This document shows, piece by piece, positions 1 to 64,000 of a DNA stretch of 64,000 nt; the stretch's first letter is position 1; every line of letters starts with the position of its first letter. The DNA lies in the NCBI GenBank assembly GCA_050250855.1, contig JBFWNW010000001.1, positions 256,001 through 320,000 on the forward strand, given 5' to 3'. The position numbers and the translations under genes were made by a program. The notes under the pieces were generated by a model. The model saw only the letters and a program-made list of their open reading frames with translations, searched no databases and had not been told where the DNA came from. The stretch is from Candidatus Babeliales bacterium. GTDB taxonomy: Bacteria; Babelota; Babeliae; Babelales; JACPOV01.

Positions 1-591
1 ATGCATGGTTGCTATAATTTAAAACAAGCAATTGATGAAACACGCGGCCTCATTTTAGCACACAATAAAAAGCCGATTGAAGCAATGTTTGATTGTTGTT
101 GTGGTGATGTAATTCCAGCAAAATTGAGTGGCGTGAATTTTAAAAAAGCTCCTTACTTGGCGCGCCGCTATCCGTGTAATTTTTGCAAGCCGTGTAAAAT
201 TTATGCATGGCGCTTAGAATATTCCGTAAAAGAGTTTCTTGATATTTTGCATCAAGCAGGGTACCCCATCAAAACTATTCTTGATATTGCGGTAGTAAAA
301 AAAGATTCTGCAGGTGCAGCAAAAGAGATTTTAATACGGGGGAATAATGCCGTGATAACCTTTACCGGCAAGCAGTTTTATTCTTTGCTTACTAAAATAA
401 AAAGTTACTGTTATACCATAGAAAAAAAAGATGATACGATTATTTTTGATGGCAAGGGCTATGGTCACCACCTTGGCATTTGCCAGTGGGGTGCACGACG
501 CATGATTGATGAAGGGTGGACCTATGCTTCGATTTTACATTTTTATTATCCGGGCAGTATGTTAATGGAATTAAAAAATACGGTGAGTTGA
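1..591 (+). CDS. SpoIID/LytB-domain protein (C-terminal part, probably truncated by window start)
   Basis: C-terminal motif GKGYGHHLGICQWGA..M...G....ILHFYYPG typical of the SpoIID/LytB family. Confidence 0.8.
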   Translation: MHGCYNLKQAIDETRGLILAHNKKPIEAMFDCCCGDVIPAKLSGVNFKKAPYLARRYPCNFCKPCKIYAWRLEYSVKEFLDILHQAGYPIKTILDIAVVKKDSAGAAKEILIRGNNAVITFTGKQFYSLLTKIKSYCYTIEKKDDTIIFDGKGYGHHLGICQWGARRMIDEGWTYASILHFYYPGSMLMELKNTVS

Positions 592-595
592 AGAG

Positions 596-718
596 TGGTT
601 CGAGACGTTTTTCTACGAAAAACCCTCACCACGAACGGATTTAAAAAATAATTATAGTATTTTAAAACTTACAAAATTAATCTCCCGTTCGTGGTGAGGA
701 ACGAAGTGTCTCGAACCA
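596..718. repeat. REP-like palindromic pair (family R), copy 1
   Basis: TGGTTCGAGAC..CTCACCACGAACGG (596-638) faces its inverse CCGTTCGTGGTGAG..GTCTCGAACCA (685-718); related copies near 27.5k, 49.9k, 52.4k and 63.9k. Confidence 0.8.
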
Positions 719-747
719 TAACGGGATTTTTAGTAAAAGGGTTTGGT

Positions 748-1206
748 ATGCCAAATTATAAAGGTCATCTTGTTGGTGGGGCTGCTGCTTTTGGCATAGT
801 TCTTTATTGCATAAAAAGCAAAAATCCAACTATTATTACTGCGCTTGAATGGTTGTGCTGTGCATTATTGGGCGCCTTGTTTCCTGATATTGATACAAAA
901 AGCAAGGGACAAAAAATTTTTTACCGAATGGTATTTTTTTCTGTTGTTGTTTTGCTTATACAAATGCGGATACGAGCAGTAGCATTTGTTAGTTTATTAG
1001 CACTTTCACCATTACTCATTCGTCACCGTGGCATTACGCATTCATTATGGTTTATTGTGTTTTTATGCAGTTCTGCATTGGTCTATGCACATATATTTGC
1101 ACCAGCATACGCGCAGCTTGTTTTTTTTGATGCGTTGTTTTTTTGTGCAGGGGCAATTTCTCATTTGTGGTTGGATCTGGGTTTACGGAGAATGTTGCGT
1201 ATTTAA
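748..1206 (+). CDS. Membrane-bound metal-dependent hydrolase (YdjM-like)
   Basis: MPNYKGH, LFPDID, HRGITHS and SHLWLD motifs; start moved to ATG 748 because the 691 extension lies in the REP. Confidence 0.8.
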   Translation: MPNYKGHLVGGAAAFGIVLYCIKSKNPTIITALEWLCCALLGALFPDIDTKSKGQKIFYRMVFFSVVVLLIQMRIRAVAFVSLLALSPLLIRHRGITHSLWFIVFLCSSALVYAHIFAPAYAQLVFFDALFFCAGAISHLWLDLGLRRMLRI

Positions 1207-1853
1207 TGAAATGGAAAAGCTGGTGTTCCCACTGTTACAAGAACAAGAAATGTTACAAAGAAACAAGCTATACAACAAATCACACAAGGTGTAACTATTA
1301 CGCAGTTACAACAGTAGGTCATCTTATGCAGTTTTTCATTATCTTTGGGTATTTGAGTTGCACAGTATAGAGCAAGCTCATTTATTTTGGTTTTAGGGAC
1401 AACAATATTTTGCTTTTCAAGATCATTCTTTATTTTTTCTGAGAAAAAGGTTGTGTCATTGCCAGCAGAGTAAGAGCTATGGAATAGTTTTCTAGGAGAA
1501 AAGATTATTTTTGATGCTAGATTGTGTTGTTTTTTTAAAAACTCTAAACATTCTTTCTGACGTTCTTCATTTTTAGTATATATTTTCCAAGCATTATCTT
1601 TTGTTAAAGGCATTTCCAATTTAATTAATTTTTTACAATCTTTATTAAGTTTTGTATCAAAACTTGTTTTATCAAACTGGGTAAAGTTTTTGGCAATATA
1701 TTGTGCCGTTAACTTTTTTAATGAGGTGACAGTTTTTTGTTGTTTCATTGGGATAACAATTTCATCATTGTCTTGTGGCAACAGATTATACTTATGTTCC
1801 ATTGCATACGAGAGTGTGCTTAGTGTGAGTAGTAAAATTATGTAATTTTTCAT
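1203..1853 (-). CDS. Secreted paralog P1 (signal peptide + ME, BC-box-like, Cys-rich C-terminal TM)
   Basis: MKNYIILLLTLSTLSYA-ME; TSLKKLTAQYI; shared RQKECLEF motif. Confidence 0.85.
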   Translation of the reverse strand: MKNYIILLLTLSTLSYAMEHKYNLLPQDNDEIVIPMKQQKTVTSLKKLTAQYIAKNFTQFDKTSFDTKLNKDCKKLIKLEMPLTKDNAWKIYTKNEERQKECLEFLKKQHNLASKIIFSPRKLFHSSYSAGNDTTFFSEKIKNDLEKQNIVVPKTKINELALYCATQIPKDNEKLHKMTYCCNCVIVTPCVICCIACFFVTFLVLVTVGTPAFPFH

Positions 1854-1883
1854 GATTAATCTTTTTTGTTATGTTTTTATCTG

Positions 1884-1921
1884 TGGTTAGATTTTGGTTT
1901 GCAAGAATGTTACGGATTTAA
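1884..1921 (+). repeat. Copy of hydrolase 3' tail (1-nt deletion, Leu>Phe)
   Basis: TGG TTA GAT TTT GGT TTG CA- AGA ATG TTA CGG ATT TAA versus the coding tail at 1168-1206. Confidence 0.9.
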
Positions 1922-1922
1922 C

Positions 1923-2561
1923 TTACTGATCAGATGATCCATTTATAATAATATATATGAGAGCAATTAACCCTGAAAGGACAAAGCAAGAGCATGTGGC
2001 CATGGTTCTTTTTTCAAAACACCAACGAATTTTTTTCATCTGTTCATGGGTGAGTTCTTTATTGCACTTTTCTAAACAATAAGAAGTAATTTGTTGTTGT
2101 TGCTCGGGCGTTAATTGAGAGAAATTGTTTAGGCTTTTTTGAAAAAAATTTTTCCAATTTATAAGTGTTGTTTTTTCCTTTATATCATCCATGTCGCTTT
2201 TTATTAGACCAAGCTGGCTGGTATCAGGTCGATTAAGCTGATAAAAAAAATCAAGGCATTCTTGTTCTCGTTTTGGATGTTTAGTATACATTGCAATTGC
2301 ATTATCATTGGTCAATGGCAGTTCCAATTCAACTAATTCTTTACAGTCTTCATTAAGTTTTGTATCAAAACTTGTTTTGTCAAACTGGGTAAAGTTTTTA
2401 GCAATGTATTGTGCCGTTAGCTTTTTTAATGAGGTGACAGCTTTTTGTTGTTTCATTGGTAGAGCAATTTCATCATTATGCTGTAGCAAGAGTTGATACT
2501 CTGGTTCCATTGCATACGAGAGTGTGTTTAGTGTGACCAGTAAAATTATGTACTTTTTCAT
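1923..2561 (-). CDS. Secreted paralog P2
   Basis: N-terminus nearly identical to P1 up to LPLT; divergent C-terminus with TM. Confidence 0.85.
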   Translation of the reverse strand: MKKYIILLVTLNTLSYAMEPEYQLLLQHNDEIALPMKQQKAVTSLKKLTAQYIAKNFTQFDKTSFDTKLNEDCKELVELELPLTNDNAIAMYTKHPKREQECLDFFYQLNRPDTSQLGLIKSDMDDIKEKTTLINWKNFFQKSLNNFSQLTPEQQQQITSYCLEKCNKELTHEQMKKIRWCFEKRTMATCSCFVLSGLIALIYIIINGSSDQ

Positions 2562-2581
2562 GATTAATCTTTTTTTATCCT

Positions 2582-2620
2582 TGGTTAGATCTTGGTTTGC
2601 GGAGAATGCTACGGATTTAA
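2582..2620 (+). repeat. Copy of hydrolase 3' tail (encodes identical WLDLGLRRMLRI*)
   Basis: TGG TTA GAT CTT GGT TTG CGG AGA ATG CTA CGG ATT TAA; 6 nt differences, all synonymous. Confidence 0.92.
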
Positions 2621-3276
2621 TGAAAGAGAGACACAGCTGCGAAAACTGAAGAAAGAAAGCAGAATGCTGTCGGTACGGCGCAAAGTATTTGGCACCATCC
2701 GGCTCTATTCATAGTTATCATAACGGGATTATTTTTTTTAGCAGGAACAGGATACACAGCGCCCTGAAAGCCGTTTAAATTTTCTTTATGTGCTTTTTTG
2801 GCATCCCGCTGAAGTTTTTCTGCGCATTTATTTATAATTCGTTGTCTTAAATGTGAAGCCACTAGGATATTTTTTTCTTGCAGATGTTGATCTATTTGTT
2901 TGAGAAAATACTCCTTGTTGTATTTTTTCTTATAAGACTTATCTATGAATTCGTTCTGAACAGACCATGCGTGAAACGAAATTTGATTTACAGGTTTAAA
3001 TTCATACTGTGTTACCAAAAATTGTTCACACTCTTGTTCTCGTTTTTCATATTCAGTAAATATTTTCCATACATTGTCAGGATTTAATGGTAGTTCTCGT
3101 TCAATAAGATCTATACAATCTTGCGGGATGGTATCTGGTTTGATTTGTGCTTCGAATTGTTTGTAATTTTGTGTAACAGAGAGAACAGCAAGAGTTTTTA
3201 GTGAAGGAAATTCATTAGGTTCCATTGCATATGAAACGGTGCTTAGCGTGACCAGTAAAATTATATATTTTTTCAT
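2617..3276 (-). CDS. Secreted paralog P3
   Basis: SYA-MEPNEFPSLKTLAVLSV...IPQDCIDLI...REQECEQF; C-terminal TM. Confidence 0.85.
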   Translation of the reverse strand: MKKYIILLVTLSTVSYAMEPNEFPSLKTLAVLSVTQNYKQFEAQIKPDTIPQDCIDLIERELPLNPDNVWKIFTEYEKREQECEQFLVTQYEFKPVNQISFHAWSVQNEFIDKSYKKKYNKEYFLKQIDQHLQEKNILVASHLRQRIINKCAEKLQRDAKKAHKENLNGFQGAVYPVPAKKNNPVMITMNRAGWCQILCAVPTAFCFLSSVFAAVSLFH

Positions 3277-3287
3277 GGTAGCCTTTG

Positions 3288-3326
3288 TGGTTAGATCTGG
3301 GTTTACGAAGAATGTTGCGGATTTAA
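3288..3326 (+). repeat. Copy of hydrolase 3' tail (encodes identical WLDLGLRRMLRI*)
   Basis: TGG TTA GAT CTG GGT TTA CGA AGA ATG TTG CGG ATT TAA; 3 nt differences, all synonymous. Confidence 0.92.
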
Positions 3327-3330
3327 GTAT

Positions 3331-3885
3331 CTAGTTTAAAGATAAAGCTATTACCATACCAAAATATAAAAATGGAAATCCCATACCGCATATTATCAAA
3401 GCAATGTTTCCACAAAAGTCTGATGCTTCATTAAGGTTCCATTGTAGTTCTTTATGGCATTGGTGTGCTATAGTAATAAGCTTTGTTTTATCATGTATAA
3501 TTGTATGCTTTTTAGCATCATTTTCTATTTTATTGTAAAAATAGTTTTCATTATATTCATTTAAATATTTTCTTTGTTCTTTTTGAGTTAAAGAAGGAAC
3601 TTTATCGCTACAATATGCATTGACCAAAAATTGCTCACACTCTTGTTCTCGTTTTTTATATTCAGTAAATATTTTCCATACATTGTCAGGATTCAATGGT
3701 AGTTCTCGTTCAATAAGATCTATACAATCTTGCGGAATAATATCTGGTTTGATTTGTGTTTCGAATTGTTTGTAATTTCGTGCAACAGTCAGAACAGCAA
3801 GAGTTTTTAATGAAGGAAATTCATTAGATTCCATTGCATATGAAACGGTGCTTAGTGTGAGCAATAAAAATATGTATATTTTCAT
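3331..3885 (-). CDS. Secreted paralog P4
   Basis: First ~88 aa nearly identical to P3, then an unrelated C-terminus with TM. Confidence 0.85.
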   Translation of the reverse strand: MKIYIFLLLTLSTVSYAMESNEFPSLKTLAVLTVARNYKQFETQIKPDIIPQDCIDLIERELPLNPDNVWKIFTEYKKREQECEQFLVNAYCSDKVPSLTQKEQRKYLNEYNENYFYNKIENDAKKHTIIHDKTKLITIAHQCHKELQWNLNEASDFCGNIALIICGMGFPFLYFGMVIALSLN

Positions 3886-3893
3886 GTTGATTT

Positions 3894-4427
3894 TTATAAT
3901 TCACTAATAGTATAAATAATATATCCCATGAATACGCATGTCAGTAAGCAGTAAAAATTACCGATATATTGATAGCAAGATATTTTTCTTTTTCTTGATT
4001 CATCATGGAATGTTCTTTCTACAAGTTCAGGAATTGCTATGCTTATTTCATCAGGTTCTAGTTGTTGGTTTTGTAATGTAGTATAAAAAAATTCTCGAAT
4101 ATGTTTTTCTTGCTCCTGAGAGCTAGTATATATAAAATTGTCTTTAAAATAAATGGGTGGAGAATTATGTTGATAAAAGAATTCTAAACATTCTTGTTCT
4201 CTGTCTTGATTATGCTTAAAGATGTTTAAAACATTATCGTCTGTTAATGGTTTTTCCCATGCAATTGCTTTTTTGCATTCTCGGGGTAGTGTTGCGGTAT
4301 TATTAATTTTTTCTTCAAAGTTTTTATAATTTTTTCCAATATATTGACTAGTTAATTTTTTTAAAGAAGGTATTTCCATGCTAAGCGTTATGGTGTTTAC
4401 CAGAAAAAAAATAAATTTTTTTTTCAA
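3894..4427 (-). CDS. Secreted paralog P5 (most divergent)
   Basis: ITLS-MEIPSLKKLTSQYI...LPRECKKAI...REQECLEFF; TTG start at 4427 follows a GGAGAGG SD. Confidence 0.8.
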   Translation of the reverse strand: MKKKFIFFLVNTITLSMEIPSLKKLTSQYIGKNYKNFEEKINNTATLPRECKKAIAWEKPLTDDNVLNIFKHNQDREQECLEFFYQHNSPPIYFKDNFIYTSSQEQEKHIREFFYTTLQNQQLEPDEISIAIPELVERTFHDESRKRKISCYQYIGNFYCLLTCVFMGYIIYTISEL

Positions 4428-4544
4428 TTGTACCCTCTCCAAAACAAGTTTACTAGTATAGGCTTTTTTTTAATATCACCTATTCATAGTTTATTTTGCA
4501 AGATTTCTTGCTAGTTTTTTCTAGCAAGATAGGCTTTAATACAA

Positions 4545-4600
4545 AAAAAATAACAAAGCTCGCAATAATGCAAACGTTACTGCGAGCTTTGTTATTTTTT
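4545..4600. terminator. Long hairpin, likely intrinsic terminator
   Basis: AAAAAATAACAAAGCTCGCA..TGCGAGCTTTGTTATTTTTT downstream of the 4624 gene. Confidence 0.65.
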
Positions 4601-4623
4601 ATTCTGATTCAGTTTTAAGAATT

Positions 4624-5037
4624 TTAGTAATCGCAGCAATTATCTTTGTATCTCTCATATTGACCAATAATATCCTTATTTAAGAATATAGTACTTATGC
4701 CACCAGCAGTTAATGCTAAACCAATAGTCGCCATTGCAGAGCCACCTATTCTTGCCGCAACAGATTTGAGCTCCGAAAATATTTTAGAGCATAAACCTTG
4801 GTCTAAGATTTCTTTCTCTGGATGAGCTTGAAGTGTTTGTTCTACACCTTTTTTGACTAATAATAGGCCAATGACAGAAAGGCCTATGCCAAAAGCGTTT
4901 AAGGCTTTTACTCTCGTGTCATTACTGCTAGGGGTATAATACCATTGATCGAATTTTTGATACACATTAGAGCAATTTAGCTGAAAGACTTGAGAGCTTG
5001 TTATGAGCAAAAAAAGTAGAAGAGACTTTAAATTCAT
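4624..5037 (-). CDS. Hypothetical membrane protein (signal peptide + two hydrophobic segments)
   Basis: ORF with hydrophobic N-terminus; start moved to MNLKSLL. Confidence 0.65.
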   Translation of the reverse strand: MNLKSLLLFLLITSSQVFQLNCSNVYQKFDQWYYTPSSNDTRVKALNAFGIGLSVIGLLLVKKGVEQTLQAHPEKEILDQGLCSKIFSELKSVAARIGGSAMATIGLALTAGGISTIFLNKDIIGQYERYKDNCCDY

Positions 5038-5244
5038 AAGATTTACCTTATTTTGTAGAGTGAAATAATGCATAAATAATACGGTTTTTGTGACTTTTAG
5101 TCAAGTTCAAACAATGCTCATTAGACTAACTCTTGTTTTTTTTGTATCAGTGAGATACACCAAGTATAGAAATACAGTTTATGGAGCCGGGTGAGGATGT
5201 CAGTAAAAAATTGTAAGCAGGTAAGAGCTACCCTCTCCCGTTTT

Positions 5245-6627
5245 TTAATTCTTAAAATAAAGTAGAGCTGTGCTTACCAAGACGCCAGGAATAAGAGGAA
5301 TTAGTGGTGTGCCCAATAAAGGCCATAAAGCAGAAACGGTAGCGCCGGCAATTAAAGCAGTAAGTGCGGTAGAGCTTTTTATAGATTTTCCATAAAGTGC
5401 TGCAACAACAACGGGACTGAATGATGCCCCTAATCCTGACCATGCATAGGTGACAAGACCCATGACGGTTGCGCTATTGCGGTAGCCAATCGCATAACCA
5501 AAGAGGGCAACCAAAATAATGCTGCAGCGTGAAACCCAGATTAGTTCTTTATCATGCGCTTTGTGCGTAATGATTTTTTTATAAAAATCTTCAGTGATAG
5601 AATTTGCAGCAACCAGAATCTGCGTATCAATTGTTGACATCGTAGCAGCAAGAATTGCGCATAAAATAATGCCACCAAAAAATGGATTAAAAAGCATTTT
5701 AACCAGCTGTACAAATACCATTTCACTTCTAGCCAAATGAGGCGTAAGGCCCATGCCAACAAGTCCTACGGCAACAGCACTGAGTAATGAAATTACAAGC
5801 CACGTCATACCCAGATATTTTGCTCGTTTTGTATGTTCAGGATTATCAATGCCCATATAGTTAACCACTACATGCGGCATCCCCAAATAACCAACACCCC
5901 AGACAATACCATTAAGCATTTCTATCAATGTTGTAATATTACCAGAGGGAATTAATGATAATGAAATATTATTGTGCGCTGCATAGGATATAATTGGCTG
6001 TAAGCTTCCTAAAGTATATAAACTGATAATTGGTACTATAGCAATCATGGCAAGCAAAAACATTCCTTGAAAAAAATGATTCCATACAAGGGCAATAAAG
6101 CCACCGCATAAAATATAAAGAAGTGATGCACCAAGGCCAATAACCATGCCGGTGTGATAATTAATACCAAAGACCGCTTCAAATACGCGGCCCATGCCTG
6201 TTAATCCTGCGCCAATATAAAAACTAAAAAAGAACATAAGAATAATACTAGAAGCAATCCCTAGATAGCCTTTTTTGTCGTTGAAGCGTTTTTCTAAGAA
6301 AGATGAAAGGGTAACCGTTTGATACTGCTCGGTGGCAACACGTAATTTTTGTGCAATAAAATGCCAGCTTAAAAACATACCGCCAACAAGACCTATGGCA
6401 ATCCAAGCACCTTCTAGTCCTTGCGTATAGATTGTTGCCGGAAATGCCATAAAAAGCCATGCGCTCATATCACTTGCATGCGCAGCTATAGCAGTAACCC
6501 AATAGTTAACGCCACGGTTGCCCAGCATAAATTCTGAGGAAGTTTTTGTTTTAAGGTAGCTAACAATACCTATCAAAAAAAGAATGCCAAAATATAGTAA
6601 AAATGCGACCAAAAGTGCTATATTCAT
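5245..6627 (-). CDS. putP: Sodium/proline symporter (SSS family)
   Basis: ASDMSAWLFMAFP, GYLGMPHVV, AILAATMSTIDTQ and YAWSGLGASFSP motifs. Confidence 0.88.
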   Translation of the reverse strand: MNIALLVAFLLYFGILFLIGIVSYLKTKTSSEFMLGNRGVNYWVTAIAAHASDMSAWLFMAFPATIYTQGLEGAWIAIGLVGGMFLSWHFIAQKLRVATEQYQTVTLSSFLEKRFNDKKGYLGIASSIILMFFFSFYIGAGLTGMGRVFEAVFGINYHTGMVIGLGASLLYILCGGFIALVWNHFFQGMFLLAMIAIVPIISLYTLGSLQPIISYAAHNNISLSLIPSGNITTLIEMLNGIVWGVGYLGMPHVVVNYMGIDNPEHTKRAKYLGMTWLVISLLSAVAVGLVGMGLTPHLARSEMVFVQLVKMLFNPFFGGIILCAILAATMSTIDTQILVAANSITEDFYKKIITHKAHDKELIWVSRCSIILVALFGYAIGYRNSATVMGLVTYAWSGLGASFSPVVVAALYGKSIKSSTALTALIAGATVSALWPLLGTPLIPLIPGVLVSTALLYFKN

Positions 6628-6828
6628 TATGGTTCCTAAAATAATTAATAGTTTTATATAAGGTTAGAATACCTGAATTTTGTAAAAAAGGGAAAATCTA
6701 CCTTTTTTTTTACCTGAAATCTATGATTAGGTCTTATTTTTAAGCATTTTTCTTTATTTTTAGAGCTTGTTTTTGTTATACTGAAAATAAACAGGTTACC
6801 GTAGTTAAAAAAGAGATAAAAAAGGAGT

Positions 6829-7617
6829 ATGAAAATGAATACTAAAAAGTTGTTAATCTTAGCACTATTGCTTATTTCTGGTGCAGCAATCCGCGCTGGT
6901 ATAGAGCTTGAAACGCAATTGCCAGAAGAAATTAAGAACAAATTAGTGCAATTGCAGAGTCAATTAAAAAATCAGGCAATTTTAAAAACTAAAACTAAAG
7001 GTGGTTCTAAATATCCTGTGTTGCTTGATAAAAATAATCTTCGCCTTGGTTTGCAGTTTATAACAAAAGAAAATCTTGAAAATTTGACACCAAAACAGAT
7101 TGGTCATTTAAAAGATGCGGTGAAAAATATTTATGATAAAGGATTGCAGCAACCAGTAAATATTAATTTAACAAATGCTCAGTTTAAATTAGTTCCTTTT
7201 GCCGAAGGTACTTTTAATGGCTGGCGTTTATTACTTGAACTTGATGCAGAACAGCAATCCCAAGCATTTAATGATTTTCAGAAAATCTTATATGATGAAT
7301 TAGCACAAAAGAACATTCAAGTTGATACTGGTGCATCATTATTTATAACGCTTGGGTTTACTCGCTTCGAGCAGGTTAAGAATGCTATTAAAGATTTTAA
7401 ATTACAAGCTACTGTACAGCCATTTGCACTTGGTTCTTTGATTTTGACAACGGTTAATTTAGATGTAAAGCCGACAACAATACGTATTGAACGAAAACCT
7501 ATCGAGGAATTTGGCAAGAATGTATATGTGCCTGCACCTGGTGATACTCAATTTGGTAAAAAAGGCCGTACCGGTAAAACAGGTAGATTGGGTAGAAGAG
7601 GCCAGCACAAGTTATAA
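6829..7617 (+). CDS. Secreted 2H-phosphoesterase-like protein lacking both catalytic His
   Basis: Aligns by eye to the adjacent ThpR (NLRLGLQFI vs RLHITLQFI; LFITLG vs PHLTIG); signal peptide; basic tail. Confidence 0.6.
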   Translation: MKMNTKKLLILALLLISGAAIRAGIELETQLPEEIKNKLVQLQSQLKNQAILKTKTKGGSKYPVLLDKNNLRLGLQFITKENLENLTPKQIGHLKDAVKNIYDKGLQQPVNINLTNAQFKLVPFAEGTFNGWRLLLELDAEQQSQAFNDFQKILYDELAQKNIQVDTGASLFITLGFTRFEQVKNAIKDFKLQATVQPFALGSLILTTVNLDVKPTTIRIERKPIEEFGKNVYVPAPGDTQFGKKGRTGKTGRLGRRGQHKL

Positions 7618-7628
7618 TCTAAAGAGAT

Positions 7629-8180
7629 ATGGCAAATACGTATGTAGCATTTATGCTTCCTGATGATCTGCAAGAACAGATTGTTGCAGTGCAAGATGAA
7701 CTTAATGCACGGTTGAAGCAGCAGGGGTTGCCACTTCTTAAAAAACGATTGCCCGAGCGCTTGCATATAACGTTGCAATTTATAAGAAAAAATGATGTTT
7801 CTCAGGAAGAGATTGCAAAAATTGTTCGTGCATTACAAGCCATTGCACATGAATTTAAATCTATTGAGCTTGCACAGAATCTTGCGCAAGCTCAGTTTGC
7901 TTTCTGGGGACCGGTTGTCGTATTGGTATTAAAACCACATGAAGAGTTAACTGCTTTAGTTGCAGCAGTAAGAAAAGCATTTGATAATGCTGGCATTGAA
8001 TATGATAAAAAATTTCCTGACTATATTCCACATCTGACGATTGGTTCTTTAGATGAAGCATCACGCAATTTTTTACAGCAGCAAAAAATACAAGTTCCAG
8101 AGATTAAAACGTACAAAGCGGATGCACTTGTTTTACGTTCAGCAGGAGCAAATGCAGCCCATATTTTTCTTAAGAGATAG
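7629..8180 (+). CDS. thpR: RNA 2',3'-cyclic phosphodiesterase (2H family)
   Basis: Two HxT motifs: HITL and HLTI. Confidence 0.82.
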   Translation: MANTYVAFMLPDDLQEQIVAVQDELNARLKQQGLPLLKKRLPERLHITLQFIRKNDVSQEEIAKIVRALQAIAHEFKSIELAQNLAQAQFAFWGPVVVLVLKPHEELTALVAAVRKAFDNAGIEYDKKFPDYIPHLTIGSLDEASRNFLQQQKIQVPEIKTYKADALVLRSAGANAAHIFLKR

Positions 8181-8982
8181 AAAAAAGTTTTTGCGCGTTA
8201 GTTGTTGTTTGCTGAGCAATAGTTTCAAAATCTGTAGCGCGTAGTTCTGCTAAAAATTCTGCAATAGCTTTAATATACTGTGGATGATTGCGCTTACCGC
8301 GAATTATCTGTGGTGGCAAGAATGGTGCATCAGTTTCCAGCACAATATGCTCAAGCTTAATTTTTTTAAAAATTTCACGCAGCGCTTCATTTTTAGGATA
8401 GGTAAGCGTGCCACCAATGCCAACATAAAAACCAATATCTATGACATAATCCGCAAACTGTTGATCTTCTGAAAAGCAATGAATAACGCCGCGAAAGTTT
8501 TTTTCTTTTTTATATTCTTCAAGAGCATAGACTGTTTCTTGCACTGCATCTCGCGTATGAATAATAATGGGAAGATTATGAGTAAGGGCTAATTCAACCT
8601 GCGCTTTGAAAGCATCTTTTTGTTGTTGTATAGAAAAATCAGGATAATGTTTATCAAATCCTATTTCGCCGATGGCAATTATTTTATTCCGTTCTTTGTC
8701 AACCAACAGTTTTTGTAATGCTGCCATATCTTTTTGCCAGCCTTTGGTAAGATCATTTGGGTGTATACCAATTGCTGCATAGCAATCCTGAAATGTTCGT
8801 GCAAGAGCAATACAGTTTAAACTTTCAATAACACTTGTTCCAACATTAATAATACGGTTTACGTGTTCATGGGCAGCTTGTTTTACAATGGTAGCAGCGC
8901 CCGTAAAATCGTCTGGCTTGAGCGGTACATCGAAATCTTTTTTTATCATTATGTTAATATGACAATGAGTATCAATAAGCAT
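8170..8982 (-). CDS. tatD: TatD family deoxyribonuclease
   Basis: LIDTHCH, GIHP, GEIGFD, IHTRDA, HCFS and ETDAPFL motifs. Confidence 0.93.
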   Translation of the reverse strand: MLIDTHCHINIMIKKDFDVPLKPDDFTGAATIVKQAAHEHVNRIINVGTSVIESLNCIALARTFQDCYAAIGIHPNDLTKGWQKDMAALQKLLVDKERNKIIAIGEIGFDKHYPDFSIQQQKDAFKAQVELALTHNLPIIIHTRDAVQETVYALEEYKKEKNFRGVIHCFSEDQQFADYVIDIGFYVGIGGTLTYPKNEALREIFKKIKLEHIVLETDAPFLPPQIIRGKRNHPQYIKAIAEFLAELRATDFETIAQQTTTNAQKLFSIS

Positions 8983-9082
8983 AAAAAACCTTTTTGTTAA
9001 GCATGTTATATGGTTGAAGCGTGATTGGATCTTTAGTTTGTTGTTTTAAAAATCGTTTATTTTACGTAAAAAATACCATTAT

Positions 9083-9110
9083 TTGACAAAGAAATAAATC
9101 AATTTATGCT
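9083..9110 (+). promoter_or_regulatory. Putative sigma70 promoter of hup
   Basis: TTGACA-16-TATGCT. Confidence 0.5.
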
Positions 9111-9191
9111 ATTACATTAAGTTACAGGAAACTAAAAAGTTGAGTTTTAGTGAAGAGCAGTGTTTAACATAAAAACCTTAGGAGTTCTTTT

Positions 9192-9470
9192 ATGAACAAA
9201 AGTCAATTAATTGACTCTCTTGCTGAAGAAACCGCGTTCAGCAAAAAAGACGTTACACGTTTTTTGGATAGTCTTGCACGCACTGTTCAACGTGCGTTAA
9301 AGAGCGGAGACAAAGTACAATGGGCAAGTTTCGGTACGTGGTCTGTATCGCGCCGACCTGCTCGTAAAGGGATTAATCCAGCAACCAAAGAACGCATCAA
9401 TCTACCAGCGGTGAACGTACCTAAGTTCAAACCTGGCAAAGCGTTACGCGAGGTTGTTCGTTCTATTTAG
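9192..9470 (+). CDS. hup: HU family DNA-binding protein
   Basis: MNKSQLI...FGTW...ARKGINPATKE...PKFKPGKAL. Confidence 0.93.
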   Translation: MNKSQLIDSLAEETAFSKKDVTRFLDSLARTVQRALKSGDKVQWASFGTWSVSRRPARKGINPATKERINLPAVNVPKFKPGKALREVVRSI

Positions 9471-9499
9471 TTGTTGTAAATAGAGCTTTTTATTCGTAC

Positions 9500-9530
9500 A
9501 AGGGTCGCAGAAATGCGACCCTTTTGCTTT
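9500..9530 (+). terminator. Intrinsic terminator after hup
   Basis: AAGGGTCGCA-GAAA-TGCGACCCTT followed by a T-rich tract. Confidence 0.85.
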
Positions 9531-9613
9531 TCAAAATTTTTCTTTTTGGCTATATTGAATGTATTCACCATAAATACTAGGATAAATTCAGGAAACCATA
9601 TGAGGGACGCAGT

Positions 9614-10849
9614 ATGATCGATCTCAATCTTCTGAGAGAAGAGCCAGAAAAAACAGTTGCACGCATTTTAAAAAAAGACCCTTCTTTTAATGCGCAAAGA
9701 TTACATGAGCTAGACCAAGATGTACGCGGTTTACGCTTGCAGGTAGAAGAGCTGCGCCATAAAAAAAATGAACTGGCGCAAGCAGGCAAAAAAGGTGTAA
9801 CAGACGAACTGCGCCAACAATCTATTGAGGTCAGCAAAAAGCTCAAAGAGGCGGAGTCTGATTTAGAAAAAGTTGAAAAAGAGTTTCAAGAGCTTTACCT
9901 TTCATGTCCAAATATACCTGCAGAAGATATCCCTGAAGGGTTTAAAGAATCAAATAAAGTAGTCAAAGAATACGGCAAAAAGCCAACCTTTAATTTTTCT
10001 ATAAAAAATCATGTAGAGCTGGGCACTGCTTTGGGGTGGTTTGATTTTGAAGCGGCAACAAAAATCACTGGAAGCAACTTTGTTGTTTATCTGGATGATG
10101 CTGTGAAGCTCATGTATGCGTTAACTATGTTTATGCTTGATAATAATAAAAAGCATGGCTTTAAAATGGTTCTTCCTCCTTACTTAGTTAATGAAAAATC
10201 ATTATATGTTCCTGGCAATTTTCCAAAATTTAAAGACCAAGTATATGCTATTCCTGAAGATGGTTTTTATCTTATTCCCACAGCGGAAGTTGCTTTGGCT
10301 AATTTATACCGAGACCATATTTTTGCAACACAAGATTTGCCAAAACGCTTAACAGCTTGGACCGGTTGCTTTAGACGCGAAGCAGGTGGTTATGGTGCAA
10401 CAGAGCGTGGGCTGATTCGTATTCATGAATTTGAAAAAGTTGAACTCTTTACCTTTTGCCAACCAGAAGAGGCAGATAAAGAACTTGAACGCATGCTTGT
10501 TTGCGCTGAGGAACTATTGCAGCAATTAGGACTTACCTATCGCGTTAGTTTGCTGGCAGCACAAGATTGTTCGTTCCCTGCAACGCGTACATTAGATATT
10601 GAAGTATGGATGCCGGGGCAGAATGCTTATTATGAAGTTTCTTCTGCAAGCAATTGTTCAGATTTTCAGGCTCGTAGAGGAGCGATTCGTTATCGCAGAA
10701 GTTCAACCAGTAAACCAGAACTTGTTTATACCTTAAATGCATCATCTTTGGCACTGCCGCGTTTAATGGTTGCTTTAATGGAAACGTATCAGCAAGAGGA
10801 TGGCTCTATTAAAATTCCAGAGATTTTAAAAAAATATGGTGTTTGGTAA
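9614..10849 (+). CDS. serS: Serine--tRNA ligase
   Basis: N-terminal coiled arm; LIPTAEV, CFRREAG, GLIRIHEFEKVE, SNCSDFQARR. Confidence 0.97.
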   Translation: MIDLNLLREEPEKTVARILKKDPSFNAQRLHELDQDVRGLRLQVEELRHKKNELAQAGKKGVTDELRQQSIEVSKKLKEAESDLEKVEKEFQELYLSCPNIPAEDIPEGFKESNKVVKEYGKKPTFNFSIKNHVELGTALGWFDFEAATKITGSNFVVYLDDAVKLMYALTMFMLDNNKKHGFKMVLPPYLVNEKSLYVPGNFPKFKDQVYAIPEDGFYLIPTAEVALANLYRDHIFATQDLPKRLTAWTGCFRREAGGYGATERGLIRIHEFEKVELFTFCQPEEADKELERMLVCAEELLQQLGLTYRVSLLAAQDCSFPATRTLDIEVWMPGQNAYYEVSSASNCSDFQARRGAIRYRRSSTSKPELVYTLNASSLALPRLMVALMETYQQEDGSIKIPEILKKYGVW

Positions 10850-11701
10850 ATGATATCTCCTGAATTATTGAAAAAAATTCGTGCCATTCAGCTTAAAACG
10901 AGACGCATTTTAAGTGGTTCTATGGTTGGCGATAGCCGAACTGCAAAAAAAGGTTTTGGTTTAGAGTTTGAGCAGTTAGCTGAGTATCAATTTGGTGATG
11001 ATATTCGCTTTATTGATTGGAAAAGTTCAGCGCGTACTAATAAGCTTCTTTTAAAAGAGTATCGTGAAGAGCGTAATCGTGTTGTTATGCTTGTGGTTGA
11101 TGGTTCGCGTTCAAATTTCTATGCCTCAGGAGACCGTCTTAAGTATGAGGTTATAGCTGAAGTTGCTTCAATTATAGCACTTGCTGCTCAGAACGGTAAA
11201 GATGCTGTTGGCCTTATTCTTGTTACCGATAAGGTTGAACTTTATATTCCACCAAAAAATGGTAGGAAGCATAGTAATATTATTATGGAAGCTCTTTTTA
11301 ACTTTAAACCACAATCATTGGGAACGAATATTGCAGCAGGTTTGAAAAAACTTATGCAGATCAAATCCCGCGATATGTTTTGTTTTTTAATTTCTGATTT
11401 TATTGATGCTCATCTAGAAAAAGATATGCGAGCAGCTTCTCAATATCATGAATTGGTAGCTTTGCATGTGCAAGATTCTTTTGAGCAAGCATTGCCTGAC
11501 GTTGGTTTTTTAGAGCTTGTTGACTTAGAATCTGAAACAAAGCTCGTTGTTAATACCAATGCTGAAACTCCTAATAGGTATTTGGCTAAGCATCAGGATT
11601 TGCTTACAAAAACTTTTAAGAACAATAACATAAAGCATATGGTAATTAAACCTGATCAAGATTATTTATATCCATTGATCAAATTTCTCATAAGGAGATA
11701 A
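10850..11701 (+). CDS. DUF58 (vWA-like, MoxR-associated) protein
   Basis: GLEFEQLAEYQFGDDIRFIDWKSSAR; VDGSRS; FLISDF. Confidence 0.88.
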   Translation: MISPELLKKIRAIQLKTRRILSGSMVGDSRTAKKGFGLEFEQLAEYQFGDDIRFIDWKSSARTNKLLLKEYREERNRVVMLVVDGSRSNFYASGDRLKYEVIAEVASIIALAAQNGKDAVGLILVTDKVELYIPPKNGRKHSNIIMEALFNFKPQSLGTNIAAGLKKLMQIKSRDMFCFLISDFIDAHLEKDMRAASQYHELVALHVQDSFEQALPDVGFLELVDLESETKLVVNTNAETPNRYLAKHQDLLTKTFKNNNIKHMVIKPDQDYLYPLIKFLIRR

Positions 11702-11705
11702 GGTT

Positions 11706-12224
11706 ATGGCGTATGATCCAAAAAATCTTATTGTGTATGATGATCTGTATGATCTTTGGGCTGCATCATGGTGGCAGCAGCGGTGGTTTTGGGTTTTGAT
11801 AGGGATTATGGCTACTTTGATTGCGTTTGGTTTATTTTTTCTTATTAAAAAATTTAAACAAAGTAAAAAGACCAATCAAGACCCGTGGCAAGAAGCTTTG
11901 GCTTTGTTGCAGATGATTGATCCTGAAGGTTTTAAAGATAGATTGGCACATAAAGATTTTTATGCTCAGGTTACGTTGATTCTAAAAAATTATTTAGGGG
12001 CTCGCTATGATCTTGCACTTGCAAGCAAGACTGATGATGAAGTTATAGAGCTTGTATGTTCTTCTTCATTTCCAGCATCATTACATGATTCTTTAAAAGA
12101 GATTTTTACTGGCGCTCTTTTTGTTAAGTTTGCCAATCAGGATGCGGCTTTTCAGAAAATGCTTCAAGATTTAGAGGCATCAATGAAGATGGTAAAAGTT
12201 ACCATGCCAAGCCCCCCCTCTTGA
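11706..12224 (+). CDS. Membrane protein, DUF4381/Bat-associated type
   Basis: N-terminal TM, ASKTDDE, VKFA; follows DUF58. Confidence 0.55.
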   Translation: MAYDPKNLIVYDDLYDLWAASWWQQRWFWVLIGIMATLIAFGLFFLIKKFKQSKKTNQDPWQEALALLQMIDPEGFKDRLAHKDFYAQVTLILKNYLGARYDLALASKTDDEVIELVCSSSFPASLHDSLKEIFTGALFVKFANQDAAFQKMLQDLEASMKMVKVTMPSPPS

Positions 12225-12426
12225 CACGTCTGGTAAACTATAAGTAGGTGCTTTCACATGAATTGGTATAGTAGAGTTAATCTATAGAGTTACAGAGGGG
12301 TGCTGTAGAGGGTTTTGAATATCTAAGGGACAAAATATAATATCGTTTTTTTAGTATATGGAAGCCAGAGGATGTGTTATCTGTCTGGTTTTTTTCTATC
12401 ACCATTTTTTATTGGAGAATTTATTT

Positions 12427-12885
12427 ATGGCAAAGCATGTAGGGGTAAAATTACCTGAAGATTTAATAAAAGTTCTAAAAAAGGGTACTGTTGGCATTTT
12501 GGCAACGTTCTCTGAAAAGGGACTTCCCCATACTACTCCTGTTCAATGTCTTTATCCCAAGGGTCTTGAGAGTATTTTAATGTCTATCTCAAAAGATCAT
12601 GCTGGCTATCATAACATGGTATGGCAAAAAAAAGTTATGCTTTCTTTTTTAGATGAAAATAACGTCGCATATAGTGTTTTGGGAAGAGCTGGTGTTGTTA
12701 GAGCACCATCATTAGTACATCCATTGATGAATGTTGTTCGAATTGATATTATCGATATTAAAAGTGATCGTTCCACATTGACGCGCGTGGAAAGCGGTGT
12801 ACGCTGGAGTTATACTTCGTGGGAAGCGGAAGAGTTGGTTAATAGTTTAACACAAGAGTTAAAGCAGTTATCTGAAACATTATAA
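12427..12885 (+). CDS. Pyridoxamine 5'-phosphate oxidase-like (FMN split barrel) protein
   Basis: ILATFSEKGLPHTTPV; start at MAKH after GGAGA SD. Confidence 0.65.
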   Translation: MAKHVGVKLPEDLIKVLKKGTVGILATFSEKGLPHTTPVQCLYPKGLESILMSISKDHAGYHNMVWQKKVMLSFLDENNVAYSVLGRAGVVRAPSLVHPLMNVVRIDIIDIKSDRSTLTRVESGVRWSYTSWEAEELVNSLTQELKQLSETL

Positions 12886-12902
12886 CCTGTGATGGGGCTC
12901 AT

Positions 12903-14162
12903 ATGAATCATGGTTGTTCTAAAAAGTCGATGGCATATTGTTCTTTTCTGTTATCTTTTTTCTTTGTGCTTATATATGTTCCATGTCTCTTTGCACAAGA
13001 TGTTACTCCAGAAGATCAGCAACCTCAAGAGGTTGTTGAGCAAAAACAAGAATCCGATTCTACTCCCGCAGAGCAACCAAAGCAAGAACAGGAAGATGAA
13101 AAGCAAGAGCCGCCAGCTCAAGAACCTCAAAAGCAAGAATTGCAGAAAGAGGATAGTGCGCAACAACCTGCACAAACTCCCGAGCAAGCAGCTCCTGTTG
13201 TTAAAAAAGAGGGTATTGATACCGTAGATATAGAAGAGGGTGGCAACTGGCTTTTAAAACGTAAAGCGTTGGAAGATACTGCAGATACTATTGAAAAAAT
13301 AGTTAATACGTTTGGTAAGATTGTTGAAGCGAGTACAACCTATAAAATAAGACGTAATAAAATAGATAACGATTACGATCTTTATATTGCAACTATGGGC
13401 TTTAACCTAGGAGATCTTGATCAATTGCTGACAGATGTTTCTGAAGAGCTTGAGCGTGAACGCCAAAAAGATGTAGCTCTTACTGCTGATGAACGAGCAG
13501 CTATGGCAACGGTTAGAGAAAAACAAAACGAAATTAAGCAACTGCAAGCAGAGCTTAAAGCGCTTGCCGATTTAGATCAAGAAATTGATAAAGTGATAGA
13601 TACGGTTGATACGCAGATTAAAACAGCAAGTAATTATCAAAATCAGGCGTGGAAATATTTTCAAGAAATAAGAAAAGTTTTAAGCGATGAACGAGCTGAA
13701 GATCTTTATTATCGCACGGTAAGCTTACAAAAAAGTATGGAAGATATTTATGCCTACATTACCGGAACTCTCAGTGTTTATTTTACAAATCAAATTGAGA
13801 CCTTAAGAGGTCACATGGATTCAATAAAATCAAAAGTTGAATCGTTACAAAAAATGGGCATAGATCTTCAGAAAAAACTTAAGCAGTTTGAACAAGAAGA
13901 TGAAGAGCAAAGAATGCAGCAAGAAAAGCAAGAGCAGGATGAAGCGGTACAAAAGGCGGTCAAAGAGGCGGCTGGCAAGCGCAATAAATCAAATTGGCTT
14001 AATCGCTTAAGAACGATAGTTATCTGGCCATTTGTTCAGGTAAAAAACTTTGTAGTTGGCGCTTTTGACTATGTAGCTAGTTTTTTCAGATCCCCTAAAA
14101 AGCAGGTTGTAAAGCCTGAAGTTACTCAAAATAAACCCGATCTGGAGTCCTTGCCTAAATAA
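12903..14162 (+). CDS. Exported coiled-coil protein with Q/P/E-rich linker
   Basis: Signal peptide, low-complexity segment, long heptad-rich region. Confidence 0.75.
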   Translation: MNHGCSKKSMAYCSFLLSFFFVLIYVPCLFAQDVTPEDQQPQEVVEQKQESDSTPAEQPKQEQEDEKQEPPAQEPQKQELQKEDSAQQPAQTPEQAAPVVKKEGIDTVDIEEGGNWLLKRKALEDTADTIEKIVNTFGKIVEASTTYKIRRNKIDNDYDLYIATMGFNLGDLDQLLTDVSEELERERQKDVALTADERAAMATVREKQNEIKQLQAELKALADLDQEIDKVIDTVDTQIKTASNYQNQAWKYFQEIRKVLSDERAEDLYYRTVSLQKSMEDIYAYITGTLSVYFTNQIETLRGHMDSIKSKVESLQKMGIDLQKKLKQFEQEDEEQRMQQEKQEQDEAVQKAVKEAAGKRNKSNWLNRLRTIVIWPFVQVKNFVVGAFDYVASFFRSPKKQVVKPEVTQNKPDLESLPK

Positions 14163-14237
14163 AAACTTCTGATTTGGTCTCTTTTTTCGTTGATCAAATG
14201 CTTTAAATCTGGTACATTTTTCTTTGCACCAAATTAT

Positions 14238-14324
14238 GCCGAGGTGGTGGAATTGGTAGACACGCAGCTTTGAGGTGGCTGTGGGAGAAATCCTGTAGGG
14301 GTTCGAGTCCCCTCTTCGGCACCA
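14238..14324 (+). tRNA. tRNA-Leu(GAG)
   Basis: Cloverleaf with long variable arm; stem CAGCT/GGCTG, loop TT-GAG-GT; encoded CCA. Confidence 0.95.
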
Positions 14325-14387
14325 GAAATAGAGAAATCAATATCTTTTAAGGCGAGTCAGTTTTATGAATTGCGAAAGGAATTTCTT

Positions 14388-15956
14388 ATGAACGTATCTC
14401 TACGCACGTTAGCTTCTTCAGCTTTTATAGGTTGGATAGTTCTAGCTTGTTTTGGGTTATTTTATTTATTTACCTGGAAAGACGGACGTCCTCAGTTAAG
14501 GCCTGATCGTATTAAATTCGGTATAGATTTGGTAGGAGGAACTTACATTACGCTTGAGGTACAAACGGAAAAAGCAGTTGATGCAGATCTTTCTGATAAA
14601 ATGCAGGTTATGGTAAAAAACATAAAAGAAGCAAAAATGGCTCTGCCTGTATCAAAAACGGTTAAGGACCAACGTATTGTTCTTAAATTTGATTCTGTAA
14701 AAGCAGCAAATGAAGCATCGGGCCTTATTAGTGGTCTTGATAATACGTTAACCTATGTTACTGAAGGCTCTGAAATTCGTGTAACCATGAAAGATGCTAT
14801 TGCTGAAAGAGTTAAAGAAGCAGCAGTAAAAAGTAATATTGATGTTTTAAGAACACGTCTTGATGGTTTAGGTGTAGGTGAAATTACTATTGCAGCTCAA
14901 GGTGAGAAAAATATTGTTATTGAATTGCCTAATGTGGATGATCCGCAAAAAGCAAAAGCAATGATAGGTAAAGCTGCACTTCTTGAAATGAAGTTAGTTG
15001 AACGTATGGCTTCAAATGAAGATGAACTTTTAGAAGATTATGATGGCGAAGTGCCAGATGGATTTACGGTGCTTGAAGCAAAAAATGGAAAATCATATTA
15101 CCTAGTACCAAGTTTTTCTGATATTACTGGTCGCCTTTTGAAAGATTCCTATACAGGATTTGGCGGTCAATCGGGCTCTGAGATTGTAGTGCACTTTAAA
15201 TTCAATCCAGTCGGTGGGCAAAAGTTTTATGAGTTAACCAGCAAAAATCCTGGTCGCCATATTGCCGTAATTGTTGATAATAAAGTTATTTCAGCACCAC
15301 GTATTTCTACTCCTATTGGGGCAGAAGGGTACATTCATGGTGACTTTACTAAAGAAGGAGCCTCTGAGCTTGCAGCGTTACTTAAATCGGGTGCTTTTGT
15401 TGCGCCAGTAACGTTTGAAGAAGAACGTCAAATTGGTCCTTCTCTTGGGCAAGAATCTATTCATGCAGGGCTTATGGCATGCGTATTTGGGCTAGCACTT
15501 CTTTTTGTCTTCAGTACTTTCTTGTATAAATTATCAGGCTTCTTTGCATTCATTACGCTGTTGTATAACTTGTTAATTATTATGCTTGCTGTTTCTTGGA
15601 TGGGTGCAACGTTAACATTACCTGGTCTTGCGGGTATGGTTCTTACGACAGGTATGGCAATTGACGCTTCAATTTTGATTTTTGAAAAAATAAGAGAAGA
15701 GCTTGCACAAGGTATTACGATAGCAAAAGCGATTCAGCTAGGCTTTGCTGATGCTATGGTTGTTATTTTGGATTCAAATATTACAACCTTTTTGGTTGGT
15801 ATAGTGCTCTATTGGTTTGGTACAGGCCCTATTCAAGGTTTTGCCGTTACTATGATGGTTGGTATTATTTCAACCTTGATTACAGGTCTGTTTTTCCTCA
15901 GATCAATTTTTTCTTTTATGTTAGATACATTTTCTCTTCAAAAATTAAGTATTTAG
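14388..15956 (+). CDS. secD: Protein translocase subunit SecD
   Basis: FGIDLVGG, IGPSLGQESI, TLTLPGLAG, GMAIDA, ILDSNITT, GPIQGFA. Confidence 0.95.
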   Translation: MNVSLRTLASSAFIGWIVLACFGLFYLFTWKDGRPQLRPDRIKFGIDLVGGTYITLEVQTEKAVDADLSDKMQVMVKNIKEAKMALPVSKTVKDQRIVLKFDSVKAANEASGLISGLDNTLTYVTEGSEIRVTMKDAIAERVKEAAVKSNIDVLRTRLDGLGVGEITIAAQGEKNIVIELPNVDDPQKAKAMIGKAALLEMKLVERMASNEDELLEDYDGEVPDGFTVLEAKNGKSYYLVPSFSDITGRLLKDSYTGFGGQSGSEIVVHFKFNPVGGQKFYELTSKNPGRHIAVIVDNKVISAPRISTPIGAEGYIHGDFTKEGASELAALLKSGAFVAPVTFEEERQIGPSLGQESIHAGLMACVFGLALLFVFSTFLYKLSGFFAFITLLYNLLIIMLAVSWMGATLTLPGLAGMVLTTGMAIDASILIFEKIREELAQGITIAKAIQLGFADAMVVILDSNITTFLVGIVLYWFGTGPIQGFAVTMMVGIISTLITGLFFLRSIFSFMLDTFSLQKLSI

Positions 15957-15979
15957 GGTATACTACATACTAGTTTAAA

Positions 15980-16056
15980 GGCGACGTAGCTCAGTTGGCC
16001 AGAGCGGCGGAATCATAATCCGTAGGTCAGAGGTTCGAATCCTCTCGTCGCCACCA
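15980..16056 (+). tRNA. tRNA-Met(CAT), probably elongator
   Basis: G1-C72 paired; anticodon loop AT-CAT-AA; CCA. Ile2 identity is not fully excluded. Confidence 0.88.
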
Positions 16057-16085
16057 TAAAATACAAAGATTGTTAATTGGTCTTA

Positions 16086-16691
16086 ATGAATACAGTATCA
16101 TTTCTTAATTTACCAACCTTACTGACTCTTTTTCGATTAGTTTTTTCTCCATTTATTTTGCCTATTCTTCTTGTCACGTTTCTTCCCTATAATAATTTTG
16201 CAATTAACGTAAGTCTGACAATGGTTTTTTCTTTATTGAGCCTGACAGATTTGCTTGATGGTTATATGGCTCGGAAATTTAGTCAAGAAACGGAATTAGG
16301 CAAAGTTTTGGATCCTATAGCAGATAAGTTTTTAATGTATGCAACGCTTATTTCTCTTTTGGCAGTACATAAAATTTATTATTATTGGGTTATTCTCTTA
16401 ATTGGTAGAGAATTTTTTATTATGGGGCTTCGTCTTATTGCCGTTCAAAATAATTTTACTATAGCAGTATCATTTTATGGCAAATTAAAAACAATGGTTC
16501 AGTTCTTTTACTTTGCGTTTGCTATTCTGAATCCTGCTTTACTTCATGCAGCGCTTGAAATGCCGTTTTTTTTAATCCAATCATGTTTGCTTGCCTCTAC
16601 TCTTCTTTTATCATGTGGTTCTGCATATATGTATTACCAAGAGTTTATTAAAATGATAAAAATAAGGGTTTATGAAGGTGATTTTAGATAG
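16086..16691 (+). CDS. pgsA: CDP-diacylglycerol--glycerol-3-phosphate 3-phosphatidyltransferase
   Basis: TDLLDGYMARK..ETELGKVLDPIADK; GKLKT. Confidence 0.92.
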   Translation: MNTVSFLNLPTLLTLFRLVFSPFILPILLVTFLPYNNFAINVSLTMVFSLLSLTDLLDGYMARKFSQETELGKVLDPIADKFLMYATLISLLAVHKIYYYWVILLIGREFFIMGLRLIAVQNNFTIAVSFYGKLKTMVQFFYFAFAILNPALLHAALEMPFFLIQSCLLASTLLLSCGSAYMYYQEFIKMIKIRVYEGDFR

Positions 16692-17250
16692 CATAATACT
16701 TATTCTTGCGTATATCGTTGGTGCATTTCCTACCGGCGTTTTATTGGCACGGTGGTATGGTATTGATGATATTACTCAACATGGATCGGGTAATATTGGT
16801 GCGACTAACGTTGGAAGAAAATTAGGAGCACGGGGATTTATAACTGTTTTTGTAGGAGATGCGGCAAAAGCGTGGGCTTACGTGCAGCTTGTACGATGGT
16901 ATGGTTTTTCCGAGAATACAGTTTTATTTGTTGGCGTAGCTCTTTTAGTTGGCAATAGTTATTCTATTTTTTTACAAGGTAAAGGCGGCAAGGGCGTTGC
17001 TACAAGTATGGGAATTTTGCTTGCGCTAGAACCAATGGTTTGCTTGATAGTATTTTTAGTGTGGGCCTTATTTTATTGGTATCTGAAGATTGTCGGAATA
17101 GCATCAGTTGGTGCGTATTTTATTCTTCCTTTGATAGCATATTTTTTTCAACCATTGAATTTTTCTTATCTCCTCTTTATGGTATTTATGAGTGCATGGG
17201 GTATAATGCGCCATTATGCTAATATACAAAGCTATATAAGGAAGCTTTGA
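16672..17250 (+). CDS. plsY: Glycerol-3-phosphate acyltransferase
   Basis: GSGNIGATNVGR, GKGGKGVATSMG, RHYANI. Confidence 0.93.
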   Translation: MKVILDSIILILAYIVGAFPTGVLLARWYGIDDITQHGSGNIGATNVGRKLGARGFITVFVGDAAKAWAYVQLVRWYGFSENTVLFVGVALLVGNSYSIFLQGKGGKGVATSMGILLALEPMVCLIVFLVWALFYWYLKIVGIASVGAYFILPLIAYFFQPLNFSYLLFMVFMSAWGIMRHYANIQSYIRKL

Positions 17251-17703
17251 ATGTTTTTAGAATTTTTTGTGTATGGGATTTTTCTTTTTTGCTCTACCAG
17301 TTCTTTGGCTGCACTTATTGAAAAAACTATGACAGTAGAAACTGACCAAAATCGTATTGTGTTTTCTGCTTGGCATGAGAATACGTATGAAAAAGTAGAA
17401 TCGATAGTTTTGTTTAATAAAAGATCTTCTTCTAAGCCCAATATTGTCCTATGGGCTTTATCGGATGATAAAAAGAAAATTGCAGTGCAAATAAAAGAAT
17501 TTAACTATTATCTTTTTTTTGATGATAGAAGTCCTGTGACCATTTTTCCTCAAGCGATTGATAATAATATTTTTGTTTTTAACATGCCAAAGAAAAAGTT
17601 ATTATTTCAAATGAAACCAAAAGGTGCATTTACTTCTATGACAGTGGCTAATGATGGTACAGTAACCTTGATAAAAAAAAGAGAGTTTTCAGATGAATTT
17701 TAA
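17251..17703 (+). CDS. Hypothetical exported protein
   Basis: ORF coupled between plsY and the ligase; signal-like N-terminus. Confidence 0.6.
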   Translation: MFLEFFVYGIFLFCSTSSLAALIEKTMTVETDQNRIVFSAWHENTYEKVESIVLFNKRSSSKPNIVLWALSDDKKKIAVQIKEFNYYLFFDDRSPVTIFPQAIDNNIFVFNMPKKKLLFQMKPKGAFTSMTVANDGTVTLIKKREFSDEF

Positions 17704-19438
17704 ATATGTAGCGCAGATTTTTGAATATATAGAAAAGGAAAGCTCGCGCATAGAAATCACCAAGCTTCTTGCCGATTTATTTAAAAAAGCAGATGGTAAG
17801 CAAGCGGATATTATCTGTAATCTTTCTCTTGGCATGCTGCAACCACCATACCTTGGTACCCAATTTAATTTGGCAGAAAAAAGTCTTATTGGCGTTGTTG
17901 CACAACTTATTGATAAGTCAGAAAAAGAGGTAGCAGAGCTAACAAAAAAAATGGGTGACCTTGGCTTAGTTGTTACTACATTTTATAATCCAAATGAAGG
18001 CAATAAAGAATTAAGTTTATACGAAGTTTATGATCGTTTGTGTACTATTGAGGCTCTTGGTGGAGAAGGTTCTCAAGAAAAGAAAGCTCAAGAAGTGCTT
18101 GATCTTTTGCAAAAGTTGGATGCTTTTGGTGCAAAATATGTAATTCGTATTATTCTGGGCACCTTGCGGCTTGGTTTTTCTGATATGACTCTTGTTGATG
18201 CTTTATCATGGATGCAAGTGGGAGATAAATCCTTACGTGCAGTAATTGAGCATGCTTATAATATCTGTGCTGATATTGGCTTGATTGCCAAAACCTTGAA
18301 AGATGAAGGTGTTGAAGGCCTTAAGCATATGAAGATTCATGTTGGTATACCTATTCGTCCGGCTGCTGCTGAACGAATGCCAACAGCGCACGATATCTTT
18401 GAAAAACTTGGTCCTTGTGTAGCACAACCAAAGCTTGATGGTTTTCGTATTCAAATTCATCTTGATAAAAATAAGAAAACTTCAGAGGTACGCTTTTTCT
18501 CTCGCCATTTGGTTGATATGTCATACATGTTTCCTGATTTAGTAGAAGCATTATTAAAGCTTCCTGTGCAAACTATGATTGCAGAAGGTGAGGCGATAGC
18601 TTATGATACGCATACTGGAACATTTTTGCCCTTTCAAGAAACGGTAAAGCGAAAGCGTAAACATGGCATTGAGCAAGCTGCGACGGAATATCCCTTACGT
18701 GTTTATCTTTTTGATCTTCTTTATTGCAATGGCGAATCATATCTTGATAAATCTCATGAAGCACGGCGTACAAAACTGCTTTCTTTGGTACAAGATTCTG
18801 ATGATGAACGGGTACAGGTAATCGGTGAGCAAGAAATTAATTCTGTCAAAGAACTTGAGGCCTATTTCCATGAACAAATGGATCGAGGTCTTGAAGGAAT
18901 TGTAGTCAAGAAACCGAATTCGCATTATCAACCGGGTAAGCGTAACTTCAACTGGATCAAATTCAAACGGCACGAAGAGGGACAATTAGAAGATACTCTT
19001 GATTGTGTTGTTTTAGGTTATTATGCTGGATCTGGTAAACGTGCACAGTTTGGTATAGGTGCATTTTTAGTAGGAGTTTTTAATAAAAAAGAAGATAGCT
19101 TTGAAACGGTAGCAAAAATTGGTACGGGTCTTTCTGATGAAGGATGGCAAGAGCTCAAGAAAAAACTTGATCTACTCAAGGCACCAGAAAAACCAAAGAA
19201 TGTTGTATGTGCCAAAGAGTTGTATCCTGATGTATGGGTTTATCCTGAGCTGATTTGTATAGTTCGTGCCGATGAAATAACCCGCTCTCCTTTACATGCA
19301 GCAGCAAAAACAGCAGAATCTCTTGGGTATGCATTACGCTTTCCGAGGTTTATGGGTTACCGTCCTGATAAAGGGGTAGAAGAAGCAACAACAATTACTG
19401 AACTAAAAAGACTATACGAAGATCAATTTGCGCAATAA
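17693..19438 (+). CDS. lig: ATP-dependent DNA ligase (full length, with N-terminal DNA-binding domain)
   Basis: QPKLDGFRIQIH (KxDG), EGEA, FDLLY, EGIVVK, WIKFK, LRFPRF. Confidence 0.93.
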   Translation: MNFKYVAQIFEYIEKESSRIEITKLLADLFKKADGKQADIICNLSLGMLQPPYLGTQFNLAEKSLIGVVAQLIDKSEKEVAELTKKMGDLGLVVTTFYNPNEGNKELSLYEVYDRLCTIEALGGEGSQEKKAQEVLDLLQKLDAFGAKYVIRIILGTLRLGFSDMTLVDALSWMQVGDKSLRAVIEHAYNICADIGLIAKTLKDEGVEGLKHMKIHVGIPIRPAAAERMPTAHDIFEKLGPCVAQPKLDGFRIQIHLDKNKKTSEVRFFSRHLVDMSYMFPDLVEALLKLPVQTMIAEGEAIAYDTHTGTFLPFQETVKRKRKHGIEQAATEYPLRVYLFDLLYCNGESYLDKSHEARRTKLLSLVQDSDDERVQVIGEQEINSVKELEAYFHEQMDRGLEGIVVKKPNSHYQPGKRNFNWIKFKRHEEGQLEDTLDCVVLGYYAGSGKRAQFGIGAFLVGVFNKKEDSFETVAKIGTGLSDEGWQELKKKLDLLKAPEKPKNVVCAKELYPDVWVYPELICIVRADEITRSPLHAAAKTAESLGYALRFPRFMGYRPDKGVEEATTITELKRLYEDQFAQ

Positions 19439-19460
19439 CTATACATAAAAAAGGATAGTA

Positions 19461-19940
19461 ATGAAAGCAAAGCTCTTAGTCTCTGCGAGTGTATTTTTTT
19501 TTCTTTTTTCTCGATTATTCGCAATGGAATCTGAGAAAGAAGAATATTTCCCAAAAGAGGTAACATTTCAAGATATTTTTCCACGTTGTCAGAAGCTTAT
19601 TACCTCTTATTTTCCCAATGCTAAACCATCGTTTTATAATTCTACACCACCAGTATCGTTTTTTATTATTACAAGTACCTATAGTTTTTGTATTGATGCC
19701 ATGACAGACAGTAAAGAATGTAAAAAAGCCTTTTATGAGGTACATACAATCTTTCAAGAATCTTGTTCTCTTTTTAAAAAAAGTAAAAATAATGAACAAG
19801 AAAAGACAGCAATTTACTTAAATGATACTGCTTTACATAAAATCATGGGGCTTATCATCAACCAAGACAAAGAACTAACAGGATCTTATAATAAAAAACT
19901 ACTAGCATTATATGAAAAAGCTATGAAAGCAGATGAATAG
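19461..19940 (+). CDS. Hypothetical exported protein (signal peptide + ME)
   Basis: SRLFA-MESEK; AAGGA SD. Confidence 0.7.
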   Translation: MKAKLLVSASVFFFLFSRLFAMESEKEEYFPKEVTFQDIFPRCQKLITSYFPNAKPSFYNSTPPVSFFIITSTYSFCIDAMTDSKECKKAFYEVHTIFQESCSLFKKSKNNEQEKTAIYLNDTALHKIMGLIINQDKELTGSYNKKLLALYEKAMKADE

Positions 19941-19968
19941 CAGCCTTTTTTTGCAAATAAAACAAGTA

Positions 19969-20592
19969 TTATGATGAAAATGCCTCTTTAAAAAACTGAG
20001 CTTCCTTTGCAGGGTCATCAGCATGCGTAATTGCTTTGCTAATAACAATGCCATCAGGTTTTATAGAATTAATTTTATCAACGATGGAACGCTCAATTTT
20101 GCCAGAAACGTAGATGGGTAAATTAGAGTTCCCGCGTACCATATCCCAGGCATCAATGAATTTTAAAGGATCTTCATCTTCATATGAACGATGTACGAGC
20201 AAAGCAGAAACACCCATGCTTTTTGCCTCAAGAGCAGATTGCCCTGGCGATGCTGCATCGAGTAAATCGAGCATGATTTTAGCGCCTAAATTTTCTGCAG
20301 TGGTACATGCGGAATGGATGACGCTTGTATTGGTACCGGCCATAACGGTTATCCATTGCGCACCAGCTTGCACGAGCATGGTGACTGTTTGTTTGCCGCA
20401 ATCAACAATTTTGGCATCAGCAAGAATTGTTTTTTTAGGGAATGTTTCCTTAAACTTTTCAATGGCACTTAGTCCATATTTAAAAAGCAAGAGTGAACTA
20501 ATTTCGAATGTATCGATATATGGTTCAACTTTTTTGGCAATTTCTAGTGATTTATCAAGATCAATTAAGTCAAACGAAATTTGTACTTTCAT
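19969..20592 (-). CDS. 3-hexulose-6-phosphate synthase / OMP-decarboxylase superfamily protein
   Basis: QISFD, ADAKIVDCG (DxKxxD), AGAQWITVMA. Confidence 0.78.
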   Translation of the reverse strand: MKVQISFDLIDLDKSLEIAKKVEPYIDTFEISSLLLFKYGLSAIEKFKETFPKKTILADAKIVDCGKQTVTMLVQAGAQWITVMAGTNTSVIHSACTTAENLGAKIMLDLLDAASPGQSALEAKSMGVSALLVHRSYEDEDPLKFIDAWDMVRGNSNLPIYVSGKIERSIVDKINSIKPDGIVISKAITHADDPAKEAQFFKEAFSS

Positions 20593-20687
20593 ACGATTCC
20601 TTTATAACCATGAGATAGCATGATTCTTGTAAGTATACCATTGTTAGTTTATTTTGAAAAAAGGGTAGTTTAATCATGTCTCCATTA

Positions 20688-21398
20688 TTACCTTATATTC
20701 AGTTGCTGCGAGTAGTAAACATCGGATTGTTTTTGTACTAATGATTTAAGCGGTCCAAAGAATTGTCGTACGGTTAAAACCCATAGTGCTTGAGCAGCAA
20801 CATTAAGTCCTTTTTTTGCATAAATATCAGGCAAAACAAGTTGAGGATTATTATTGGTTATTGTTATACCTTCAGGTACATAGATATTTTGTGGTTTTGC
20901 AAATAAAACAATAGTATCCAGTGTTATGATATTATTGGTAGGCAGGGCAATCTGCTTAGTTTGCCAGAGCCAATCTTTTGTAGCCGGATCTTGTATGCGC
21001 TCAATAGAATACATTTGGGCCTGCGATAAAGGATCCAACTGCCAATGGTGAATCGTATTGCCGATCATAAAAATTGGTATAATGCGCGGTGTAATTAACA
21101 GCTTAAAAGCATCTTTTTGTTGTTTGCGTGGGAAGGTCATCAGCCCATCCATGTCAGAAAGAGCTAAATATCCTGCATACGAACCAAAAAGTCCTAGGTT
21201 GGAGGTGTTTTTTAGGTAATTATTTTTGAAGGTTTTTGCCAACGTTTTTCCAGGAGTTATTAAATTATTAAGGTGCTTTTTATGATCAAACTCTTTTTCA
21301 TCTTCTGGATAAGGACGAATAAAGAAATTAATAGTGCTATAAGTTGTACAGCAGTAACTAAAGAGCAAAAAATATGATATCTTAAGCGCAAGTCTCAT
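20688..21398 (-). CDS. Hypothetical exported protein
   Basis: 236-aa ORF with signal-like N-terminus. Confidence 0.7.
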   Translation of the reverse strand: MRLALKISYFLLFSYCCTTYSTINFFIRPYPEDEKEFDHKKHLNNLITPGKTLAKTFKNNYLKNTSNLGLFGSYAGYLALSDMDGLMTFPRKQQKDAFKLLITPRIIPIFMIGNTIHHWQLDPLSQAQMYSIERIQDPATKDWLWQTKQIALPTNNIITLDTIVLFAKPQNIYVPEGITITNNNPQLVLPDIYAKKGLNVAAQALWVLTVRQFFGPLKSLVQKQSDVYYSQQLNIR

Positions 21399-21459
21399 AA
21401 TTTTCCCTTTATGTGAGCCTTGTGTTTTAGGTACATTGTTATGATAACAAAGGTTTTTT

Positions 21460-22134
21460 ATGAAAAGCTACGGTTTAGATAATCAAGAATATTTTTATGA
21501 ACTGACCACGCAGGAAGAAGCGGCATTAAAGCATTTTTTTGTACAGGAAAAACTTAATGAAAAACAGGCTGGTCAGTTTAGAACCTATTTAATAGAACTT
21601 ATAATTTGGAATAAAAAATTTAATATTACGGCACTTGATACGGTGTCAGATATTATAGCTTACCATTTTCAGGATTCACTTAAAGTTCGAGATTTCATAC
21701 CTTTACAAAATTCTCGGGGCATAGCTGATGTTGGCTCTGGAGGAGGATTTCCTGGTCTTCCCCTAGCAATTTTATTTCCTGATCTTCCTGTAGTATTAAT
21801 TGAAGTTAATACTAAAAAAATAGAATTTTTGGAGCATATTAAAGTATTACTTGAACTTCATAACGTGACGGTGAGTCCTTTTGATTGGCGTACTTTTTTA
21901 CGAAAAACTGAATATCCAATAGATTTTTTTTGTGCACGCGCATCACTAGACCCTGAAGAGCTAGTACGTATATTTAAACCTGGTTGTTTTTACAACTATG
22001 CACAGTTAATTTATTGGGCTTCATCTGGATGGCATGGAGGTGAGCCGGAAAAGCCATTTTTAAAAACTGAAATTCCGTATAAGATAGGGGAAAGGTCAAG
22101 AAAATTTGTGGTTTTTTCTGCTAAAAATCATTGA
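21460..22134 (+). CDS. rsmG: 16S rRNA m7G527 methyltransferase
   Basis: WNKKFNITA, HFQDSL, DVGSGGGFPGLPLAI. Confidence 0.93.
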   Translation: MKSYGLDNQEYFYELTTQEEAALKHFFVQEKLNEKQAGQFRTYLIELIIWNKKFNITALDTVSDIIAYHFQDSLKVRDFIPLQNSRGIADVGSGGGFPGLPLAILFPDLPVVLIEVNTKKIEFLEHIKVLLELHNVTVSPFDWRTFLRKTEYPIDFFCARASLDPEELVRIFKPGCFYNYAQLIYWASSGWHGGEPEKPFLKTEIPYKIGERSRKFVVFSAKNH

Positions 22135-22149
22135 AGTAAGGAGAGTGGC

Positions 22150-23616
22150 GTGATCTTACAAGAATTAGGTAATAAAGTAAGTCTTAGGATCTTTGGGAGC
22201 AAAGATCTTACGCATAAAGAAGATTCTTTACTCAAAAGTTATGTTGGCGGTATTCTTGATGTTAAACACGGTGAAAGTTACGGAAAAATTTTAGGTTATT
22301 TTTTTCCCGAGTTTATTACGGCACTTCTTTTATATTCAGTGGTTCCTCTCATTGACGCTCGCTGGATTGCTTCACTCAAATCTACTTCTATTTATGCAAC
22401 GGTGGGTGTTACCAATACGCTGATTCATTTTATCATAAAAGCTGCAGAAGGTCTTTCTGTCGGTACGGTAATATTAGCAGGGCATTATAATGGCCTGCAG
22501 GATTATAAAGAAGTTGGCCGTTCAGTGCTCAGTTCATTTTGGGTGACCTGCGTGGTTGGTGGATCAATTGCGAGCATGCTTTTTTTTGGTGCACATTGGA
22601 TTTATGTCGCCTACGGTGTTCCTCAAAAAATGATAGAGCTCGGGGTACCCTTTTTGCGTCTTAAAGCTCTTGGGCTTTTTTGTATGTTTATTAACTTTGC
22701 TTTTGTAGGATTTTTGCGTGGTATTAAAAAGCCAAAAATTCCTATGCAGCTTTTTATTGGTGGTTGTATAGTATTTCTTTTTTTTGATTATGCTCTTATT
22801 TATGGCTCTTTTGGCTTGCCAGAGCTTGGATTAATGGGCTCAGCATGGGCTACTGTTATTCAGTATGCTTTTATGCTTATTGCTGGTATAGCTTACATTG
22901 TTATTGATCCTGCAAATCGTATATATAGTATCAGCTTATTTACGCACCTTGCAAGTTGGCGCCATATAGTTTCCATTTTCCAATTAAGTTGGCCCATTGT
23001 ACTTGATAAAGCTGTTTTTGCAGCGGCGTATATTTGGCTAGGGTATCTTATTAATCCTATGGGCAAGTATGCGATTGCTAGTTATAGCGTTATAAAAGAT
23101 TTAGAGCGGCTTGCTATTCAGCCAGCAGGAGCGTTTGCTCAGGTAATTACTTTTTTAGTGAGTAATTCTTATAGTGTCGCAGATTGGCAAGGGATTAAAA
23201 CGAATATAAAAAAGACAATTTTTCTCGCCTCACTGTTTGTTTTTTCAACATTATTAATATTTTCGATCTGGCCTGCTTTTTTTATTTCTATTTTTGACCA
23301 AAAAGGCAAGTTTACGGCTTTTTCTGCGGGTGTTTTTCCTTTTTTAAGTGTACTTGTTTTCTTTGATTTGCTACAATTGGTACTATCAGGAGCTTTGCGT
23401 GGAGCTGCTAATGTGAAAGTTGTCATGCTTGCTCGATTGGGAATTTTCTTGGTATATTTTATTCCCATATCCTGGTTTATAGCAGGGTTACCCCTTGAAA
23501 ATCAGATGTTAAAATTTTTATTAATTTATGGTTCATTTTATATCGGGAACGGCCTGATGAGCCTCATATATGTGTATCGCTTTCGTGGAAACCGCTGGAA
23601 AGATAAAGCTATTTAG
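22150..23616 (+). CDS. MATE family efflux transporter
   Basis: Multi-TM pattern; FGLPELGLMGSAWAT; GALRGA. Confidence 0.88.
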   Translation: MILQELGNKVSLRIFGSKDLTHKEDSLLKSYVGGILDVKHGESYGKILGYFFPEFITALLLYSVVPLIDARWIASLKSTSIYATVGVTNTLIHFIIKAAEGLSVGTVILAGHYNGLQDYKEVGRSVLSSFWVTCVVGGSIASMLFFGAHWIYVAYGVPQKMIELGVPFLRLKALGLFCMFINFAFVGFLRGIKKPKIPMQLFIGGCIVFLFFDYALIYGSFGLPELGLMGSAWATVIQYAFMLIAGIAYIVIDPANRIYSISLFTHLASWRHIVSIFQLSWPIVLDKAVFAAAYIWLGYLINPMGKYAIASYSVIKDLERLAIQPAGAFAQVITFLVSNSYSVADWQGIKTNIKKTIFLASLFVFSTLLIFSIWPAFFISIFDQKGKFTAFSAGVFPFLSVLVFFDLLQLVLSGALRGAANVKVVMLARLGIFLVYFIPISWFIAGLPLENQMLKFLLIYGSFYIGNGLMSLIYVYRFRGNRWKDKAI

Positions 23617-23624
23617 GTATAACT

Positions 23625-23909
23625 ATGACAAAAATTACAAAACAGGAACTTTTAAAAATTGCACAAATTTCTCAGTTGCGTCTTGATGAAGCTGATATTG
23701 AACCCCTTATCAAACAGATTCAGGATGTTTTGACGTATGCTGAGCGTGTACAGGAAGTAGCTGAAGATATTCAGATGCCCTCAACGCAAAATATCAATGT
23801 TTTGCGCGAAGATATGATAGTTACTACTGTAGCACAGCCACTTTTAGATCTTGCGCCTGAGCGTGAGGAAGATTATTACGTGGTGCCAAAAATTATTGAA
23901 AATAAATAA
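23625..23909 (+). CDS. gatC: Asp/Glu-tRNA amidotransferase subunit C
   Basis: IAQISQLRL, NVLRED, YYVVPKII; upstream of gatA. Confidence 0.92.
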   Translation: MTKITKQELLKIAQISQLRLDEADIEPLIKQIQDVLTYAERVQEVAEDIQMPSTQNINVLREDMIVTTVAQPLLDLAPEREEDYYVVPKIIENK

Positions 23910-23917
23910 GGATCTGC

Positions 23918-25363
23918 ATGAAAGATTTTGCATTTGCAACGATAGATCAATTAAAAAAAGCTTTAGATGAAAAAAGTATTTCTAGGCAAGAGCTTTTAAA
24001 TTTTTTTATTAAGCGTTTTGCTGATTATGACAAAAAATTAGGTTCTGCTCTTGAGGTTTTTGATGCAGAATCAATTTTAAAGAATAGTTCTGATAAGGGT
24101 CCTCTTGCAGGAATTCCTGGTCTTATCAAAGATAATATTGCCCAAAAAGAACGCTCATTGACCTGTGCTTCAAAAATCTTAGAAGGATTTAAAGCTACTT
24201 ATGATGCTACGGCAAGTTATCGTCTTAAGAATGCTGGCGCCTTATTAATTGGCCGTGCAAATTTGGATGAGTTTGCTATGGGAAGTTCAACAGAAACTTC
24301 TGCGTTTCAAAAAACGGCAAATCCATGGAATCTACAGTGTGTTCCTGGTGGTTCAAGTGGTGGCTCTATTGCAGCGGTTGCCGCTGGGCTAGTGCCGTGG
24401 GCTCTTGGCTCTGAAACAGGAGGCTCTGTTCGTCAGCCGGCTGCGTTATGTGGTATTGTTGGTCTTAAGCCGACATATGGTCTTGTTTCACGTAATGGTC
24501 TTGTTGCATACGCTTCATCGCTTGATCAAATTGGTATTGCAACGCGTACGGTGCGTGATAATGCGCAGGTTCTTTCTGTTATTGCAGGGCATGATACCAA
24601 AGATTCATCAAGTTTATATGTAGATAAAAAAGATTATACTTCATTACTTGATGGCAAGCTCAAAGAAGGTTTTAGAATTGGTGTATTAGAAAATGCTCTT
24701 GATGCTGAAGGCATGTCTCCTGAAATGAAGGAGGCTTTGCAGGAAGTCATTAAGAAATATGAACAAATGGGCGCTATAATCAAACGTATTAAACTACCTA
24801 TCATGGATTATGCTGCAGCTGTCTATTTTATCATTAGCCGTGCAGAAGCTGCTTCTAACTTGGCACGCTTTGATGGCGTACGCTATGGCTTGCGTGATGA
24901 AGCGTCAAGTCTGAGCGCTATGTATACCAATACGCGTCATGATGGATTTGGCCAAGAAGTGCAAGTTCGTATTATGACTGGTAACTATGTACTTTCAGCT
25001 GGCCATGCAGCAGAGTTTTATAGCAATGCAAAAAAAGTACAACGATTGATGCAATATGAATATGCGCAGACTTTTAAAGAAGTTGATGCATTAATAAGTC
25101 CTGTAACGCCAACAACAGCGTTTAAATTTGGTGCTTTTGATCAAGATCGTTTACAAATGGATTTACAAGATTACTTTACCTGCTCGGTAAACATTGCGGG
25201 TATTCCTGCTGTTGCGGTGCCGTGTGGTTTTTCAAAAGATAAAATGCCTATGGGCTTTCAGTTAATTGGACCACATCTTTCTGAGGCGCGCTTGTATCAA
25301 GCTGCCTATGCTTACGAGCAAGAAATGCCATGGCATACCATGCATCCTGAGGAGTTTATTTAA
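23918..25363 (+). CDS. gatA: Asp/Glu-tRNA amidotransferase subunit A
   Basis: Amidase signature GGSSGGS, GSETGGSVRQPA, SNLARFDGVRYG. Confidence 0.97.
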   Translation: MKDFAFATIDQLKKALDEKSISRQELLNFFIKRFADYDKKLGSALEVFDAESILKNSSDKGPLAGIPGLIKDNIAQKERSLTCASKILEGFKATYDATASYRLKNAGALLIGRANLDEFAMGSSTETSAFQKTANPWNLQCVPGGSSGGSIAAVAAGLVPWALGSETGGSVRQPAALCGIVGLKPTYGLVSRNGLVAYASSLDQIGIATRTVRDNAQVLSVIAGHDTKDSSSLYVDKKDYTSLLDGKLKEGFRIGVLENALDAEGMSPEMKEALQEVIKKYEQMGAIIKRIKLPIMDYAAAVYFIISRAEAASNLARFDGVRYGLRDEASSLSAMYTNTRHDGFGQEVQVRIMTGNYVLSAGHAAEFYSNAKKVQRLMQYEYAQTFKEVDALISPVTPTTAFKFGAFDQDRLQMDLQDYFTCSVNIAGIPAVAVPCGFSKDKMPMGFQLIGPHLSEARLYQAAYAYEQEMPWHTMHPEEFI

Positions 25364-25383
25364 AATAAAAAAAAGGAGAGGAG

Positions 25384-26010
25384 ATGTTTCAAGATCGTTA
25401 TGATGCAGCCAATCAGCTTGCTCTTGCTTTAAAACAGTACCAAAATAATCCTGATGTTATAATTTTAGCTATTCCTCGTGGCGGGCTTGAACTTGGCTTT
25501 GTGCTAGCAGAGCAACTTAAAGCGCCGCTTGATGTTGTTTTTGCCAAAAAAATTGGTGCACCGAATAACCCTGAATATGCAATTGGTGCGCTTACGCTGC
25601 ATGAACAAGAGATTGATCCCCGTTTTATGGATGTTTCTATGCAGGATTACATTGATCAAGAAACTGAACGGATTCGCACACTGCTCAAAAAACGCTACCA
25701 AGAGTATCGAGGTCAAAAGCTTGCCCTTGATCTTCATAATAAAATTGTCATTGTTGTTGATGATGGCGTTGCCACGGGAAGAACGGTAAAGCTTGCCCTC
25801 AAAGAAGTAAAACAGTTCAAACCAAAAAAATTAATCCTAGCAGTTCCCGTCGGCGCTCCTGATACTATCAAAGAGTTAGAAAAATATGCTGATGAAGTTG
25901 TTTGCTTGCAAAAAGCAGAGCTATTTTTTGCCGTAGGGCAATTTTATGATCAGTTTCCCCAAGTTGATGATCAAGAGGCGATTCGCTTATTGCATAAAGC
26001 TAATGACTAA
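25384..26010 (+). CDS. Phosphoribosyltransferase family protein
   Basis: MFQDR..A, AIPRGG, VVDDGVATGRT, AVGQFY. Confidence 0.88.
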   Translation: MFQDRYDAANQLALALKQYQNNPDVIILAIPRGGLELGFVLAEQLKAPLDVVFAKKIGAPNNPEYAIGALTLHEQEIDPRFMDVSMQDYIDQETERIRTLLKKRYQEYRGQKLALDLHNKIVIVVDDGVATGRTVKLALKEVKQFKPKKLILAVPVGAPDTIKELEKYADEVVCLQKAELFFAVGQFYDQFPQVDDQEAIRLLHKAND

Positions 26011-26077
26011 ATGATGTTTTTTTTATAAAGATTATTTTTTTGTTTTGTTCATGGGTTAGGGGTTCTATTTTATTTGC

Positions 26078-26483
26078 ATATCTCACGGCACCCTCATGCC
26101 GGGTGCAGGGCACAAAGGTATTGCGTGCCCAATACCTTTGATACAAGGGCACATAAGAGAAGATCTCTTATGTATCTCTCTGCGCTCATAACTCGGCTTC
26201 CAGATTTTTATTAAAAAAAATCTGAGAAGCTCTCAAACAGATGAGCTTTCAAGGTGCACTAAACTATTTTTTATACATTTACACCGGTAGCGAATCATCG
26301 ACCTGCCGTGTCCGCCATAGCTCGAAGAGCGACGGCTGGAAAATCGAGGGTTGAAAACCCGAAGAGTGAGTGGTTGATGTCTGAGCGGGCAAGCGATCCA
26401 ACAGCATGTTGGTGTATTTTTGTCCAGCCCTTTTGTACAAGCAAAAGGGGCTGGTCCCGTCCCGGAGAGGGACCGTGAGATAT
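26078..26483. mobile_element. MITE-like composite structured element (family M), copy A
   Basis: Terminal IR ATATCTCACGG/CCGTGAGATAT; internal hairpins; long near-identical blocks at 52.5k and, inverted, at 57.9-58.2k; no transposase. Confidence 0.75.
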
Positions 26484-26596
26484 ATGAAAGCAAAAAATAT
26501 AATTAAAAAATTTATAATCATTAGCTTTGTACAATACTACAATTTTTATATAAGCTTTTTGTAAAAAGCTTATTGTCTCTTGTAAAGGAGTAGTAG

Positions 26597-27436
26597 ATGA
26601 GATTATTTGCAACGCGTTCATGCCGCCATTTAATGGAAGATTTTAAAGAGATTGCAGGGCATGTAGAGATCAAAACATTTTCTGATGGCGAAATTTATGT
26701 GCGCCTTTTGGAGAATGTTGCCAAGCAAGACGTATGGGTATTAGCGCAAACGGCACCGCCTGCAGAAAATCTTATAGAACTTTATTTTTTGCTTGATGCA
26801 TTGCAGCGCGAAAATGCCAACGTTAATCTTTTTTTAACGTACTTTGGGTATGCGCGGCAAGATCGTACTGCTTATGGAGAAGCATTGAGTAGCGAAGTGC
26901 TTTTTCGCTTTTTGCAAACATTTAACATAAAAAGTACTAAAATTCTTCATATTCATAATCCTAAATTGCGTGTATTTTATGATTTTCAAGATGTTATTTT
27001 ATTAGATTTTTTTATTCCGTATGCACAAGAGGCTGATATACTTGTTGCGCCGGACCATGGTGCACAGGCGTTGGTAGCATCTATAGCTGAATGTGCAAAA
27101 AAAGAATATGTGGTTATGAGCAAAACGCGTAGTAGTCACGAACATATTGAAAAAATCACCATTAACGGTACGGTAAAAAATAAGAGAGTCCTTTTGATTG
27201 ATGATATGATTGCAACAGGTGGCACTATTGTACATGCAGCAAAAATTCTTAAAGAACATGGTGCGGTAGAAATTGCTGTTGCTGCTACGCATGGTGTATT
27301 TTCCGACGATGCGTATAACCGCATTGCAAAAAGTGCAATAGATAGAGTTTTTGTAACAAATTCATTGCCACAACAAGAACATGAAAAAGTTACGGTAGTT
27401 AATTGTGCCCCTATGATTGAGCATTTTTTTCGTTGA
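26597..27436 (+). CDS. prs: Ribose-phosphate pyrophosphokinase
   Basis: FSDGEIYV, YFGYARQDR, VAPDHG, IDDMIATGGT, ATHGVFS. Confidence 0.93.
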   Translation: MRLFATRSCRHLMEDFKEIAGHVEIKTFSDGEIYVRLLENVAKQDVWVLAQTAPPAENLIELYFLLDALQRENANVNLFLTYFGYARQDRTAYGEALSSEVLFRFLQTFNIKSTKILHIHNPKLRVFYDFQDVILLDFFIPYAQEADILVAPDHGAQALVASIAECAKKEYVVMSKTRSSHEHIEKITINGTVKNKRVLLIDDMIATGGTIVHAAKILKEHGAVEIAVAATHGVFSDDAYNRIAKSAIDRVFVTNSLPQQEHEKVTVVNCAPMIEHFFR

Positions 27437-27481
27437 GCGGTATTATATTAATGTGAATTTGAGTTTTGATAGTATTTAAAT

Positions 27482-27661
27482 GCGCTCATGGTGAGTGATT
27501 TCGAAGAAATCGTATCGAACCATATGAGCAAAAATGTTGTTCGAATGCTTCGACAAGCTCAGCACGAACGGAGTGAGGGTTGAGCGCAGCGTTTACTCCT
27601 GCATGCCCGACGTAGCACTGTGCGAAGTCTGGGAGTTTGATCGAAGGGTCACCACGAACGG
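27482..27661. repeat. REP-like cluster (family R) with a nested mini-element
   Basis: GCTCATGGTGAG..TCGAACCAT; CTTCGACAAGCTCAGCACGAACGG; nested GCCCGACGTAGC..GCGAAGTCTGGG (27605-27633). Confidence 0.75.
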
Positions 27662-27668
27662 TATAGAG

Positions 27669-28544
27669 ATGTTTAAATCTTGTAAGAATGAAGTTATCTT
27701 AAAATCGTATATTTTTTTTATATTTATTGCTGTTTTTACTAGTTATGCTGCACGAGAGCCCGTTGTAACGCATAAAAAACATAAGCGGTATCAACCGTTG
27801 CTTTGTAGAGATCGTCCGTATAGAAGTTGCCTGAATAAGTTTGGTTTTATTGTAGGTGATATTGTACAGGATGCTTTAAAACTTAACTGGTATTTATTTT
27901 CTGTTACCTCTGCAAAAGTTATAACAGGATTTATACCTCCTTATCTTTTGACGCGCCAATTTGATGAACGTATTCAATGTCACTTTTATGATGAAGCATG
28001 CCACAAAAATGTTAATCAATTTCCCAAGGCATGCCATACGATAGCAAAGAATGGTGTTGGTATTCCTATGGTTCTTCTTTCAAGTCTTGTTGTTTTTGCA
28101 CCAGATGAAGATTTGCGGCAAACGGCACGTATGTTTATTATAGGTTTGCCATTTGTACATTCAGGTAAAGATATCATAAAAAAAATGCGCTCAAAATGTT
28201 GTTTGCGGCCGTGGAATGAGAATTTTAGTTGTACCAAGCGTTCTTCTGGCGGTTTTCCATCAGGTCATATGGCGAATGTAACGTACGCGGCAACACTTTT
28301 TGGTATTCGTCATGGCCTTGAATGGGCCATTCCACTCAGTTGTTTGGCGGCATTTGTTTTTGCAGATTTTGTTAATTGTAATCGCCACTATGTTTCACAG
28401 CTTATTGCCGGTGCAGGGCTTGGCGTTTTGTATGCTCTGGCAGCTGACCAAGTAATTAAACGAAAATTTTCTGAGCACTGCTCATGCAGCGTAGGGCGTG
28501 ATGAACAGGGCCATTCGACAATTAAGGTAGCGTATAAGTTTTAG
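27669..28544 (+). CDS. PAP2 family phosphatase
   Basis: K......RP, FPSGH and RHYVSQ motifs; upstream ORF extension lies in the repeat. Confidence 0.8.
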   Translation: MFKSCKNEVILKSYIFFIFIAVFTSYAAREPVVTHKKHKRYQPLLCRDRPYRSCLNKFGFIVGDIVQDALKLNWYLFSVTSAKVITGFIPPYLLTRQFDERIQCHFYDEACHKNVNQFPKACHTIAKNGVGIPMVLLSSLVVFAPDEDLRQTARMFIIGLPFVHSGKDIIKKMRSKCCLRPWNENFSCTKRSSGGFPSGHMANVTYAATLFGIRHGLEWAIPLSCLAAFVFADFVNCNRHYVSQLIAGAGLGVLYALAADQVIKRKFSEHCSCSVGRDEQGHSTIKVAYKF

Positions 28545-28622
28545 ACTCTTGTTCTCCTGTCTTACGCTCTATATACTTAAAAAAGATAGTAAAAATTATG
28601 GCCATAAAAAAGTAAAAATAAT

Positions 28623-29429
28623 ATGCCTCATATAACGATTCGTCATATTTTTTTTACCGCTATTCTAGGTATTCTACTCTTTTTTGTAGGGACATCATTA
28701 CTAGTAGCCGGTAAATCTTTATTATATATGGTAACGTCTACCGTAACCTATCCCTTTTTGTATGTACAAAAGAGCATTGCGCAACCTATTAATTCTTTTT
28801 TTGAGCGTAGGAAAACAACGCAAGAGCTTTTAGAACAGATCAAACAGCTGCAACAAGAACGTGAAATGCTTATAGAATATACCGTGGCGCTTGAAGCGGA
28901 ATTTGATTTTGCAGCAGAAACTAAAGAGCTCATACAATTTTGCAAGCGCTATGATATGTATGAAAAACATTTAGCACAAGTTCTTTTGCGTAATTTTTCT
29001 GATCAAGGACATTTTTTCTTAGTTGAAGGTGGTTCTAGAAAAGGTATTGAAGTTGATATGGTGGCCATTTATAAAAACTGTTTAATTGGTCGCGTAGTAG
29101 AAGTATATCCTTATTATGCCAAAGTAGTATTGATCAGCGATAAACAATGCAAAGTTGCTGCCTATTGCGCACAAACAAAAACCGAAGGTATTTATGAAGG
29201 GCTGAATCAGCCTGATGGATCTCTTGCTCATGTCAGCCATTTAAAGCCATTACAAAAAGATGAACGGGTGATCTCTAGTGGCCAAGGGTTAGTATTTCCG
29301 CGCGGCTTTGGATTAGGTAAAATAAATTCTTACGAACTTGATGGTATTTATTACAAAGTACACGTTGCACCCCTGCTTGATTTGACAACAATTTCTTGTT
29401 GTTATTTGATCAAGAAGGGAACAGATTAA
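28623..29429 (+). CDS. mreC: Rod shape-determining protein MreC
   Basis: TM + coiled coil; GSRKGIEVDM, LIGRVVEV, SSGQGLVFPRG. Confidence 0.88.
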   Translation: MPHITIRHIFFTAILGILLFFVGTSLLVAGKSLLYMVTSTVTYPFLYVQKSIAQPINSFFERRKTTQELLEQIKQLQQEREMLIEYTVALEAEFDFAAETKELIQFCKRYDMYEKHLAQVLLRNFSDQGHFFLVEGGSRKGIEVDMVAIYKNCLIGRVVEVYPYYAKVVLISDKQCKVAAYCAQTKTEGIYEGLNQPDGSLAHVSHLKPLQKDERVISSGQGLVFPRGFGLGKINSYELDGIYYKVHVAPLLDLTTISCCYLIKKGTD

Positions 29430-29430
29430 A

Positions 29431-30330
29431 TTATTTTATTGCACAGCTTAGTAACGCTTTTCTAATCATACCCTCAAGCGGTGAGCTTGCATCTTCTGTA
29501 GGATCTTGTTGTCCCATAAAGTAGCCAAGCCAGCCACGTGCAGATTCTGAAGGTTTTATCCATTCTATTTTTTCTTCAATCAATGCAGCTTTTTTAAGAT
29601 AAGCAATAGCGTTAGAAAGTGAGCCAAGCTCATCAACAAGGCCATTCTGTAACGCTTGTTTGCCGGTAAAGAGTTTACCATTTGCCCATTCAGGGGCTTT
29701 TGCTAATGATATTCTTTTTCTATTGCGCGCAACGTGTTCAATAAAGGTTTGGTAACTATCGTGCGTAATACCTTCTAAATGTACCAGTTCTTCTTGAGTA
29801 GGGTTGGTAAAGGGATTGGTTGAATCTTTGTAATCGCCGGTTTTTATTGATTCATATGTAATATTGTGGTGGGCTAAAAAGTTTTTTACTTTAAATTGAT
29901 TCGGAATGGTGGTCCCAATGCTCCCGATGATAGTAGAGGGGGAAGCGATAACATGATCTGTTGTTGCAGCAATAAGGTAAGCGCCCGATGCACAGATATT
30001 TTCCGTTAACACAATAATAGGTTTAGGATATTTTTTCTTATAAAATTCAATTTCATTAGCAATCGCTTCTGCTGATCCTGCGGTGGTTCCTGAAGATTCT
30101 ATTTTAACCAAAATGGCTTTGATTTCGGGGTTTTTGTAGAACTTTTTGAGATATTTGATGTAATGCGAGGAATTGCTTACCATGCCATTGATAGGCAGGT
30201 ACGCTACTTTTGTGTGCGGTTTGAGTGCATCAAAATACTGCTTTTTTATGCTATGCAAGAGTGGTGGTGCTATTTGTAAGAGAATAAGAACGAAGAAAAT
30301 CGTTTTTAAATAATCGGTTATTTTCGCCAT
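29431..30330 (-). CDS. sppA: Signal peptide peptidase SppA (S49)
   Basis: CASGAYLIA, IIGSIG, KTGDYKD, GLVDELG. Confidence 0.9.
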   Translation of the reverse strand: MAKITDYLKTIFFVLILLQIAPPLLHSIKKQYFDALKPHTKVAYLPINGMVSNSSHYIKYLKKFYKNPEIKAILVKIESSGTTAGSAEAIANEIEFYKKKYPKPIIVLTENICASGAYLIAATTDHVIASPSTIIGSIGTTIPNQFKVKNFLAHHNITYESIKTGDYKDSTNPFTNPTQEELVHLEGITHDSYQTFIEHVARNRKRISLAKAPEWANGKLFTGKQALQNGLVDELGSLSNAIAYLKKAALIEEKIEWIKPSESARGWLGYFMGQQDPTEDASSPLEGMIRKALLSCAIK

Positions 30331-30433
30331 ATAATTCCTAAAAAAAGGTGAACCTATAAGGTTTAATTTTTAGCCTGTTGTTAGTATATACAAAAAGGAA
30401 TGAAAAATTAAAACAGTTTTTGGCTTTTTTCTT

Positions 30434-30462
30434 TTGACTTTTCTCATCTTTTTCTCTACACT
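30434..30462 (+). promoter_or_regulatory. Putative sigma70 promoter of the tRNA cluster
   Basis: TTGACT-17-TACACT. Confidence 0.55.
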
Positions 30463-30514
30463 TTTCATTACAATTAAGGTTACTTGAGAGAGAAACCTTT
30501 GAAATGTAGATTAG

Positions 30515-30591
30515 GGGCGGTTAGCTCAGTTGGTTAGAGCACCAGTCTTACAAACTGGGGGTCACAGGTTCGAATCCTGTATCGCCCACCA
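30515..30591 (+). tRNA. tRNA-Val(TAC)
   Basis: Stem CCAGT/ACTGG, loop CT-TAC-AA; CCA. Confidence 0.96.
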
Positions 30592-30643
30592 GGCTTCGCT
30601 TATCCGGGTTTTCAAACTCGGCAAGCTTCGCCCGGCGAGGCCA
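30592..30643. repeat. Mini palindromic element (family S) abutting the tRNA-Val CCA
   Basis: GGCTTCGC-hairpin-AGCTTCGCCCGGCGAGGCCA; reverse complement matches 58048-58078. Confidence 0.65.
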
Positions 30644-30654
30644 TGAAAAATTAT

Positions 30655-30730
30655 TCCTCGGTAGCTCAGTTGGTAGAGCACACGACTGTTAATCGTTAGG
30701 TCGCAGGTTCGAGTCCTGCCCGAGGAGCCA
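30655..30730 (+). tRNA. tRNA-Asn(GTT)
   Basis: TCCTCGG acceptor, loop CT-GTT-AA, G73, CCA. Confidence 0.96.
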
Positions 30731-30769
30731 GTTTATTCTAGCAGGCGGTCTTAATAGTATTCGATAATT

Positions 30770-30849
30770 GGGGCTGTAGCTCAGTATTTGGTTAGAGCGT
30801 TCGCCTGTCAAGCGAGAGGTCGCGAGTTCGAGTCTCGTCAGCCCCGCCA
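30770..30849 (+). tRNA. tRNA-Asp(GTC), variant copy (12-nt D-loop, A38)
   Basis: 80 nt; differs from the neighbour by a 2-nt D-loop insertion, C38A and A43G. Confidence 0.85.
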
Positions 30850-30927
30850 TCTTTTTAGATATTTTATTTACAATTTTCTCTAGCTTCTTGCAAAAACCCC
30901 TAAGTTTTGAGAAGCTTAAATCTATTA

Positions 30928-31005
30928 GGGGCTGTAGCTCAGTTTGGTTAGAGCGTTCGCCTGTCACGCGAAAGGTCGCGAGTTCGAGTCTCGTCAGCCC
31001 CGCCA
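30928..31005 (+). tRNA. tRNA-Asp(GTC)
   Basis: Loop CT-GTC-AC, G73, CCA. Confidence 0.96.
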
Positions 31006-31042
31006 GTCTCCGCTCCTTTTGGAGCTTCGGCCGGCACGGCCA
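31006..31042. repeat. Mini palindromic element (family S) abutting the tRNA-Asp CCA
   Basis: GTCTCCGCTCCTTTTGGAGCTTCGGCCGGCACGGCCA; reverse complement resembles 26305-26339. Confidence 0.65.
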
Positions 31043-31104
31043 TTTTTTTAACGGAACTATTTAAAAATAATTACTTTTTTCCAGGCAACTCTTTGATTTG
31101 TGAA

Positions 31105-33699
31105 TTAATTATCTATAAAAGCTTTTAATGCTTGCCCTGTTAAAGAATCTTTATTGTGGGCAATTTCTTGTGGCGTGCCGCTTGCAACAATGGTACCGCC
31201 AGCACTTCCGCCGCCCGGGCCAAAATCGATAATAGTATCGGCATTCATTATAGCATCTATATTATGTTCAATTACCACCACCGTATTTCCTTGAGCTACC
31301 AATTTTTTTAGAATAGTAAGTAATTTTTCTACTTCCTGAGGATGCAGGCCTGTTGTTGGTTCATCAAGCAAGTAAAGGGTATTTCCCGTTTCAGCTTTGG
31401 CTAATTCAGCCGCTAGCTTAATGCGTTGTGCTTCGCCGCCCGATAAGGTTGACGTAGATTGCCCTAAGGTAAGATACTCTAAACCTACTTGCTTCATTAC
31501 CTCTAAAAGGGCGAAAATCTTTTTTTCATGTTTAAATACCGCAAGGGCATCGCTTACTGCCATAGCTAAAACGTTTGCAATAGAATAGCCCTTGAATTGT
31601 ATTGCTAATATATCTTCATTAAATCGCGTACCGTTGCATACGGGGCATTCTTTTTGGATGTCGGGCATAAAGGTCATATCAACTTCCACGACGCCAGCGC
31701 CATTACAATTTTGGCAACGTTGATCGGAACTATTGAAAGAAAATTTTTCTGCACCAAAGCCACGATTTTTTGCTTCTGGCAAAGCGGCAAATAAATCTCT
31801 TATATGATCAAAGAGTTTTGTATACGTTGCTACGTTGGAGCGGGTTGATTTTGTACTACCTATGGCGCTTTGATCAACGGTAATTATACGATTACAATAA
31901 TCTAACCCTTCAAGCGAAGTATGTTTTCCTGGTATTTCGCGCGCATTATTAAAATGTTTTCGTGCAGCTTTGTCTACAATATCAAATAAGAAGGTTGATT
32001 TTCCTGAACCAGATACGCCGGTCATAACTACAAACTGTTTTAATGGAATGCTCACGTCGATATTTTTTAAATTATGTTCGCGTGCACCACGTACGGTTAA
32101 AGTTTCTTTTTTGCGTGGAGCATTGTTGAGCGGTAGTGTCGGCTTTTTAGCCAAATAACTGCCTGTTATGGAGTTGGCGCATGCCATAAGATCTGCAGGC
32201 GTTCCTGAAGCAATAATTTTTCCTCCCTTGCTGCCACCTTCTGGGCCGATATCTATGATGTAATCAGTATTTCTAATTACCTCTACATCATGTTCAATAA
32301 CTAAAACGGTGTTGCCTGCTTGTTGGATTTTCCTTATTGTTTTTAATAGTTTTTCTGTATCGTGAGGATGCAGCCCTGTTGTTGGTTCATCAAGAACGTA
32401 TAAAACGCCGCTTAGGCCGCTGCCAAGTAAGCTGGCTAATCGCAATCTTTGTGCTTCTCCTGCTGATAATGAAGGAACGGTTCGGTCTAAGGTTACATAA
32501 TGGAGGCCAACTTCTATTAAATTTGATGTTCGCTCTTTTAAGGCGCCTGAAACGGCAGTAAGTATAGAAGCATCTTCTTCTGGGATTATGGTATCTAAAT
32601 CATGCAGCCATTGAAGGAATTCATGTAAACTCAAACTAACCACATCATTTATCGTTTTTCCGCTTACCGTTGCATTTCTGCCAAGCGGTGCTAAGCCGGT
32701 TGCATTACAGGCCGTGCATGGTTCATGAAGAATATATTTTTTGATATCCTGTGAAACTTTCAATGGATTTTTTTGGTAAAGCGCTAATAAGGGAGGAATA
32801 ATACCTTCAAAGTTTCCTTCACTCACTTTTTTAGGTGGTTTGATAGTTTTATATTCTTTAAGAAAATCTGGATGGGTAATACCGTAGAGTAAAAAATCTT
32901 TTTGTTTTTGCGTATAATTTTTTAGTGGTAGGTTGGCATCAAAATAAAAATTATAATGCTTGCTTGCTGCCAATATGGTGTTTTGGTAATGGTGTGCAAG
33001 CGGTTTATCCCATAAATCTACGCCGCCATGCATGATGCTTTTTTCTTCATTAAGCAAACGAGTAAGATCAACCGTGATGTTTTCACCAACTCCTTTACAT
33101 GGAGTACATGCGCCAGTTGTAGTGTTAGAAGAAAAGTGGGCCATGGTTAGTTTTTCTAGTTGCTGCTTGCAATGCGGGCAATTAAAATAACTTTTTTTTC
33201 GTTTTTTCAAAGATGAACCGTTTTTCTCTTCTATCTCAATGGTTGTCAGTGCGCCTTTATCTTGCAAAGGTTGTTTGACGTTTTTAGCACATCCTGTGCA
33301 CGGTTGCTGGCCAAGAGCCGCAAACATATTTCTTAAAATAGTTAAGATGCCTGTTTTGGTACCAACCGTAGAACGAGGATTAAAATCTGCCACGCGCTGC
33401 GAAACACCAATTGAAGGAGATAGTCCTGTAATGCTTTGTACGTTTGCTTTTTCTATATGATCGGTAGTCATGCCCATAGATTCCAAATATTGCCGTATGC
33501 ATTCTTTTTGCAAAATGTCGGTAGCAATAGATGATTTACCGGAACCAGAAGGGCCTGTTAAAGCAACAAGTTTTCCTTTAGGAATTTCAAAACAAATATT
33601 TTTTAAATTATGTTCCTGTGCACCATGTACAATAATTTTATTAGGGTCATGCGTAATTGGTAAGCCGCATTGTAAGGGGCATAGAGATTTTTTTAGCAT
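31105..33699 (-). CDS. uvrA: UvrA-family ABC ATPase (short class II/DrrC-like paralog)
   Basis: GAQEHNLKNI, two Walker A motifs, LSAGEAQR/LSGGEAQR, DEPTTGLH, Zn-finger CxxC pairs; 864 aa. Confidence 0.85.
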   Translation of the reverse strand: MLKKSLCPLQCGLPITHDPNKIIVHGAQEHNLKNICFEIPKGKLVALTGPSGSGKSSIATDILQKECIRQYLESMGMTTDHIEKANVQSITGLSPSIGVSQRVADFNPRSTVGTKTGILTILRNMFAALGQQPCTGCAKNVKQPLQDKGALTTIEIEEKNGSSLKKRKKSYFNCPHCKQQLEKLTMAHFSSNTTTGACTPCKGVGENITVDLTRLLNEEKSIMHGGVDLWDKPLAHHYQNTILAASKHYNFYFDANLPLKNYTQKQKDFLLYGITHPDFLKEYKTIKPPKKVSEGNFEGIIPPLLALYQKNPLKVSQDIKKYILHEPCTACNATGLAPLGRNATVSGKTINDVVSLSLHEFLQWLHDLDTIIPEEDASILTAVSGALKERTSNLIEVGLHYVTLDRTVPSLSAGEAQRLRLASLLGSGLSGVLYVLDEPTTGLHPHDTEKLLKTIRKIQQAGNTVLVIEHDVEVIRNTDYIIDIGPEGGSKGGKIIASGTPADLMACANSITGSYLAKKPTLPLNNAPRKKETLTVRGAREHNLKNIDVSIPLKQFVVMTGVSGSGKSTFLFDIVDKAARKHFNNAREIPGKHTSLEGLDYCNRIITVDQSAIGSTKSTRSNVATYTKLFDHIRDLFAALPEAKNRGFGAEKFSFNSSDQRCQNCNGAGVVEVDMTFMPDIQKECPVCNGTRFNEDILAIQFKGYSIANVLAMAVSDALAVFKHEKKIFALLEVMKQVGLEYLTLGQSTSTLSGGEAQRIKLAAELAKAETGNTLYLLDEPTTGLHPQEVEKLLTILKKLVAQGNTVVVIEHNIDAIMNADTIIDFGPGGGSAGGTIVASGTPQEIAHNKDSLTGQALKAFIDN

Positions 33700-33724
33700 A
33701 ATAAACCTTCCATTTATATACTGT

Positions 33725-34273
33725 TTAATGTTTTACTGATGTTAAGCGTTTTAGCGCATGCTTGCACCATTCTAGCGCGCTTGATGCTTGTCTGATACCA
33801 TGATCTAAAGTAATTAATCCATATAAAGCTTCTAAAGAATCATCATCGGGAAGTTCATGTTTTATTTTTTGAAAAGAAGCTAATTTTTTTTCAAGCTCTT
33901 TTTTATAATTCTTTAAATGTTCAAGAGTAACCTTGGCAGGCACAAGCTTGCCGAAAAATAACTTCAGCAAAAGTTCATTTCTTAACTGTATTTCTTCAGG
34001 TTGTTTTACAAGCCAATTTTCAAGAGCTTTTTTGCCTGCAGCCGTTAAGGTGTAAACGTTACGTTTTCGGTCGCTTTTTGTAGGAACATCTACTTTTTTA
34101 ATGAGTTTTTGCTTTTCTAGTTCTTCTAGGACAGGATAAATTGAACTAAATGTTTCTTTCCAAAAGTACTGCGTACTTGCTTCCATATGCTTTTTAAGGT
34201 CATATCCAGAGCTCTTTTTTAAGAGCGCCAGCATTCCTAAGATAGCAAATTGGCTTTTTGCGTTTTTTGCCAT
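33725..34273 (-). CDS. PadR family transcriptional regulator
   Basis: AILGML..SGYDLKK..FW...SIYPVLEELE..RNVYTLT..G..WL; ELLLKLFF. Confidence 0.92.
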   Translation of the reverse strand: MAKNAKSQFAILGMLALLKKSSGYDLKKHMEASTQYFWKETFSSIYPVLEELEKQKLIKKVDVPTKSDRKRNVYTLTAAGKKALENWLVKQPEEIQLRNELLLKLFFGKLVPAKVTLEHLKNYKKELEKKLASFQKIKHELPDDDSLEALYGLITLDHGIRQASSALEWCKHALKRLTSVKH

Positions 34274-34289
34274 TGATTTCCTTCCTGTA

Positions 34290-34337
34290 ATATATCATCT
34301 TGATATATAGGATATATCATTTTGATATATTATGCAA
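34290..34337 (-). promoter_or_regulatory. padR-uvrA promoter with a tandem palindromic operator
   Basis: ATATATCA-N3-TGATATAT twice (34290-34308, 34312-34330) overlapping minus-strand TTGCAT-17-TATCCT. Confidence 0.8.
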
Positions 34338-34421
34338 GAGGGGGGGTGTTAGCAGGTTTAATGCTGCTTGACGAGCTTTTAGCTATAGATTATTATAGGT
34401 ATATGCTTTTTAGGGGCTTTT

Positions 34422-34985
34422 ATGAGAAAATTTCTAGTTTCACTTTTTTTTATTAGTAGCTTTGTTCAGGCAGGGCTATTTGATTTCCTTTCCATGGATA
34501 ATGCGGCTCCAAAGTTTGCAAGAACAGAGGGTTTTTGGAGTAGTCCAGCGGATGAAGCGGTGACAACATTTTTTGGCAGATTAAATGAACCAAAAAGTCA
34601 ACGCGAAAATTGGTACGCCGTTACTCCCTACGTTGCAGAATTCTGGTGCGCACTTTCTAATATCGGTTTTATCTATGTTGGCATTAAAGACAAATCGCCT
34701 GAAATGCTTTTTGCTGGCTTAGCATCTATGGCAAGCCATACAGTTCCCAAGCAGTGGTTATTGTCTTTAGATAAATTTGCCGCTCTTGTAGCACTTGCAA
34801 AAGTTGCAAGAGAATATGAACAATTTAAAAAACAACCAACTCTTTTATTGTCGATAGTTGGCTTGGGTATTATTAATGCGCATGATGTATATTTAGCGCG
34901 TCAAAAAGGCCAAACCTGGGGCCATGTGTTGTGGCATTTATCAGCAGCATGTACAGCTCATTATTTACTGAATGCCATAAAATAA
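34422..34985 (+). CDS. Alkaline ceramidase-like (CREST superfamily) membrane hydrolase
   Basis: EGFW...YAVTPYVAEFWCALSN, SMASH (SxxxH), HVLWH (HxxxH). Confidence 0.72.
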   Translation: MRKFLVSLFFISSFVQAGLFDFLSMDNAAPKFARTEGFWSSPADEAVTTFFGRLNEPKSQRENWYAVTPYVAEFWCALSNIGFIYVGIKDKSPEMLFAGLASMASHTVPKQWLLSLDKFAALVALAKVAREYEQFKKQPTLLLSIVGLGIINAHDVYLARQKGQTWGHVLWHLSAACTAHYLLNAIK

Positions 34986-35092
34986 AAATCTTAATATATT
35001 CAAAATCTAGACTTATTCTCATTAATTTACATAAAGAGTATTTTTCTTTATAATTATGAATTATTTTGAAATTTATAACGAATGGAAAAACT

Positions 35093-35725
35093 ATGAAAAA
35101 ATTAATATTCTTATTTTTTGGGATTTTTACATCTGTATATTGCTTGGAAAGCGATATAAATCGAGTGATTGAAAATAGTAACTCTTTAGCTTTTCAAAAC
35201 TATTTTAAACAACATTATTCAGTTACTGATAATATCTTTAATGATTGGACAACTAATCTTCAAACATATAAAAATGCAATTGGTGATCAAACTTCTGATG
35301 CTTATAAACTTATTCATACTATTCCAACCGGAACATTAGATTCATATAAAACGCTTGCCAAAGAACAGTGTGAGAAATTAAATAAGCCTATGCCATTGAT
35401 AGCCAAGAAGAGTTCAAATGGCTCTGAGTATATGCTTGGAGCAGGAGGACTTTTTTTGCTTATTGGATTAATTTTGAATTTTAAATCAGAGCAAGCTCCT
35501 GACCTTGGCGCTAGGTGTGCCCTCGGACTTATGTCGTTACCTATGTTTATTGCTGGATCGGTTACTACTCTTATTGGGGGATTATTCTATTTTGGCCCAG
35601 AGCAACAACCGTCAGTGCCGCAACCTGTTATTGATCAAGATAAAGTAAACCAAGCTGGCGTTATTTGTAATCTTTTGAAGACGGTTGAAAAGAACAAGAA
35701 TAGTCTAGACATCAGGATTTTATAG
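35093..35725 (+). CDS. Hypothetical exported protein with a hydrophobic hairpin
   Basis: Signal peptide MKKLIFLFFG; two Gly-rich hydrophobic segments. Confidence 0.7.
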   Translation: MKKLIFLFFGIFTSVYCLESDINRVIENSNSLAFQNYFKQHYSVTDNIFNDWTTNLQTYKNAIGDQTSDAYKLIHTIPTGTLDSYKTLAKEQCEKLNKPMPLIAKKSSNGSEYMLGAGGLFLLIGLILNFKSEQAPDLGARCALGLMSLPMFIAGSVTTLIGGLFYFGPEQQPSVPQPVIDQDKVNQAGVICNLLKTVEKNKNSLDIRIL

Positions 35726-35760
35726 ATTTTTTTACCAAAAAAAATAAATGATCAAGTTGA

Positions 35761-35805
35761 TTTAAATTTGAAAAACTCTTGATTTTTTGTACACCTGCAC
35801 TTTAG
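35761..35805 (+). repeat. 45-bp direct repeat, left copy
   Basis: TTTAAATTTGAAAAACTCTTGATTTTTTGTACACCTGCACTTTAG; 2 mismatches to 36414-36458. Confidence 0.85.
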
Positions 35806-35811
35806 ACGGAG

Positions 35812-36306
35812 TTATTTAAAATAATAGTTGATTAATAAAAGAGTCACTATAGTTAGTACTATAGAGATACACCAGGAAACTAGAGCAGTGATAACTAATG
35901 GTACAAAAACTTGCCCTATTGGCTTGCCAAAAAATTTACGAGCAAAGATACATTGAATTAAAATCTGTAATAATGCAAACAAAGTAAAAATTCCTGCTAC
36001 AGGGACAAATACAATACCAAAATCTGCTGGGATTTTTGAAAGTCTTTGGAATACAAAAAAATAAGGGGTTCCTAAGTGTATTACTAGGTTTATAAATAGT
36101 TTATGAAGAATGTTTTTGGGAATTGTTACATCTGGATAAAAAAACATTAGTCTACTTGCAACTATACAGCCAAGCGTAAGCCAGCCGGTATTGTGTTGTT
36201 TGGGAAAGTATCGTTTTAATATAAAATAATTTGCTACAAAATAACCAAGGATAGGCAGTAAGATACAGGTTGATTCAAGGGTTAAGGGAAGAAATAGTCT
36301 GATCAT
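35812..36306 (-). CDS. Hypothetical integral membrane protein
   Basis: Several hydrophobic segments; lies between direct repeats. Confidence 0.65.
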   Translation of the reverse strand: MIRLFLPLTLESTCILLPILGYFVANYFILKRYFPKQHNTGWLTLGCIVASRLMFFYPDVTIPKNILHKLFINLVIHLGTPYFFVFQRLSKIPADFGIVFVPVAGIFTLFALLQILIQCIFARKFFGKPIGQVFVPLVITALVSWCISIVLTIVTLLLINYYFK

Positions 36307-36413
36307 TGCAGCCTTTCTTTTTTAATATATTTATAAATAGTAGTTTAAACAGTGTGCTAAGATTAAAGCAATAAAAACAAAGATAAAAATAAAGGCTCGA
36401 ATGTACAGGCCTT

Positions 36414-36458
36414 TTTAAATTTGAAAAACTATTGATTTTCTGTACACCTGCACTTTAG
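36414..36458 (+). repeat. 45-bp direct repeat, right copy
   Basis: TTTAAATTTGAAAAACTATTGATTTTCTGTACACCTGCACTTTAG. Confidence 0.85.
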
Positions 36459-36504
36459 CATGAAAACCGTTGAAGTCTCTTCGTTTCATATACAAGGAGA
36501 AAGT

Positions 36505-36708
36505 ATGAAAACAAAAGATTGGTTTTTAGCGTTGGTTGAAGCCTGCGCATGGTATGGCTTTATTTATACTATTCTTTATAGCATAAAGCATGATGTGAAT
36601 TTGTATGCCAGCACGTTCGTTATTATAGTATTCATGTATGTTGCTAGCATTGCATGCCCAGTTGTAAGACATTTGCAGGCATGGAAGGATCTTTGGAAAG
36701 AAAAATAG
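36505..36708 (+). CDS. Small two-TM membrane protein
   Basis: AAGGAG SD before MKTKDW; two hydrophobic segments. Confidence 0.7.
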   Translation: MKTKDWFLALVEACAWYGFIYTILYSIKHDVNLYASTFVIIVFMYVASIACPVVRHLQAWKDLWKEK

Positions 36709-36764
36709 TATATTATTTTTCTGTTAAGTTTTTTAGGGTCTGTACTCTAAATTTGAGCTAAGCC

Positions 36765-37295
36765 ATGAAATTAAAAATTCTTTTGGTTTGTTTTTGCACA
36801 TTGCTTTTAGGTTGCGCTTCCAAAGAAGAGGATACTAAAGAAAAGGTTCAATTTCTTATAGATCTGAATGCTTCCACAAATATTATACTAACGTTAATTG
36901 AACAAAAAAGAGTAGATGAGATTTTTGATGGTGTAGAGCGGGATAAAGCTCAGTGGCTTATCAAAAATTTTTCTCCAGCGCAGATAGCATTTCACGCAGA
37001 AGCTCTAAGCTTTGATGGACCTCTTGTTGTTTTATTTTATGAAACAAAAGATTCAGATTTATTCCTTTTATTAGCATGTTTAGAAGAGAAGGCAAGAAAA
37101 TGGCATGATAGAGCACGATTTGCTATCATAGATGCACAGGAGCTTTCTAAGCTTGCTTATGAGCATGAAGTTAAGATTTTTCCAACCATAGTCCTGATTA
37201 AAAATCAGGAGGAATATGAGCGATGGGAAGGTCAAGAGCAGATGAAATGCGCGCTTGATATACTGGATGATAAGTTAGCTTATTTTGTGGTATAG
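36765..37295 (+). CDS. Thioredoxin-fold lipoprotein lacking CxxC
   Basis: Lipobox LLGC; LVVLFY...FAIIDA..LAYEHEVKIFPTIVLIKN. Confidence 0.65.
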   Translation: MKLKILLVCFCTLLLGCASKEEDTKEKVQFLIDLNASTNIILTLIEQKRVDEIFDGVERDKAQWLIKNFSPAQIAFHAEALSFDGPLVVLFYETKDSDLFLLLACLEEKARKWHDRARFAIIDAQELSKLAYEHEVKIFPTIVLIKNQEEYERWEGQEQMKCALDILDDKLAYFVV

Positions 37296-37305
37296 TAAAA
37301 ATTTT

Positions 37306-38100
37306 TTAATAATCAGCAATCTCCCAACCTGCCCCACGAATTTGCGGTTTTACTGCTTGTTCAAGAGCTTGTATAACGTTTGGACATATCTCCTTTGCTT
37401 CATAAAGATATTTAGCCCAGCCTAACAGCGAATATCCTCGTGCACTATTTTTTTTATTCCAGATATCGTAAAGTTTTGGTAATGCAAAAGTATACTGTTC
37501 TGGTTCCAGGAGTTTACTAGGATATAGTTTGGGCAGATTGAAGTTATATTTTTTTCCGCAGACTATTTCGCTATTATATACAAAATTTAGCTCTACGTCG
37601 TGCTGTTTTAATAAGCCTGTTATTAAACATGCTGCAGGAAGCTGAACTTTTGCATTATTAAAAAATTCAAAAAAAATGCATTGTTTGTAAAACCATATTT
37701 TTTCATCATGAGAAATACTATGTTTTGGTGCAATGAGCTTTATCCATGGAGGATCGAATACTTTTTCTGTTTTTTTAAAGAATGCATTTAAAGCATTCCA
37801 ATAAAGATTTGTATTCGTTGTATTCTCCAACCAGTCTTTATATTTCTGTATTACTTTTTTGTCTTGTAGCGGTATATAGGAGCTGGTGAGGTTATAGCAT
37901 GCTTTATTTATGAAGGAGATAGCTTGTACCGTTTTTATATCACCCTCTGCAAAAGCTTGGTTGAGAGCATAGTCAAAAATAATATTGGAAATTTCGGGAG
38001 GAAAAATTGGGTTTTGTTCATCTGGTTTGCTAAAACCTAAGCCTGCATGGATATAATGAGTGAGCAATACAATATGTGCCAGTAATATAGTTTTCTTCAT
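37306..38100 (-). CDS. Exported protein with an F-box-like motif
   Basis: Signal peptide; FPPEISNIIFDYAL...ISFINKACYNL. Confidence 0.6.
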   Translation of the reverse strand: MKKTILLAHIVLLTHYIHAGLGFSKPDEQNPIFPPEISNIIFDYALNQAFAEGDIKTVQAISFINKACYNLTSSYIPLQDKKVIQKYKDWLENTTNTNLYWNALNAFFKKTEKVFDPPWIKLIAPKHSISHDEKIWFYKQCIFFEFFNNAKVQLPAACLITGLLKQHDVELNFVYNSEIVCGKKYNFNLPKLYPSKLLEPEQYTFALPKLYDIWNKKNSARGYSLLGWAKYLYEAKEICPNVIQALEQAVKPQIRGAGWEIADY

Positions 38101-38138
38101 ACTAATCTCCCTTTTTAAAAAACTATACTACGTTTGTT

Positions 38139-38705
38139 TTATTTTTCCCAAGGGAATACAATCCAATTTGTCGTTTCTTCTATATAATAATCAGGTTTTA
38201 TACATGATGTTGGTTTATAATAGAGCGTTGCGATTTTAATAGTTGTTTTTGGCAAGCTATCTTTTAATGCTTCGATAAGGAATTTCATAGTTTCTCCAGT
38301 ATCTACTAGATCATCAACAATCAAAATATTTTTTGAATTCTCGAAATCTTCTGTGTGTATAGGGTATTTTAGTTTAAGAGTTTTGCGCGTTTGGCCTTCA
38401 TAAGATTCTATGTTGATAGTGCGTGTATTGCGATTATCAAACATTTTTTCACCGGCAAGAAGACCAAGGGGAACTAAGCCGCCGCGCGCGATGCCGATCA
38501 GAAGTTCGGGAGCAAAGCCGCTATTTTGTACTTTTTGATGAATTTGAGTGCACATGGTTTGAACCATGTCATCTGTGATATAGGTTTTTTGTATACTAGG
38601 TTTCATTTCTTGAGACATTCTTCTTGCTGCATAACCAGTTGGATCCATACTCATGCAATGTGCAGCAGTTGATAAGAGTATAGTAAAAACGGTAGTATTC
38701 TTCAT
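38139..38705 (-). CDS. Purine phosphoribosyltransferase (Gpt-like) with signal-like N-terminus
   Basis: GIARGGLVP, LIVDDLVDTGET, WIVFPWE. Confidence 0.85.
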   Translation of the reverse strand: MKNTTVFTILLSTAAHCMSMDPTGYAARRMSQEMKPSIQKTYITDDMVQTMCTQIHQKVQNSGFAPELLIGIARGGLVPLGLLAGEKMFDNRNTRTINIESYEGQTRKTLKLKYPIHTEDFENSKNILIVDDLVDTGETMKFLIEALKDSLPKTTIKIATLYYKPTSCIKPDYYIEETTNWIVFPWEK

Positions 38706-38856
38706 AGAGACTCCTTAAAATTATGGTAAAAAAATATTAAATTGCGTAGTAGTTTATCTGTTTTTGACCATAAAGCAAGGAAAAAGGTAATTGTTATTTT
38801 TGGTTAATAACGTATTCTTGAGTAATAATTAATTTCAAAACGTTTTATGGCAAAGG

Positions 38857-40284
38857 TTGATAGTGAAGAAACTAGTTTGTTTGGTAAGCATAGTGAGCTT
38901 TTTTGTATGTGCTTCTTATTATGAAAAACTACCGTTATATAAGTCGCAAACGCCAAGAAAAAAAGTTGTTATTATTGGTGCCGGCATTGCTGGCCTGACT
39001 ACCGCCTATGAACTCCATAAAAAAGGATATGACGTTGAAGTGTATGAAGCGCGTGGACGTGTTGGCGGTAGAATGTTTTCTGCATTAGTTCAAGGCAAGG
39101 TGGTAGAGCTTGGCGGCGAAAATATTACTGATGGTGGCTCTGCTGATCATCTTCGTGCCCTTATCAATGAGCTTGGTTTAACGCTTGAAAAATTTTCCGT
39201 TATGTTTAAGCATGCGTTCTATCATGAAGATAGATTTTTACCGATTGATGAAGATTTAAAACAACAGTTTAGTCAAGAAGCATTAAAAGAAAAACTTGAG
39301 GAAGCTGCACGTAATGCTCGTTCTATGCGTGAAGTTCTTGATCAACTTTTTGTACCAGGTAGTCCTGTGCATACTTGTTTGAGTACGCGTCTTGCTGGTT
39401 ATGAAGGCGCAGCAGTAGAGCGTTTATCATCACTGTATATACAAACATTGTATTATATGATTCTTGGCGGTATTTGTGCGGTTCATCCGGATAATGAAAC
39501 CGCTTGTATGCATATTAAAGGAGGCAATAGTAAGCTTCCGCAAGCATTGGCAGATAAGCTAGGTAATCGTGTGCATTGTTCTATGCCGCTCGTTTCTTTA
39601 ACAAAAGAAGAGCAGCAGTATCTATTGACCTTTAAAGATGGTGCAGAGGTTGCAGCTGATATGGTTGTTCTTGCCATGCCGTGCCCTGTTTATAATGATA
39701 TTACCTTTGGAGCAGATGTCATGAATGCAGAAAAACTTGCAGCTATAAGATCTATACAGAATGGCGATAATGCTAAAATAATAGTACCGCTTTCTGCACC
39801 TTATGATCAATCAACTATTTTTGTGCATAATGATTTAGGTATTTTTTCCTACCATAATTTTATTACAACGTTGTATTTTGCAAGCAAGGCAAGTCATTTT
39901 TTGCCGGCAACGCTTGATCAAACCTATGAGAATGTAAAGCCATTTGTTCATGCTGCATTAGGAAAACATGCAATGCCAGAAGAAAAACCTGTTTTAGCTC
40001 AAGATGCTCTTTTTGAGCAGTACGAAGGGCCCGTTGGGCATAGTTGGCCGTGTGATCCTTATGCGCAAGGATCATATGCATTCATTGCATCAGGACAAGA
40101 AAAGTTAATGACAACGCTGCAAGAGTATAAAGGCAGGACCATTAAAGCGCTGTTTGCGCCGGTTGACGGAACTCTTTATTTTGCAGGAGAGCATGCATCA
40201 ACACTTCTTGATGTGCCGGGAACTATGGAGGCGGGGTGCCAGTCTGGAATTCTTGTAGCATCTTTGATTGAAAAAGAGTTTTAG
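38857..40284 (+). CDS. Flavin monoamine oxidase family protein
   Basis: IIGAGIAGL, EARGRVGGR, ELGGE, FAGEH, GTMEAGCQSG. Confidence 0.88.
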   Translation: MIVKKLVCLVSIVSFFVCASYYEKLPLYKSQTPRKKVVIIGAGIAGLTTAYELHKKGYDVEVYEARGRVGGRMFSALVQGKVVELGGENITDGGSADHLRALINELGLTLEKFSVMFKHAFYHEDRFLPIDEDLKQQFSQEALKEKLEEAARNARSMREVLDQLFVPGSPVHTCLSTRLAGYEGAAVERLSSLYIQTLYYMILGGICAVHPDNETACMHIKGGNSKLPQALADKLGNRVHCSMPLVSLTKEEQQYLLTFKDGAEVAADMVVLAMPCPVYNDITFGADVMNAEKLAAIRSIQNGDNAKIIVPLSAPYDQSTIFVHNDLGIFSYHNFITTLYFASKASHFLPATLDQTYENVKPFVHAALGKHAMPEEKPVLAQDALFEQYEGPVGHSWPCDPYAQGSYAFIASGQEKLMTTLQEYKGRTIKALFAPVDGTLYFAGEHASTLLDVPGTMEAGCQSGILVASLIEKEF

Positions 40285-40294
40285 ACTATAAAAA

Positions 40295-41257
40295 TTAGAT
40301 TTTTTTACACTCTAGGGAACTGATAGTATCATTAATAGTTATTATATTGACAATCTCTAATCCTGCACTTTGTATAAGTTCAGTAAATTCTGATAAGGTT
40401 CGCTCTTGGCCTTGAAAAATAGTAAGCAGCGCAAGATCAATTGCTGCCAACAGTTTTTTATTGTGAGCATGATCTAGAATACCATCAATAATGTAGAGCT
40501 TAGAATCAGCTTTCATAGCAGCGCTAACATTTTTAAGTATTTGCAATGCTTTTTCATTATGCCAATCATGTATAATACGTTTGAGAATAAAGATATCAGC
40601 AGAGAATGGTAACGGTTCAAAAAAGTTGCCGGCGATTTCTTTACCAGGAAAGTTTTCTATGTTTGCAACAACATCTGGAAGGTCACATACAATGCCATTA
40701 ACAGAAGGATTGTGAAGCATTATTTTTGTAATGAGCTGGCCTTTGCCGCCGCCAATATCGGCAACTGTTCCATAAAAAGAAAGTTGAGCAGCAATCGTAG
40801 CATCTTCTTCTTGTGAAATAATTACCATTGCTTCATCAAAGCGTGCGCTGAGCACAGGATGTTTTTTTAAATAATCAAAATAACTTTCGTTATAGAGCAT
40901 GTCAAATGCAGCTTTACCCGTTTTAATTGAATAGCCTAGATGGCCAAATGAGTTCCAGCGTGTTTCATCATCATGGAGTAAAAATGGTTTTATTGTCTGC
41001 GGATGATCTGCGCACATGGTGCTAGAAAAATCAGTGGTATGGTACATGCCATTGGTATCTTTAAAGAATACATCATGCAGTGCAAGAAGATTGAGCAAGC
41101 GTTTCAAACTTGATTGTTCTGTATTTGTAGCAGCTGCAAGTTCACTGATATCCATAGCTTTTTTGCTAAGATGTTCTGCGATATTAATTTCTGCTGCAAC
41201 AAATAATGCTCGTGCAAGCATAATGTTATTCAAAAGTGAAAATATATCGATGTTCAT
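40295..41257 (-). CDS. SAM-dependent O-methyltransferase (COMT-like, with dimerisation domain)
   Basis: DIGGGKG, DLPDVV, GNFF, LKRIIHDW, GQERT. Confidence 0.9.
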   Translation of the reverse strand: MNIDIFSLLNNIMLARALFVAAEINIAEHLSKKAMDISELAAATNTEQSSLKRLLNLLALHDVFFKDTNGMYHTTDFSSTMCADHPQTIKPFLLHDDETRWNSFGHLGYSIKTGKAAFDMLYNESYFDYLKKHPVLSARFDEAMVIISQEEDATIAAQLSFYGTVADIGGGKGQLITKIMLHNPSVNGIVCDLPDVVANIENFPGKEIAGNFFEPLPFSADIFILKRIIHDWHNEKALQILKNVSAAMKADSKLYIIDGILDHAHNKKLLAAIDLALLTIFQGQERTLSEFTELIQSAGLEIVNIITINDTISSLECKKI

Positions 41258-41428
41258 ACAGGTTTCATTTCTCTATATAAAAAATTGTGTAACGGATGTG
41301 AGTGTATAGGACTTTTGCTCTATTGAAAAGTTTTTTTACATGGAATCTATAACAATTTGACATGATGGAAAACTCTTTCTAGGATATCAAAAGAGTTAAT
41401 GATTATTTTTTAAAAAAGAGAGGACCTA

Positions 41429-42541
41429 ATGAAAAATATGAAACAGTATTTTTTTGCGTCTATTGTACTATTCGGATCTTTTTTCCATTCTTGTGCGTTT
41501 GTTAATTCAGATCGCGTTGTAGCAACCGTTCCTGTTGGTATTACTCCGGCTGGGCTTGCTTTAACGCCTGATGATGCGTTTGCGTATGTTGCCAACAATA
41601 ATAATTATACCTATACAGGTATGGACACGGTTAGCGTTATTGACCTGAGCAATAATACGGTAATAAAAACTATTCATGATGCAAGTTTTAATGAGCCTTA
41701 TACGGTGACCATTAATAAAGATGGCACCAAAGCATACATAACAAACAGTAATAGCACCACGATAACGATTATTGATATAAAAACAAATTCAGTTTCTGGT
41801 ATTATCTATGGGTTTGATGGTCCTTCTGGTTTGGTTATTACGCCAGATCAAAAAAGAGGATATGTAAATAATTATGGCGGGCCGGAAGGCGTTGGAAGCG
41901 GTAATGCTGTTACGTTAAATATTGTTGATTTAGTGTCACTTGCTATAACCGGAACTATTCATGTTGATTTAGCGCCGGCAGCGCTTGCTATTTCATCTGA
42001 TGGTGCTCGCGTTTATTCAGCTAACTACGTTGATGGTAATCCAGGAACGGGTACGGTTAACGTTATAGATACAGCAAGCAATACTCTTACGGCAACAATT
42101 TTTGGTTTTTCTGGGCCATTTGATATTGTGCTAACCCCTGATGATAAGTATGCTTACGTGACTAATTTTGGCAGCAACAATTTTATACCCGTAGGTACAA
42201 CGGTGAGCGTTGCTGACTTAAAGAAAAATGTCATTATTCAAACTATAGACGTTGGCCTGCAGCCAGCAGGCATTGCATTGACGCCAAATGGACGTTTTGC
42301 TGTCGTTACCAATTATAATACGTTGTATGCTGATTACGAAAATTTTACTGATCTAACTCCGGGGGAAGGCACTATCAATATCATTGATACTAAAACAAAT
42401 ACGGTAACACCGGTAACGGTAGTAGTTGGACAATCGCCAGCTAATATTGCCATTGCATCAAATGCTAAATATGCATATATCAGTAATTATACTGCTAATA
42501 CGGTAAGCGTGGTGAATATTCTTGAAAGAGCATGGTTGTAA
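41429..42541 (+). CDS. YVTN/YncE beta-propeller repeat protein
   Basis: Repeated P.G....PD...AYV.N....TVSVID units; signal peptide. Confidence 0.9.
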   Translation: MKNMKQYFFASIVLFGSFFHSCAFVNSDRVVATVPVGITPAGLALTPDDAFAYVANNNNYTYTGMDTVSVIDLSNNTVIKTIHDASFNEPYTVTINKDGTKAYITNSNSTTITIIDIKTNSVSGIIYGFDGPSGLVITPDQKRGYVNNYGGPEGVGSGNAVTLNIVDLVSLAITGTIHVDLAPAALAISSDGARVYSANYVDGNPGTGTVNVIDTASNTLTATIFGFSGPFDIVLTPDDKYAYVTNFGSNNFIPVGTTVSVADLKKNVIIQTIDVGLQPAGIALTPNGRFAVVTNYNTLYADYENFTDLTPGEGTINIIDTKTNTVTPVTVVVGQSPANIAIASNAKYAYISNYTANTVSVVNILERAWL

Positions 42542-42589
42542 TATCGTTTTGAAATTTTAAGAAATAAAATTTATTGTTAAGGATAGAGT

Positions 42590-43201
42590 ATGAAAAAAAT
42601 AATAATTGTTGCAACATTGCTCATAGCGGCACAAACCTATGCAGCATCGTGCGCAGAAAAAAAATCATGTCCACAAGAATGTTATGCTTCAAAAGATGAC
42701 TTTCAATGCTCAAGATTTACAACAGCATTTTCTTCTGGCTACGTATTTAAAAATGATGGCATTTTTAGAGATGTTTATGGTCTTGGTATGGTCAACGTGC
42801 TTACTGCTGATATCTGTTATCATCCTTGGGAGCGCTTGTGGGGCATTGGTGGCAAAATAAGTTATTGGCTTGCGCGTGGAAGAACTACTATGCTCAGACA
42901 ACGTACTTTCTTGCAAGAAATTCCTGTTTCTCTTTATGTGCGTAAGATGAAAGATTTTGCATCTGGCCTGCGCTTGTATGGTTCATTAGGTGGTTGTTTT
43001 GCTTATATAAAGGAAGACAATTATTTAGCGCATACAAAGCGTTACAAAGGGCTTGGCGAAGTTGAAGCCGGTCTATTTTACCCAGTATGGCGCCGCATGC
43101 TTATTACCGCCGCTGCGCGCTACTTATTCCCGCGCCAAGGCCATCCAAAAGTTGATGTTGGCGGTGTTGATCTGCGAGCGGGTATAGGGTTTTTCTTTTA
43201 A
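42590..43201 (+). CDS. Putative outer-membrane beta-barrel protein with Cys-rich N-terminus
   Basis: Signal peptide, amphipathic strands, terminal Phe (LRAGIGFFF). Confidence 0.65.
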   Translation: MKKIIIVATLLIAAQTYAASCAEKKSCPQECYASKDDFQCSRFTTAFSSGYVFKNDGIFRDVYGLGMVNVLTADICYHPWERLWGIGGKISYWLARGRTTMLRQRTFLQEIPVSLYVRKMKDFASGLRLYGSLGGCFAYIKEDNYLAHTKRYKGLGEVEAGLFYPVWRRMLITAAARYLFPRQGHPKVDVGGVDLRAGIGFFF

Positions 43202-43218
43202 AAAAAATCTATGTACTA

Positions 43219-43758
43219 ATGATGAAGAAAAAAATATTTCCTTTATCAAAAGTGTATCAACTCATTGAGCCTGGACCTGTCGTCATGGTTTCTACATTGT
43301 ATAAAGGCAAGCCAAATATTATGACCATGTCTTGGCATATGATGATAGAATTTGAGCCGCCTCAGATTGCTTGTATTATTGGTCAAGAAGATTATTCATT
43401 TACGATCATTAAAAAGACTAAAGAATGTGTTATTAATATTCCTACTGTTGAGCTGATTCATGAGATTGTAGGAGTTGGTAATTGCACGGGAGCTAAGGTT
43501 GATAAATTTAAAAAATTTGCCTTAACTCCCGTTGATACTCATGTTGTCAAAGCTCCCTTAATCGCTGAATGTTATGCAAACTTGGCTTGTAAGGTTATTG
43601 ATACACGCATGGTCAATGGCTATAACATGTTTATCCTTGAAGTAATCAAAGCATGGATTACGCCATCAAAAAAAAGACAACGCACGGTACATCATGCAGG
43701 CTATGGAGTTTTTATTGTTGATGGCAAGGTGATTAGAGTAGCTTCAAAAAAGAAATAA
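43219..43758 (+). CDS. Flavin reductase family protein
   Basis: PGPVVMVST, NIMTMSW, ECVINIP, APLIAECYANLAC. Confidence 0.88.
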   Translation: MMKKKIFPLSKVYQLIEPGPVVMVSTLYKGKPNIMTMSWHMMIEFEPPQIACIIGQEDYSFTIIKKTKECVINIPTVELIHEIVGVGNCTGAKVDKFKKFALTPVDTHVVKAPLIAECYANLACKVIDTRMVNGYNMFILEVIKAWITPSKKRQRTVHHAGYGVFIVDGKVIRVASKKK

Positions 43759-43779
43759 AGAAATTATTAAGGAGAATCA

Positions 43780-44211
43780 ATGAATTTTATGCATCTTATA
43801 CTACAAACAACCCCTTATTTAAATGGCCTTGCATTAACTCTTATTCGTATCGGCATCGGTATATTATTTATCGGCCATGGGTATTTAAAATTTGTAGCAG
43901 GGTATTCAAATTGGCTTTGGACAGGGCAGCAAATGGCGCTTGTAGGCATAACCTTTGCACCACTCTTTTGGGGAATCTGTGCCATGCTCAGTGAGCTTGG
44001 TGGCGGTATTTGCCTGATGCTTGGTTTTTATACTCGCATAGCGGCAGCTTTTATGGCCTTTACTATGCTTATTGCTCTTATTTATCACATAAAAAAGGGC
44101 GATAGTTTTACCGTGTATGCCTTTCCCCTTTCTCAACTGCTTATTTTTATAGGGCTCATGATTGCAGGAAGTGGCGATTTTTCTTTAGATAAGCTACTTT
44201 CTGCTCAATAG
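43780..44211 (+). CDS. DoxX family membrane protein
   Basis: RIGIG.LF..HG..K, ELGGG...LG..TR, GSGDFSLD. Confidence 0.9.
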   Translation: MNFMHLILQTTPYLNGLALTLIRIGIGILFIGHGYLKFVAGYSNWLWTGQQMALVGITFAPLFWGICAMLSELGGGICLMLGFYTRIAAAFMAFTMLIALIYHIKKGDSFTVYAFPLSQLLIFIGLMIAGSGDFSLDKLLSAQ

Positions 44212-44281
44212 CCTTTTGACAAAAGGGCACAACTGTTGCACAGTAAGGGTATAATTTTCTATACTAAATGTGAGGTTTTAT

Positions 44282-45157
44282 ATGAAAAAATTCCAATCTG
44301 CAATTTTACTATTCTCTTTACTGTGTAGTGGTTTACCATCAGGTTTGCAGGCACAAGAACAAGACAAAAAGGCTACTGCTATTTGTTTTGATTTTGATGA
44401 CGTGCTAACGCAAAGAGAATCACGCATGCAGGATTTTTTGTATATTATTGCCTCAGCATGTTTTTCTAATCCTCTTGGCTGTTTCTATACGCTTTTTGAT
44501 ATGAATAAGATTAGAAAGCAAGGTGAACAGTATGCAAAGAAAGAGGCAGCGAGTACTCATTCTACCGTTGATGCTATGCTTTCCTATCTTAAGGAGCATA
44601 ACTATGGGGATTTCTTTGCTTATCGCGATAGCATTATTGACTCAGCAATTGAGCCACAACCAATTCCTGGCATGATTCAGCTGGTACAAAAATTCAAAAG
44701 CGAAGGTTATACCGTACTCGGCGTTACCAATCAAACATATGAAGAAAGCAAAATTTATCGCACAAAACTAAAAAATCAAGGTATAGATTTGACGAGTCTC
44801 TTTGATGCTATTGTTACTACGTATGCACCAAACTACCCGCAAGCAGCATCTGATACTATGCAGCGTATGGAAGCTAATGTATACATGACAAATCCTGGTG
44901 TTAGAAAGCCAGCAGCGAGTTATTATCAGGTGGTAAAAGATATCAGCAAACCACTTGGTGTGAATCGTTGGTATTTTATTGATGATCAAAAAGTGAATGT
45001 TGAAGGTGCAAACCAAGCAGGCATGATCGGTATTCATTTTGCCTTACCAAAAGATAAAAAGGGTAATCAAAAGAAAGCACGTAATGCCACCAAAGAAGAG
45101 TTGCGCGCAACGGTGTATAAAACGTATGATGCTTTGGTAGAATGCGGCGCTGTATAA
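44282..45157 (+). CDS. HAD-family hydrolase with signal peptide
   Basis: FDFDDVL, TN, KP, FIDD..NVEGA..GM. Confidence 0.8.
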   Translation: MKKFQSAILLFSLLCSGLPSGLQAQEQDKKATAICFDFDDVLTQRESRMQDFLYIIASACFSNPLGCFYTLFDMNKIRKQGEQYAKKEAASTHSTVDAMLSYLKEHNYGDFFAYRDSIIDSAIEPQPIPGMIQLVQKFKSEGYTVLGVTNQTYEESKIYRTKLKNQGIDLTSLFDAIVTTYAPNYPQAASDTMQRMEANVYMTNPGVRKPAASYYQVVKDISKPLGVNRWYFIDDQKVNVEGANQAGMIGIHFALPKDKKGNQKKARNATKEELRATVYKTYDALVECGAV

Positions 45158-45236
45158 AGTTTTTTCTTTACCACAATAAAGATTTCTTCTATGCTATTCT
45201 AATCATTATAACAGCTTGATAAAGCGAAAGATTTTC

Positions 45237-45554
45237 ATGAAAAGATTATTTTTTTTATATTTAGGTTTGGCACTAACAAGTGCTTCTGTCTGCGCTGTAG
45301 ATAAAAATGATAAAGCGCCAACAAAAGCAGTGGGCATACGCAATGTGGTATATGGAACAGCTCTTTTGGGGGCGGCGTTGTCTTTTCGTTATTGGCTTCC
45401 AAGTGCTCAGTTTACTATGAATAATTATGGTGTTTGGTCGACACTTACAGAAACTACATATTTTCATAGATTGTTTCTTGATTGCTTGACTATGGGGATT
45501 TGTGCTGAAGCGTTGTATCAGCTTAATACATCAAAATCAGTAGATAAGGAATAA
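45237..45554 (+). CDS. Hypothetical exported/membrane protein
   Basis: Signal peptide + hydrophobic segments. Confidence 0.6.
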   Translation: MKRLFFLYLGLALTSASVCAVDKNDKAPTKAVGIRNVVYGTALLGAALSFRYWLPSAQFTMNNYGVWSTLTETTYFHRLFLDCLTMGICAEALYQLNTSKSVDKE

Positions 45555-45558
45555 AAAA

Positions 45559-46005
45559 ATGATTATAAAAAACAGCCTGATTTTTTCTCTTTTTATGGTG
45601 AGCCTGAGTGTGGGTGCACAAGAGCAAGAATTTCCGAAACTTCCATCTGAGGAAGCTGTTTTTGCAAGTGGCCATCACTTGACTATTCATTTATATGCAT
45701 CATTATCTGCGTATAACAGGGATCGCTTAGTACCACTAACTTCATCTATGGATGATTGTTTACGTAATCATTTATTGCTTACTTCGCCTTGGATTCATGA
45801 AAAAAGATTTACAAACGATATTGTACAAGCGTATGAGCGCAATGAAACACGGTCAGAAATTATTAATAAGATTAAAGGTAATAGATCTTACCAAGCAGTT
45901 CCCAAAATGGCGCAAGCATTACTTGGTCATAACTTAATGCAAGCATTAAAAGATTGTGATTATGTTACTCAAAGGGTTATTCCTGCAAAGATTACTGACC
46001 TTTAA
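45559..46005 (+). CDS. Hypothetical exported protein
   Basis: Signal peptide ..SVGA-QEQ; AAGGA SD. Confidence 0.65.
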   Translation: MIIKNSLIFSLFMVSLSVGAQEQEFPKLPSEEAVFASGHHLTIHLYASLSAYNRDRLVPLTSSMDDCLRNHLLLTSPWIHEKRFTNDIVQAYERNETRSEIINKIKGNRSYQAVPKMAQALLGHNLMQALKDCDYVTQRVIPAKITDL

Positions 46006-46009
46006 TATA

Positions 46010-46041
46010 TTAAAGCTATGTTAAAATTAGCATAGCTTTAA
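46010..46041. terminator. Hairpin between convergent genes
   Basis: TTAAAGCTATG..CATAGCTTTAA. Confidence 0.55.
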
Positions 46042-46499
46042 CTTTCTATTGCTTCTTCGTCTTCATTATCATCATTTTCATCTTCTTGCGAAAACGATTC
46101 TTCAAGCTCTTTTAGAGCTTCTAGATGATTTTGGTGAATCTTGTTACCTTCTTTATCGAAGCCTTCATAAAACTCTTTCCAATCATTGCCGTGTTGCTTG
46201 CGAAGAGCAATGGCTTCTTTGAGCTGTTGTTCAAAAATTTTATTTTTATCAGCCTGGGTGGTAATGTCGGCCTTGTTCCATGTATCGATATTTTTTATAC
46301 CAAAATCGAACCACTGTGCTTTATGATGACCCATCATATCAGCTTTTTTTGCATCCCAATCTTTACCAAAATCAAGCCATTCAAGCTTTTGGATTTTTGA
46401 TAATTTTTTAAATTCTATGAATTTATGGGCCCAGTTAATGTCTTCAGCTTTAAGGGCCGTACTTCCTACCAAGAGTATACCTAAGATAAAACGCTTCAT
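46038..46499 (-). CDS. Exported helical protein with acidic tail
   Basis: Signal peptide, AGGAG SD, WLDFG/WFDFG internal repeat. Confidence 0.75.
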   Translation of the reverse strand: MKRFILGILLVGSTALKAEDINWAHKFIEFKKLSKIQKLEWLDFGKDWDAKKADMMGHHKAQWFDFGIKNIDTWNKADITTQADKNKIFEQQLKEAIALRKQHGNDWKEFYEGFDKEGNKIHQNHLEALKELEESFSQEDENDDNEDEEAIES

Positions 46500-46566
46500 G
46501 AGTTTCTCCTTTTTTATCTTTAGGGTACCGGAAAAAAGCCCTTAAAATCAAGGGTTTTATTGCTTT

Positions 46567-47178
46567 TTATTCAGTTTTTTCTTTTGCAAAAAATGCTCTG
46601 TTTTTGGCAGCAGTTTGTAAGCTTCGTAGAATTTTTACAGGAAGGTGGAATTGCGAGGCATTGTTATAGTCTCTTATCATACCATACCCTAGAAAAGCAA
46701 TCCCCGCTCCTGCTGCTAGTGGTTGGTGTGTGCATGCACCTGTAAGTAGCAGGAAAATGCCACTACGAAGGAAGCGCACAGCCGTTTCATATTCTTTTAT
46801 TTCATTCATAATAATTTTTATTGCTTGTTGTTCGTATACCTCTAAAGAAGCTTGGTCAATTTTTTTTAATGCTTCAATTTCTTTTTCTGATAAGGTTATA
46901 TTGTTTTCAGTTTGTTCAACAAAAATATTTTCTGATGTTTCATAAAACTCTTCAAACAGTTCTTTTAAGGCCTTAGGATCTTTTTCTTCTATGGCGTTGC
47001 CGACAAAAAAATTTTTCCACTCTGGAGATAGTTCAGAGGCCTTTTTACGATGTATTAAGGTGCTGGGCAATTCTTTTTGTTGAGAAGTAATTTTTTCAAA
47101 TTCTTGTGATGTTGATTCTGGTTCCATGCTCATGAGAGGTGCAGTGAGTAAGAGTAGTGAACAGTACATTATTTTCAT
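46567..47178 (-). CDS. Exported protein (signal + ME, C-terminal hydrophobic hairpin)
   Basis: APLMS-MEP; SELSPEWKNFF shared with the neighbour. Confidence 0.75.
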   Translation of the reverse strand: MKIMYCSLLLLTAPLMSMEPESTSQEFEKITSQQKELPSTLIHRKKASELSPEWKNFFVGNAIEEKDPKALKELFEEFYETSENIFVEQTENNITLSEKEIEALKKIDQASLEVYEQQAIKIIMNEIKEYETAVRFLRSGIFLLLTGACTHQPLAAGAGIAFLGYGMIRDYNNASQFHLPVKILRSLQTAAKNRAFFAKEKTE

Positions 47179-47206
47179 GATAACAAATCCTTTTTTTAGT
47201 ACTAAT

Positions 47207-47674
47207 TTATTTTTGTTGTTTATCAGTTTCTAATGTTTCTAACATGTTGATGGTATCACGTAAGCGATATTTACCATATAAACGTTTAACTTCACACAAT
47301 CCTGCCATGATTAATCCAAACCAGCTTACTTGAGGTTTTTTTAGTGCTAGGCCCATACCAAAAATATTAAGGCCTATAGAAGAAAAATCTTTAAGCAATG
47401 CATGTTCATTAACGCGTTGTGCAATTTCTCTATATGCTTTTTCTGTGGAAAAAGATTTTTCTGTACTATTTGGTTTATTTTTTTCAAACAAGTGATTTGA
47501 AGTTTTATGTATTTTTTTGGATAGTTGTCCAATTAATTGAGGATTGTGTTGAATGATTTCTAATACAAAAAAGGTTTTCCATTCTTGAGAAAGTTCAGAA
47601 AGTTCTAGATTATGTTCCATGCTCATAGCAGGAACTGTTATAAAAAATAGAACAGCGTATATATTTTTTTTCAT
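47207..47674 (-). CDS. Exported protein, paralog of the 46567 gene
   Basis: VPAMS-MEH; SELSQEWKTFF. Confidence 0.72.
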   Translation of the reverse strand: MKKNIYAVLFFITVPAMSMEHNLELSELSQEWKTFFVLEIIQHNPQLIGQLSKKIHKTSNHLFEKNKPNSTEKSFSTEKAYREIAQRVNEHALLKDFSSIGLNIFGMGLALKKPQVSWFGLIMAGLCEVKRLYGKYRLRDTINMLETLETDKQQK

Positions 47675-47754
47675 GCCAAAATCCTTTTTTGCAGATTTAG
47701 TTAAATAATAAAAACAGTTCACGTTATTATAGCAAAATTTTTTAGTATGTAATA

Positions 47755-48456
47755 TTAGTGCAAAAGGAACGTTTGTAGAGAGGGTGATGCTGAAATATTT
47801 TTTATAGTTTCACATGACTCAGTAATAGTTCCTTGATTTATAAAATAGGCACGATCAAATATTTTTTTTATAAAAGAACTATCTTGACTTGAAAGGCCGA
47901 TCGTTAGTCCCTCTGCGGCCAATGCTTGTAAAATAGCAACCAAGAGTTGTGTGTTTTCAGGGTCCAGTGACGCTGTTGGTTCATCAAGAAGCAACACTTG
48001 AGGTTGCAAACATAATGCACGCGCAAGAGCAACGCGTTGTTGTTGGCCACCAGAAAGTTCAGAAGGATAGGCATTGATAAAATTTTGCATGCCAAATTTT
48101 TCTAAAAGTTCTAATGCGCGTTCTTGTGCAGTTTGTTCATTCATTCCTGTTTGCAATAAAGGGTCTGTGCAATTTTGCAGTACGGTTACATGTGTAAAAA
48201 GATTAAAATCTTGAAAAACAAAGCCAACCGTTTGCGCGCGCTGCTGAGCTGTGAGTTTTGTTATGTCTACACCATTCATTACTACAGAATCTTTGGTATT
48301 TGGTTCAAGGCCAGCTAGTGCTTTCAGAAGTGTTGTTTTACCAGCACCACTTTTGCCAAGAAAACAGGTGATGCGTCCAGAGGGCAATGTGCACGATACA
48401 GTATCTATGATTTTTTTTCCGTTTATTACAACGGTAAGATTATTAACGTTGACCAT
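47755..48456 (-). CDS. Polar amino-acid ABC transporter ATPase
   Basis: GKSGAGKT, FQDFNLF, LSGGQQQR, DEPTASLDP. Confidence 0.92.
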   Translation of the reverse strand: MVNVNNLTVVINGKKIIDTVSCTLPSGRITCFLGKSGAGKTTLLKALAGLEPNTKDSVVMNGVDITKLTAQQRAQTVGFVFQDFNLFTHVTVLQNCTDPLLQTGMNEQTAQERALELLEKFGMQNFINAYPSELSGGQQQRVALARALCLQPQVLLLDEPTASLDPENTQLLVAILQALAAEGLTIGLSSQDSSFIKKIFDRAYFINQGTITESCETIKNISASPSLQTFLLH

Positions 48457-49096
48457 AGCGCATCCTTTTTTCTAGTACTATAAGTACACTATTGAGCATA
48501 GCAGCAAACAAAAGATAGATAATTGCAAGGGTTGCATATACCGCAACAGGATTAAGCTCACGTGAAATAATATTCATGCCGGTGCGGGTTAATTCTGCTA
48601 TGCCGATAGTTGCTAAAAGTGAAGTGCTTTTGAGTAACTGTTCAGCTTCGCCAAAAAGAGCTGGCGCTATTGCTCGGAATGCTTGTGGCAAGATAATGCG
48701 TTTTAATTGTGCAGGTAGTGAATAGCCAAGTACTGCAGCTGCTTGCCATTGTCCTTTTGGCACTGCATTAATGCCAGCGCGTATGATTTCTGTAACGTAA
48801 CCGCTTGAACAAAAGGCCAATGCACCACATGCGGCAGCAAATGCTGGCAATGATATGCCACACAAAGCAGGAATGAGAAAATAGGCAATTAAAATCTGTA
48901 CGTAAGCAGGAATACCTTTGGCAATAAACGTATAGAGTTTAATGAGCGCATACGTTTTTGATGAAGTTAATGCACGGCAACTTGCAATAGCAAATAAGGT
49001 TCCAAGAATAAGACTTATTAGTGCTGCACAAAACCATGCTGCCAAGGTTACTTGCATTCCTTGGGCAAGCAGCTTACTGTAATCTAATATATTCAT
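48443..49096 (-). CDS. Polar amino-acid ABC transporter permease
   Basis: EIIRAGINAVPKGQWQAA..LG...IILPQA; LLKSTSL. Confidence 0.92.
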   Translation of the reverse strand: MNILDYSKLLAQGMQVTLAAWFCAALISLILGTLFAIASCRALTSSKTYALIKLYTFIAKGIPAYVQILIAYFLIPALCGISLPAFAAACGALAFCSSGYVTEIIRAGINAVPKGQWQAAAVLGYSLPAQLKRIILPQAFRAIAPALFGEAEQLLKSTSLLATIGIAELTRTGMNIISRELNPVAVYATLAIIYLLFAAMLNSVLIVLEKRMRYGQR

Positions 49097-49875
49097 GATG
49101 CGATATCCCATTTTTTTTCAAACGTGTTGATGGTGCCATTATTGATTAGGGTATTTACTGCTTTTTGTACTTCTTGTATCAGTAATGTATTATTTTTCTT
49201 AATGCAAATACCAACGCCATATACTTGATATTCAGGTTTTAATGGTACCTTGAGTAACTGAATTTCTGGATATTTTTTCTTGAATTTTTTTGCAATCGCT
49301 GGTTCTACCAATGCAGCATCTGCTTTGCCATACTGAATGTTGAGTAATGCATCATCAACTTTTTCAGTATATTTTTTAGTGATAGTTTTATACGTACTCA
49401 GCACCGTATCTTGTGATGATGCTGGTTCTACGCATATCGTTTTGCCATTCATATCATCAAGAGAAGTAATGCCTTCTGGTATTTTTTGCCAAAAGAGTAG
49501 CGGGAAATCTGTTACCGTTTCTCCTTGGTAACGAACCATTGCCATAGTTTGTAAACGGTCTTGCGTGATTGACATGCCCCATATAATCGCATCAATCATG
49601 CCTTGGTTGAGAGCAATCAAGAGTGAGCTCATTGAGCCAAGATCTTTGAGTATGAGTTCTTTATTCATAGTTTGTGCAACAGCGCGAATAACATCATAAT
49701 CAAAGCCTTCATACTGCCCTTGATTATTAATACTCATCCAAGGAGCATAATCTCCTGCGGTACCAACAATGAATGGAGAGCGATTGGTGCCGGGGCCAGA
49801 TTCTTTTTTTATATATACCGTGTAGCCTGTCAAGGCTATGAGTGCTGTTACGAGTATTATTATTTTTATATTCAT
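49093..49875 (-). CDS. Polar amino-acid ABC transporter substrate-binding protein
   Basis: VGTAGDYAPW, GFDYD, GMSITQDR; start moved out of the REP. Confidence 0.9.
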   Translation of the reverse strand: MNIKIIILVTALIALTGYTVYIKKESGPGTNRSPFIVGTAGDYAPWMSINNQGQYEGFDYDVIRAVAQTMNKELILKDLGSMSSLLIALNQGMIDAIIWGMSITQDRLQTMAMVRYQGETVTDFPLLFWQKIPEGITSLDDMNGKTICVEPASSQDTVLSTYKTITKKYTEKVDDALLNIQYGKADAALVEPAIAKKFKKKYPEIQLLKVPLKPEYQVYGVGICIKKNNTLLIQEVQKAVNTLINNGTINTFEKKWDIAS

Positions 49876-49901
49876 AATTTCCTTTAAATAGTTATATGCT
49901 G

Positions 49902-49986
49902 TGTTCGTATGCTTCGATAAACTCAGCACGAACGGATTTCTTATTTTTTACCCCGTTCGCCCTGAGCTCGTCGAAGGGTGCGAACA
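49902..49986. repeat. REP-like palindromic pair (family R)
   Basis: TGTTCGTATGCTTCGATAAACTCAGCACGAACGG..CCGTTCGCCCTGAGCTCGTCGAAGGGTGCGAACA. Confidence 0.85.
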
Positions 49987-50273
49987 GAGTTGTTTTTCAA
50001 TACTGCTTGGTAGCCGTGATGGGGTTCATCTTTTAAAAAGCGGGCGACGCGAGTAATCGTTGCCAGGCTTGCTCCCGTAAGGTCATTAATCTCTCGGTAA
50101 GAGAGATTGCCTTCATGTAAGAGTTTGCATACATGCCAGCGCTCAGCTAAAGCAGTAAGCTCTTGTGGTGTGCACAAATCTTTCAAAAAATTAGCCATGA
50201 GTTCAGGCTTTTTTATTGAAATTAGGGTTTTAAAGAGGTCCTGTTCAAGTTTTTTATTGTTATTCTTTTTCAT
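49941..50273 (-). CDS. YerC/YecD (TrpR-like) transcriptional regulator
   Basis: FLKDLCTPQEL.ALAERW, SYREI..TGASLATITRVAR.L...GY. Confidence 0.9.
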   Translation of the reverse strand: MKKNNNKKLEQDLFKTLISIKKPELMANFLKDLCTPQELTALAERWHVCKLLHEGNLSYREINDLTGASLATITRVARFLKDEPHHGYQAVLKNNSVRTLRRAQGERGKK

Positions 50274-50309
50274 ACTAAAATTCCTTTATTTTCAGGTTTA
50301 AAGTGTTCT

Positions 50310-50349
50310 ATTGTTCTATTATGATAGAACAATTCTTGGTAAAAGTCAA
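50310..50349 (-). promoter_or_regulatory. Promoter with an overlapping palindromic operator
   Basis: Minus-strand TTGACT-17-TATCAT; IR ATTGTTCTAT-N4-ATAGAACAAT (50310-50333). Confidence 0.72.
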
Positions 50350-50431
50350 GCCTTTGCCCCCAAACTGTTGCCTTTACAGGAGCGAGTAGGGTAGAACTTG
50401 CAGTAGATTATTACAAGCCAAAGGATTTTGT

Positions 50432-51433
50432 ATGAATAAATTTTTGAAAGCATTATCTGCTGACCTAAAGAAAAAGCTCAAAAAAAAGAAAATGCCATCA
50501 TTTGAAAAACCAATGTTGGCAACGCTTACCAAGGATTATTTTTCTGATAAAGAATGGATTTATGAACGAAAGTTTGATGGCCAGCGCTGTTTAATTTTTA
50601 AAAATTATGATCATATTTCATTAAAATCGCGCAATAATAATTCTTTAAATGCTACTTACCCAGAGCTTGTTGTAGCAGCAAAAAAATTAAAAGCTGATCA
50701 GCTTATTATTGATGGCGAAGTTGTTGCTTTTAAAGGTAAAGTAACGAGTTTTGAAAAGCTGCAGCAGCGCTTAGGAGTTAAAAGCGAACACAAAGCATTA
50801 TCAAAAAATATTCATATTTATATCTATATATTTGATATTTTATATCTTGATGGGTATGAACTTTTAAAGGTGCCTTTGCATGTTAGAAAATCAATTCTCA
50901 AGGCAGCTATTACGTATAAAGATCCCATTCGTTATACCATACATAAAAATACAAAAGGCAAAGAGTTTTTTAACATTGCTTGCAAAAAAAATTGGGAAGG
51001 AATTATAGCAAAAGAACGTAATAGTACCTATGTGCATGCACGTTCACCAAATTGGTTAAAATTTAAATGTGTTGCAAATCAAGAATTAGTTATTGGTGGT
51101 TACACCGATCCAGCTGGTTCACGTGTAGGGTTTGGTGCGTTGCTTCTTGGTTATTATAAAAAAGGAAAATTTATTTTTGCTGGTAAAGTTGGTACAGGAT
51201 TTTCTGATACCTTACTCAGACAACTTTCTGCTCGCTTAAAAAAAATAGAAATAAAGAAGAATCCTTTTCATTCAGATGAAATGGAAGGGCGAAATGTGCA
51301 TTTTGTAAAACCTATTTTAGTTGCAGAAATCGGCTTTGAAGAATGGACAAAAGATAATAAGCTCCGCCAGCCTCGCTTTTTGGGACTGCGTACTGACAAA
51401 GATGCCAAAAAGGTAGTGCAAGAAAAGGCTTAA
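50432..51433 (+). CDS. ligD: ATP-dependent DNA ligase, stand-alone LigD-type ligase domain
   Basis: PMLATL, ERKFDGQR, DGEVV, EGIIAK, WLKFK, GKVGTGF, LRQPRFLGLRTDK. Confidence 0.85.
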   Translation: MNKFLKALSADLKKKLKKKKMPSFEKPMLATLTKDYFSDKEWIYERKFDGQRCLIFKNYDHISLKSRNNNSLNATYPELVVAAKKLKADQLIIDGEVVAFKGKVTSFEKLQQRLGVKSEHKALSKNIHIYIYIFDILYLDGYELLKVPLHVRKSILKAAITYKDPIRYTIHKNTKGKEFFNIACKKNWEGIIAKERNSTYVHARSPNWLKFKCVANQELVIGGYTDPAGSRVGFGALLLGYYKKGKFIFAGKVGTGFSDTLLRQLSARLKKIEIKKNPFHSDEMEGRNVHFVKPILVAEIGFEEWTKDNKLRQPRFLGLRTDKDAKKVVQEKA

Positions 51434-51494
51434 AACTCTTGTATTTTAAGAGGTTTTTATGCTATTTTTTTAGGTAAAGCAAGGAGTAGGAACC

Positions 51495-51836
51495 ATGATC
51501 TACATTGACCCATTTTTGCTCTATATTAGGGCTTTTATTGCTGCCGTAGGGGTAGCAGTGATTACCGTAGGAGCATTACGCTCTCTCTACCAACTATTTC
51601 GGTTAGTGGTCTATGAGGATATTACCAGTAATACTATTAGGCTTGAATTTGGTAATAGTGTTATTTTGGGGCTTGAATTTATGGTAGGTGCTGATATTGT
51701 TGGTTCATTAGTTGAGCCGGATTATTATAACCTTGGCCTTCTTGCTATTATTGTTTTGATTAGAACCGTATTGAGTTATTTTTTAAATGCTGAACTTGAA
51801 GCTCTTTCGCCAAGACAGCGAAAAGCATTACATTAA
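51495..51836 (+). CDS. DUF1622 membrane protein
   Basis: IRLEFG...LGLEFMVGADI; IVLIRTVLSYFL. Confidence 0.85.
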   Translation: MIYIDPFLLYIRAFIAAVGVAVITVGALRSLYQLFRLVVYEDITSNTIRLEFGNSVILGLEFMVGADIVGSLVEPDYYNLGLLAIIVLIRTVLSYFLNAELEALSPRQRKALH

Positions 51837-51850
51837 AAAAAGGAAGAATC

Positions 51851-52339
51851 ATGAAAAAACTTTTACATAAAACGCGTATTTCAATACCAGAAAAAAAACG
51901 TGTTGCATTAATTGCTCTACTTAATAAAACATTAGCATCAGTTGCTGATTTATACGCGCAGTTAAAACAGGCCCATTGGAATATAAAAGGTATGGAATTT
52001 ATTGCGGTTCATCTTATGCTGGATACGATTGCAGAAGAAGTTGAAGAACACGTTGATATTGTTGCAGAACGCGTTACAACACTTGGCGGAACAGCATTAG
52101 GGACGTTGCAAGAAGCGGTAAAAAATACGCAATTGCGTACGTATCCGACTGATATTTTTGCTATCAAAGATCACCTTGAGCATTTAGCACATAATTTTGC
52201 TATTTTAGGTGAACTATCAAGAAATAATGTTGATGAAACGGAAGAGCTTGATGATATGGGTACTAATGATCTTTATATTGATTTAGTACGTATGCTTGAT
52301 AAAAATCTTTGGTTTATTGAAGCGCATTTACAAAAATAA
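51851..52339 (+). CDS. dps: DNA starvation/stationary phase protection protein Dps
   Basis: KQAHWNIKG.EF..VH..LD; D.VAER...LGG; LDKNLWFIEAH. Confidence 0.95.
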   Translation: MKKLLHKTRISIPEKKRVALIALLNKTLASVADLYAQLKQAHWNIKGMEFIAVHLMLDTIAEEVEEHVDIVAERVTTLGGTALGTLQEAVKNTQLRTYPTDIFAIKDHLEHLAHNFAILGELSRNNVDETEELDDMGTNDLYIDLVRMLDKNLWFIEAHLQK

Positions 52340-52385
52340 GTTTTTTTCTAAGTAATTTATTTTTTTATAGTTATTATTTTAATTA

Positions 52386-52797
52386 ATCTGAGCCCTTGCC
52401 CAGGCGGGGCTAGCCCCTTTTCAAGCGCTTTATCTTTCGATACATTTTTCCTAACGGAAAAACACTCAAGATGAGCGCATAAATATAATTTCTATTTTAT
52501 TCCGCTCGCCCTGAGTGATTTACGTAGTAAATTGTATCGAAGGGTCATAACTCGGCTTCCAGATTTTTTATTAAAATCTGAGAAGCTCTCAAACAGATGA
52601 GCTTTCAAGGTGCACTAAACTATTTTTTATACCTTCAATCCGGTAGCGAATCAGCGACCTGAAGACAAGGCTGAAAGCCGAAGGATGAGTGGTTGATGTT
52701 TGAGCGGGCAAGCGGATCCAACAGCATGTTGGTGTATTTTTGTCCAGTCCTTTTGTACAAGCAAAAGGGGCTGGTTCTGCCCCGAATAGGGGTCGTT
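52386..52797. mobile_element. MITE-like composite element (family M), copy B, with an embedded family R pair (52425-52545)
   Basis: 52546-52775 nearly identical to copy A (CATAACTCGGCTTCCAG...GTACAAGCAAAAGGGGCTGG). Confidence 0.72.
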
Positions 52798-52934
52798 AAA
52801 CTTAGAAATGTTAGAAATGTATTGAAAGATCGAGTGCACAGTTCATAGTAATTAATTGTTAAAAAGCGGTATTTGACTTTTTCTTCCTTTTACCAGTAGG
52901 ATGAGTACTACTGATCTATAAAAAGGGAGTTTTT

Positions 52935-53747
52935 ATGAAAAAAAAATATAGTGCATTATTCTTACTGTTTTCTTCAATTCTTAGTGCGCGTCATGATTAT
53001 GATCAATCTGGTCCATTGTTTCAACCTTATTCATTCACGGTTAGAGGTGGCATAGCGCCTTCTGTTTTTGCCTATCGCGGAACTATTTTTTCTGCCGTTG
53101 CTAATTTGAACCCCTTAATTCTTGAAGCTTTTAAAGATGCAAAATTTGGAAAAATGTGGCGCAACTATCCTGCCAATATAGATTTTGATTTTGGTTATGC
53201 GCTTTCAAATCATACAGAGCTTTTTGGTGAATTTAATTATCGTTATGCAAAAGAAAATAACTTTTTTTTTATTTCTGGGCAAGAAACGGGATTTCCGACA
53301 ACATCTTTACCAAACCTTAATAAATTTCAATCGTTTGCAGGTTATGCAGGGTTTAGATATTTTTTTAATAGGATTGCATCAGAAACATTTTCTTTTTTTC
53401 TTGGCTTGAAATTTGGTTTAGTTAACTATAGAAAAGTAAATGCAAAACCATTAATAATAAAAAATTTTTTTGGAGTGCTTGAGCAAAATGCGGTATGGTT
53501 TAGATCGCATAATGTTTGCAGTGGTGGATTGCAAGTAGGGTTTGATACGTTAGTTGCAGAATCAATATCATTGTTTTCAACAGCAGAGGTAGTTGTTTCA
53601 GGAGGGTTAAGATCTAACATTAATATTGTTAAACAGGACCAATCTGTTTTTCAAGGGTTTACTAATATAATTCGGGAATCATCTGGGCCGCTGATTTCAT
53701 TTCCTCTAACTTTAGGTGTACGTTATTATTTTGGTGGTTGTAAGTAA
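52935..53747 (+). CDS. Putative outer-membrane beta-barrel protein, paralog 1
   Basis: Signal peptide; alternating strands; ends LGVRYYFGGCK. Confidence 0.72.
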   Translation: MKKKYSALFLLFSSILSARHDYDQSGPLFQPYSFTVRGGIAPSVFAYRGTIFSAVANLNPLILEAFKDAKFGKMWRNYPANIDFDFGYALSNHTELFGEFNYRYAKENNFFFISGQETGFPTTSLPNLNKFQSFAGYAGFRYFFNRIASETFSFFLGLKFGLVNYRKVNAKPLIIKNFFGVLEQNAVWFRSHNVCSGGLQVGFDTLVAESISLFSTAEVVVSGGLRSNINIVKQDQSVFQGFTNIIRESSGPLISFPLTLGVRYYFGGCK

Positions 53748-53853
53748 GTAATGCTTAAAGCATATATACTTTTATCCATTACTTATAATATGTTTTGACT
53801 TTTATTATGTTTTTACATTAATGACGATGAAATTTATAAAAAAGGGAGTCTTT

Positions 53854-54669
53854 ATGAAAAAAAAATATTGTGTATTAGCCTTACTCTTTTCTTCAGTTCT
53901 TAGTGCGCGTCATGATTATGATCAATCTGGTCCATTGTTTCAACCTTATTCATTTACTGTTAAAGGCGGCGTAGCGCCTTCTGTTTTTTCATATAAAGGA
54001 AGTTTATACGCAGCAGTAATAGGTTTTAATCCTTTAGTATTTCGAGGAGCAAGTAATCCTGCTTTTAATAGCATGTGGAGTAATTATCCAATAAATATAG
54101 ATTTTGATTTGGGCTATGCACTTTCAAATCATGTTGAACTTTTTGGTGAATTTAATTATCGCCATGCACGCAGAAAGCAGTTGTCATTTGAAGGAATCTC
54201 TCCATTGGGAACATTTGGTACGCTTTTTCCCCACTTAGATAATTTTCAAGCATTTGGCGGATACGCAGGATTTCGCTATTTTTCAAGACGCTTTGCCTGT
54301 GATGCACTTTCCTTTTTTGTTGGTTTAAAATTTGGTACGGCACATTATCAAAAAGTGAGAGCAAAACCGTTGCATATTGTAAATGCTCAAGGGCAAATTC
54401 TTGATCAAAATAGTACATGGTTTAGATCAAATTCTGTGCCAAGTGGTGGTTTGCAAACGGGGTTTGATGTATTAGTTGCAAAATCGTTTTCATTATTTTT
54501 TAATGCAGAGTTTGTTGCTTCAGCAGCACCGCGACCATTGACGAATTTTGTAAAAAAAGATCAGGGCATTTTTCCAGCATTCACCAATCTGATACGTGAA
54601 AGCTCTGGAACGTTATTTTCATTCCCTTTCACGCTCGGCTTGCGCTACTATTTTGGCGGTTGTAAATAG
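53854..54669 (+). CDS. Putative outer-membrane beta-barrel protein, paralog 2
   Basis: Identical SARHDYDQSGPLFQPYSFTV start and RYYFGGCK end. Confidence 0.72.
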   Translation: MKKKYCVLALLFSSVLSARHDYDQSGPLFQPYSFTVKGGVAPSVFSYKGSLYAAVIGFNPLVFRGASNPAFNSMWSNYPINIDFDLGYALSNHVELFGEFNYRHARRKQLSFEGISPLGTFGTLFPHLDNFQAFGGYAGFRYFSRRFACDALSFFVGLKFGTAHYQKVRAKPLHIVNAQGQILDQNSTWFRSNSVPSGGLQTGFDVLVAKSFSLFFNAEFVASAAPRPLTNFVKKDQGIFPAFTNLIRESSGTLFSFPFTLGLRYYFGGCK

Positions 54670-54693
54670 AATATTTTTTGAAAGAAGTTTTAG

Positions 54694-54728
54694 ATAAAGG
54701 CGATGATAATCCATCGCCTTTATTTTTT
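54694..54728. terminator. Intrinsic terminator between convergent genes
   Basis: ATAAAGGCGATG-N6-CATCGCCTTTAT followed by a T tract. Confidence 0.8.
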
Positions 54729-55323
54729 ATGAATACTTTTCAACGATTTGTTTGTTATGCTGAATTGCATTAAGATCATCAATAATCATTTTTGCTTGCC
54801 ATGTCTCATAAGAGTTTCTAATACCTGCTCCAATGAGAAGACCGGATAATGCACTAGCAACTAAAGAAAGAACTCCTTCTTTACTGCAAACTATGTGCCA
54901 AGAGGCGTCTGTTTTTGGACAAAAAGCCAATGTTGTGTAGCCAAGCCCAAATCCTATTGCTAGAGGTAGAAGTCCATAGGAGAACCACTTTTTATCTTGG
55001 TACTTATTTAACGCAAATTTAAGATAAAAAGATAGATCTGTGCTACCAATTTTTGTTAATTTAGCAGCGTCTGCTTTTTGGGCTGAGCTTTCATGATCAG
55101 GCCAGAGTACAAAACAACTTTCATCAGTAAGATTATTTTTTTTAATGTAATCTTTTCTGAACTCAGTATGATAACTATAGGCAATATCATTGTAGATAGC
55201 ATCATAACGTATGCTTATGGAGTGTGTAAAACTATCTATTACTGTATCAAGATTGTCCTGATCACCGATTGCTGTGGCGATAAAACTTGCCAAAATAACA
55301 CTGAAAATGATTTGTTTATGCAT
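54727..55323 (-). CDS. Hypothetical exported protein with a hydrophobic hairpin
   Basis: Signal peptide; two C-terminal Gly-rich TM segments. Confidence 0.65.
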   Translation of the reverse strand: MHKQIIFSVILASFIATAIGDQDNLDTVIDSFTHSISIRYDAIYNDIAYSYHTEFRKDYIKKNNLTDESCFVLWPDHESSAQKADAAKLTKIGSTDLSFYLKFALNKYQDKKWFSYGLLPLAIGFGLGYTTLAFCPKTDASWHIVCSKEGVLSLVASALSGLLIGAGIRNSYETWQAKMIIDDLNAIQHNKQIVEKYS

Positions 55324-55353
55324 AGCTGAATTCCGCTAAAAAAATGATTATAA

Positions 55354-55968
55354 TTACACACTATACAGCATAGGCATAGTTTTTGCCATATCAATATCGC
55401 ATACAATCGTTTTTTGTGCATTTTTGTTAGTTAAAAGCAAAGTGAACTTTTCTTGATAATCATCAGTGCGCACAAAAATAGTATCTTGAATACTTTCTTT
55501 AGGTGCAATCAATTGATCTTGTGAATTAGAAAGACATTTTTTGTCTAACTTGTTATTAGCTTTTTCTTCAAGGGCAGAATGTGCTGCACCAGGAATAGCC
55601 AAGAAGGGGTTAAAGAATGAACCAACTTTCCAAACAAGAGTACGTAAAAAGGTATTGCGGTGAGTGTCTTTGGCAACTACAGCAGACGGTACAACTTTTA
55701 GGGTAATATCAGTAGGGGTATATTTGATATACTGGTCACTGGTATTACTGATCGTTACTACAATCGGCTGGTAGCCAAAACGTAGGAAATCGCGGCTAAA
55801 CTCTTTAGAACAAGCCTTTTGATCAAGAAGCTTACAGTCGATAATAACTTCGTTGCGTTTGCATAAGCGAGATGCTTGGGCTTTGAAGAACGGATTTTTT
55901 AGGTAGAGTAGACCAGAGGCCCCTAGAGCACACAATGCTACCAAAACAGCTGTTTTTGAAATTTTCAT
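55354..55968 (-). CDS. Hypothetical exported protein
   Basis: N-terminal anchor; GGAGG SD. Confidence 0.7.
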   Translation of the reverse strand: MKISKTAVLVALCALGASGLLYLKNPFFKAQASRLCKRNEVIIDCKLLDQKACSKEFSRDFLRFGYQPIVVTISNTSDQYIKYTPTDITLKVVPSAVVAKDTHRNTFLRTLVWKVGSFFNPFLAIPGAAHSALEEKANNKLDKKCLSNSQDQLIAPKESIQDTIFVRTDDYQEKFTLLLTNKNAQKTIVCDIDMAKTMPMLYSV

Positions 55969-56182
55969 CTAATTTAAACCTCCATAGAATGATTATTCAT
56001 GTTTTAGGATGATTCTTTTTTTTGAGTTTGTCAAAAGGCCCCCTCTTTGTAATTTCAAATAGAAATGAAAAATAGTCATTGCATTTTCTTGCTTTTTTAC
56101 ATAATGCCAGTACACTACTCCGTTAATGAAGCTTTTAAGAGTTTAAAATGTGTCACCATTTTTTACACGCAAAGGGCCTCTT

Positions 56183-56464
56183 ATGAACGATGTGAAGCTT
56201 AAAGTAGTAATATTAATGCTTCTGGCAGGAGTAGGATTTTTAGGGGCTATGGAAGAGAAAAAGCAGGCTTATGATCTGAGCAAAATTCTTTCTCTTTTGC
56301 AAGAGAGGCCAGAGCTTCAGAGTATTCTGAAAGCTGATAGGCCAGATAATAAATATTTTAATCCAGGAAGTCGTCAACGCATTTGTGCTTTATTGCCCGC
56401 AAATTTGACGCCAAAGGAAGAAACAAGAATATATAAAAGATTGGTTCAAACCTATCAGCAGTGA
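56183..56464 (+). CDS. Small exported protein (signal + ME)
   Basis: GFLGA-MEEK. Confidence 0.6.
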   Translation: MNDVKLKVVILMLLAGVGFLGAMEEKKQAYDLSKILSLLQERPELQSILKADRPDNKYFNPGSRQRICALLPANLTPKEETRIYKRLVQTYQQ

Positions 56465-56559
56465 CCATTTTCTCTGATTTTGCTTTACAAACAGGGTGTT
56501 TTTAGTGATACTAGGGTACTATAGCCTTGTTTATTTATTACCTTTATAAGGAATCTGAT

Positions 56560-56769
56560 ATGAAAAAAGATTTACATCCAGAACTTAATGAGATCACCGC
56601 TCAATGTACCTGTGGTAACGCATTTGAAACACGTTCAACAATGCCTGAGCTAAGAGTTACTATTTGCTCAAGCTGCCATCCATTCTTTACGGGCGATCAA
56701 AAATTTATTGATACTGCCGGCCGTATTGAAAAGTTCGAAAAACGTTACAAAAAACCTTCAAAAAACTAA
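56560..56769 (+). CDS. rpmE: 50S ribosomal protein L31 (Zn-binding type)
   Basis: MKKDLHP, CTCG, CSSCHPFFTG, GRIEKF. Confidence 0.96.
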   Translation: MKKDLHPELNEITAQCTCGNAFETRSTMPELRVTICSSCHPFFTGDQKFIDTAGRIEKFEKRYKKPSKN

Positions 56770-56772
56770 TTT

Positions 56773-57840
56773 ATGTCACTAGATTGGGCTGCTCTCCAAA
56801 AACGTTATGAAGAGATTGGTCAGCAGCTTTCTACTTCTTCATTAGATCAGCAATTACGCCAGAAGCTTCAGAAAGAGGCTTCTCAGCTTTCTGCTTTGTT
56901 GCAAAAACATACTGCTTTGCAAGATGCACAAAAAAAGATTGATATAACTAAAGCAGAAATGCAGGAAGTAACAGATTCTGAGCTTAAAGTTCTTTATCAA
57001 GAGGAGCTTGCAGAATGTGAACAGCATATGCACGATGTACAGCAAGAGCTTGATAATCTTTTATACCCGCCCGATGAGCGCGATAATCGTTCAGTGTTTT
57101 TAGAAATTCGTGCCGGTGCTGGTGGGCAAGAAGCAGCGCTTTTTGCCGGAGATCTTATGAAAATGTACACCAACTATGCTATGAGCAAGGGGTGGCAGGT
57201 TTCTGTTGTTGATCTGAGCGAAACTGATCTTGGTGGCATTCGTGATGTTACCTTGCACATTGAAGGTAAAGGTGTTTTTGGTTGCTTGAAGCGTGAAGCG
57301 GGTGTGCATCGTGTACAGCGTGTACCAAAAACAGAAACGCAAGGTCGCGTGCATACCTCAACAGCAACGGTAGCGGTATTACCAGAAGCACAAGAAGTTG
57401 ATGTCAAAATTAATCCTGCAGATTTGCGTATTGATACGTATCGCGCAGGTGGTGCTGGTGGCCAGCATGTCAATAAAACAGATTCTGCTGTTCGTATTAC
57501 CCATATTCCAACGGGCGTTGTTGTTGCATGCCAAGATGAACGTTCTCAGCATAAAAACAAAGCAAAAGCAATGAAGATGTTGCAGTCGCGTATTTATGCT
57601 GCTGAGCGTGAAAAGCATGAAGCTGAACTGGCCAAAGAACGCAAAGAAATGGTTGGCACAGGAATGCGCGCAGAAAAAGTACGTACGTACAATTATCCAC
57701 AAAATCGTATTACGGATCATCAAGTTGATCTTACGCTTAAAAAATTAGATATTGTCATGGAAGGTCCTGCATTACAAGAAATTATTGATGCACTCGTGGC
57801 TTTTGATAAAGAAGAGCGTAGGAAAAACGTAAAGATTTAA
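56773..57840 (+). CDS. prfA: Peptide chain release factor 1
   Basis: PKT (PxT) motif, [12 protein letters not shown]. Confidence 0.96.
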
Positions 57841-57904
57841 TGTAAATTTTTTTTAGTTTAATTTTTTATATCTCTTTTAAAAAACTATATTCTTATTTTT
57901 GTAT

Positions 57905-58256
57905 ACCTCACGGCGCCCTCATGCCCAGCCGTCGCTCTTTGAGCTATGGCGGACACGGCAGATTGATGATTCGCTACCGGCTTGAATGTATAAAATAATT
58001 TTATGCACCTTGAAAGCTCATATGTTTGAGGGCTTCTCAGATTTCTTGCCCGGCGTAGCTTTTTAAGCGAAGCCTGGGTAAAAATCTGGAAGCCGAGTTA
58101 TGAGCGCAGAGAGATACATAAGAGTCTTCTCTTATGTGCCCTTGTATCAAAGGTATTGGGCACGCAATACCTTTGTGCCCTGCACCCGGCATGAGGGTGC
58201 CGTGAGATTTTCATATAAGAAAAGAGCGCTCTGCCCTGGGTAGGGGTCGTGAGATA
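57905..58256. mobile_element. MITE-like composite element (family M), copy C, inverted
   Basis: IR ACCTCACGGCGCCCTCATGCC (57905-57925) / GGCATGAGGGTGCCGTGAGAT (58188-58208); reverse complement of the left two-thirds of copy A; extra end at 58231-58256. Confidence 0.75.
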
Positions 58257-58443
58257 ATTAAATACTAAAAAAAATATAATAAACAAAAACGTCTTGTTTC
58301 GTCTTGGGCAACGACTTACATTAAATTAATCTTTAAAAATACTTATAAAATAAATATAAAAAAATTTTAATTAACAAACTCTTATTTGCCAGTATACTGG
58401 TGACAACAAAAATCAATTTTACTTTTAATCCAAAGGATTTTTT

Positions 58444-59667
58444 ATGTCACCACTCACGTATTTACTTCAGTACAATCGTTATTGCAATATTATTGGTATT
58501 GTGGCCATTGTTGCCATAGCAGTTCTTTTTTCGCGCAAGCGTTCTGCGATTAATTATAAGCTTGTTCTTAATGCGCTTGTGCTACAATTTGCCATTGCTT
58601 TTTTTGTACTCAAGACTGTTATTGGGCAAACAGCTATTAGCAAAATTTCTGGTGGCATTGCAGCGATTTATCAATGTGCCGATAAAGGAGCTGAATTTTT
58701 ATTTGGTGGTTTGATTAATCAGCATGGTGCATGGGGTTTTATTTTTGCTTTTAAAGTGTTGCCAATTATTATTTTTTTTGGTGCTTTAATGTCTCTTTTG
58801 TTCCATTGGGGTATCGTGCAAAAAATTGTTTATGCAATAAGTTTTGTGATACGTCCTTTATTGGGCACGTCTGGTGCGGAAACATTGTGCGCCATTGCCA
58901 ATAGTTTTTTGGGTCAAACAGAAGCGCCATTGCTTATTAAAAATTATTTAAAAAGCATGACCAAATCTGAAATGCTTGTTGTTATGGTTAGTGGCATGGG
59001 AACTATAAGCGGTGCAATTTTGGCAGTATTTGCTGCTATAGGTGTGCCAGCAGAACATTTGCTTTCTGCTAGTGTTATGGCAATTCCTGGAACTATTTTA
59101 ATTGCAAAAATTTTATATCCAGAAACTGAACATACCCAAACAGAAGCTGGTGTTGCCATGAAAGAAGAACGAAGCACTAAGAATATTTTTGATGCAATTT
59201 CTGCAGGAACAACTGATGGGTTGTATTTAGCATTAAATGTTGCAGCAATGTTAATTTCATTCTTATCATTATTAGCATTAATTAATATGATGCTTGATCA
59301 TTTTTATGCAGGGTTATCCCTTGCTACAATTTTCTCTCGCATTTTTTCACCATTAGGCTATCTGCTTGGTTTGACGGGACAAGAAGCAGCTCAAGCTGGC
59401 CAATTGCTTGGGTTGAAAGTTACGGTAAATGAAATGGTTGCCTATTTAGAGATGGTTAAAATGCATCTCTCTGATCGTGCCGTTGCATTATTGACCTATG
59501 CATTATGTGGCTTTTCAAATTTTTCTTGTATTGGAATCCAGATTGGCGGTATTGGTGCATTAGTGCCAGAAAAACGTCAATGGCTGTGTGAGCTTGGATT
59601 GCTAGCGGTACTTGGCAGTTCACTGTCTAATTTGCTTTCTGCTATGATTGCGGGATTGTTATTGTAA
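58444..59667 (+). CDS. nupC: Concentrative nucleoside transporter (CNT)
   Basis: FAFKVLPIIIFF, GTSGAE, FLGQTEAPL, NEMVAY, YALCGFSNF. Confidence 0.93.
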   Translation: MSPLTYLLQYNRYCNIIGIVAIVAIAVLFSRKRSAINYKLVLNALVLQFAIAFFVLKTVIGQTAISKISGGIAAIYQCADKGAEFLFGGLINQHGAWGFIFAFKVLPIIIFFGALMSLLFHWGIVQKIVYAISFVIRPLLGTSGAETLCAIANSFLGQTEAPLLIKNYLKSMTKSEMLVVMVSGMGTISGAILAVFAAIGVPAEHLLSASVMAIPGTILIAKILYPETEHTQTEAGVAMKEERSTKNIFDAISAGTTDGLYLALNVAAMLISFLSLLALINMMLDHFYAGLSLATIFSRIFSPLGYLLGLTGQEAAQAGQLLGLKVTVNEMVAYLEMVKMHLSDRAVALLTYALCGFSNFSCIGIQIGGIGALVPEKRQWLCELGLLAVLGSSLSNLLSAMIAGLLL

Positions 59668-60704
59668 GTAATTTCATTAAGCCAAGCAACAGTATTATTA
59701 TGAATAATTGGTAATCCTGTTGCTTGATATTCAAGTGCTTTTGTTGGTCGAGAAACCCAATTGATTAAACTGTTTTCTCGAAAAAGCAAGCCAGCATCAC
59801 ATGCAGCAAGGTACTCAAATACTTTTTCATGAGGTACTGAGCAGACATAGTAGTGTGATGGATCAATATTTTTATCATGCAGTAACTGTTCAAATACTTT
59901 TTTATCCTGGCTTAAAATCAAAAGAAACGTTTGAGGATTTTCTTGTATGCGTTGTACAAAGAAATCAATGCTCTCTTGTGGGCATTGCCACGGCTTTGCA
60001 GAACCATTATAGCAATATACGTACGTTGTATCAGCGATGCCAAGTTGTGTGCGTATTGCCGTGCGCCATGTTTGCACTGTTTTGGCATCAATTTTTTGGG
60101 GGATATCATGTTGAGCAATGGTAATCAGTTCAGGTTTTGTTTCATAGGTTTGTATAAGATATTCTTTGAGCGCTTGACTTACAGCTTCTACGTAAAAAGG
60201 TATATTCTGAGGAACATACGAATAAACGTACTTTTCAAGCGCATGAAAATGGCCCATGCGCCATGTGTGTAGCAGTGCATAGGGTTGTTTGGCAAAGCGG
60301 TGCGTGTACGCATATTCCTGCTCTAAAAGGCCGCGAGCTTGTACCGTAATGCTCAAACAGTTTGCTTTATTTAGAGCGCGTAAAGCAATAAATCCCGCAT
60401 GTGCCCCACGAGCAAAAAGTTCATAAGAAGCATAATGTTTTAAGATTTTTTTGAGCTGGCGTATTGCAGGGTTTAAAGACCATAGTCCTAAGAAGGGATA
60501 TTTTTTTAAAACAACGAGCGTGATGCCATATTTTTTTTCAAGGAGAGTTTTATAGGTAGTATCTGGTTGTTTTCTTTCAAAGGTTATAAGAATTATAGGT
60601 TTTGAAGGATCTCTTTTTTTTCTTTCTATTAGTGGCTGAAGCACTTGTGAATCAAAAATAGAGTTGGTAATGCCATCATATACTATGAATATGAATTTAT
60701 TCAT
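59577..60704 (-). CDS. Glycosyltransferase (GT4-like)
   Basis: YCYNGS..WQ, VPHEKV..YLAACDAG, RPTKALEYQATGLPII. Confidence 0.8.
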   Translation of the reverse strand: MNKFIFIVYDGITNSIFDSQVLQPLIERKKRDPSKPIILITFERKQPDTTYKTLLEKKYGITLVVLKKYPFLGLWSLNPAIRQLKKILKHYASYELFARGAHAGFIALRALNKANCLSITVQARGLLEQEYAYTHRFAKQPYALLHTWRMGHFHALEKYVYSYVPQNIPFYVEAVSQALKEYLIQTYETKPELITIAQHDIPQKIDAKTVQTWRTAIRTQLGIADTTYVYCYNGSAKPWQCPQESIDFFVQRIQENPQTFLLILSQDKKVFEQLLHDKNIDPSHYYVCSVPHEKVFEYLAACDAGLLFRENSLINWVSRPTKALEYQATGLPIIHNNTVAWLNEITYNNNPAIIAESKLDSELPSTASNPSSHSH

Positions 60705-61294
60705 TGATTGTAGTATTCATTTGTGCTATTTAGAATTTCTTGAGGGTCAAAGATGACGACCAGTATCCCGGTATCGATTGGTGAAAAAGATGAGGAAAAT
60801 TCTTCGTGTTCTGTATATTCTATATTAAATCCTAGATCTGTTAGGGAGAGAATATCATTAAGATTGTCTTTTTCTAGCGGATTATCATCAAGGTAAAGAT
60901 TAGCAAGCGCAGGGTTGTTTTTTTTTAGTTTTCTTAAAATCTTTTCATCAAGATAACCTATCTTATTCTGAGTTACATCAATATCTGTTATAGAAGGGCT
61001 TTTTATTGCTAATAATTTTTCTAATTCATCAAGATGATTATCATATAAGCAAAAAAGACGACATGTTGAAAGATCAAGCTTTTCAATACCAGCAAGGTCA
61101 GTAAGGCCTTTTCCTGCTATAGATATATCGACAGAACCGTAATTGTTTTGCGTTATTTCAATAAGTTGTTGGTGGTTTTTCGCTTGCAAAAGATAATCAA
61201 TATCTCGCTCTTCTTGAGGCAGAGGTTTTCCTGCAAACATTGAGCAAGAAATAAATAGAAGAGCATTGAACGTTAAAAAAAAGTTAATCGTCAT
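60701..61294 (-). CDS. Exported leucine-rich repeat protein
   Basis: LxxLxLxxNxL-type units (LFCLYDNHL, ITDIDVTQNKI, LANLYLDDNPL); signal peptide. Confidence 0.72.
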   Translation of the reverse strand: MTINFFLTFNALLFISCSMFAGKPLPQEERDIDYLLQAKNHQQLIEITQNNYGSVDISIAGKGLTDLAGIEKLDLSTCRLFCLYDNHLDELEKLLAIKSPSITDIDVTQNKIGYLDEKILRKLKKNNPALANLYLDDNPLEKDNLNDILSLTDLGFNIEYTEHEEFSSSFSPIDTGILVVIFDPQEILNSTNEYYNQ

Positions 61295-61436
61295 GACAGC
61301 AACAGCTTGAGCATGATGCCATACTCAAAAAGAGAGGTTTTGATATTTTTTTGTAGCAGGTGAAATAAAAAAGTAAAAAAAGAACAACAAGAATTATTAC
61401 AGCGGCTGTTGGCCTGAAAAAAATATTTTTTTTCAT
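61284..61436 (-). CDS. Unannotated 50-aa membrane peptide with Cys-rich tail
   Basis: Hand translation MKKNIFFRPTAAVIILVVLFLLFYFTCYKKISKPLFLSMASCSSCCCHDD*; GGGGAG SD; end overlaps the LRR gene start. Confidence 0.6.
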   Translation of the reverse strand: MKKNIFFRPTAAVIILVVLFLLFYFTCYKKISKPLFLSMASCSSCCCHDD

Positions 61437-61447
61437 GAGACTCCCCT

Positions 61448-61477
61448 AAAAAAAAGGGTTCCGGTTAGGGAACCCTT
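61448..61477 (-). terminator. Intrinsic terminator after the small lipoprotein
   Basis: Minus strand AAGGGTTCC-N6-GGAACCCTT followed by a T tract. Confidence 0.75.
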
Positions 61478-61484
61478 GAAGTTA

Positions 61485-61667
61485 TTACTCGTAATCTTCT
61501 TCGCTAAAGCCTACTTCTTTTTGCATTGGCCCAGAAACGCGAGCTTTTTGTTGTTTTGTTGTTCTTGTATCACAACGTTCTTCGCATACTTCTTGTTTGC
61601 AGCAACGACGATCATTGCAACCAGCAAGTGTTAAAAGACCAAGAGAAAGCATGAGTATTTTTTTCAT
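61485..61667 (-). CDS. Small Cys-rich lipoprotein
   Basis: Lipobox LAGC then RRCCKQEVCEERC; AAGGA SD. Confidence 0.72.
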   Translation of the reverse strand: MKKILMLSLGLLTLAGCNDRRCCKQEVCEERCDTRTTKQQKARVSGPMQKEVGFSEEDYE

Positions 61668-61743
61668 AGTAATTCCTTATTTTTTTTACTATTTTACTTT
61701 TTACTCTATAAGTTTAGAAAAACTAATTTAGTTTTACAAGTAC

Positions 61744-61772
61744 AAAAAAAAGCCCGATGCAAAATCGGGCTC
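61744..61772 (-). terminator. Intrinsic terminator after brnQ
   Basis: Minus strand AGCCCGAT-TTTGC-ATCGGGCT followed by a T tract. Confidence 0.8.
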
Positions 61773-61776
61773 TTAA

Positions 61777-62943
61777 TTAATACCAAAAATAGCTTATAGA
61801 TGAAATGATCAGAGTTATTGCAACAGGGATTTTAATTGGTTTAACATTAAATATTTTATAGGCAATGTTAAAAAAGGTTAAAGTAATAAGCGCTGGATAG
61901 GTAATAATAATAATTGGTTTTGAAAATGCTAAAATAGAACTTAACCCAAATAATGATGTTATCAAAGTTAGACCAAGCGTAATTAAAACTGCAGGAATAT
62001 AGCCAAGTTTTCCATTAAAAATCTGTGTATTTAAAAACTCACTAAATACTGCAGTAAGCGCTATGATAGTAGAATAACATGCCATCAAAACAGTCGTTGC
62101 AATAATGAGAGCACCATGTTGGCCTAAAATGCGCTGTGAAACGGCACTAAATAGTTCACCCTCATTAATTGATTCTAAGCCATGTCCATGATACGCGCCA
62201 AGGTATGCCAAGCCAATATATACTAACGCAAGAAGGCCAACGCCAACTAATCCTGCTTGGAAACTTAGCATTGCAAGGTGTTTAAAACTAGGCTTGCCTG
62301 GTGAACTATAATTTTTTTGCAAAATAGTAATGACAATGGCAGAGAATAAAATACCTGCCAAAATATCAAGCGTTTGGTAGCCAGCAATAATATTATCCCA
62401 AAAAACTTTTGCAGCAGTATTAGTAACTACGATTGGCTGTGCGCTCGTAAAATAACCTTTTACAATAATAATAGCTAGACCAAGTAATAAAACAGGACTA
62501 ATGATATTTCCTAAGAAATCTACAATCTTGCTTTCTTTATAGGTTGCCCAAAAGGTAAGTGCCAAAAAGATAAGGCAGAATGCAAAAAGGGAAAGCGTAG
62601 GAAAAAAAGGTGTAAGAACGGTATAAGAAAACGTTACAATACGCGGCATAGCAATTAAAGGGCCTGCTGCTATCAGACAAAAGGCAATAAAGAGAAAGCC
62701 CGGTATGCGCCCAAGGCGATAAAAAAATTGCGTGTAATCACCTTGAAACAGAATGATGGCAATAAGACCCGCAAAAGGAATTAATACACCGGTCAACAAA
62801 AAACCGGCAATTCCCCAGGCAAGGTGAGTTCCAGAACTCAATCCTACCTTAAGCGGAAACATTAAATTTGCGGCGCCAAAAAACATAGAAAATATAGCAA
62901 GGCCGGTCGTTATAATTTCTGAACTAAAAAACTTTTTAAACAT
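61777..62943 (-). CDS. brnQ: Branched-chain amino acid transporter (LIVCS)
   Basis: GLAIFSMFFGAANLMFP, GPLIAMPR, GYQTLD, ACYSTIIAL. Confidence 0.9.
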   Translation of the reverse strand: MFKKFFSSEIITTGLAIFSMFFGAANLMFPLKVGLSSGTHLAWGIAGFLLTGVLIPFAGLIAIILFQGDYTQFFYRLGRIPGFLFIAFCLIAAGPLIAMPRIVTFSYTVLTPFFPTLSLFAFCLIFLALTFWATYKESKIVDFLGNIISPVLLLGLAIIIVKGYFTSAQPIVVTNTAAKVFWDNIIAGYQTLDILAGILFSAIVITILQKNYSSPGKPSFKHLAMLSFQAGLVGVGLLALVYIGLAYLGAYHGHGLESINEGELFSAVSQRILGQHGALIIATTVLMACYSTIIALTAVFSEFLNTQIFNGKLGYIPAVLITLGLTLITSLFGLSSILAFSKPIIIITYPALITLTFFNIAYKIFNVKPIKIPVAITLIISSISYFWY

Positions 62944-63006
62944 ATAAGATCCTTTAAGTAATATTTATAGAATTTTTAATAAGAAAATTGGTTATAAAGA
63001 ATAGTA

Positions 63007-63114
63007 TTATAAGGCCAGGAGGGCCATACAGGAAATCATGGAATGAGAGAAGACATATGTTAAAAAGCCGTAATAGTGCTCATGATACAAAGACACTATT
63101 GAGTGATTACTCAC
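63007..63114 (-). CDS. Putative 35-aa leader ORF upstream of brnQ
   Basis: AAGGAG-6nt-GTG; MSNHSIVSLYHEHYYGFLTYVFSHSMISCMALLAL*. Confidence 0.4.
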   Translation of the reverse strand: MSNHSIVSLYHEHYYGFLTYVFSHSMISCMALLAL

Positions 63115-63290
63115 GGATTGCTCCTTCCGTTGTTAACATTAAAATGATCTGCGTCAATATTGGTATAGTCTAAACAAGGATTGGTGTTTTTACAAGAAAA
63201 AAGCGCAATATTCGTGCTTTTTGAGCAACTGTTGAATCGTGCCAATGCTCCATGCTATGGTTAACATAACAGGGGAAGAAAGGGGACGTT

Positions 63291-63842
63291 ATGAAAAAGT
63301 TATTCATAGCATTATGTTTTATTATGCCTTTGGCTTATTATCGAGGTGGCCTGGCTACAGCAAAAAATAAGGAGAATTTCATGCATATAGCAAGTGCATC
63401 GTTTGAAGATAACCATGCATTACCAGCAAAATATACTTGTGAAGGGGAAAACCGTTCGCCAGAATTGCACTGGTCTGGTGTGCCAGCGGGAACGCAAAGT
63501 TTGGCCTTACTCGTTGATGACCCTGATGCGCCTGGCGGCAAGCCGTTTGTTCATTGGATTGTTTTTAATATACCAGCTTCATTGAAGAGTTTGCCAGAGG
63601 GCGTCAAGCTTAAAAATATAGCGCCTGATGCTAAAGAGGGAAAAAATGATTTTGGTGATAGTGCTTATGGTGGCGCATGTCCTCCTAAGGGGCATGGCAT
63701 TCATCACTATGTTTTTACGTTGTATGCGCTTGATATAAAACTTAATCTGCAGGAAGGTGTTTCAAAGCAAGAATTTTTACAAGCAATGCAGGGCCATGTA
63801 CTCAAAAAAGCTCAGATTACTGGTCTTTACCAAAGAATTTAA
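63291..63842 (+). CDS. YbhB/YbcL (PEBP) family protein
   Basis: YTCEG.NRSPEL.W, DDPDAP, FVHW, YGGACPP.GHG.HHY.F.LYALD. Confidence 0.92.
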   Translation: MKKLFIALCFIMPLAYYRGGLATAKNKENFMHIASASFEDNHALPAKYTCEGENRSPELHWSGVPAGTQSLALLVDDPDAPGGKPFVHWIVFNIPASLKSLPEGVKLKNIAPDAKEGKNDFGDSAYGGACPPKGHGIHHYVFTLYALDIKLNLQEGVSKQEFLQAMQGHVLKKAQITGLYQRI

Positions 63843-63898
63843 TATAATTCTTGCCTGGGTTTAACTATTTCATTAGTATGAACATCAGTTTTTGAGCT

Positions 63899-63996
63899 GT
63901 TCGTATGCTTCGACAGGCTCAGCACGAACGGCTGTGAGTATTTCTTTCCGTTCGCCCCTGACCCTGAGCTTGTCGAATGGGTCGAAGGGTGCGAAC
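63899..63996. repeat. REP-like palindromic pair (family R)
   Basis: GTTCGTATGCTTCGACAGGCTCAGCACGAACGG..CCGTTCGCC..TGAGCTTGTCGAA..GGGTGCGAAC. Confidence 0.85.
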
Positions 63997-64000
63997 TTAA

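Follow-up and report, generated by a model that had tools for sequence, protein, structure and literature searches.

Integrons and CALINs consist of tandem one-gene units, and in integrative elements that use a coding 3' end the incoming copy restores the end of the target gene. In rhs arrays, incoming homologous ends with their intervening genes push old gene ends downstream, and the proposed route is homologous recombination with circles, with no known integrase (Jackson et al. 2009, PMC2935791). The effector-immunity arrays of the Vibrio cholerae T6SS are described as built through an upstream homologous anchor and an illegitimate joint and spread by homologous recombination; their authors note the likeness to integrons and report no evidence of an integrase (Kirchberger et al. 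2017, PMC5361080). The lpl cluster of Staphylococcus aureus consists of host-interaction paralogs shuffled via crossovers in conserved boxes, which gives an evolutionary unit that straddles gene borders (Tsuru and Kobayashi 2008, PMC2568036). In Streptococcus pneumoniae transformation, a donor that pairs by a long flank and an ectopic repeat produces a tandem duplication (Johnston et al. 2013, PMC3784515). Searches of the open-access literature turned up no published account of a displacement array whose anchor is the end of a housekeeping gene.

Our study of a 64,000-nucleotide stretch of a Babeliales genome (the window; genome G000) identified an array in which copies of the last 13 codons of ydjM alternate with antisense paralogs, here called P genes. 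We consider it probable that the array arose by displacement without a recombinase, as in the rhs and T6SS arrays, with a housekeeping gene's 3' end as its anchor. Its features are as follows:

748..1206, plus strand: ydjM, the host gene (152 aa from the ATG at 748; open frame from the GTG at 691; PF04307)
1168..1206, plus strand: t0, the coding tail, encoding WLDLGLRRMLRI and the stop (the likeness to t3 begins at 1164)
1203..1853, minus strand: P1 (216 aa, with a signal-peptide-like start and a hydrophobic helix at the C-terminal end; its stop overlaps t0)
1537..1836, no strand assigned: second homology box, P1 N-half (83% identity to 2245-2544 in P2)
1884..1921, plus strand: t1, displaced tail that has decayed through a 1-nt deletion and a Leu>Phe change; type A junction on its left
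1923..2561, minus strand: P2 (212 aa; N-half common with P1, C-half unrelated, 16% aa)
2582..2620, plus strand: t2, intact displaced tail with a type A junction; differs from t0 at 6 positions, all synonymous
2617..3276, minus strand: P3 (219 aa; stop overlaps t2)
3014..3277, no strand assigned: second homology box, P3 N-half (93% identity to 3623-3886 in P4)
3288..3326, plus strand: t3, intact displaced tail with a type B junction, as in c2 of genome G001; differs from t0 at 3 positions, all synonymous
3331..3885, minus strand: P4 (184 aa; N-half common with P3, C-half unrelated, 26% aa)
3894..4427, minus strand: P5, which diverges most among the paralogs (it starts with the TTG at 4427, behind GGAGAGGG, in a frame open from 4442)

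The array thus comprises four tails and five P genes. The tail coordinates and the periods of 716, 698 and 706 bp given by the first-pass annotation were right, and P1 and P3 both end, as it had said, in FH and a stop codon that is the reverse complement of the TTA in the tail end. Its description of every paralog as tail-flanked holds on both sides for P1 to P3, but P4 has a tail on its left side only and P5 has none, the P4-P5 interval being free of tails. Only the N-halves are common within the P1/P2 and P3/P4 pairs. The host gene had been called a hydrolase, which is a label only: its product is a YdjM inner-membrane protein (PF04307, E 1.1e-16), matched in 59 of the 60 relatives searched. 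The bacterium that carries the array is of the protist-parasite type.

The P genes may be effector-like, as their signal-peptide-like starts suggest. No Pfam family was found for them above E 0.017; of the SOCS/BC-box signature, a BC box with a cullin box behind it, PF07525 matches one of 10 members at E 0.24. PRAME and ZSWIM4 clusters are among the nearest structure models, at TM 0.52-0.57, below the tool's bar. The fold model of P1 (pLDDT 66.7, pTM 0.47) gave no Foldseek match at E 0.001 and a best wide-search Z of 6.3, and P1 has no sequence match in the PDB.

A second species of the genus (G001) carries an array of three tails, an ATPase (AAA_14/DUF4143) and two P genes. Its ydjM, ending in GFKKMFRI, is followed by the ATPase and by two non-coding tails, c1 (decayed) and c2, which encode the peptide of the window and lie beside orthologues of P1 (67% aa) and P3 (73% aa); these tails differ by 12 nt and 4 residues from the ydjM end of G001 itself. 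Next to P1, the WLDLGLRRMLRI tail is the coding gene end in G000 and a displaced copy in G001, and the junction of the P1 orthologue is of type A in the former and of type B in the latter. The number and content of cassettes therefore vary, as had been proposed, the arrays of the two species being unlike. At four-fold sites, the divergence is 0.24 for P1 and 0.28 for P3 against a median of 0.605 for 583 orthologue pairs, placing them third and fifth from the lowest; this near-lowest silent divergence supports the view that the P1/P3 block has crossed between species. The ATPase was considered as independent cargo that entered at the same boundary, and this was rejected: the left flank of c1 resembles a P-gene 5' UTR and matches the t1 flank at 12 of 15 nt, so the ATPase is no independent proof of a fixed crossover.

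Among 261 genomes of the order, strong matches were confined to G000 and G001, alongside four weak ones (E 7e-8 to 3e-4). No additional strain with the array was found in metagenome contigs (P and ydjM profiles) or in viral contigs, and protein collections yielded two distant relatives only (P0006 and P0007). Run X4, from another study, contains two 151-nt pieces that are near-identical and fall within P2; their depth of 2 is too thin for use.

Compared with the partly seen accounts cited above, the locus resembles rhs arrays in having an intact gene followed by dissociated copies of its 3' end with intervening genes (three copies in G000, two in G001), and in having an end that is attached in one genome and dissociated in the other. 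In rhs, as far as that text goes, the displaced tip is the variable payload and the core fragments are of varied length and nearly identical, whereas here the displaced piece is the invariant 13-codon end of an unrelated housekeeping gene, of one length and 8-23% divergent, and the payload is a whole antisense gene; in place of variable toxin tips with immunity genes on an Rhs/CdiA core, the host is YdjM and the tips are invariant. T6SS modules replace the old effector and leave orphan immunity genes, whereas here the old cargo is intact and the anchor gene end is doubled. The lpl box is described as lying inside each paralog, whereas here a second box is borrowed from the coding end of a neighbour under protein-level selection. 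The S. pneumoniae repeats are incomplete IS copies giving duplications of about 100-900 kb, unlike those found here. As in coding-3'-end integrative elements, the target end is restored and the old end is displaced downstream, but Pfam showed no integrase inside or beside the locus. Unlike integrons, CALINs and these elements, the locus has neither IntI, nor an island integrase, nor an attC hairpin, and its cargo consists of paralogs; the dif-like sites that mark unit borders in Xer/dif modules are also absent.

The ydjM tail has three further copies and none elsewhere on either strand of the 1.22-Mb genome, where the next best ungapped match has 13 mismatches in 39. The tails were seen with zero differences in independent contigs of runs X1 and X2, of which X1 may be the source sample, and a single X1 contig covers 608-3078 and crosses three tails unbroken. 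The copies at 2582-2620 and 3288-3326 encode WLDLGLRRMLRI and its stop, and all their differences from the coding tail (6 and 3) and from each other (5) are synonymous; only the 1884 copy has decayed. The synonymous nature of these differences and the decay of the 1884 copy are as the first-pass annotation had stated. Since some differences may have arisen in the coding copy itself, the fair test uses non-coding copies only: the substitutions are synonymous in 5 of 5 cases between t2 and t3 (P 0.0006-0.003), in 7 of 7 between c1 and c2, and in 9 of 10 over the five non-coding tails (counted by parsimony from the codon table, with a binomial P of 1.4e-5 to 2.5e-4).

In other lineages, a tail copy occurs at 8 of 112 distinct loci, several of them between convergent paralogs, and six ydjM tail copies from such lineages have 25 synonymous and 50 non-synonymous changes, as in neutral decay (Fisher P 0.0009 against the five non-coding tails). 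One locus (L137) has an exact 417-nt duplication spanning the junction of ydjM and its convergent gene, which shows the kind of event that creates a junction, although it may be an assembly artefact. With near-only silent differences among the non-coding copies, neutral decay fails to account for the tails of the array; together with the G001 array, these differences indicate that the tails were recently functional gene ends. Recombination within the tails, also put forward at the outset, is suggested by the four-gamete test, in which 9 informative site pairs out of 15 are incompatible, so that the tails appear mosaic; repeated mutation at silent sites can also yield such pairs. The idea that each tail travels strictly with its own gene fails, since c1 differs by 2 nt from t2 and by 6 nt from its positional counterpart t0. 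The tails are 39-43 nt long, all five displaced copies begin within about 5 nt of the same place, and the left flanks of all five resemble P-gene 5' UTRs. The decayed t1 is the proximal tail, and the array has no polarity.

Gene ends duplicated downstream are not restricted to ydjM. The scan that had been suggested detected a copied tail for 5 of 580 and for 2 of 539 conserved genes, against mid-gene copies, taken as a control, in 0 of 580 and 0 of 539. Three of the seven matches fit poorly on inspection: the gnd copy overruns the stop by 40 nt, the GNAT copy stops 31 nt short of the stop of its gene, and one of the three is short and A-rich. Cargo is likewise flanked by stranded tails at four other genes, namely tgt, a comEC-like gene, a HAD-type gene and grpE; inspection showed no common boundary, and the tgt and comEC-like sites are filled in G000 and empty in G001. 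Other stranded tails are 44, 47, 52, 81 and 114 nt long, and inspection revealed no motif common to them.

Several alternatives have to be weighed against displacement. Plain tandem duplication followed by neutral decay, or by conversion from the genome's own ydjM, would suit a genome rich in tandem paralog arrays, the decayed state of t1 and c1 and the neutral decay in other lineages; it is extremely improbable given the wholly synonymous t2-t3 and c1-c2 comparisons, and it is largely refuted by the G001 tails, which the ydjM of that genome cannot have supplied. A static tandem-duplication array, in which the P genes stay fixed in place and imported ydjM alleles sometimes overwrite the silent tails by ectopic conversion, would explain why the tails are mosaic and decoupled from the P genes; plain duplications breaking in the ydjM end are known from the 8 loci of other lineages, and one or two old junctions may explain the common boundary, given the 5' UTR-like flanks. 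We regard it as unlikely, however: the array content and the P1 junction type differ between the species, the P1/P3 block itself appears to have moved, and converting 39 nt between non-homologous flanks would need two crossovers in a tiny anchor. Retention of the tails for a function of their own, be it a minus-strand promoter, a structured RNA or a short peptide that is translated, draws on their position 11-30 nt upstream of P start codons, on the terminal TTA that serves as stop codon of P1 and P3, and on an in-frame TTG before t3 and c2. This is very improbable, as no tail carries sigma-70-like sites or terminators, 6 of 6 tails lack a stable fold (z -1.1 to +2.3), no Rfam match was found at the tails, t2, t3 and c2 are preceded within a few codons by in-frame stops, and the variation tracks the codon table, including first-position Leu changes that would not be expected under constraint at the DNA level.

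A site-specific, integron-like system, in which XerCD or a recombinase acting in trans would cut at the tail start and move circles of tail plus gene, is favoured by the common left boundary, the regular 700-nt units and a GTTRRRY heptamer in 6 of 6 tails. This heptamer occurs 1619 times genome-wide; its attC partner RYYYAAC was found within 160 nt of 0 of 6 tails in either orientation, and 0 of 5 folded tails gave a long, attC-like paired hairpin. The 95%-complete genome has two tyrosine recombinases (PF00589), located away from the array, whose best matches are XerD and XerC and whose scores against TIGR02249 (integron integrase) are 137 and 132 bits, far under the cut-off of 265; no integron integrase and no serine or IS110 recombinase (PF00239, PF02371) was found in it. 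Pfam showed no recombinase among the 11 proteins of window positions 1-8177. The sole dif-like match in the genome (C1:465918, outside the window) has no likeness to the tail by eye, and the other stranded tails vary in length. We therefore set aside the integron-like framing and consider such a system clearly improbable. There is likewise only a slim chance of a dedicated Babeliales cassette system for host-facing genes, in which a further recombinase, or XerCD with an accessory factor, would cross over at one set position within the final codons of a core gene, with host-gene translation proof-reading the site and each cassette licensed via the coding position. Several points count against displacement: 39-43 nt at 8-23% divergence would probably be a poor RecA substrate, a site-specific enzyme would likewise give the five displaced copies a common start, the array lacks polarity and is known from two genomes with no second strain found, and tail-to-tail joints expected of circles or deletions were absent from the contigs of 4 of 4 runs, including the X1 contig that crosses three tails. 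Contigs drop rare variants.

The displacement that we favour could have proceeded as follows. A duplication or homology-facilitated insertion, with its left break about 40 nt before the ydjM stop, would have created the first junction between a P-gene 5' UTR and a tail; since the tail contains the stop of the convergent P gene, both genes survive an insertion at this point only when it doubles the tail. Two kinds of internal homology box would then be at hand, the 39-43-nt tails and the conserved N-halves of the P genes. DNA would come from related strains or species, probably through ComEC/DprA/RecA uptake (comEC, dprA and recA are present in the genome, and their presence does not show competence), as a linear piece or a tail-to-tail circle, and would pair in the ydjM body and a second time at a tail or an N-half, displacing the resident coding tail and its gene downstream; a deletion would return a silent tail to its coding role. 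For homology-facilitated illegitimate recombination this scheme follows the T6SS account (PMC5361080). In this way the bacterium would reshuffle a set of exported proteins that are anchored in the membrane, vary in their C-halves and probably face the protist host.

The present case contributes a two-species comparison and a genome-wide control. The signature, a short copy of a gene end that differs at silent sites only and lies beside cargo, is easily scanned for and would date exchanges between species. The conserved end of a neighbouring core gene would act as a landing pad, and the stranded ends would record the origin of alleles. Small-genome intracellular bacteria with XerCD-like genes only may thus still be able to add and swap host-facing genes.

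The tail of ydjM, a plus-strand gene that was matched in 59 of the 60 relatives searched and whose related records are titled mostly Babeliales, Dependentiae or TM6, is repeated three times downstream of the gene. No further copy was found in a scan of the 1,218,285-base genome (G000). The 39-nt copies are as follows.

End of gene 748-1206, plus strand: t0, coding tail of ydjM
1884-1921: t1, displaced copy with a 1-nt deletion and Leu>Phe
2582-2620: t2, displaced copy, t0 peptide kept, 6 nt differences from t0
3288-3326: t3, displaced copy, t0 peptide kept, 3 nt differences from t0

The first-pass annotation had described this recurrence, and our study found it at the same coordinates, with t2 and t3 peptide-identical and t1 decayed. 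t2 and t3 differ from each other at 5 nt, and the tail region is identical in contigs of two sequencing runs, X1 and X2. The interval downstream of ydjM is occupied by five antisense paralogs, P1-P5, with no paralogs elsewhere in G000; each has a signal-peptide-like start, and P1-P4 have a strongly hydrophobic stretch close to the C-terminus. In the pairs P1/P2 and P3/P4, the N-halves are 83-93% identical and the C-halves unrelated. Family and structure searches assigned no family or fold to the P proteins; PRAME and ZSWIM4 clusters are among the closest predicted structures, below threshold, and a motif that follows the signal peptide (residues 44-80 in P1, with counterparts in other members) resembles a BC box, with sub-threshold support only. 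A hairpin repeat at 596-720 (arms 624-638 and 685-699), at which read depth spikes, lies between a spoIID-like gene and ydjM, and a related hairpin occupies the equivalent place in a second species of the genus (G001). A strong bidirectional terminator-like hairpin with 24-nt arms lies upstream of P5 (4545-4600).

The gene order in G001 is ydjM (ending HLWLDLGFKKMFRI*, tail c0), an AAA_14/DUF4143 ATPase, displaced tail c1, the P1 orthologue, displaced tail c2, the P3 orthologue, then a 612-aa gene that is unrelated and the symporter also present in the window. Tail c2 encodes WLDLGLRRMLRI*, the window's tail peptide, and c1 encodes it except for one inserted base; since each is 12 nt and 4 residues away from c0, they cannot be copies of the present G001 ydjM. 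The tail adjoining P1 is coding in G000 and displaced in G001. Upstream of the ATPase gene lies an imperfect palindrome, repeated twice (L031:4396-4515), and a distant P-family member occurs elsewhere in G001, in a variable cluster behind gnd (L047:1354-1941), where no tail copy was detected.

Four-fold-site divergence between the two species is 12/49 in P1 and 17/60 in P3, against 315/511 in seven neighbours. Of 655 reciprocal best hits, drawn from 1.20 Mb of the G001 genome (roughly 1.3 Mb), 583 had at least 30 four-fold sites; their median divergence is 0.605, with P1 third lowest and P3 fifth lowest. This low silent divergence places the exchange of the P1/P3 block later than the split of the core genomes. 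The tails themselves are mosaic: 9 of 15 informative site pairs among the six are incompatible with a single tree, and c1 is closer to t2 (2 nt) than to t0 (6 nt). Of the two junction types left of the tails, type A accompanies t1, t2 and c1 and type B accompanies t3 and c2; the P1 junction is type A in G000 and type B in G001. Low silent divergence (0.13-0.33) also occurs at G000 C3:148703-153153, C3:135981-136853 and window 31105-33699, the last including an 862-aa UvrA-like gene; these are likely further cross-species transfers.

Chance alone would make 23-32% of substitutions in t0 synonymous. In the five non-coding tails, 9 substitutions are synonymous and 1 is non-synonymous, with 2 indels besides (P 1.4e-5 to 2.5e-4; our parsimony count on the codon table). 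Comparisons against t0 alone (6/6 synonymous, P 0.003-0.013) are weaker, because t0 itself may have changed silently. As a control, 112 other distinct ydjM loci with 1.5 kb or more of downstream sequence were scanned, and 8 contain a tail copy (reverse strand, 0/112); six of the eight, excluding L057 and an exact copy in L137, have 25 synonymous and 50 non-synonymous differences when pooled. Several of these, sited between convergent paralogs, look like plain duplications that have since decayed. L074, L080, L119, L131 and L189, from other Babeliales-type lineages, hold decayed ydjM ends, mostly between convergent exported-type paralogs. In an independent lineage (L134, about 120-1430 nt behind ydjM), a 409-aa same-strand cargo is followed by an 81-nt displaced ydjM end with 4 synonymous and 2 non-synonymous differences. 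The silent-site bias that had been claimed against neutral decay therefore withstood the control; it is real and unusual, and for most of their history the tails existed as the end of a ydjM that was translated.

The integron-like framing of the first-pass annotation is not supported, since the array fails the integron tests. The two tyrosine recombinases of G000, both outside the window, best match XerD and XerC; family searches of G000 found no resolvase or IS110 transposase; and the tails contain GTTRRRY and lack its partner box and hairpin. No promoter, terminator, RNA fold or Rfam family was found on the tails. We infer instead a displacement route, with competence (comEC, dprA and recA are present in G000) and circles. 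Duplication or homology-facilitated insertion would first have joined a P 5' UTR to the tail, and the doubled tail would keep both genes because the P stop lies within it; an exact duplication of this junction-making kind, 417 nt long, is present in L137 and could be an assembly artefact. Later, tails and P N-halves would serve as internal anchors: a donor piece would pair in ydjM and then at a tail, and the resident coding tail would move downstream and receive the donor's junction. A tail-to-tail circle re-entering at t0 would give the same product. Donor pairing would explain the single boundary, the silent-only differences and the mosaic tails without an integrase. Against it, the array is known from two genomes, contigs of four runs show no tail-to-tail joints, the tails show no age gradient, the anchors are very short and divergent, and the boundary is so sharp that a recombinase could also have made it.

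Stranded gene ends also occur elsewhere in both genomes, with names at the tgt, comEC-like and HAD-type sites read from sequence (tgt confirmed in relatives by PF01702).

G000 C4:79926-81056 (minus) and about 700 nt downstream, and L225: tgt end, 44 nt; 157-aa exported-type cargo; empty in G001
G000 C4:43290-43336 and 44421-44467, and L230: comEC-like gene end, 47 nt exact; 322-aa convergent cargo; empty in G001
G000 C2:103425-103536 and 106913-107025: HAD-type gene end, 114 nt, 89%; two near-identical 478-aa repeat-protein cargoes
G001 L261:9189-9752 (minus): grpE-like gene end, 52 nt exact, around a 184-aa ankyrin-like cargo
G000 C4:35834-37050: gnd end copy, running on to 40 nt beyond the stop, at the head of a small array of exported-type paralogs on the same strand

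At the G000 tgt locus the reading frame of the following convergent gene now runs through the stranded copy, and in the gnd array the paralog starts overlap the tail. Tail copies were found for 5/580 and 2/539 conserved genes (three of the seven matches fit poorly on inspection), head copies for 1/580 and 2/545, and mid-gene copies for none in the survey that gave the tail copies. The stranded tail scar is a class extending beyond ydjM. Its lengths vary and no common boundary motif was seen, which favours general recombination filtered by host-gene survival over a single enzyme with a single site.

The ydjM array works like rhs C-terminal displacement (PMC2935791), T6SS sequential displacement (PMC5361080) and the lpl cluster (PMC2568036). 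Unlike these, its anchor is an invariant housekeeping gene end and its payload an antisense gene, and it therefore belongs to none of them. That the locus is a real displacement array with cross-species exchange is well supported.
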